A stretch of 43,981 nt of DNA, counting the filler, from Sphacelaria rigidula (lineage: Eukaryota): the NCBI GenBank assembly GCA_964200075.2. It is 2 parts of 2 records of this genome, joined end to end, with 100 filler letters (N's around TTAATTAATTAA, not from the genome) between each part and the next. Parts side by side here need not be neighbours in the genome. Positions count along the whole stretch, not along the records: positions 1 to 21,943 come from CAXNAA020000373.1; 1 more part is not named here. The stretch is one strand, 5' to 3'. The notes under the pieces were generated by a model that had not been told where the DNA came from, did not search any database, and saw only the letters and a program-made list of their open reading frames with translations. This document shows positions 1-43,981 of this stretch, in pieces. The translations under genes were made by a program, and so were the position numbers. Position 1 is the first letter of the stretch; each line of letters begins with the position of its first letter.

Positions 1-52
1 TTCTTCATCTTTCCAAGAAGAACGCGTTGCACACTGCTGTTTGTTTCATCCG

Positions 53-396
53 TCCGTGCACATCATCAACCACTCACGACACAACATACCCATGACTCAT
101 GGTGGACCACTCCCACACGGACACGGGCTAGGAAGTCTGTAAGCTGTAGGGTGTCCCACCATGAGCGACGAGCCCGGTGTGATCACAGGTCCTTCCTCCT
201 TCCACACCTTCTCACGACAAGCTACTCGTATTTCATCCGTGCACATCATCAACCACTCACGACACAACATACCAATGACTCATGGTTGACCACTCCCACA
301 CGGACACGGGCTAGGAAGTCTGTAAGCTGTAGGGTGTCCCACCATGAGCGACGAGCCCGGTGTGATCACAGGTCCTTTCTCCTTCCACACCTTCTC
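53..396. repeat. Two-copy tandem duplication, 183-bp period
   Basis: gcacatcatcaaccactcacgacac starts at 58 and 241. gtgtcccaccatgagcgacgagcccgg starts at 151 and 334. The copies are nearly identical. Confidence 0.95.
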
Positions 397-469
397 GCCT
401 GAGCAAGGTGCGCCGTCAATTGTGATATCGCGAGGAAGGCAAGCCTTCATAATAATCCAATGTATCTAT

Positions 470-2621
470 CTGTGTTTATCTCTCACAAGGGGAAAGAACA
501 CTTCCCTCATCCCGCCAGTCCCCCACGCTGGCAAAGACAACAAGTTCGTTCACTTAGAGGAACAGCGCACCGCCTGAGCAAGGTGCGCCGTCAATGTACT
601 ACTCACTCTTGATTGGTCGTCCAGACAGTCTCCACCCTCCTTTGAGGTGTCTGTACCGTCCTCTCATGTCCCCCGCTCGAGTATACTCCTTCAACTCTCT
701 GTATACACGTCCATATATTTGTCCACCCCAACTTAGATCACCTCTTTCACCTTTTGGCATGCTGCTCGCAATGTGCGTGATGTCGGTTTATCTCGTGATG
801 GTCCCAGTCGCACCGTTGATCTCGCCCTTTCCCTTTCACTCCAAGCCTGTTCGAACTCCGTTCGGATGCCAGCACCCTCGAACCACCCCGGTATACGTGG
901 CTTTCGGGTCAGACGGGGTACCATCTTTTCAGCGGTACTCACGAGTGCATTGACAAAGTTTGTAGCCATTGAGCTAACTGTATCGCAAGTATACTCTGTT
1001 TGAGCTCGCTGATGATGAGCTGGGTGAGCTCCTTACGTTTGTCGGGATCAGATATTATACCCGTTTGTCGATCGGTGTACGCCCCCATTGGGATTCGTCG
1101 AGGTCTGTTTGTGTGCGAAGCGACCAAGGAGCCGCACTAAGGCGCACACAATGTTGTGGTCAGAGTCAGGTGGGTTGGGGGGTTGAAGATGGACGGTGAC
1201 ACTGCGAACAAACCTGCAGTGAACTTGCCGTGTGAGGATGCAGGTGATGCCTTTCTTGTCCGCGGGGCGATTCGCGTTGAACGTACGCGAGGTCTTTCCC
1301 TTGGGAGTGGAAATGAACGTGTTGACCAGGTCAAGCCTGTTGTCGCCTGCAAATTGTATTTGAGAGGTGCCGTTACTGTCGTTGGATCGGGAGTCCCGGC
1401 AGTATGCTCCCACAATTTTACGTTCCTCCTCGCCTCTTCGTACTCCAGTCCTTGCGTTAGCGCCTATAAAATAAATAGGTGATGGTTGTGGGGGATACGG
1501 TTCACAATGCTGTCTAACTCAGTCCAGAACACATCTCTCTCTTCTCTTGACTGTGGAGTGTCTGTAGGGGCATATGCAACTATAAACGTTACAGCATACT
1601 TCGTATAATTTACCCGCGTGGTTGAAAGTCATTGACATGAGGCGCTCGCTGATGATTGCCTGAGTCCACGTCGCCTTGCTGATGATCGAGTCCTTGACCG
1701 CCAACCCAACCCCATGTTGTCCAGCCCTTCCCTTGCCCCCCTCCACCCCGCAACAGAAGACACGATATCCCGCCGCATGAAATTCGGTTTGACCTGGCCT
1801 CCTCGTTTCCTGTAGTCCGATGACGTCACATCCGACTGCCTGATATTTTGCAGGACAACCTCCGCATGGCCAACTCCGTTCTTTCCCGTGAGGGACAGTG
1901 TACGGACGTTATACGTCGCCACTGTGAGTTCCCCAGTACGCGACCTACCTCTACCAGAACGCGACCTAGCTCTAGCCTCCTCTATATTCACACGTCTTTT
2001 CTCTTTGCTCAGCTCTGCTTCTTGGTCTGTTTCGCCTCCTAATTTTACGGGAGAGCTTTTTCCTGCTCCGATTTTTCTTTGTCACGTCTATCATGATGCT
2101 TGAGGTGCTTGTTGGTCTCGCGGGGAGGGTGCAGCCTTCCCATCCCGCGTTGGCCGCTGTCTCCAGTCCGCCGAATCTGGTGCTTACTCACATGTCCCTC
2201 ATCTCCATTAACGTGCTTTCCGTGACAGTGTCTCAACGCCGGGTAAAAAACGGCAGCTGCGGGGTTCAATTTGGTTCCCGGTCTAGGGTAGAACTCCGAA
2301 GCTGTAGGATTGAGCCTGGACGTCAGCACTGTCTGCATGACCCACTACCTAGACTATGTGTTGCGTCACCACTGACACGAAACATAGGCAAGCCAGTAGG
2401 TCAACTTACCCTTTCTGACTTATTAGTTGTGTTGTCGATGGGTTAGCCTACCCCGACACAACCAAACCCAGTCGGATGGCGGTCGGGGGGAGGAAAGTCT
2501 CCTTAGTGCTCTACAAAAACACACTTCAGACAGTGTGAAACTATGCTGACAACACAAGAGGGGTCAGGCAGGCGGCAAAGACCACGAGAAGAGAGAACAG
2601 TACGTTCGTTGTGTCTATGCC
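470..2621 (-). mobile_element. RTE-clade non-LTR retrotransposon, frameshifted, retains AP endonuclease and linker but lacks RT
   Basis: Minus-strand frames give the APE motifs in order across about 1930-1140: VATYNVRTL, DVIGLQETR, HGVGLAV, ISERLM, VAYAPT, NTF, DSDHNIV. A linker follows (KPRIPGW). No RT motifs are seen before about 595. ATCTAT flanks the element at 464-469 and 2622-2627. Confidence 0.88.
2497..2621 (-). ncRNA. Candidate HDV/CPEB3-like self-cleaving ribozyme at the RTE 5' end (imperfect copy)
   Basis: Elements appear in the correct order: P1 GGCAUAG/CUUUGCC, L3 UUCUCGU, J1/4 GC, branched P4 closed by CUGC/GUAG, J4/2 C-U-A-A, then GGAGAC. P1 and P3 each carry one mismatch and P2 is weak. 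Confidence 0.4.
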
Positions 2622-2934
2622 ATCTATGGTTGAATTGTCAGGACCAAAATGAAAATGCGGCTAGACAGCGAGGTAGACCATCTGTAGTTCACCAGTAGGG
2701 GGGAAACGTGACCATTTTGATAGTCGGGATTGGTCAGAGTGGTCACTCCGTTCCTCTCGGGCCTCGTTCCTGGCTCTTGATTTTCCACGGGAATGTTCCA
2801 AAAACACATGGTTGACTTGGTAAGCATTTCGGCTGTTCTGCAAATAGGCCGCCGCCCCCCTGTCGAACCCCCCCACCCCCCCCCCCCGGCGGCCGGACAC
2901 GAACACGAGCCCACAGGCGACGAAGGGAACGAAC

Positions 2935-3300
2935 CCAGCAGTCATGTAGTGGAAGGATGTGAACTATACAAGGAGGAACAGGACTTGCTAAAGGGGGGAA
3001 ATACGGGACGTGAACGAAGGTGACATGAAATCGTTTGATGCATTAGACAGAGGGGAGAAAACGATGGCTATACCAGGAGATGGATGGTGGCCACAGACGG
3101 CGAAACAGGACGGGAATGAGATATGAAAAATATTTTTGTGTAATGTATGGAAGAAACGTAATGAACGCCGGGATGTTGAAGGTGGCTCTTTTAGGAGTAG
3201 GAGCGGTGCTCCGTCTCGAAGCTCCGTCTCGAAAGGGGTGCGTGGTCAATGGTCAAACGACTAAGGCAAGCAACAAATGAGTACGCCCCCCCCTCGCCCC
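2935..3300 (+). mobile_element. 3' fragment of a second LINE family (C-terminal Cys/His region and 3' UTR)
   Basis: Encodes SHVVEGCELYKEEQDLL. Aligns by eye to 43570-43981 (aaaacgatggct, gtatggaagaaacg, ctccgtctcgaaaggg, ggtcaatggtcaaa, gactaaggcaag). Confidence 0.8.
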
Positions 3301-3597
3301 ATGGCAACCCCCGGATGTCTGTGGACTGTCGGTCAGAGAACCTGTTCCGAAGCGACGCTCGCGGTCCAAGGTAGAAGGCGAGAGTAGTCTATCTGGATCA
3401 TGCATTATTTTTCGAGTGGAATTGATGCCGATTCAATAGACGTCCTTTTCTCGTCGTCTAAGAGTCGATAACACCCCCTACTGATGCCTTTGTGCTACCC
3501 TTGTGCTGGAAATATGAAACGAACCGTTTTGCTGGGCTCGATATCAATGTAACCCTTACAAGATTTGCGATTTTTTTGCCGCTTGCTCTTATGCCAG

Positions 3598-3674
3598 GTG
3601 TGGTTGAACATTCCCGTGGATAAGATGGAGGCTATCAAGGAGGTCGTCGGTATGCTTCACAACGCCAGTTTACT
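3598..3674 (+). CDS. GGPS1: GGPPS exon ([25 protein letters not shown])
   Basis: ccag acceptor, gtaagg donor, ends in phase 2. Confidence 0.93.
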
Positions 3675-6600
3675 GTAAGGGCAAATTGCACACACACCAA
3701 GTTGAAGCACGCAGTGCTCCGGAGTTTCTCCCAGAAATGTAACACGTGTTGACAAGCTCGCCAACACTCGACGTGGCTCGCAGTCTTGTATAGTGGTACG
3801 TGTAACCCGGACCGTTTCACCTCCTGGCGACATGCAACCGAAACCGTGCGCCGTAGAGCAAGGCATTGTCCACCAACTCGACTAAACAGAGATCGTAAAG
3901 CGCAACTCTTGTCACATCAGTACCAGGATATATACCATGCAACGTCGTTCAGGTGGGATTTCAAGTTTATCGTACGGTGGCTAAAGCAAATCACTGGAAG
4001 GCGTTTGGTGTGGATCGTACGGTCACACCCGTATCCTGCTCTGTGATTCCGCTACTTGAGACTCGTCAGTTGCCGATTGACACGTCGCAGGTTGTATTTG
4101 GTAGCAGTTTGATCGCAAATCATCTGATGATTTTCACTGTAGGACAAGTCGTGTGTAAACTTCGGATAATATCCCATCGCAATAATGCAAGAGCAGACAA
4201 CCGCACTGTCGGGGATCATTTTGTCGTCGGCGTTCGCGTGATGCTGCCGCGTAGGGTGGACGATATCGAAGACAACTCAAAGCTGCGAAGAGGGGTACCT
4301 GTTGCGCACTCCATTTATGGCGTGCCATCCACGATCAACACGGCCAACTACGTGTACTTCCAGGTGGGGACAAGAAACACGAGGTTGCGTGCCTATTCTG
4401 TAGATACATGGACAGCGGAGTCATATTCCTTCCGTGAGAGACAAGGTGTCTGACTTCCACCCTGTAGTTATGGTTTTGATCAAGAGTGACCCGGGTGGGG
4501 GGCGGGACCACGAGCCCAGCCACCCCCCAACTGACCGTTCCACGTCAGCTAGCAGTGACATGTCAGTAACAAGACATAGATAGCGTGGCACATGGTCAGG
4601 GAATCAGGTGAGTTTACATGCGGTGGAACACGAGGGGACTTATTACCAGCACCAACCCCCAGCTTGGTGAAATGGGCTGTGGTTCAAGCTACTGCAAGAA
4701 ACTCAATACCGACATTATCCAGTTCCACATACAGTATCACGAAGGCTGTACAGGCTGGTTCATGGTGAACGCCTAGAATTCATTCCACCGTGTTTTCTCA
4801 CGCGGTTTATTGGAGTTGGTTAGACCCTGAAATTATGAGATGTCAAATATATTTCAATATATGTTTTTTTTTCTTCATTTCGCCAGATATCCGGGGTCCC
4901 GGGGGTCGCATGGTCTCATATGGTCTCGTGAGACCCCGGTTATCTGGCGACAGAAATAAATATTAAACCCTATCCATGTAAAGTTTTCAATATCGCATAG
5001 TACAATTGCGCGAAATATCACGGCCATATCCCAAAAAACCGCGAGAAAAATCGCGTTCATGTGAAGTCAAGGGTAAAATAATCTGCTGAACCTCCTAGTT
5101 ATGTAATTCGAGTACCAAACCGACTCTTTTATTGCTCGAGCTTGCACCGGCCGTCTGGAATCACTTTTCGAGTCACGTAACGGAACTTTGTACAAGCAAT
5201 CCTTGGACTACCCCAGACGCGTACAATTTTGTTCTGTTTCAAGGCATTCTGTACCCGCTGTGGGGGGCCTTCACGCCTGGACCCCCGAAGCCGGTAGAGA
5301 GCGGGTAAGCTTTGAAATATTCTTCGACGGTACTTCACTCATTTGGAGCCCACATCTACCAAAATACGAAGTTTGAGGATGATCGGACTTTTCTACGACA
5401 GGCATGAGGGAAACCGTCACGAGGCTTTCTGGGTCTTGATGCATTTTTCCAGGGGAAATCCGACGACGCCAAATCCCACATCATCGAAATAACTTGATCA
5501 TACCGACCGTTTTAAAATATGTTTTTTGCTTGAGGTTTCCTAGCTGGTGGCGGTTACTAAGGTTTGATCCATGATGAGATAGAGTGAAAATTGCACACCC
5601 TGTACAACGATGACTAACAACTGACTAAGTTAGTTGTTTGTCGACAAACTACCGGCTAGTTGTTTGGAAACAACTACTGTAGTTGCGCACGATTCTGAAC
5701 AGTTGATTGTTTGATAACTAGTTGCACACGATTCTGAACAGTAAGTTGTTTGAAAACAACTAATTGCACACGATTCTGAACAGTTGTTTGAGAAGCAACT
5801 ATCAACTATTGTAGATGTACAGGGTGCGAAAAATTGTGTCGGGGATGCACATTTTTTATTTTTGAATAATTTGAAGGCTCTTAATTGGCTAAGAGACATG
5901 TTCACTACAAGTGCCATAAATATAGCAGAGGACGCAGGGAAAATTCTTGCTATGCCAAACTGTTTGCTTGCACGTGGGGGTCACTATGATACCAAATCGG
6001 GTCAGTTTTGCGTTCTGTACCCAGTGGGGATTAGTTTCTGGGCATTCACGCTGAACCACCCTGTACGCATCAAACGGACCCACTTGATGAACCATACACT
6101 ACCTACAGTAGTGCCTTCATTGCATTTCGTATGAAACGACCAACATAATGCAACTAACGTCGAAAACTTTTCTCGCGTTTCATGATACGAGGATCAATAG
6201 GCGAGTGTGGCGGCAAGCTGAAACCGAGTGATTGACCATTTTTTGCACATTTTATGGTGTTTATACCAGATGATCGAAAACAAGGTGTCATATATGTGCA
6301 AAATCAACGGTACCGTTGTGTGTGTAGCTGACAATGTTGCCAACACCACGTACCCACTTTTTATTCGGACTACGAGTAGCATGACTGCGCTGTAAAATCG
6401 AGGTTGATGGGGTGACATTTACCCTCATTTTCGTGAGGCAACTTGGTAGGTCGGATCCGTACGGGGGACAACACGCATGAAGGAGTTGATAGCTCCACAA
6501 CCAAGAGGCAGTGCCGAGATCAGCTTCGACGGAATGGCTCCATCCCTAATTCGGTCGACACTGCGAATCATGCCTCGTTATCACGATGTTTCGAGCTCTG

Positions 6601-9146
6601 AACCCAATAAAAACGCTTTCATGCTGTGTCGTAACCTATTGAGATTCATATCGTTTGTCGGGTGCGAAGGGGAAGCGGGAACAACACACATCTGTTGTGG
6701 ATATGGTATGCTCGGGAAGCATGCGATAGTCGCAAAAATATCCAGCCCTCGTGCAACAACCCCAAGGCTGGCCCTTACTTAGCTGCCAACGTCACGCCTG
6801 CTTTGACGGCTCTCTGTCGAGTATGTTAGAAGTTGCGACAGCGCGCCTATGCTGCTGGGATAGCGCAAATTGCTGCCTTCTTACCGACCACTGACTGCTG
6901 CGCGAGAAAAAAATTACTGAAAATTAGTGTAGACGACTGTAGCAAAAATGACAACTATTAATATTACTGAGTATAGACGCCACTCGTCACAGACAACACC
7001 TCTGAGCTGCTGACGTGATCGAAAAACGGTGTTAGCCAATCTTTCAAGTCCCAATGGAGCGCCTAACAGGGGTGCACCACGAGCAGTAACAACGACACGA
7101 ACCAGCAGTCTATTGGGGTGTTGTAGCGCTCGTCACGAACGACGACAAAGAGTGTGCTGTTTGGGCAGTTATGTTGTACACTGTGTTTGACTGATGGGCA
7201 GGGTGGGATCGGTCTGTGCAGTACAAATATCATCTCGAGGGTACGTTGATCCACATTGGGGTCGTACGCCGAACTTTTGAGCGCAAATACTCGGCAGAAA
7301 ATGTCCCATATCGCCCACGTCCCACGTCTCGCTTGTTGGTCAAAAGAAGGGTGCTGCACCGTGTGGCGTTGCATATGGTTTGGACCAAGTGGCCGTGTGC
7401 AGGTCTGTCATCGTCGATTTCCTGTGAGGAAAAAACGGCAGGAGCATAACCTAACTTATACTTTTTTCGGCACAAAAAAACGACTTATTTGATGAAATTA
7501 CAGCAAAGGTGCTAGGCCCCCGTTTCCAATGGCAACTTGAAGAGGGTAGCCGACAGATTACTGTAATATATATATATATATATATACATATATATTGCAC
7601 CGTGCGGTGGGTATGCAGTGATCAGTCAGGAACGACAACTAAGACAAGAGAAAGATTTCACGACATTTACAGGAACGAAACTAATCTTAGCCATGTCGCC
7701 AATATAAGTGCCTATTTCAAGGTTCTATGAGTTTCCACCCTGTACGGGCTGGGCCGGCCTAGAGGCGGAATTGTAGTCCGCAGGCCTATTCGTCGGCCAA
7801 TATTCATAGCTGGACCCTAAAATTTGGTGTGGACAATGAAAAGGGCACAGTGGAGAAAATTATGTGTGGACTCAAGTTTTCTTTTTTCCATAAGTTGACG
7901 GCGTTTTACTGGTACCTGAAAACCGATGAATGCCTTTTACGCATGGAAAAAAAATTGGGTCCATGCGTTTTTTTAATCATTATGCCCTATTCATTGTCCA
8001 TATCAAGTTTTAGGGTCAAACTCTAAATATCGGCCGGCGAATGGGCAGTTTAGCAACCGGGTCGGTAGGAATTCAAAACAGTATTTTGCAGGCCACTTAC
8101 CGGCCCACGTTTGGTGTTTGTGTATTGAATTCTTGTGTGGGATCTCGCTGGGGCATAATGAACCAAAGAAGTGGGTCTGTGTTTTTTTTGTTTTACTTTT
8201 ATTCAGCATGCCTCTGTGGTTCTCCACGCCAAGTTTCAAGTCACAGTTCTAAAAAATGAGCTAAAGAATTGAGATAAGGCCCAAGAGCGATGTTCGTTTC
8301 CCCTCGAAACTCCCTAAAATATATATATATATATATATATATGAAAGAAGCTGTTTTATTTTATTTTATTATGCACTAGAGGTTCTTCATCATACGATAT
8401 CCTAGAGTTGTTAACTGGTTTGGCTCACCAGTTCACTGGTTGCAAAAAATTACAACTAGTTACAGTTATCAGTTGAAACTGGATAACAGGCGGCGAAGCC
8501 ACCCCGCGACTCCACCAGCGTTGCTTGGCAAGGCAACGCGGCGGAGTCGCGTAAACGGCTGGTTAATGTCGTTTTTGTCGACTCTTCCTCATGCTCCGGT
8601 ATCATATTTGACCAGCCACCACTGAACCCTTATCGCTTGGTGCCGACGTAAAGCAAAGCACACACAACAATGCTACGAAACGCAGTCTTGCTTAACATTC
8701 AAGATCCGTTCAATTAACAACTGTCCGTGCCCAATCCCTTTTATTTTTGAGAATATACTTGTATTGTCTGCGATATTCGTGTCTACGTCTAGGTGTGTGC
8801 GCTATGCGGTCATGTACTCGCCACTGTGACAGTTTCCCCACGGTCATTGTAGGAAAGTACTTCGGAAATATTGACTTGAGTATGACACATAAGTACACAT
8901 TACACTTTGGAGTATGACACATGTGTCGGGTGAAATAACTGGTTCAACTGGTTACGAAACCGATCACTTAACCAGTTGTACCAGTTAACTGTAACTGGCC
9001 AGTTAAAGTGGCAGCCAGTTCACAACTCTAATAAACGGTGAATCTCAGTGTAGATGAATTGAAGATTGTTGGCTAGGTTGACTCGTATATCCATGCTGCA
9101 AAACAGGATGAATACGCTGGCCATTTTCCCAGGAATGCCTTCTGTC

Positions 9147-9195
<49 letters not shown>

Positions 9196-11097
9196 GTCGT
9201 CCCATTTATTCTGGGCGCCAGTCTACCCCTTTCGGGATATGTGGGCACATCAGCCACACAGGCGTCTGTACAGGTGGAAAATGAAGTTAAAAAAAGAAAG
9301 GCAAGCCAGACAACGCTTCAGACTGGCTACATCTTGCCCTGCTCGGGTAGCCGTTCATGGATGCGATCCGCTAAGCCAACGGATACAGCTTCCATCACCC
9401 AAGCCTTCTTACGGCACCCGCCGTTCCACGCCCCACATTCTCGAAACCCATGTCAATCCCCCCAAACCGCGAACTCGATATGTCGGCACAGGCGCTGGAG
9501 CGTACTCACGGGCTAGAGAATCCGCAGGCCGTATCGTGCTTCGTTCAAGAATTGCTCAACCTTCACCGGGGCCAGGGTCGGGACATATTATGGCGAGACA
9601 TCAACCGATGTCCCACAGAAGAAGATTACGAGTCCATGGTTCTCGACAGTGAGTTCCATGTAGGCGAATTTCAAAGCAAACGTAACGAACAGTTTCTTTT
9701 AGGTTCGAGCGTCGCTTGGGCGAAGAGGGAAAACGATCGAATGGCAGCGGTTAGGGGGGAGTTTGTCATTGTACACTAGCTCATCTCTAGTCCGACTTTT
9801 GTTACTCCCAAGAACTTCCATATTCTCAATCCCGCAGTTCCACTTATCGCGCGACCCATGGCGGTGCGAGACCTCAACCCTGTTTTGTGCTACCTTTCTC
9901 ACTGTCCCAATGCGCCTTCTGCCCTGCCGGACAGAGACAGGGGGACTGTTACGGCTGGCGGTCGGTTTGATGCAGCCATTCAGTGAAGACCGGCGGGATT
10001 ATACCCCGTTGCTCAATCAACTTGCTCTGTACTTTCAAATACGAGACGACTTGATTAACCTCGCCAGCGCCGAGTACATGAAGGCGAAGAGCTACTGCGA
10101 AGATCTGACGGTGAGGTGTTGGAGGTGTCGGAGATACGAGCTCGAGGTCGCGGTCTTCTTCAAAAGTTACAATAAATTCATCGTGCGTCAGGTCCTTTGT
10201 TGTCGACTAGTAACACTTGCTTCGAGACGGCGGTCACGTATTACACATGCCAACAGTTGAAGTATTTCCCCCCCAAATGCCGTACATCGCTTGAGTCCTG
10301 ATCTCCCCAATTTTCCGCCCTTGTTCCCCTTGCTGTGTTCTCGAAATGTTCCCAAGGAGGGTAAATTCTCGTTTCCCATTATTCACTGCGTGAGAGCTAG
10401 GCCGAACGACCACCGCCTCTTGAATATTCTCAGACAGAGAACGGATGACGTGGAAGTGAAGAAGCATGCCGTTTCATGGGTGCAACAGTCGGTGAGTTTG
10501 ATGGCGTGATTCGACTGCATGTTCACGCCGAGAAGAGGTGGTACACCTCGCCGGTATTTCCCTCGTGCAGTTGTGTAGTTTGTTTCGTTTCAACCGTGTT
10601 GCGCTGGCTAGCGCGAGGTCGGAAACAAGAAGTTCAACTGCCCGTGCTTTGAGTGCTTCATAGGCAGGATGGCTGAGACTTGAACTCGCATTCGGTATCA
10701 TTCGCATCCACGTTTGACTACCCCAAACCATCCGTCACCAGAGAGAATTGGCAGGGTCGGCAATCCCCAGCGCTCAACATTCCTCAACTTGAACGGTGAA
10801 ACACGGAATGACAATCTTTGTTCTCCACTCCGTGTCATGTCTCCACAGGGCTCTCTTGCCTATACTCGCGATCGACTAGTGAAACTGAAGGACAGCATAA
10901 CCTCCGCTATTTCTTCGCTCGGCGGACACTTGGGACTCAGCCGACTGATCGAAGGTTTAGATCGGCAGTTGGACGGATTGAATGTTGCGGCCACTCCGCC
11001 GTCTTCGGATAAAGGACGTGGAGGGGAAACAGCAAGCGGTAGCATCAGTACCAGCAGTGGCGAGGGGCAGGCGCCATTTACGCTTGAATCATTGTAA
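3598..11097 (+). CDS. GGPS1: Geranylgeranyl diphosphate synthase, type III (GGPS1/BTS1-like), 5'-partial, 6 exons in window
   Basis: join(3598-3674,4255-4363,9492-9648,9935-10110,10357-10491,10849-11097) = 903 nt, 300 aa plus stop. All introns are GT-AG and phases match. Motifs: [21 protein letters not shown] (FARM), [42 protein letters not shown] (SARM), [15 protein letters not shown]. Confidence 0.96.
4255..4363 (+). CDS. GGPS1: GGPPS exon with FARM DDIED
   Basis: gtag acceptor, gtgggg donor; [36 protein letters not shown]. Confidence 0.95.
5284..5515 (+). repeat. Interspersed repeat fragment shared with 36865-37115
   Basis: Shared blocks in the same order: cccgaagccgg, tttgaaata, ttttctacgacag, tccgacgacgccaaa, cgaaata, accgtttt. 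Confidence 0.75.
5630..5805. repeat. Minisatellite, about 40-bp unit with internal palindrome
   Basis: ttgc(g/a)cacgattctgaacagt occurs three times near 5683, 5722 and 5764, interleaved with agttgttt...aaacaact hairpins. Confidence 0.85.
5820..6063. mobile_element. Possible Tc1/mariner-type MITE
   Basis: TA-CAGGGTG at 5818-5826 and CACCCTG-TA at 6057-6065. The TIR match is only 7 bp plus TA. Confidence 0.5.
7788..8042. mobile_element. Foldback/palindromic MITE, about 255 bp
   Basis: Arms of about 100 bp are reverse complements (attcgtcggcc/ggccggcgaat; ggacaatgaaaagggca/tgccctattcattgtcc; ttttttccat/atggaaaaaa). Confidence 0.8.
8403..9030. mobile_element. Non-autonomous DNA transposon, hAT-like ends
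   Basis: TIR tagagttgttaactgg / ccagttcacaactcta (15/16). Subterminal AACTGG/CCAGTT motifs are dense at both ends. No 8-bp TSD is retained. Confidence 0.7.
9151..9194. repeat. (GT)22 microsatellite
   Basis: Read directly from the sequence. Confidence 0.98.
9492..9648 (+). CDS. GGPS1: GGPPS exon (ALERTH...LHRGQG...[13 protein letters not shown])
   Basis: acag acceptor, gtgagt donor. Confidence 0.95.
9935..10110 (+). CDS. GGPS1: GGPPS exon with KTGGL and SARM
   Basis: acag acceptor, gtgagg donor. Confidence 0.95.
10357..10491 (+). CDS. GGPS1: GGPPS exon ([10 protein letters not shown]...LRQRT)
   Basis: caag acceptor, gtgagt donor. Confidence 0.93.
10849..11097 (+). CDS. GGPS1: GGPPS last exon (GSLAYTR...LGGH...stop)
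   Basis: acag acceptor, TAA at 11095-11097. Confidence 0.92.
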   Translation, partial: GSLAYTRDRLVKLKDSITSAISSLGGHLGLSRLIEGLDRQLDGLNVAATPPSSDKGRGGETASGSISTSSGEGQAPFTLESL

Positions 11098-11280
11098 CGG
11101 CTGCTTTGCGCTATGGCATTTGTTTTGGGTTTCCTTTAGAACCAATAGTTTGGACACGAACGTCAAAACGGACATGTACATATTCCAAGTAAGAGCGAGA
11201 CAGCATTGGAAGTAGTATCGGGCAAAGATGCAGTTTCGATTCGGTTTTAGAGCATCAAGCTCAGCGCGTTTTGCCCATGG

Positions 11281-11705
11281 AACATGGGATTTTACAGATT
11301 GGGGACGGATTTTTCATTGAGGATGAGAAACCCGGAGAACCAAATCTTCGAAATATGGTTCCATTCCCCCACCTACTGGCAGCTATTGGCAACTTCTACA
11401 CGCCATACATATATGGATTTCGATGACCGAAATGTTGGGGGGTCCTGGATGAAGAACCAATTTCGAGGAATTTCGGCGATCTGATGGGATCATCTAAATT
11501 CCCCAAAATAGTTTGTTCACCTGGGACCCCAACATATCGATTACCAGGATCCAAATCTGTATGGCGTATAGTAGTTGTCGAAAGCCACAAGTAGGTGAAG
11601 GAATGGAACTTTATTTCCAAGATTTGGCGTGGATACGAAGATTTTAATTTCCCGGGTTCTCATCCTTAATAAAAGATCCATCCCCAATTTGTAAACTCCC
11701 GTGTT
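11281..11705. mobile_element. Fully palindromic MITE, about 425 bp (same family as 41141-41571)
   Basis: aacatgggattttacagattgggg pairs with ccccaatttgtaaactcccgtgtt, and the arms remain complementary to the centre near 11480. Flanks are ATGG/ATGT. Confidence 0.88.
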
Positions 11706-13135
11706 ATGTTGGTATGGACGTGGGAACTCAAACATCAATACGGGCAGAAGGATTCGAACTCCACGGAAGTGACGCTTCAAGTAGGGAGTTCACGCCGCCC
11801 CCTGGTCAGCAAGGCAAACACTTGCACGTTGATGCTGTTCTCCGGAGTATTTCCAATGTGAGGCCGTATCTCTCGTTTTTTTTCGACTCGAAAACATGCG
11901 GTCGAATCGAATTGGTCGCTACGAGGCCGTATCAGATACGTCCACGCCCTTCATGTTCCCCGATGGCTTCGATTCCATTTTATAACAATTTGCGCGGGAC
12001 GGGCAGGGTCGAAAACAGAAAAGCTTAGCTTTTTCGAGCGAAACGAGCGGCGGAAATGAGCGGAGGGATACATGATGAGTTCCATGTTGCAGACAACCAT
12101 GCCAGAAACCACCCTCTCACGGTACCATGCAAAACCCACCTGGTTCATTAGCAGCTACCAACTCAACCCTGCAGTGAGAGGGGACCAACACCACAACCCT
12201 CTTGGCATGGCGTGTTTCTTTTTTGTTGGCGAAAACTTGGGCATCTAATTTTGTGGCAGCGTCCACTGACGGAGTTAGTTGCATGTTGGGGTGGACGACC
12301 GAGTTGCGAACAAGCTCATGGAGCGCAGAGGGAGTGCAAAACTGCACGTGATCAAAATCTTCTCCGCATCCTCCTGTATGCAGAGTTGAGACAGCTCTGC
12401 TGTCTGTATGTCACGTCGCCCATTTATTTTCCACACCGCGCCTGCATGCTCTACGAAATACTATGCACAGGCGGCATGTACTTGCTGTACTGCTGTCTAT
12501 ATTTAATACAAGGAAATAAGTACCGCTTCACGAAGTTCGTTTCGCCTCTTCGATCCACAGCGTGCAAATTTTCTCGGACCCAAACACAGCAAAGCGAACT
12601 AAATCAATTCCGCCGCACGAACTCGTTCGAGTCGATTTTTTTTAGAAGACACGGGCTGGGAGAACGTGCCAGCAGCGGGACTTTGCGGGCACCGCGGTCA
12701 CGATGTCTCATCGCAGTACTCCCCCATCCACCCGCCCTTTCAATTATGGCAAGCAACTAATGAGTACGTCCGCCCCCCTCTACATCCTCTCGCCTGCCCT
12801 TGGAATTTGCCCACGGCCATACTCTACACTTCCCGCAAATGTGCAGGAAAGGCCTTGCGCTCTACTTCAAGTGACATTCGTACCCAGCTTTCCACCCATC
12901 ACGCTGGCACTCGCCCATCATGGTTCATGCCTGAAGATAATTTCAAGCCGGAATCAATACCACCTCGCAGCAACGAGTAGCAGCGACGTACAAGAGAAAT
13001 CATATCTCCGGCATCGCCTGCGCAGAAAATAACAGTCAGAACCGACCAACTAGACACGGGAAAAAAAAAAATCATCAGGAGACGTTGCCAACACCGAAAA
13101 TGATCATGTACCGCACCACCTTTTGGCACACATTG

Positions 13136-13246
13136 TCATGACTGCGGTTTTGATTGACCTGCCGCACTTGTTACCCTTGTCTTTTCCAGCTCTGCCCTAA
13201 GCTGGTTGCAGAAGTCATCATCCATGTCATCATCATCCCAATCATC
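13136..13246 (-). CDS. SEM1: SEM1 exon 3
   Basis: gcag acceptor, TGA at 13138-13136; the 3' end could be alternatively spliced. Confidence 0.9.
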   Translation of the reverse strand, partial: [36 protein letters not shown]

Positions 13247-16200
13247 CTGCAGGCAAGAAAATCACGAGGGTAGCAAGGAGAGAAGGACAAGGAAGGCCGC
13301 TAGATTTCTGTTGTGATTGACAAAAAAATTGCGGATGCGGGTTTCGTCAGACTAGTGCTCAATTCTCCATCGCCTCTGCATTGAGGTGACGTAGGATTCG
13401 CTGCACCTGCTGGGCAACCGACAGACATATCACCTTGTCTACAGCCCTGCACCAGTCCACACAATCCCCGGGAACTTACGCCATATGGTGCTACTGTACA
13501 GCAGAAATGGTGCCTGTATTTCAGGCGATGGACGTGCAACGGCGTCATCGAGACGTCATCACACGCAGGATATTGTGGACTAGATAAACTTTACCTGCCA
13601 CTGTTGAAGATCCTCCTGGTCTTCCGCCGACTCGTCCCAATTTGCCTCCGCGAATTCCTGGCATACAGAAAATAACAAGGAACCGTCAATTTTTCATTTT
13701 AGTGTAGGACCGGGTATTGCAGCTCGGATCTCCATATCTGAGAAAGGTCGTGCGTGGTCGAGCCCACGCGCCCAACACACTTCGGCCAATACTTGGGGTA
13801 CCTTTGGGTTGCCTTTTGGTCATCTTAGCAACAGTTTGCAAGGGACCCAGACTATCAAGGTGGTACGTGCGTGGTTCGCGGAGTTTTGCCCGTGTCTCAA
13901 CGTGCCTTCAAATTTCATCAACGCGCAGCGGCTAGAAATGACCCTCACCATTGGGTGACCCACGAGAAGACAAGTGCAATCGATACCCAACTCCCAAAAA
14001 TTGAAAACATCCAATGGTAATCCAAGGTGACGCCGAGAACCCGACCATCCGTTCATGCGCTGTACGCCAAGCACATCTCAGCCGAGAAACTCTTGGCGGA
14101 CGACGTCTGATTCACGAGACAGCACAGGAGCGGCATATCGCGTCCTCGAGATATGACTTGGAACTACACGATGGAAGTGAATATGAGCGGGTCAGGTTAC
14201 TCAGGAATCGCTTTCAGATATGTATAGCTTACGATTCCTAAAACGGTCCCCGATCCAGGCTATCATATTCCTGTCAAATATTGGGCTGTTGATTAGGCCT
14301 GTCTTAGCACGTTTTTTTTCGATCGAAAATAAAAGGTGCCTAGACACGCCCCTTAGCTTTCCATGTTGAACCCGAAAATCTAAAAAAACGCGGTCGTGAC
14401 AATCGCGAATGTACCGTTTGCGATTATCGCTCATTTTTTTGTGCATGAACAGCGAGCGGGATCAACATCGATAGGGCCGGGTGTGGGTTACCGCAACACA
14501 CACAGGAAGCGCATGAGTCGGTATCATTTTATCTTCAGCATGAAAAAGCTTAACTTCCAGGTGGGACACCGTGACAATCATAATCGTTGGCCACCTGTTT
14601 TTTTACTCAGCTACTGAACCTACCGATGTGCTGTGCCCTCAGACTTTCCGGGAACATACCGCACTACTGCGCTACACGATCGTGCTATACGCTCGAACAA
14701 AGGTGGAGTGACCATCGCAAGTGAGTTCTCATGCCCTCTTGACACAAAAACTGCGAGTCTCCCTGAGTGGCGGAGGCGGTGTCGGCGGTCGATGCTGGCA
14801 GCTCATCGGTCAGTGATGGAACAGGACTCATGACTCCAACCGTAAATTTCACATCACAAATCACCTCTCCGCAATCCATATCGTACAAGACAACACGTGA
14901 GATGTGTTTCTGTACATATACAAACTCTTGTTCCGGGCTTTTACAGTCACACACAAATCCAAACCCGAACCCAAGACAGGCAAAGAACACTCGGGCAATG
15001 GAGGTATACATGGTGCCCCAGCCTAAACGTATATGTCTTTGTTTGAAATCGGTATCTCTGGTGTTTTGACCCTCGGCGTGGATCACCTGGGTGTCAGACC
15101 ATCTCTCATGCGACCCATTCAAATCAAAATCGCGACCGATTGTGAACGAAATGTGTTAGGGCGTAACTCATGGAACAACATCAGTGACGATTTTGAAGAG
15201 AGATGACCCACACGGTTTTGAATTTTGGTCAGCGTGCAGGTTTCTGATCCAAATGGGCACTCAACCTTTGAATTCCGAGCCGAAATGCAGGAACTGCAGC
15301 CCAAACACACTCACACCCTCCCATGTGCTGTGGTTGTTACTGTACTGTGGTGCGTTAGGACCGTGCGAAGGCGGTTTCATCTCCGTTGAAGGTTACTTGA
15401 GCTACCGTACCAATGTTGTGTTTCGCTCTGTTCTAGATAATTGTAGTCGGCGCGCAGTGCTGTGTGTTCGTTCGAATCCTACGAAGACGGTTTGGTTTGC
15501 GCTTGGGATTACTCCTTCTGTCACTGTTCTTGTGTCCCGGTCAGCACAAAAGTCGTAGCACGCAGTGCTGTCCACACACTGGTGAAAACGTCATGGCGTG
15601 TTGGCTGTCGTATCTTATGTAACACGAATAAGGTGCTTCGTGCCCACACCCATTTCTCCGCTGTAATTGCCGCCTTTTATTGTTGTGCGTTTGCACCCTA
15701 AGGACATGATTTGAGTTGCGTTGGAGATCGCCTGAGCTGTGCTGTTGTTGTGTCCCGGTCTATGCAGAATTGGGATGGGTGCAGCCCGTTGGTTCGACAT
15801 CTCTGGTGCTGGTACAAGACAAGACGCGACAACGAAGCCCAACACCTACACACCAAGCCCCGAAAAAATAAGCACAGATGGCCACCACCCATGCGCATTA
15901 GGTCCACCGCTAGCCCTTGCTCGTTTAACACAGCAGTCTTTGTTTGACGGTAATCCGTTCAGTATTGAAGGAAGGATGGCCGCATGCGTATCAGTTTCAA
16001 CCGAAAGCGTGCCGGTGCTGATCCTCATTTGTGGGTGTTTTCGGCGTGTTTGTGTGACGCACTTGTGTTTCTTGGTGACATCTGAATCTATTTCACCAGA
16101 GCGAAGCACATTGAGCTCAGTTGATCAGCAGCTACAGCTTGATCTATATGCCTTTTGTTCGCGGGGTAGTGGGGTCGGTAGGGCTCTCAGTTTCACGTGT

Positions 16201-19200
16201 TATTGTGTTGGGTTGTGTATCACACCGCTGCATGTGCCCTACGTTTACGTTCTCTTCGAGTAGACATATTGCCAGTTCACGCGAAGCGATTTTTCCGGCC
16301 TCCTTGGGGGGTGGTATTACACCGATCGATCACGGGTGGACAGATTTTGAGCAAACATTTTTTTCTGCCTCAATAAGACACTGTATTATTTCAGCCCATC
16401 AGAAGGCGTAAAACCTATGCGATCTTCTCCCCTGGCATCATCTTCGCAAGTAGTTGCCAGGAGGATTGCACAGTATGGCAGAAGACGGTTCGATCGCATC
16501 CATGGGCACAGTCAAAGGCGGCTTACAGCTCGAGATGGCGAATCTTCAGGCACGGACCTAGGTCCCTGTTCATTCGTCTCTCAGTTCATCACCGCTTCCC
16601 ACTGCCGCCCGATCCAAGGCGGAGACAACGACGAGGACACACATGGAAAATGGGCTTTCTCATAGCACCGCCATGTCATCTACATGGGGAGATGCACAGC
16701 AGTGTAGGTGAACGTGCTTTGATCGCGCCCATGCGCGTGGGCAACGATATCTTACAGCTCGAGACAACGAATTCTGGAAGTTGGGATGAGCGCCTGCTCG
16801 GTGAATAAATGGGCAGCGCTCACTATTTTTTGCGGCGACTTTCAGTGGTTTCATCTACTACTCTGCGCATGATTTGAACTGAAATTAATTAGTAACCCAA
16901 AAATAAATCCAAAAGCGAGGGAAAGGTCAAGAGAATAGAGGGGTGAGAGGCTTCCTCAGACTTGGGTAGTGGTGCGGTGAAACAAACACACCAGGTCTGT
17001 AAGAAGAAAAAATACAAGACAACAGAAAGAAAATGAAGAAAAAGAAAAAGAGGAAAAGAAAGGAACTACGTGGATATCACGGGAGTCAAACAGCCCAAAG
17101 TACCCTCTAAGAAAAACATCAATGTAGACGCACTAGCGAGTGTATTACGCGAGGGCCTGTTCATTACGTTTCGGTGGTCCTCGATAGACATAGAGGGAAC
17201 TATAGCGGTAACACAGCAAACCGTTACTCAGCATGGTGCGCCTTGCTCCAGGTTGTCATGTACATCTTCCGAGTTCGTACTCGTAGTCCCTTCGCGATCC
17301 GGTACTGTAAAGGCTGGTTCGCCTAAGCAGCTCACTTTCCTTCAGCCCGTTCTAACCAACCATTGATCGCGAGTTGTGCCTACTATGACACATCGTGGTA
17401 ATCGGCAAATCAGCGCGCGTCTTCAAATTCATGTAGCACTGCGATTCGACAAGGTCTCGTTAAACGAAATACCAAACTGTAGTCAAGTGTGAAAGTGTAG
17501 AGAGCTGAGGGTACTATGTGCGGCGGAATTACCCAAAAGAAAACGGCGAAGATTGGATTTTCGCGTACAGTCGGTTGTGCCGCGTGGTGCCGCACAAGCT
17601 GTAGCACAATTCCCGAGCTCAAGTTTCAGTCGTTTTCGATGACTTTTTGACATGATGCACAGGAGGCATCTGCAAACACCCCTTCGTTCCTCCCGTGTTT
17701 TTTATTATTTATTTTCTTCGTCAATTACCGGCGACAGAATATTTCAGAACAGCTTCTCGGAACAAAATTCAAAATTGCCAATAACTCACGAAGAGAGAAA
17801 AAACAAACAGGGGGGGGGGGAGGGGAAAGGGGTCGGCGTACACACGTCCTGTATATGTGTCAAATTTTCATCGAAAACACCTTGAAATTGAACAGCATAA
17901 GTGCGTTTGAATTATTCGTAACGGGTAAACCTCGATATACTATAGAAACCGGTTGTCGATGGAATGACGCATTTACTTCGCTCAATTTTGGATCGTTTCC
18001 GATGAAATTTTGACACGATGCACAGGATGTATGTGCGAGTACCGAACCTTTCCCCATATGTTTTTTTTGTCTACGTGATTTATTGGCAACGGAACATTTC
18101 AGAACAGTTATTTCGGAACAAAATTGCCAATAACTCACGAAGAAGAAAAAATAACATAGTGGGAAGAGTTTGGTATTCGCACATACATCCTGTACATCGT
18201 GTCAAAATTTCATCGAAAACGATCCGAAATTGAGCGAAGTAGATGCGTTTAAACATTCCTGGTGGCTTCTTGGGGGGCCCCGCCTATGCACTAAGATAAC
18301 CACAACGCCAGCAGGATATTGCCTCTCATCTTGGCCCAGCGAAAGGTCTACGTAAAACTAATAGGTGGAACAGACCATAAACGCTATTGTATTGTGTATC
18401 GCCGGTTGTTCATGGGTGCTGCTAATGTGAGTGGCAGTACAGTAGTCAGCGTCAGAAGCATGCAGAATTCGTAATTTCTTAGTTTCTCAAAGATTGTAAA
18501 AATTTGTTTCGCTTGCCACCGCCCATCAGAGTGACTGTTGGATGCCAAAAAATGGGCAATCGGAGATATTTCAACCCTCTTCCTCAATATATTGAAAGAA
18601 AAAATATCTGCGATCGATATTGAGTAACTTACGGGCTTGACCGATCTTCGGGGGTGCTGCAAAAATGCGACCCCAGGCTCTAGCTTTTCGGTATTTTTCG
18701 GTGGATCGACTCGATCCCGATCATATAAGTGAAGACTCTAAAAGGATTGTTTCTTTGAAATCCTACCTAGACACTGCGCTAAAGCCGGAAAATTATGATT
18801 CTTGGACCATTTACGGTCGATAACACCCTCCTGATAAACGGGATCTTTTGCCCGGTATCGCCCCCACAGCACCAACTTGGGCAATTGTGATTCGAGCACG
18901 ATTTGCTTATTTTGCCAAAACTATCGACGCTACGATACGTAGCACTTTCGAGTGCTCATGGAAAATGTATGCGAAAACCCCCCGAAAATAGGCCATCCGC
19001 AGAGAATGCTAGACTGAGGTCTGTGCAGTATAGGAGGGAAACACGATCTCGATCGTTTTTGTGAAGAATTTTATACGTATTCATTCATCTGAATATTTAC
19101 CGTTTCGTCGCGGAAGAGCGGGAAAACTGCTTATGTTGGACCAAAACGGTAAAAAACACCCTCCTGATAAATGGGGTATCAAGTCCGTATCGCCCCGAAA

Positions 19201-19654
19201 ACACCGACTTGAGCACTGCAGTTGGAGCGCGGCCTACGCTTTCCCCCTAAATCTACCGGCGCTAGCACTTTCAGGTAGTAGTTAAGAATACTACTCCAGA
19301 AAAACTCAGAAGCTACAACAACTACCAATTCTGAAAACTTCTGATGCTGACTACTATACGACGGTGTACATCCAGCGACCCTCCTGTTATGAATGCGTAT
19401 GTACAGTATGCACCTTACTCTCTGATGTACTCTCATGTGTTCGCTGCGTCCTTGTCTCGGAGTTCGCTAGAGGCCGCACCAACAACTACTGGAACGAATG
19501 GGGGGAATATCCGTGCTGTGCTATGCCTTTGCACTAACGGCACCGAAAAAATAACGTAGCCAAACATGACTCAACCGTAGCCTACCTCGAACTCATCATC
19601 CTCCTCCAGTACTTCCGTCACGGGCACCTTCTCCTTGTCCTTTTCGTCCGCCAT
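13136..19654 (-). CDS. SEM1: 26S proteasome / TREX-2 subunit SEM1 (DSS1), 80 aa, 3 exons
   Basis: complement(join(19586-19654,13595-13657,13136-13246)) = [80 protein letters not shown]. It carries the hallmark [10 protein letters not shown] and WxDDWDDD...DDFxxQLRAELE motifs. Introns are phase-0 GT-AG. Confidence 0.96.
13595..13657 (-). CDS. SEM1: SEM1 exon 2
   Basis: ccag acceptor, gtaaag donor. Confidence 0.95.
17617..17893. mobile_element. Palindromic MITE, older copy (same family as 17961-18259)
   Basis: Arms ttttcgatgactttttgaca / tgtcaaattttcatcgaaaa. Shares the loop atttcagaacag...cggaacaaaatt with the adjacent copy. Confidence 0.75.
17961..18259. mobile_element. Palindromic MITE, about 300 bp
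   Basis: Arms of about 120 bp: acgcatttacttcgctcaattttggatcgtttccgatgaaattttgacacgatg / catcgtgtcaaaatttcatcgaaaacgatccgaaattgagcgaagtagatgcgt. Confidence 0.88.
18700..19280. repeat. Degenerate direct duplication, about 333-bp period
   Basis: aacaccctcctgataaa at 18822 and 19155. ttggacca, gtatcgcccc and tagcactttc are also repeated. Confidence 0.75.
19586..19654 (-). CDS. SEM1: SEM1 exon 1
   Basis: ATG at 19654, gtaggc donor. Confidence 0.93.
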
Positions 19655-20449
19655 ATCTCGAGAAGACGCCCACCACTCCTAAGCTCTCTGCGGTTTCCGA
19701 GGATCTTCTTGTCTCTCTGCTCTCCTCCGATGCAGTACCGTGCCGTAAAACCAGTATGCAATAGCAAATGTTCGATTATGTACCTGTGTATAAGACTCAG
19801 ATACCACCGCAAATTCACCCTACCGCAACGAACTAGCCAGGGGCCTTACGCTGGCAGCAGCGTTGCCAGCAGGTTCGCGATGGCTCATAGGATCAATATA
19901 TTGATCCAGACCCGCAGTCGATGGTATGTTGTTTTGAGAAATGACTACTAGGGATATATTCCTAAGGGTGTCGGCCTAGGTTCTCCCGGAGCAGAAAAGT
20001 TTCTGTAGTTCGTATTTACCCGGTGGCCACGTGGGCTTGGAGCTCGGAGAAGAAGGCTGAAGCGAACGAACGGGGATTCACAATATGTCGCTTGCTCCAG
20101 GATGGACCTCCTACAGGGCAGCTGATGGAAAGGTCAGTTTTCAATTTTATTGCTTCTTCCAACACCCTCCTATAGAATAGGAGAATTGAGATGACGGAGG
20201 ATTTATTTCGGCGATGAAGGCGCAGGAAACGCACAACATTCAATACTTCATGGCGGGGTGCCGAAGCTGTACGCAGTGCTCTCCACGGAGGCGTGGTGTG
20301 TTTCTTCTGCTGCTATCGAGGATAGGAGGGATGGCTGAAAACTAGCGTACTTCTGAATGAAGTGCAGAAGAAGGGTGCTTCATTTCCGTCTAGTAAAGCG
20401 ATGATCGACCTAGGTCAACGAATATACCAACACACCGACTCTATTAGCA

Positions 20450-22880
20450 GAATATTTTCGTATTTGGACTGGGAACTGTTTCTCGAGTGATCTCACCTCA
20501 TCGTGGCCGCTGAATTCCCTGTTCTGCCGGGCCCCGTTGGCCACACAGTATCGTGTAGTCGCCATGAGGGAGGCACGTAATGTTTGTTAGGGCCCCGCCT
20601 CGATCAGGAAATGCGTCCCGATCCTTGACAGGCTCGAGCTCTTTCCCCCGGCATAGCTAGTGACAAAACGGAACACGGGAAAATGCCCCATGCACCTGGG
20701 CCTCGAATCAAGGTTGTAAACAAAGTCAGCCTAGAAGCTGCGATGGTTGCATCCCCCCTTGTCATCCTGAAGCGCGCACGCTGCTTTCCTCGTTTAAGTT
20801 TCGCGATCTAGCTGAAGCACTAGAGGTCGTATCGTACGCTGGGCTATTGTCGTAGGATATAACTCCACCTGGTTTATCCGCTGGAGCTCGGTAACAAGCG
20901 TAGTACTGGTGCTCTCGAGTTGGTCACGGATTTCAGTCTGACCGGTCGTGTACCTTCTATCCACTCTCTGTCCAGACCAGTACAGCTAACTGCGACAGAA
21001 AAATAATCATGTCAAGGTGTGTATTCAGGGCAACGGTCGTCAGCTGTGCTAACATGTGTGTCTGCTGGTGATCATCGAGTGTCTTCACCATGTTCCCGAA
21101 ATAATTCATCCGCTCGGTGTGCGGTTTGGTTCTACGGTGTCATCCACATTCCTCGTTGTCTCATTTGAAGGAAGTCGCATGTTCTCGATATCTTGGATCA
21201 GCCCAGGTCACCACCGATTTCATCAACGGAGATCTGCGCCCCTAAGTCATATCGCGCTCGTGCAATCTTCGAGCGCCTCTACGGACTTGCTCGCTGCTTA
21301 AGACATGTTGTTTATTCAGCCGATCCCTTTCAACCTTTTAATCCTGTCGAACTCAGAGACACGCAGTCGGTACCTGTGAACACATCATTCGCCATGGTCG
21401 ACGTTCACATTCGGTGCTGCCATTTGTTGTCCCGTGGGTCCCACAGAAACTGTATCATCACACAGTCGTTCTTGACCGTGGCATTTCGGCAGGATGCTCT
21501 TCTCGGGCGGAAAAACTTGATCTGTTGCGCCACCACATATATCCCGTTATTGTTTCGGCCTCCCACGACGTGAAGAGTAGGGTGGACCACAGGACACTAG
21601 AGTATCTCCATAAGGGTTTCGCACATGTCGACCGTAACCGCGTTTGGGGCGCCCTTTGCGTGATACTTGTGCATGAACATCCAAGGAATGTCCGCAGGCG
21701 AACGACTGATGACGCTCGTCATTTTTTTCCGCCCCTATTTCTCGCATACCTCAAGTTACCGAAATATCAAAATATCCCCCCTTCTTTGCACACGGTACAT
21801 CTCACTCATTGGGTGGAGTTAGTCCTGTTGTCCTTGGGTTGCAAGGATTTTCCCAGTAAAGTCAGGAGAATCGAGTCATCCTACGATAGGGGGGGGGTAT
21901 TTTGGGCCATTTGTTGCTCGAAATTTCGAGTCAGATCGTCGTTNNNNNNNNNNNNNNNNNNNNNNNNNNNNNNNNNNNNNNNNNNNNTTAATTAATTAAN
22001 NNNNNNNNNNNNNNNNNNNNNNNNNNNNNNNNNNNNNNNNNNNATCGCTGCACCCGACGAACACAGAGGGAACAGTGGTATGATGTGCCGTGATGTGTAT
22101 TCCAGGGTGTGTGTTGTTTTCTTTGATGTGTCACTGGCGCAGTCACCGGCGCAGCACACAACAACAATCATCACCGTCGTTGCACCCTGCAAGCAAGTCT
22201 GAAAGGAGATCACGGCGGCGGGGCGAGTACTTCTCGACTCTTGTGACTCACCTTCCTCCGACCTGCTGTACGTCTTCGGGGAGCTTCAGTGCTGCAAGTT
22301 CCACTTGGCGCAATGTGCTCCAGATATTCTCCCGGAGAAGTACTGCACCGTTTACTGTTGTTAGCTCACCTGGTGAAGTGCCCGTGTACACTGGCATCTT
22401 GGAGGTGTTTGCAATGCGACTGCAAACCCGCTCGTTCACCTTAGCCGATTGATTGGCTTCGGCCCCTTCGACCCCTTCATCTCGTTTCTCAATGCTTCCC
22501 TCAGTCCCTTGTCTGTCCCGGTTTGACTGATTGCCACGGTTCGTTCTGGGACGGCTCGTGGAGTGGTATGTCACGCGGGGCAGAGTGCGGCGAGGGAATG
22601 CGGAGCGAGAGCGCGAGGGTCGGGGGGAGCTACAGCGAGAACTACAAGAGTTCCGCGATGTAGAGCGGCGGCGTGATATAGAGCGACGGCGATACAAACG
22701 AGAGCGGGAGCGAGAGTCGCGGGAATCGGAACGGCTTCGGTGTGCCGAGGAGAATCCGTAATAGGAGCGGCGTCTATCGTCACGCCTTACTCGTCCCTCA
22801 CGGCGTTCAGCCCCCCTGCCAGACATTTTTCGATGTTTCGAATGCGCTGTACTTACCAACAGCGATGCAGCGAAATGCAA
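20450..22880 (-). mobile_element. Highly decayed Ty3/Gypsy-like LTR retrotransposon (gag-like ORF plus RT/RNase H relics), interrupted by an assembly gap
   Basis: Remnants appear in pol order on -: PPYSS...NNNG...NATVKND, WDPRDNKWQ, NVDD (about 21140), EGTRP, GDATIAA, THFLIE. Upstream is an R/S-rich ORF (22248-22880) with gag-like KMPVYTG. There are many stops and frameshifts and no LTR was found. Confidence 0.5.
21944..22043. other. Artificial scaffold linker N44-TTAATTAATTAA-N44
   Basis: Exactly 100 nt; the central 12-mer places stops in all six frames. Confidence 0.97.
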
Positions 22881-24783
22881 AGAGCAACAGAGCTGCGTAA
22901 CCGCAGCAGCTGTCTGGAGCGGGTCCTAGCTGCTGTCTGGAACTGATGCCCCGAAACACCCCGAAGTAATTGTAGCGCGCTCGATCAAATGTTTCGGATG
23001 AACTCGTTCGTTTTCTCGTGCGACCGTATTTTTTATTTCAGTCAATCATGTCGGCCGAGTCATAGAACTTTTGCTCTGGAGGTCAACAGCGTTTTGATGA
23101 GCTCGTTCAAGATGAGAAATTGCTGCGCATGCTGATGAATTCGCGCTGATGGGTCACCCGTGCAGAAAGCCGTTGCTGGCGCTCTGTTCGGGCGGTTTGT
23201 AACAAAGTGCAACGTGGCGGAAAAACGGCGCAACGCGAGACGCCGACGGGACAACGCAGTCTACGTTGTCCATGCTTACTTTCTACTGTTCAGTGTACTT
23301 TACCATGATTGAGACAATCCGAAAAGAGAGTGCAAGAAACCACAAGCTGCATACCATGGTGCACTGTTTTTGCTACTGAAACCCATGAGTGACATACAGC
23401 TGTGAACTAGCGCGCTCTGTCTGCTTCACACTTATTGGAAGAAAGGCTATGTTGCAGTTTGGATTTGCTTCACATTTGTGACAGGCACATTATCTACAAT
23501 ATATAAATGAAGTGACGTGTCAGCACGCCGAAAGAAAAAACTCCCCAAAAAAAACTTTGTGTTGGGGCATGCCATTTGTTTTGGGAGCATGCCGGGGTTG
23601 ACTCTACACAAGTACGCATTGGGCACCACGACATGGCTCGATACTTATCGTCTAGGGGTGTAAGGTGCCAGTTCGTGGGCACCAGGGCCGTTGCACCTGA
23701 AGACACACAAGTGTATCGATCCGTCGAGCTTGACCTTACCAAGTGCGGAGTCAGCCGAAGTTCGCGACGTCGGGCGGCATACGCGTGAGCAGCTCAGATG
23801 ACAGAACAACGTCTGTTGCATGGAAGTCAGGCGTACATTGTTAGAATAACAGAGACCCCTCTGATATCGCAGTCCGTGATGGCGTAGGTGCTTCTTGTAT
23901 TATTGGCAATATGCTAGTAGCTGCTAATCGTGGTTTGAGATGGGCTCCCAAAGAATGCGGGAGCTCGGGGTCAACATCCCCTAGAAACGAAGCAGACTAA
24001 AAAAATGGCACATGACCTGTAGGACTAGACATGGCAAAAGTATGACACTTGGAGTCTACTCGACTGGAGAACAACCAATGAATCCGGAACAGGTCTCTAC
24101 AAGTGTTCGATCTCTCTCTCACACACATCCCAGCTGGCCTGTGAGACACGCTCTTGTGGTCGGGCGCCTAGATGGTCACAAGTCGGGTAAAATCGACGAT
24201 GAGTATTACTCCCAGTTTCAAATTGGATATAATCTTATAGCCGCAGCACCGCTCTTGCTGGCATGTGTATGACAGAGGACAGTAGTAGCGGTAACGGGAA
24301 CATTGCCCTGCTTTTCAACATGTTTTTCAGCGCACAGAGGCGCGTCCTGTCCAAAAAGAGAGGCAGACACAAATCGATCTTCGCATTGGTGAGCTCCAGA
24401 GACAAAAAGAGACGAAATCTCTCCGCACCTCGATGTTCTTCCGGGGGCTATGCGTAGCAACATAATAACATGCGTACCGGCACATGGAAAATCGGGAACA
24501 TGCTGGTAAGATCGATGATGCCAGTCTCGCGAGCGATTGGTAATCGCCGAGCGAGGACACACAAAAGGACACGAGCGAGGAGTTGCCATTAGTCGACTGT
24601 AAATATCCAACAATGTTGCTTTTTGCTTTTCTTGCTTCTGGTTATCAAGCTGTACGCGAGTACTATGCTCAAACGTGTGTTCAATCACCTATAAGTCAGG
24701 TCTGCTTTTGGCTAGTCGGCCGAAAATCTGCTTCGGCCGTGCGATGTCTCTTCCTCAAATCTACTGCGATGCGCCTTACCGCA

Positions 24784-24975
24784 CTGAAGCTGACTATACG
24801 CGTAATTACTGCTGCTGTTCTTTCTCAAATGTATTAGACCCTAACTGCGTAACTCTCTGAAGCTGGCTAAACCCGCAATTACTGCTGCTGTTCTTTCTCA
24901 AATGTATTAGACGCTAAGTGCGTAACTCTCTGAAGCTGGCTAAACGCGCAATTACTGCTGCTGTTCTTGCTCAAA
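24784..24975. repeat. Tandem repeat, 73-bp unit, about 2.6 copies
   Basis: ctgaagctg at 24784, 24857 and 24930; each unit contains aattactgctgctgttctt. Confidence 0.95.
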
Positions 24976-26454
24976 CTTACTTTGTTCCCTGCTACCTGGC
25001 TGCAATCGATCCGTTCCAAATCGCTGGCGTAATGAAACGAGGGAGTCCTCTTAGAGGACGTGCTCTCAACAGAGGGGAATGTGCAGCAACTCTTCTTGTA
25101 TTAATATCTCATAATACCCTTCACTCACCAAACGTCAACCGTGCAAGGTCCCCCAGAGCTGTTCTCGCCCCAAAATGCAACATACAGACAGAAAAAAACA
25201 ACTGAAAGCAAGCAGGCATGACTACACCGTGGGTTCCCTTATATGTGATACATCCAGTCATAATACAATACCCGGTACCCTTGATATACCATCAATCTGC
25301 CCCTTATATAGCCGAATTAGTCCAAGTTCATATGTACTGGTATTCAGCTCGGCAACATTCTAACACGTATCAAGAGATCTTGAAAAATCTCGAACGTATG
25401 TGTAGCAAAAACCTAAAAAAACAAAAGAGGTGTCTATTATCATAGACAACGGGGCCAAGTCGCGGGTTTCGACCTGGACGCTGCACACCTGACCCCCATT
25501 TCTTCGGGGCAGAACATAGCATACAGTGACATTCGCCGATTGCGAAAGCAATCGAAAAATGTTGACATGCGAGAGACAAAGTATAAGTCGCAATTGAGAG
25601 CAAAATGAGGACGGCGTGGGACGAGGCAACATGAAGTTTGTCCCCCTGCTTTGAAGTCCATCACCCCGTCGCGGGGACAAGGCTTGTGGTGTTGCGAAGG
25701 ACTGGTACTCTAGTAATACAATGCTTCATTCATACCTAAGGCAACTTGCAAAAATGTTCGGAATCATCAGTGGTATTGCAAACAATTCAGCGAGTTTACA
25801 TCCACCTCGAAAATGTGTCCAATACATCAGGAGTTCACCAGAACGCCGAAACCCCATGAAAAATAATCAAGTAACAGGAATAAACCATCCGGCAAACACA
25901 ACGCAAAACCCTGAGCCCTCACGGTCATGTGAGTGCAGAATACGACAAACCAACAGCACTTACGTGCCGTTATGGCAACACCAAGTGTGACAAAATTTGA
26001 CCAGACAAACGAGAAGACAAGACGTACTCGTAGTACACACGTATAGAACGGTTTTCACAAGGCAGACGACTCCTTGAACAGAGATATAGGAGAGTACTCG
26101 GGATGACTACAAATACGAGGCATGACCATACCCCTTTTGGGGCCAACACCGGCATCAAAATTACATGCGACGGTTTTTCTTCAGGCATCAACGACTACTT
26201 TAGACCTCCCATTCATTCCACTCAGTGTTACACGAATCAAGACCTCACTCACATTTTGTACAAATCACATTTTTTGCAAACCGTGTGATTGGTTCGTGCA
26301 ACATTTGAACACGCGCGACAAGCCTTGATTTTATTTGTCCGCCGCTTGCAATTTTTCAACGAACTCCTCTCAAAAGCAGACAAAAATGAAGGGTCTTCCA
26401 CAAAGAGTGCGACAAAGTCCAGCTGGCAGTCTGATTTCGCACAGGAGGGTGCTC

Positions 26455-26580
26455 TTACGCCGACGCCTTTGAAGAGGAGGTGACCCATTCCTTCGGTAGT
26501 GGGACGCCCAAAAGCTCCTCTAGGGCAGCGTTTTGCGGCGCGTAAAACTCTTCCAAACGTCGCCGTAACTCAGGCGTTAC
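26455..26580 (-). CDS. Sulfotransferase last exon
   Basis: acag acceptor; VTPELRRRLEEFYAPQNAALEELLGVPLPKEW...TAA. Confidence 0.92.
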   Translation of the reverse strand, partial: VTPELRRRLEEFYAPQNAALEELLGVPLPKEWVTSSSKASA

Positions 26581-28466
26581 CTGTGAGAGGACGCACGGAA
26601 AATCGATTATGTACAATACTCGCGCAGAAGAGGATGGCATCGAAGTTAAATCCGGCGAGACTGGATTATGGCATATAAACGTGAACCGTGTTCACGCTCT
26701 CGACGCAAGTCGATCGCATGCGCAGCGCGTGGTGAAAGGCAAAAGCGTTCATTACTCGACAGTTCGAGATGATTCAGCCAAAGAGGCGGCAGGAGGTATG
26801 AGCCAGTGTGTGTGGGAGGGATCTACACCCCACGAATTCAGCTTAGATGCCATCAGACTTCGAAGCGAAGTTGGATCATGTGCTGAGGCTTCTTTACTGA
26901 ACTCGGGGTAGTAGGGATGTCCAGCGTTTTGAGAGATTGACGCGTGTTGACCGTGAGTACGAGAATTCAGCAATGTGTCCACACTGACATCTGCGCGCTA
27001 GGTAACTCCTGTGCCTGCTAGTACAGGGGACTTCCCCGCCGATCTGGACGGCATTCGTTATTGCCTCTACCCCCTCCCTTCCCCTCTCCCGAAAAAAAAA
27101 AGCAAAATTGTGGTCGAGTTAGATCGTATCGTGCGGGTTGGAGAACCTCAACTCCGAGGGTGGGGGGTGATCGTACTTTGAATGGCGAGACACGCATAAG
27201 GCGGTGTAAATCGTGGCTGTCTCTGGAAGTGGCAATACCAGGAAAGGAAGCGAAGAATTAGGAGGTTACAATCTACATGCAAGAGTATTAGCACGCTTCG
27301 AGCCGAAAAGTCTCAGCAGGTGGAAGATCACCGAACATATCATGGCCCCTTGCACTTGGTGATCGCGAGCGTGGTCCGGCGAAAACCCGGCGTGCTCCGT
27401 CCCGACTTTGAAGGGGTGCGAGGTCCATGGTACACGGCTTCGGCATGCAAGAACATGAGTACGCCCCCTCTTCTCACCGAAAAAACTCCAACAAAATGGG
27501 GGGAACGGGAGACACACGTCACGCTGTGCTTTGTCAGAAGATTTGTATACCGTGAAACATATCAAAATGTGTGTATGTGTGTGTTATCAGATATCGTGCA
27601 CTCGCCTGACCGGCAAGAGCATTCTTCTTCATTTGGTCCCCCTCGTTGTGGCTCGTCGACACCACCTTCTTCCACGCTTCCAAGCTTGGCAGTCCCTGGG
27701 TCGACCGACGATGTACAGATGCGGTTGGCAATGGCGGATGGTTTCATTTTCATGATCGACCAATGGAAGCCTGCCCTGTCAAAAACTAGTGTTTAACCCT
27801 TTTTGGTCCTGGAAATGGAAAAGTGTGGATTTCGAGGTGCTGTTTTTTTAACGACGTATGGTTGAGTATTTACAGCTTTCACGCAAAACAATCAGCCCGA
27901 GGCGTCTTTTGCAGACCTGTATAAATATGTGCCTCAGACGCAGTTGGCTTTATTTCTTTTCCGACGATCACTTACTCGATGCAGCATCAGCATCATCGAG
28001 CTTCAGCACAACAACAAAAGCTTGTGCACAAGGGGATACATTCTCAACGGAAGCTTGTGCCGTGTGGGGACTTGCAATAAACGATAACCTATAATAGGAG
28101 AACGTCGGCGAAGTTCACCGCGGCATTTCTTGCTATTCGAGACTAACCACCCTTTGCTGTTGTTTTCACCACGCTGCTTAATGCAGCTCCGCCCGACAAG
28201 TTCGTCAAGCTAACTTTGTATTTTTCCAGCAACCACATAGCTTTCCATCCTGTTCTTCTCCTTGGTACCTTCTTCCCTTCCTCGTCGATGAAGTCCATGC
28301 CAAGGAAGGAAAAGATGCTCTTCAGCGTGCCTATCGGATCCGCAGCCACGTCTTCAAGAAAGACAACCTTTTCGGAACAACAGGCACATAAGAGACAGGG
28401 ATTGATCGATCGACACATCGGGTTATCATACATCGACAGATCCCCAAGGGATCCAGCCGTGCATGT

Positions 28467-28522
<56 letters not shown>

Positions 28523-31500
28523 CTGTTGAAACAGGAGGAGAAAAAACGGACATGCTCGTCTTCAAAATGATGAATATTTGTCGACGAGAAGAGGCAAAAA
28601 AACAGTATTTGGGAAGCCCCCAAGTCAGGATCAGAGAACCGCTGATGTCACAACCCCGTTGAGCACCTGCAGATGGCCAGTAATGACCGGTAGTCGTCAA
28701 GAGGGAGTTGAAAAATGATGCCGGTTCAACAGAAGAACACACCCGGCGATCCAACAGTCAATTACTCCCTCTCCGAATCAGGCCATCCAAACATTTGACC
28801 AACAACCAGGCAAACGTGGACAGAGAAGCGCGGCTAGATGGCGGACAGGGAGTGGCTCTCTGACCTCAAGTCCTACAAGTTCATCGCGTGAGAACCCTTG
28901 CCAAAGCAAACGACGCTTTCCCTCTCTCCACCGGCTGAGTTACGTCAGCGATACGACGGAACGGGTTGGTCGCCTCCTTTCCCCCTATATTTCGCTCCAC
29001 GCGGGGATTGGGTATGCATTCTCGACAGTGTGCGCGTTCGCACCCAGATGCGTATGCACCATAAATGATGACCATATTTCGAGAAAGGCGAGTTTTACCC
29101 CTGCTCGGCGCAAAAAAGCGATAGCTGAAACAAGCCTTGTTCTCGTCAAGTCAAAAATCATAGCGCTGTGAGAGCCAGACGTCGACTGTGCATGTGTTTC
29201 ATTCGTTTACTTTCTTGAAACATATACCACAACGAACTGTGCAGTATGGAAAGATGAATACATCAAGATTCGACTTTGAATACACATTTTGACCTCCTTT
29301 GTCACGATAACCGTTACATTCGACTCCTTAAAGATCCAAGTCTTGAGGGAAGCCAACCCTCCCCCCCTCCCCCCGTTACCCCCTTCCCTCACTTTTTCCA
29401 GCCAAGGAATAATCCACATATCTCTTTCCGACTCTGATCTACAGTTGTGTATTTGCATTTCAATGAACATAGCAATAAACCATCATACTACCCTAATGCA
29501 AAAAGTAGACCTTCACTCCACGACATCCATATCTTACCAAGGTATGACACAATCTGGTTGTATGGGTTTTTCTTGGGAGCGGGGGGAATGCATTCTGGAT
29601 AACAGCTTCTAAGTATAGTCTCGCAAAATCAGCACGGCACGAGAGGGAGCAACGAGCATCAGAGGGGGGGAATGAGCAACCTCATTTTGCAGAGAAAATG
29701 CTGGTCGAAGTTCGTCAGATTTCAAATCATCAACATTTCTTTTTAATAAGTGCTACCGAATAAAGAGCGCCCGCACCCTCGCCCCCAACCATACCATACC
29801 ACACCACACCACACCACACAGCGATTAGTCCCGACTGTCGTTTGTTGTTCCTCTGTTTGCAGTCGTTCAAGAAAGACACCACGTCAGGAACTCTGACTGC
29901 GCATTCACCTTCATGTTTTCATGTCCGAACAGAGTGAACCATCTCCTGAGCTGAACTGCGTACAAACCCTTCGCCACGTGGGCAACGAGAAGGCGAGGTC
30001 CGAGAAAATCAGTAGGTTTGCACCTGAGGGAAAGTGAAGAGACGAAAAAGAATACAAGCAGACAATCCACAAATGATGGCGTCGTGTACACACGGCAAGC
30101 GGACATGAGAGCGGACAGATTTTGATATCAAAGAAAAATATACACAGACCGTCTAGGATAGTCGTACTTTGTAGTACCATATGCATAAAAAAGGGGCACA
30201 CTGAGGAGTGCTACAATTATCGTTGCTGGCATGCTGCACGTAATAATTGGACATATGTGCATCTGTCCCCCAGAAAAATCCAGTTAACGATCTGATGAAA
30301 GATAAACGGGCATGAGGTCACTCATTCGGGAAGTGATAGAGGTTGTTGATGCCATTTCTTTACTTCGCTGTTAGAAGCCAAGAACAAGAAGCATTAGACA
30401 TGAGATGAGGTGCACTGTGTCGAGAGATGTTTCCATCGAGGTGACCGGTCCCGGTCGACTGTTTGCATGCCCTTCCATTCTCTCTCGCCCCAAACCCCCC
30501 ACCTCAGCCAGCTCGCCCTTTCGTTACAGGCTATCAACTATCGCTGCCGGTTTCTTTCTTGGAAGATTCCTCACGTTGTATTGCCATCGCATTTTTCTCA
30601 CGCCTCTACTTGTGCTGGAGTGAGTATATTCTCGGTTCTGCTCTTGATACCGCACACTGCTGTCATCTGTACTGCTTCCAGCTGCTTCGCCAGTTTCTAG
30701 TGTACTCCAGTATCTTCCCTATCTGATTCGGCAACGCTCCTGGCCTTTTTTAAATCCCCATGAAATCATCCGCGAACATCAATTCCGATACCTACCCCCA
30801 CCTTGACTACTTGCTGTGCTGTTCCTACTGCTGCCATCATGGTATTAATTAATTCCTCGAATGCGGTGGATGATGATGTACATCCTTGTACAAGCCCTTG
30901 TGCGTGTTTTCGACCCCTCCCCCCCCCCTTCCCCCCGTCCTCCTCTATGGAAGGATCACACATGGGCATAGTGTGACCTACGTTCGAGTTCCTGTACAGC
31001 ACAAAATAATGCTCCTGGAAAAAATTCCGAAATGCCTTGCGGTGAGAAGGTCACCTTCCACTCCAAATAGTGTTTTCGTGAGATTAAGAATAGAGGATAC
31101 CATAAGAGTGAAAAGCGGTCAATGAATGAGTCATTTCAGTTCCGAAATGACCCTCGACGAGGTTTGACACCCTGTCTGTAGTAGCTTACCACTGAAGCCC
31201 TTGGCATCCCTGAGTAGGATATGGACGTGTAGCTGTAAGCACACGCCCGTGTTACAAGTAAAGAAAAGCACAATCAAAATGAAGAACTGCATCAAGTTAA
31301 AGCGAATGACAAAACCCACTTTCAATCTCACGAAAACGTCGTTTCCATCTGGGTCTATTTGACTGGTTTTACGGTAGGGGTGCGCATAATGTTTCTGAGG
31401 CTCTGCACTTTGGGAGCCTCACGATAAACATCTGGGCCTTATGAAAGTGTGCAGCCCCAGAAAACGTTTGGACTGAAACGTGCACCCCTTCTGCAGAATC

Positions 31501-34500
31501 TCTCACTTGGAGGGAAAATGGAGTAAGATCACGCGTGTGAGAGAACGTATTTAGTTCCCTGCGCTTGTTATCGCTAGCCGCCTTTCCGCACGAAATAAAT
31601 AGAACGTCAGACCACGTTGAACTAAGAAATGCCGATGAACTGAAAATAACGACTTCAGCCGGAACAGAAAATGGACGATCTGTAATTAATGCTTTCCACG
31701 TTTTCATGCGAAAAAAAAAACAGATACACAAACACCTCCCGATACCACACGGGGGGTAACAAAAGCGAAAAAAGAAACGATTCATTAGGAGAACAGGCTA
31801 CTTTACTGAAGAATGAATGCCGGATAATACTTCCAAACAGAGGCAGAAACATCCCTCTTCAAGCACGGGGAGAAAAATAAAGCAAGAAACAATCCCACCA
31901 AATATAAATCTCCCTCATTTCTCATCTGACAAACAACCTCAATTTCCTCATTTTTTCTTCTCCCTCCGCTAAATAAAGGTACAAAGAATAAGGGTTGAGT
32001 ACGGAAGTACAGTAGTGTAACGAAAATCCTCATCACTTACCTTCCTGACTAGCCCACTAGATCACCCTCTCACCTACCTCAACGAACCCAACGTCTGAAG
32101 AGACTATCGCAAAGTCTCCTGCTTGCATGCATTTCTACCTTACAGGACAAGGGCTAGGTGAAAGAGAGTAGTAAAACGGACCAGGGCTCGACAATGTGTC
32201 TCTTGTGGGAGCTTTGTTGCACTCCCCTTCGTCTTTCCCTCCCGCCCAACCCTGCTTACTTGATAAAATCCAGCTTCGAAAGATTCCGCCGAGCTTTCGA
32301 CTCGCTGACACCTTGCAAGTCAAAATGCTCGCTGCCGTCCTCCCCCGCGTCATCGTTGCCCATAGCCATCTCCGACTCAGCCCGATCAATGCAGTCCAAG
32401 AGACGATTCGATCTTTGCAAGCCTTCCTCGACAGCCTCTTCGAAGACGCGTTGCTCCTGCCGACCGGTCTTTTGGTAAGGAAACGTCGGGTCCACGCGAT
32501 GCACTGTTCAATTGTCGGGAAAGCACGGAGCGAGGAGGAGGGAAGAGGGGGGTGTACTCATGATCATGCATGCTATAGTCACAAGACCATTAACCTCGCA
32601 TCCTTACAAAGCCGGGGCGGAGCACGCCGGGTTTTCGCCGGATCAGGCTTGCATTGAGTGATGCTACGGTAGGGGTGCAGAAATATTTTCCGAGGTTACA
32701 ATTGTTAGGAGCCCTATATCTCATGCAAAACACGACCTACGAAAATATGTGAAAGTACGCCAGGATTACGTTTCCGATGTGCTAGAGATATCCCGAATAA
32801 ATTTGCAAGTGGGGATGGCCTGATCCATATTTTCGTGCATCTAGAATCGTGAGGAGCCCCTGAACTAGACATAATTTCGCGAAAAAAGTGCCCCCCTACC
32901 GTAGCATTGCTCCATTCCATCACCAAGCGCGAAGCGCCGTGGTGTGTTCGGCGAGTCGTATGGAGGGTGAGGGGTGAGCGGCATCCTGCTAAGGTTGATC
33001 CTGCTAAGGTTGTTCGGCCCGAAGCCCACTGATTATCTAGCATTTGAATGACAGCCTACAATGAGTTGCTTTATTTTCTGGTATCGCCACTTCCTGAGAC
33101 AGTCACGGCTTATACACTGCCTTGGCTCCTTCCTTTGCTGCTGCTGCTGCTGCTGCTACTGCTACCATCATGTTATTAATGAATACATTGAAAAACGTGG
33201 GTGATACAGCAAGGTACACATCTTCGTGCAACTCCTTGTAGAATGCAAATATACTTCGATATGTCTCCATCCAACATCGTAGCACTTCTCGCACGTCCTG
33301 TTATCTTTTTCGCCATTTTCCACATGTTCTCATCCCAGTTTGCCACATAATGTTTCACAACCCATTTCTTCATGCTGTGTCATGGGCCTCCTGCACGTCT
33401 AGGTCGAGGCATCGCGTTGCTAGTCCCGCGTCTTCCTTACCGTGAACGTTTTTATCCGATGTGTACACATGGTCTGCGCATCTACGGTTTGGCCTAGGAG
33501 TCCTGCTTGCCCTTCACTGATGCTCTCTGCCCCCTCCAGTGCTATTCTTCATTTTGCCTTTGAGATCCTAGAGAAGTCTCTCTTTCGCCTACGGTGCTCA
33601 GTAGCGCTGTCCCTATACAATTCCCTCGGTCATCGTCATCTTTTTTTTTGGACAGAAATTACAATTACTTCTCTCCTCTCCGTGGGTATTTACTCGTTCC
33701 CCAAGATTCACCTACACATCATAGCCATCATGGCGAATCATTGCCGTTCCCCCGTACCTTCATGGATCCATTCACTATTTCGTACACCACCGTTGCCTCT
33801 ATTCTCGAGCATAGTTACACACTCTTTCACTTTTCTTTTCCCTTTAGTATATGAACGAACTCACCCCTACCTTTCTGTTTTTTTCACTGTTCTCCAGCGA
33901 GTATCCCCACCTCGCTTACCTCGGGTACGTCGGAGCAATGCGGGTTCACTTTCGGGTACATGCATTCCGGTTGTTTTCCCGAGATGTGTTTAACTTTCCA
34001 TCGTTGAAAATGCGAGGGCGTGAGAAGAAAATGAAGGTTGTTGGATGAGCGCCAACGGGGCTGGCCGTCTGGGGAGGACGGGGGGGTGCCGACCCGATCC
34101 TGCGATGCTACACCGAAATGTACGGCGTGTACCGGGGGAAAGACGACCTCACACGCCTTGATACCACGGAATCGTAGCGACGAAGGGGAGCGTTGAAAGT
34201 GTGACATGAAGAAAAAACCTACAGAACTACGTCGTATATGTTGGCATTTCTCAATTTTTAATTGTTTCACCGGGTAGGAGTCCGTCGGGATTCTCCCTTC
34301 TCGTGTCCTGTTCTATACATCAACCTGGTGGCGCTTTCGTTCTTTTTTTTTCTTCCTTACCCTTTTTTTCCCTCTCTTTTCTTTGTTTCTTCATTTTTCT
34401 CCGTTTTTTTCTCTCCCCTCGACTTCCATCTTACCAATTTGAGTGCTACTTCTTAAGCGAGTCGTTCCTTGGAACTAACGTCGATTAGGTACGCCCATGT

Positions 34501-35666
34501 TGTTGAGAGCCTCGGCCGGAATCGTACCCGATCAGTTCTTCCATCCACGATCATCAACCAACCACCCAATCAACCGAACACGTCCCGTACTGAAACATGA
34601 TGAATCACTCACGGTCATACTTGTACATCCATGAGCTGATTGCCCTCGACACGGGCTCCCTCAGCGCCACAAGGTACTTCATGCGTCCGTCGTAAGATTC
34701 GCTGCCATAAAGATCCCTGATCCGATAGGGCACCTCCATTACCGTGGCGTAATGAGGCGTGTCTGATGAGCAACAAAAAAATACAAGAAAAAAAACGACA
34801 AAAAATTTCATACCTAGGCAATGAAAGCGGGATCGTCGTGCTCTCGGCACAGCTGCAGCAGAGAATACTGCAGCAGTAGAATACAAAGAAACGACGAAAA
34901 AAACAGGGAACGAATTGAAGCGACTGGCAGGCACGTACTGAAGACACTCAGCGAGAGAGAAAGGCAGGAGCAAAAACATGAAGGGCGGTAGAAAACAACC
35001 AACCGTCCTCGCCCCTTCCCCCCTCACCAGAACAAGCAAGAGTATGTCGAGAGGAGAACACAAAATTGCATACTGTTGATACTGCTGATATCACTCTCTA
35101 CAACGTTCTCACGAGTACACCCTCCCCGACATTAATTTCGATTCGTTGCTGTTCGTCGCTCACAGGCTTGAGATCGTTCCGACACCTGAGCTTACCACAA
35201 AGAGGACACAGGCATTTTGTCCATGCTATGAATACAACAAAGCGCACTGCTGTACGGTAAAGCAGTAGTACGTCATAGTCAGTATTTGGCTGAGGATGTC
35301 GACGCGGTGTGAAAGTGATGGTTCCAAACTGCGAGACGAAAGTGTAAGGAGTGTGCCGGGGGAGGGATGGGCTGATATCTCGCACCCGCTTACCCGTGCC
35401 GACAAAAGGGGAAGAGTTATAACGGTGTGATGAGCAAGAAGGGCATAAAATGAGTAACTCACAATCCATGACGTGGTCTCGAGGGATTGCAGGGGGAGAT
35501 CTCATCATCAGCTTGCCCGAGCGCCCCTGACTCTTCAGGCGGCTGTAAGTGGCAGGGCTCATGAAGTCGAACAAATGCACTTCGTCAAACTGCCCGGGCT
35601 TTGACGCTGGGTACACGAATTTTAGCATCGGGTGCTCCACCATCCACTCTGACAAAGAAGTAGTGC
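26455..35666 (-). CDS. PAPS-dependent sulfotransferase, HS3ST/NDST-like carbohydrate sulfotransferase domain, 5'-partial, 7 exons in window
   Basis: complement(join(35463-35666,34613-34762,32260-32503,29909-30023,28269-28367,27606-27695,26455-26580)) = 1028 nt with consistent phases. Motifs: GTTSL (5'PSB), EVHLFD, MDYTPHY (Tyr split by an intron), LREPVSRAISSW (3'PB), GLYAVQLRRWF, LEEFYAPQNAALEELLG...W. Confidence 0.92.
27606..27695 (-). CDS. Sulfotransferase exon (GLPSLEAWKK...LAGQ), GC donor
   Basis: ccag acceptor, CAG|gcgagt donor. Confidence 0.75.
28269..28367 (-). CDS. Sulfotransferase exon (VVFLEDVAADPIGTLKSIFSFLG)
   Basis: aaag acceptor, gtacca donor. Confidence 0.88.
28473..28520. 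repeat. (AG)24 microsatellite
   Basis: Read directly from the sequence. Confidence 0.98.
29909..30023 (-). CDS. Sulfotransferase exon (AHVAKGLYAVQLRRWF)
   Basis: tcag acceptor, gtgaat donor. Confidence 0.9.
30400..30990 (-). mobile_element. LINE relic (RT QG region plus post-RT region)
   Basis: GLVQGCTSSSTAFEELINTMMAAV, then KLAKQLEAVQMTA and RWQYNVRNLP. Same family as 42880-43981. Confidence 0.75.
32260..32503 (-). CDS. Sulfotransferase exon (HRVDP...FEEAVEEG...DFI)
   Basis: acag acceptor, gtaagc donor; phases 1 and 2 fit both neighbours. Confidence 0.82.
32667..32901. mobile_element. Palindromic MITE with TA flanks (Tc1/mariner-like); partial second copy starts near 31370
   Basis: ta-cggtaggggtgca / tgcccccctaccg-ta, with further internal complementarity. 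tacggtaggggtgc recurs near 31370. Confidence 0.75.
33090..33870 (-). mobile_element. LINE reverse-transcriptase relic (N-terminal RT motifs through the QG motif)
   Basis: Degenerate GNCIGTALLSTVG, ISEGQAG, LDVQEAHDT, MLDGDISKYICILQGVA, SPTFFNVFINNMM. Confidence 0.85.
34613..34762 (-). CDS. Sulfotransferase exon (YTPHY...LREPVSRAISSW)
   Basis: tcag acceptor, gtgagt donor. Confidence 0.92.
35463..35666 (-). CDS. Sulfotransferase exon (GTTSL...EVHLFD...HVMD)
   Basis: ttag acceptor with a ccttaac branch point, gtgagt donor. Confidence 0.88.
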
Positions 35667-36527
35667 CTAATTTGTGCAAAACGTTAAGGACGGGCGGGTG
35701 TTATCTTCATTTAATTTGATGAAAAGACGAGAAAAGTATCGTTGACTGATTGGTTGATTTGCTTGTGGTCATCATAATGCGGTGTGTCACCGCAGCCGCC
35801 GTACCGGTTACCAAAATGCGTGCAGAACGTACCCAAGATGAAAACAAAAAATCAGAAGCACACTCTCTAGAAAACGAAAGACTCAGGAAACGCACACAAG
35901 GGATACGCACTACTAAACCGCCGCCACCATCACCACCACCACAATGACGCACAAGCTGCTTCACGCTGTTCACCCAGAATGTATTCTTCGACAAAAAATT
36001 ACGCAGTCTTCTGGAGTTAAGACGTTGAAAACCCGCATACGTACTATGGGCTACTACAAAACTCTCGACGAACGATGGTTTCATCATTTTCGTATTCTTC
36101 ATTGGTTTTTCGAGGGGTCTCAGGGGATCTTGTGCTCCTCTGCAACCCCCAAAAAACAGCGAACATTAAAAACTAAAAAAAAATCTCGTCCGTCGGAAGT
36201 TTGACAATGACCCCTTGTACACGAGCACAATTTTTTGAGAAACTGACACCAAAAAAGTGCGCCAAGTGTTTCGCCTTCCTGTAAAGTTTTCCGTACCCGG
36301 TGCAAATTCCTAGAACCTTGACTGTTGCATGAAAACACTTTTTTTGGCGGATTTGAACGGAGAACGAAAAAAATCAGCACCATATTTTCGAGTTGCGCAA
36401 CTCGTTGGACTACTCAGGGATGCAATATTTTGCTTTGTTTGTTTTTGAGGTGATGTGTAATGGCTTCCGAGGGGGCAAGCCGGGACCCCAGAAGCCAGCA
36501 GTATACCACATATTCTGGAACTGTCGG

Positions 36528-36838
36528 TTTAGGCCTATTTGATTCTAAAAGTGGTATCGCGATGCTATCGCTATCGCGATAGCATCATTTACGACCAGAG
36601 AAAATCAAATTTAGGTAAATTATCTGGTCCTACATATTTCCTCGTGAAAATGAAGGTCGCCAGTGGTCGTTGTAAGAAATTGTGTGATCCTGTGGCAGAT
36701 AGTATCGCGATAAAAAACGCAATTTCGCTCTCTCGGGATGGTATCCCGATACTATTCGAGCCAAATTTCCCCATCGCGATAGGGAAATTTGGCTTTTTTC
36801 TATCGCGATATCATCGCGATAGGAAAATTCAGTCTAAA
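36528..36838. repeat. Small element with six ATCGCGAT palindromes and short TAG...CTA ends (probable non-autonomous DNA transposon)
   Basis: ATCGCGAT at 36556, 36573, 36704, 36773, 36802 and 36813, clustered towards both ends. Confidence 0.55.
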
Positions 36839-36864
36839 GGGACCGTTCCAGAATATGTAGGGGT

Positions 36865-37115
36865 CCCGAAGCCGGCAGAGGGTGGAGGAAATTTTGAAAT
36901 ACTTTCCCACTGTACTGTTCTATGGAGTACCAATACGTACCCAATCGCCAAATATGAGGGCGATGCTTTTCTACGACAGATATAAGTGAACCCTGTCAAA
37001 AGGCTCCCGGAGTCTTTGGCGCCCATCATAGGTGGAAATTCCGACGACGCCAAAACCCCACTTCACCGAAATACCACGGATTTGGGTATAACTCGGTCCC
37101 ATAAAAACCGTTTTT
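36865..37115 (+). repeat. Interspersed repeat fragment shared with 5284-5515
   Basis: Collinear shared blocks, see 5284-5515. Confidence 0.75.
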
Positions 37116-37769
37116 ACTGTTGTCTTCCCCCATTAGATTTCCGATCAGATGACAGTCACTACGACTTCAAGCATGTGGAGACTGGGCAGAAAGAGCGGGG
37201 AATTCATAGTGCAAATATCGAAACAATTTGAAGGCTGCTGATCGGTCGAAAACAAATCCGACTATGTCGCCCTCTTCAGTTGCCCATGGCCGTCAGTATC
37301 ATACAGTCCCATGCACGCGATTATTGGGTAGGTAGTCTGGGAGACTTTTCATGATGACACATTTGGGTGATATCCGTGAACCAGCCTGTATCACCATCCC
37401 ACGCACCATCTAATACTTATGGGCGTATCTCAACAAGAGCAACATCATCCCTCGCTGCGGCCGTGGGAATCTTGAAAACACCGCCCGATTTGTAAGTACC
37501 TTTCCCGACCAGGTGCCATATTCTTCCCCCCCGACCACCGATTCTCGGAGAAAACACGGATTTTCCTCACAGTTGTTTCCAATCTTTGAGCCTAGCACGA
37601 ATTTTCACATGACAACGCCCAGGCATAATGGATTTCTCCATATTATTCGGATAAGAACGTAGTGAACTGATATCAAAAGAACATGATATTCCCGTGACAC
37701 AGTATGGAGAATTGGACTATCGAAAAAGATGCGGCTGAGATCAGAGGAAATATATCGAAAACGATGAAA

Positions 37770-38200
37770 AATATACAAACTATGCGAGAAGTGCTATGTT
37801 CCAAGAGGGGAATTATCGAAGAATGCTGATATTTTACGAGTACTTGCACAAGGCTGTACGTTATCACCTACCTCATTCAAGGTATTCAGCAATGGTGCGA
37901 TATTAGCAAGAGAAGCAGCAGGGCAAGGAGTCAAGGCGGGGGGAGATACGGTATCGCGATTGACGTTTGCGGATGATTTCGTGGGGATACCAGGAGGACG
38001 AGAGAGATTGTATAAACACACCAGGAAAAGCGCTATGAGTAGAATTCACTAGGGTTTGGAAAGTGACTGTGAACGTAGACACATGCGCGGTACTTGGACG
38101 TAACGAAGATACGGAGAATCCGATACAATCCGGACGGAAGTGGGGCGGAGAGGAATTGCCGACCGTAGCCCGGCATACATACCTTGGCGTAGACACATTA
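37770..38200 (+). mobile_element. LINE reverse-transcriptase relic with FADD
   Basis: VLAQGCTLSPTSFKVF...GQGVKAGGDTVSRLTFADDFVGIP, later KWGGEELPTV...YLG. Confidence 0.88.
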
Positions 38201-39360
38201 ACAACTGTTATGGGTGGGACTGGAGGGCGTAACGACCAAAAATTAGCGGCAAACTAAAAAAAATCAGAAGCGGAGGAATAATGAACACGTCGGTAGGTCG
38301 CCGCACCTGCGCTGAGGCCCTCTCGAGCAGAACGCACGCTCCATCACTTATAAACTTGGTTTACTATGAGACAGCTGTAGCACGGGGGATCGCGCAGTTC
38401 TCGACACAGGAAGTAAGCCAGCCCACGGCACTTCACACCCCCCCGCATACACACAAGGTCTAGAGAATCCCATTTCACATTTTCCTGGCGTCACGTCAGC
38501 AGCGAGAAACTCCCCCCACCCAGAGCGTGAAACACCTCATTTTTGTACGTTTGGGTTTGTTGCGGTTAAGTATCACGCCCAAACGAAAAGGTGAAATGGG
38601 TTGACCTAGCTTGGGTGTGTGAGAAGCGCACGCAAGAAATCGCAGTCCAATCCTCTGCTTCGTCACCGAGTTCTACGCGTTGCGTGATCGGCACTTTTGG
38701 GGTTTTGGATCTGTAGCGCTACTCGAGATTCAAAATGGCAAACTAAAAAAGAATCGGTGCGCGCATGTTTTTTTTTTCCTTGCCGTAAGCAAGTTGTGGC
38801 GACATCCAGTTTGTCGCGTGCCGCCAGCGCTGCTGCTTAGTTCTGTGCGGCTGTGCACTCAAGGCGATTTCGCCGTTCAACAGCGAGTATCCCTTCAAGT
38901 GTCAAATTTCAGAGGGGGAGTTCACAGAAGGAAGACTAAGCTAACGGCTGCTTCGTGTCTGGGCTCCAGTGCAGAAGCCGAAGCGTCTGGAGCGATTGTA
39001 GTACGTGCGCTGCCTTACATCTGCTGGCGACTATCTGTGATCTATTTAGTATTTGTCTGTTTATATACACTAATGCAAGAGTGAGGTGCAAACTATGCGA
39101 CGTTCGAGAAGCTTCGTTTTGAGCTGCATGTTTTTTTCTTACGGCAATGTGTGATGGTGTTATAGTTTGTGGCGTGCCACCAGGTGCTGCTTCGTGCTGT
39201 ACGGCTGTGGACAATGGGCAAGTTAGCCCTTCAACACCTTCATGTATTGAGTTGCAGAGGGCGAGGTAACACATGAACTTCTGCTCTTGTGTCTGAGGGT
39301 TTCAACGGAGAAACTAGGGCGCCAAGAGCGTTTCTTATTTTAGACTCGTACGCACTGACC

Positions 39361-41595
39361 ACACACGCGGCCGTTTCGCTACCTTGTAGAGGAATTTCCA
39401 AACGTTATCCTCGGTTCCGTCCGTTTTGAAATGCCCGCTGGAGGATGTTGGGTATTAGTAATCCTCTCGAGGATTTTCAATGGTGGGGCCTTCGAAGGTC
39501 TGTGTCAATAATAACCTCTCCTGGATTGTTTTTGAAGGCACGAGTGCTAAAGAAATCCGGGATTCGTACAGCCTCTGCTGTTCGAAATAAATCCCAATTC
39601 CAGATTTGGAATCGGGAAAAAAAGATTTTTTTCGAACAGCAGAGGCTGCACATACTCACAGATGTAATTTGCACACCAGAAGCTGTTCGAAATAAATCCT
39701 CATTTTGCCCGCCAGTACCTGAAATTGGGCAAAAAAAAACTTATATGCGAGCAGCTTCTGCTGTTCAAGTCCCACATATTACACCGTGTCAGCGAATGAG
39801 ATTCGAGAGGCAGCAGAAGTTGTTAAGTTCACCCTCTTGCCTCGTAATTCATATGTATCAATTGGGCAAAGGGATCGAATCCTTCAACAGCCTCGGCTGT
39901 ATAGAGATCCCATACGCTGATTGCAAGTGTTTGTCCACATGACCGCCCTGTACAGGTTTGGCTGGTGGTTGTGGTGCAGAATCTGTATGAACCTCACAAA
40001 TATGTACTTACAGGTTCTGAACCCCCGTAGTCCCGAGTCTATCATATCAATACCAAAGCAGTTTATTCTGTACGTTAATGACGGTATGACGATCACAACA
40101 ATGAGCACGGTTTGGTGCTGTACTGAACTGTACAATACCGTGCTTATAAACGTGGGTACAATATACTCCAGAGTTAGCGCGGCATATGCGCCACGCATGG
40201 CTGAACAAAGTGGATGCCTGTAACTTTGGGTGCATGGGAGTGTTTATACCGTCAGCTACTGAGTATACATCACGACGCCCGTTCTTGCAGCATGCTTACA
40301 AGTGCAGTCAGTAGGGCGTGAAAGGGCAGCGGGCACAGTACCGTATACACAGCGCAGGACTATACGTATGTTTCCTGGTTCCAGTGCGACGTGGAAAGGA
40401 CTTGAACAAAGTGCGCAGCTTTATCTGCCTGCACTGTCCATGAGTGTGTATGCAATAAGCCGCCGGTTATTGCCCGCACCCTACCCCGCGTGGTTCCGGC
40501 GCCACGCGACTCCGCGACCATGGAAGATGCTCAAATTTAAACTTCCAGTAACAAGACATATATCATACCCAACTACGGCAGTTTGTATCTATATCCCTGT
40601 GCCCAACTCGTGCTCTTTGCTGCAGGGTCATTGCGGGGGTAGCTGGGAACAAGTGTTTCCAGGTTTGCATGCTTCAATCCATGAACGCCGGGTAAAACAT
40701 ACATATCTGGCGTGATGGTTCATACCACAAGATTGCTGGGGTCCCAAAAGTGCCCTGGAAGCAGTTGGGACACAAGTCCACAAGTGTAAATCTACACGCT
40801 TGAGGATACTGCACGGCTATGTCCTCCGGAGTCGCACCAAATGCCCCAGAGGTCATAGTCGGTCCCTCCTCCAGAGGAATGATGCTCGTATTACCCTCTG
40901 CTGTTCATCTTTCCTTCTAAGGGAAGTTTTCGAAACCCACGTGCTCCAGAGCACCATTTGTTTGGTACCCTGGAGGAATTCAGACTTCAGAAGTCACCGG
41001 AGCATCAGGTGCTCACCGGAGGATTTGTTTTGTTGACCGGAACTGAATGTCAAACACCCTCTAGAGGGTATTGTCATTCTCCGGAGGGTCACTTCGCCCT
41101 CCAGAGGATGACAATCGCGATAGAGTATTTTCAAGGGGGTAACACGGGATTTTACAAATTGGGGATGGATTTTTTTCTGGGGATGAAAACCCGGAGAATT
41201 TCAATCTTAGTATCCACACCAAATCTCTGAAGTATGCTTCCATTTCTTCACTTGCTGGAGGCTATTGAAAATCTCTACACGCCGAACAACTTTGGATTCC
41301 GATAACCGATGTGTCGGGGTTTAAAGTGGAAAACCGATTTTGGCGTCCGATCGGAGACTTGAAATCCCCCCCAAATGGTTTTTCACCTAGAACCCCGACA
41401 TTCCAGTTATCGGAATCCAAACTTATATGACGTGCAGTAGTTGTCGATAGCTACCAGCAAGTGAAAAAATGGAAGCGTACTTCGAAAATTTGGTGTGGAT
41501 ACGAAGATTTTAATTCTCCGGGTTTTCATCCCCAATAAAAGATCCATCCCCAATTTGTAAAATCTCGTGTCGGGTAGCCGAATGGCCGTGTGCGT
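39361..41595. mobile_element. About 2.2-kb DNA transposon relic with 23-bp TIRs and subterminal CCTCNNGAGG-like motifs; hosts a nested MITE
   Basis: Left end acacacgcggccgtttcgctacc versus reverse complement of right end acgcacacggccattcggctacc (18/23). Motifs of the cctccagagg/cctctagagg/cctctcgagg type cluster at about 39380-39520 and 40820-41110. Confidence 0.6.
41141..41571. mobile_element. Fully palindromic MITE, about 430 bp, with GGGT 4-bp flanking duplication
   Basis: aacacgggattttacaaattggggatggat / atccatccccaatttgtaaaatctcgtgtc. GGGT at 41137-41140 and 41572-41575. Confidence 0.9.
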
Positions 41596-42049
41596 ATGTA
41601 TAAACAGGTCAGCAGAGCCACGATATTTCAACTGACCACCTCTGCATACTAGAAAGAATGTGTATACCATGCGAATTACACCACCTTGCATCTACGAGAC
41701 AATGCTATTTTTTGGCACCAGTCAATGTCATGACATATGCTTCGATGGCGGTCTGCCATGTGCTGCTCTGTTCTGTAAGGATGTGCACTAAGGACAACCT
41801 CACGTATTATGAACAAATAAATGCCCTTCCATCCCTTGACTCGTGACAGACGTTCCCGAGACAGAACCCAAGGCGTCTACAAGTAGAGCGATTCTCATTT
41901 TTGACGACGCACCGGTCACGTATCACTGGGTCGGCACAACAGCGATGTTTCACGTGACTGTTTTTACATACTACAAAGAACATGTAGGTGTGCGACCTCA
42001 GTCAACTTGCTGTTTAAACGGGACACTACACAGGCGGGAAGAAGCGCAG

Positions 42050-42560
42050 TTCACCTCGCCCACTCCCACGTCACCACCGATCTCGTCTCCGCTGCCCTTC
42101 AAACGTTTTTCGTCACGCTTTTCCAATCTCACCCCTTACGAGATTTTGAAACTAGGGGAAAATTGACATTCGAGATATTGATCTGGACAGAGTGTATCGG
42201 ACCATGCCCAAGCGGCTGACGAGATGGGATGCCTCCCTTTCATGCCATGACCCTGACCCCATGGGGCCCATAAAAAATTCACTCTCCAATCCCGCAGTCA
42301 CAGCTATGTGTAGGACATGCAGCGCGCAGCCAATCCGCACAGGATGAAACTCTTGATCGTAAACATCAACACCGTCCTCATTACTTTCCGCATGCGCGAC
42401 GCTGCTGCTCATGGTATCCAAGTTTCCGCACTTTCTCGTTCTAGCACGATATCAGGCACGCCTTTCAGTGTAGTTGGGTGTGTGGCGGCCATAACTGCTG
42501 CTATTCGCGTTCTTGTCTTGTTACCTTCGCAATGGTGGTAAACGTGAAGTGGCAGCTCGG
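42050..42560 (-). mobile_element. hAT-like transposase relic
   Basis: RIGCALHVLHIAV (CxxH motif) is followed after a frameshift by RAAETRSVVTWE (degenerate ETRW) at about 42080. Confidence 0.6.
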
Positions 42561-42879
42561 GGCCGTTTGCTTCCCGAGTAGTACAGCAGCTAAACACTAA
42601 TGCACCAAGATTTTCACCTCTCTGATCTGGAGCATTTTTTCCGCAGGAACAGCACTATGTCAACACCGACCACTCACACGCTTCAATAAATGTACTACAA
42701 TAATAGTAAATTTCATGTGAGCCAGGTCGTTGTCTTTAGGTGACGCGTGTATCCTTGGTTGATATGATTCGCCCGATTACGGTCCAGTTTTGACGGATGT
42801 GGCGTTCGTGAATCATTTTCCCGACAAACAGTACCCAAAATCGGGCTCCATTCCCACTCGTAACTGTTCTTGGGATGCA

Positions 42880-43981
42880 CACATCAATCCAGTACTGTAC
42901 CGCGAAAGGGAAAGGCCCATATAAGCAAGGGGGGCGTGATACCAAGAAACTCGCACGTCGACACTAGGATAAAGAGATGTAATCTGATGAATGTGATTGT
43001 CCCGAAGCTAAAATATGCAGTAGAAATATGGGAAGGGAACGCGACGCTGGTGAAGCAGCTAGCTAGCAACAGTACAATGACAGCAGCTAAAAAAACACAA
43101 CTTGAGAAAAAATACATAAACGGTAACATAACGTAAGGAAATACCAAGAGACCGTTGTTGGCCATAGTTGATAGGTTGTATGGAAGGAAGGGACGAAAGG
43201 GCAGACTGAAACTAGGTGGAACGGCGTAGTCGAGAGTATGGAAGGACATAAGGGGGAACCAAGACGAGATAGCGTCCAAATTGAATGTGGGGGGTACAAG
43301 ACAGGGGTGATAGGTATGAGAGAAATAAGGGGAAAACAAAAGATAATACGGACAGCTGACGCGGAAAAACACCTGAAGATATACGAGGGCTGAGACACGG
43401 GTATGGGATAAAACGATATTTGATCGACCCAACAGACCACAAGGAAAATCTCAAACTGCGATTTCGGGTATAAGACCTGAGCCTGCCAGAAAGAAGCAGG
43501 TGTACCAGTAGTCGGGTAGAGGAGGAGGTGGATGGACAGAACTAACTGCCCCTGTGGCATCGCAATGAAGAGTAAAATTCATCTAATGGCAGAGCGTGAA
43601 CTACACAAGTTGGAACGGAACGTCTTAGAGGAGGGAATGTGGGAAGTAGACGGAGGTGGCATGAGAAAGTTTGGTACATTAGCTCTAGACAGTAGCGGGA
43701 AAACGATGGCTGTACTAGGAGATGATGGTGGCCACAATCGGCGAAACAGGAGGGAGATGAGGTGTGTATTATCAAATTTCTCGTGCCATGTATGGAAGAA
43801 ACGCAATGAGCGCCAAATGCTGGAAGTGTCTCTATTAGGACTAGGAACGGTGTTGCGTCTCACAAGGAAGGGGTGGTCAGATGACGATGGTGACCAGCGA
43901 ATACATCTCCCCCCCCCTTCCCCCCCCACGTGCTCCGTCTCGAAAGGGATGCGTGGTCAATGGTCAAATGACTAAGGCAAG
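42880..43981 (+). mobile_element. LINE 3' portion (post-RT region, C-terminal CPCG..H region, 3' UTR), degenerate, runs off the window
   Basis: HVDTRIKRCNLMNVIVPKLKYAVEIWEGNATLVKQL, LKLRFR, NCPCG...IHLMAERELHK. The 3' end matches 2935-3300. Confidence 0.85.

Follow-up and report, generated by a model that had tools for sequence, protein, structure and literature searches.

The locus analyzed here raises the question of whether a retrotransposon may carry, at the very start of the protein that it encodes, a peptide for docking on the poly(A)-binding protein (PABP) of its host. It lies in a stretch of 43,981 nucleotides (filler included) from Sphacelaria rigidula, which is referred to throughout, at its full length, as the window. 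The preference of LINE proteins for the RNA from which they were translated has long awaited an explanation, and poly(A) and PABP have been implicated in it for human L1; both the RNP and the cis-preference of human LINE-1 involve the poly(A) tail and PABP (PABPC1). To our knowledge, the L1 proteins are without a PAM2 motif, the link being made via RNA or through direct binding of poly(A) by ORF2p, and we know of no dedicated protein-protein link for L1 cis-preference. The initial annotation of the window had read two PAM2 motifs in tandem in an ORF opening at ATG 2338 and had assigned them to the N terminus of a retrotransposon protein, naming Pfam PF07145 and ELM LIG_PAM2_1 as suitable scans. 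The features of the locus are given in Table 1.

Table 1. Features of the retrotransposon copy in the window
Feature	Positions	Strand	Remarks
5' untranslated leader	2339..2926	minus	genomic repeat, as is the coding part
Leader ORF, 97 aa	2045..2338	minus	ATG 2338, stop 2047-2045, frame -1 to about 2054
PAM2-type motif 1, SRLNPTASEFYPR	2282..2320	minus	residues 7-19; Pfam and ELM-type pattern
PAM2-type motif 2, TKLNPAAAVFYPA	2237..2275	minus	residues 22-34; homologous to the sole motif of the sister subfamily
Arg/Lys-rich stretch, KKLSRKIRRRNRPRSRAEQREK	1996..2064	minus	frame -2
AP-endonuclease remnant, several frameshifts	1051..2006	minus	frame -3 from about 2006; Exo_endo_phos, tblastn
21-bp tandem duplication inside the endonuclease remnant	1933-1974		
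Post-endonuclease linker	593..1050	minus	tblastn against P0043

The product of the leader ORF begins MQTVLTSRLNPTASEFYPRPGTKLNPAAAVFYPALRH..., and an in-frame stop is present 3 codons 5' of its ATG. Both scans support the tandem reading. The Pfam PAM2 model matches the ORF in two stretches with an E-value of 1.6e-07 and a score of 31 bits, the gathering cut-off being 20, and the stop-to-stop version of the ORF scores 30.9 bits; the ELM pattern is matched twice, once by each motif. The span originally proposed, 2240-2338, takes in both motif cores (2320-2282 and 2275-2237). The consensus positions of PAM2 are Leu3, Asn4, Ala7, Phe10, and Pro12, and all five are present at the consensus spacing in both motifs, with position 9 occupied by Glu in motif 1 and by Val in motif 2. 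The window, translated over its entire length in six frames (87,958 residues), contains 4 matches to the ELM pattern, 2 of which are the leader motifs, and when the leader ORF was shuffled 200,000 times, at least one match arose in 38 shuffles and two matches in none. The PAM2 score, the small number of six-frame matches, and the absence of a double match among the shuffles therefore indicate that the leader motifs are real and beyond chance. It could be argued that PAM2 is short and that the copy in the window is dead, so that the motifs are a chance resemblance in a decaying pseudogene, but with two matches in 0 of 200,000 shuffles and the motif found again at the corresponding position in dozens of diverged relatives, this explanation is very improbable.

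The two motifs are arranged with a period of 15 residues and do not overlap. Their 15-codon units are alike at only 25 of 45 nucleotides; seven residues are nevertheless common to both motifs (L, N, P, A, F, Y, and P, among them the PAM2 consensus positions L, N, A, F, and P), five of them being encoded by different synonymous codons. The synonymous differences at the shared residues point to protein-level constraint acting on an old duplication. In an AlphaFold model of the relative P0060 (33 aligned relatives), residues 1-71 are nearly devoid of secondary structure and have a pLDDT below 50, but the model is poor throughout (mean 48.1) and can be said only not to speak against disorder. A search of PDB sequences with the leader gave two chance-level matches only, in a library without chains shorter than 20 residues and hence without PAM2 peptides, and the ESM Atlas gave no usable match.

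In the window copy, frameshifts part the leader ORF from the endonuclease, and two of them must be bridged for the leader to be read into that domain. The initial annotation had described a basic stretch followed "through frameshifts" by an AP endonuclease, and this layout is recovered, the leader, the basic stretch, and the endonuclease being read in frames -1, -2, and -3 in turn. One fragment of the window matches Exo_endo_phos with 24.7 bits (cut-off 24.5), and in a tblastn comparison with P0043, a relative of 1163 aa, residues 81-528 of the latter are aligned. The end of the copy, at about 593, corresponds to residue 528 of P0043. Because the copy stops there, reverse transcriptase (RT) is absent from the window; the 3' part of the element is missing. 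The window copy is thus dead, with several frameshifts and a break before the RT. Beyond the end of the linker (about 593) comes a 183-bp tandem repeat.

The complete form of the element can be seen in its relatives. P0043 has an endonuclease near its N terminus, an RT domain in mid-protein (RVT_1, 106.8 bits), and a conserved C-terminal tail; endonuclease domains in the relatives score up to 54.5 bits, and in P0104 the leader, endonuclease, and RT are present in one ORF. Judged by these domains, the element is a single-ORF APE-RT LINE of an otherwise ordinary kind, of which the window copy ends before the RT, and its single long protein has the predicted order of leader, basic patch, AP endonuclease, and RT in a high-copy non-LTR family. 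The layout is presumably that of the RTE-like single-ORF APE-RT non-LTR elements. Such elements have the same one-ORF layout as P0043, but the present element differs from them in having a leader of about 112-130 residues that opens with one or two PAM2 motifs. Among more distant LINEs, a metagenome scan with alignment A1 found nothing, and the same scan with P0043 found only L001, a decayed LINE that is 27% identical to P0043. Genome contigs and viral contigs searched with P0043 gave nothing, and genome contigs searched with alignment A4 gave only L002, which is 40% identical to P0043 in the RT and has a Cys/His-rich N-terminal part. No PAM2 motif is present at the 5' ends of L001 and L002.

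If the motifs were part of the protein of a working element, they should be found in frame with the endonuclease in copies less damaged than that of the window. When proteins of similar length were searched by a word index, 5 candidates emerged, 4 of them leaders that are 65-73% identical to that of the window and in which the motif region is largely kept; the corresponding leader search among longer proteins scored none of 63 candidates. Among 1.84 billion representative proteins, a profile built from five sequences (the window and these 4 relatives) found 37 matches at E<=0.001, all of them short ORF fragments of the same leader. The 41 leader matches were assigned as 24 of the dual form, 2 of the single form, and 3 of a third form, and 12 were set aside unassigned as being without the N-terminal part or not placeable (P0128, P0139, P0142, P0146, P0149, P0150, P0152, P0154, P0156, P0158, P0159, and P0161). 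Both motifs match the pattern in 3 of the 24 dual-form leaders, one motif does so in 8, and neither in 13, counts that fit a set of sequences that would represent old, decaying copies. P0134 (256 aa) has a single frame that takes in the two motifs, the basic patch, and the start of the endonuclease. The leader also runs into the endonuclease in one frame in P0128 and P0154, and in all three proteins the Arg/Lys-rich stretch joins the leader to the endonuclease in frame. P0002 and P0003 were considered as further in-frame runs into the endonuclease and rejected, their tails being an out-of-frame reading of the basic stretch.

A second group of relatives was reached from the endonuclease side. 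A search of longer proteins with the endonuclease fragment 1051-1464 gave 155 matches from 312 candidates, and the subfamily counts that follow rest on the 120 of these 155 matches that were listed. An endonuclease start, recognized by a pattern of our own, is present in 47 of the 120 matches listed; among these, 12 of 47 begin with M-x-F-(K/T)-LNP..., 111-114 residues upstream of the endonuclease start. The typical start in this sister subfamily, which shares about 64% identity with the window over the endonuclease, is MGFKLNPDAVEFFP (M-G-F-KLNPDAVEFFP), in frame with the endonuclease, and its single motif aligns with motif 2 of the window. The pattern is matched in 14 of 16 sister leaders, the misses being P0032 and P0160. 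The other ORFs among the matches listed, 35 of 47, start below the motif, at MSKQQ..., MGLLNP..., MARARSR..., or similar sequences, and these starts correspond to Val or Leu in longer ORFs (SVSKQQ, RVGLLNP, and NVARARS, respectively). They probably reflect the choice of GTG or TTG as a start by a gene caller of the prokaryote type, or the effect of a frameshift, and the 35 ORFs are uninformative, speaking neither for the motif nor against it. In P0155, the sequence upstream of the Met of the single form reads ...RCLWPRLQTALVVMGFKLNP; it is our impression only that this stretch may be a remnant of motif 1, in which case the dual form would be ancestral.

The third subfamily is about 53% identical to the window in the endonuclease and includes large clusters (P0092 with 217 members and P0095 with 868). 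Its proteins start MASAVHCQLNPQVRLFVP... and contain a degenerate motif, QLNPQVRLFVP, that aligns with motif 1 and is without Ala7 and Glu9, the place of motif 2 being unrecognizable; the ELM pattern is matched in 0 of 5. This subfamily has multiplied without a canonical motif, and the motif is therefore not universally kept. The claim that the motifs are N-terminal on the retrotransposon protein is accordingly upheld, in that they share a reading frame with the endonuclease in P0134 (dual form) and in 12 ORFs of the single form, and the expectation that Leu, Asn, Ala, Phe, and Pro are kept in frame in the family holds in part: it is true of P0134 and of the 12 sister ORFs with an endonuclease, and untrue of the third subfamily.

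The fit of the relatives to the Pfam PAM2 model is uneven. When 61 of them were scanned, of which 4 start within the endonuclease or immediately upstream of it and lack a leader entirely, 4 scored at least 20 bits (P0001, P0002, P0125, and P0132) and 6 scored 16.6-19.7 bits, and the remaining ones, among them 12 of 14 leaders from the sister subfamily, had no PAM2 match at E<=0.01. Of all these sequences and the window, the pair of motifs in the window copy scores best. Past residue 160, the ELM pattern had 0 matches in the 161 proteins retrieved (59,794 residues). Conservation was compared in a set of 24 dual-form leaders (the window and 23 others; P0143, whose leader was lost to the 125-residue cut, was dropped), in which the ten key motif positions have a conservation of 0.78 as compared with 0.64 for the 74 other leader positions. 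The permutation p of 0.0024 for this difference is indicative only, because the sequences are related and were selected by a profile. Other blocks of the leader, HCHGKH, VSKxQIR, and GRRGxGRLxP, are also conserved, and the motif is not the sole conserved part of the leader.

These observations bear on the suggestion that the motifs are PAM2 look-alikes with some other function or none, the leader being inherited and translated without binding PABP in the host, whether as the relic of a captured fragment or as a docking site for another partner. The success of the third subfamily with its degenerate motif can be cited in favor of this, as can the fact that most relatives fall below the Pfam cut-off and that the three other leader blocks are about as conserved between subfamilies as the motifs are. 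However, a look-alike would not readily account for two adjacent copies in each of which L, N, A, F, and P are retained at the PAM2 spacing with mostly different codons, for the retention of KLNPDAVEFFP in 14 of 16 sister leaders, or for conservation of the key positions above that of other leader positions (0.78 versus 0.64), and we regard this explanation as fairly unlikely. The motifs were inherited from a working ancestor of the dead window copy; their identity, position, frame, and inheritance are shown by the sequences, and binding to PABP, with all that would follow from it, is inferred.

The leader upstream of the ORF has properties of its own. The 222 nt 5' of the AUG are predicted to form a fold more stable than those of 200 of 200 shuffled sequences (z -2.93), and a long hairpin (2403-2339) adjoins the AUG. 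The initial annotation had placed a candidate ribozyme here; Rfam gave no family at its gathering score in the whole window and none at E<=10 in 2200-3300, so that the 5' leader can be described as structured but the label of ribozyme is unsupported. No tRNA and no internal repeat were found in 2800-3700, and a 21-nt dinoflagellate spliced-leader motif, with up to 3 mismatches allowed, was matched nowhere in the window, a result that carries no weight in either direction as to the host. Some LINEs carry HDV-like self-cleaving ribozymes at their 5' ends. Twister variants are reported from Schistosoma (PMC8501958). Such LINEs and the present element have in common a structured 5' region ahead of the ORF, but the latter has no Rfam ribozyme match.

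The structured leader, together with the many database ORFs that start downstream of the motif, including P0043 (a cluster of 2648 members), might be taken to mean that the motif region is untranslated in active elements, with the true start near the basic patch and the similarity maintained as an RNA or DNA 5' leader. This is quite improbable, since the downstream starts are Val or Leu positions of longer ORFs, as would be expected from GTG/TTG gene calling, 12 ORFs and P0134 are open from a Met adjoining the motif into the endonuclease, and the synonymous codon differences at conserved residues point to constraint at the level of the protein.

The binding partner of PAM2 is the MLLE domain of PABP; reiterated PAM2 motifs occur in eRF3 and in plant CID3/4, and Ataxin-2 with PAM2 occurs in protists and algae (PMC4105795). 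The preferred interpretation is that the element has a putative PABP/MLLE-docking motif on the first-translated end of its single protein, a proposal drawn from sequence comparison that we hold to be about evenly poised between right and wrong. The motif would be exposed during synthesis because it adjoins the initiator Met of the only protein of the element. In the mechanism envisaged, the N terminus would leave the ribosome first, and the motifs there would dock on the MLLE domain of cytoplasmic PABP, which would be seated on the 3' tail of the RNA under translation. Docking would thereby tie the new enzyme to its own RNA, with consequences for cis-preference and RNP assembly, and might also aid translation or stability; in a variant of this scheme, the RNA of the element would be shielded from PAM2-bearing decay adaptors. 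A more far-reaching proposal, which we put forward tentatively and with more doubt than conviction, is that this LINE family may have solved the problem of cis-preference with a host-mimicking PAM2 peptide, the first thing translated, that clamps the nascent endonuclease-RT to the PABP on the tail of its own RNA, the motif having been duplicated in one lineage for avidity and being in erosion in another.

A different use of PABP binding must be weighed against docking for cis-preference. PAM2 is carried by adaptors such as PAN3, Tob, and GW182-type proteins. By binding PABP, the motif could serve in defense or regulation, either by occupying MLLE against deadenylation or silencing adaptors of this kind or by boosting translation in the manner of Paip1. 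The evidence from the motif is the same as that for docking, tandem motifs would raise avidity or competitiveness, and help with translation might be useful to an RNA with strong 5' structure that reaches the AUG (z -2.93). The sequence gives nothing by which this function could be told from tethering, and a lone molecule of the protein for each RNA would compete poorly for the bulk of PABP; we consider this alternative unlikely.

If the docking interpretation is correct, the element has both parallels and differences with known systems. More than one PAM2 in a row is also present in eRF3/GSPT and in the plant Ataxin-2-like proteins CID3 and CID4, in an N- or C-terminal tail, and the motifs of these proteins overlap (PMC4105795), whereas those of the window are separate 15-residue units. 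In eRF3 and the CID proteins, PAM2 belongs to a host protein, eRF3 being a translation factor, but here it would belong to the endonuclease-reverse transcriptase of a mobile element. In contrast to human LINE-1, the element would encode a dedicated, putative PABP-docking peptide. In the literature searched, the text of which was accessible in part and did not extend to subscription journals, no retrotransposon-encoded protein was linked to PAM2 or MLLE. The motif is known and the type of LINE is ordinary, and it is the combination of the two that looks new. If true, an MLLE ligand would for the first time be known from a retrotransposon, offering a natural handle on the recognition by LINE proteins of their own RNA, and retrotransposons would join the agents that imitate PAM2 ligands of the host. 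Were binding to fail, what would be left is a conserved leader without an assigned role in an ordinary, decayed LINE.

The abundance of the family was assessed by comparing contigs from four public sequencing runs with positions 1-4600 at 80% likeness. Labels of the runs give a coded organism, an algae metagenome, and a protist metagenome, in keeping with a host that is probably an alga or protist. In run X1, the summed depth over 617-2926 is 7,158-32,126 as compared with 70.9 in the single-copy flank, a ratio of about 100-450 that is one of summed depth and not of copy number; run X3 has a similar depth pattern. The element is thus a high-copy family, the 5' leader up to about 2926 included. 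The search for sequencing runs listed none as RNA, and runs X6 and X7 were taken to be RNA by guess. A GT..AG joint from 3674 to 4255 is present in both and absent from X1 and X3, and X6 and X7 therefore hold spliced RNA. Record 19 of X6 matches the element exactly at 1007-1317, and record 32 of X7, which is 4,182 nt long and has a depth of 140.6, shows 51 differences from it over 2114-2370. These contigs are a weak hint that the family is transcribed; carry-over of DNA could also explain their presence in the two runs. The flank of the element holds a polyprenyl synthetase gene that is split by an intron.

The 5' leader of the LINE, the decayed minus-strand non-LTR retrotransposon copy whose leader ORF carries two PAM2-type motifs, is predicted to be structured: the region directly preceding the AUG (2339-2560, minus strand) folds much better than its shuffles (z of -2.93), and the end of a long hairpin (2403-2339, minus strand) coincides exactly with the start codon. 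Translated read-through of P0155, a database protein related to the LINE leader, suggests that part of the 5' leader is kept in the sister subfamily, which has a single PAM2-type motif. In a second such relative, P0143, the ORF runs from an antisense translation of the leader into the sense leader with both motifs, and this order suggests that two 5' ends lie head to head, in inverted orientation, in the underlying contig.

The 5' end of the LINE is adjoined by a separate repeat (2927-3542), for which the summed contig depth is 2.5-7.8 million, as compared with 70.9 in the single-copy flank. Many contigs loop from 3293 back to 3221, defining a unit of ∼72 nt that is flanked by poly-C in other copies, and some contigs join the LINE side directly to the repeat (2889/2890 to 3221). 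By a tRNA search of 2800-3700 the repeat is not a tRNA, and Rfam gave no match, either over the whole window at gathering score or over 2200-3300 at E<=10. Farther along the window, the GT..AG joint 3674 to 4255, at the polyprenyl synthetase gene, is seen only in runs X6 and X7, public sequencing runs labelled RNA by guess.

The 183-bp tandem repeat sits at the point where the LINE copy breaks off, and a 25-nt string at 596-572 is found again at 420-396 (minus strand). Within the copy, the 21-bp duplication doubles an SRSG/RSRTG stretch that is single in relatives.

Features located in the window, with the basis of each assignment
Feature	Position	Strand	Basis or remark
Polyprenyl synthetase gene, split by introns	3899-10257	+	Pfam matches on three ORF pieces
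Extremely abundant repeat, separate from LINE	2927-3542; 43579-43981; 27394-27468; 12745-12776		Summed contig depth at 2927-3542
Tandem repeat, 183 bp	53-396		1.9 copies, 98% alike
Tandem duplication, 21 bp	1933-1974		Directly before endonuclease start
Further matches to PAM2 pattern, QQLNTNAPRFSPL and YRLSTIAAGFFLG	42584 and 30525	+	Six-frame translation
Two N runs, 44 bases each	21944-21987 and 22000-22043		

The two further PAM2-pattern matches are isolated and without family evidence, and probably arose by chance. The N runs, which fall at the join of the two records, are probably assembly gaps.
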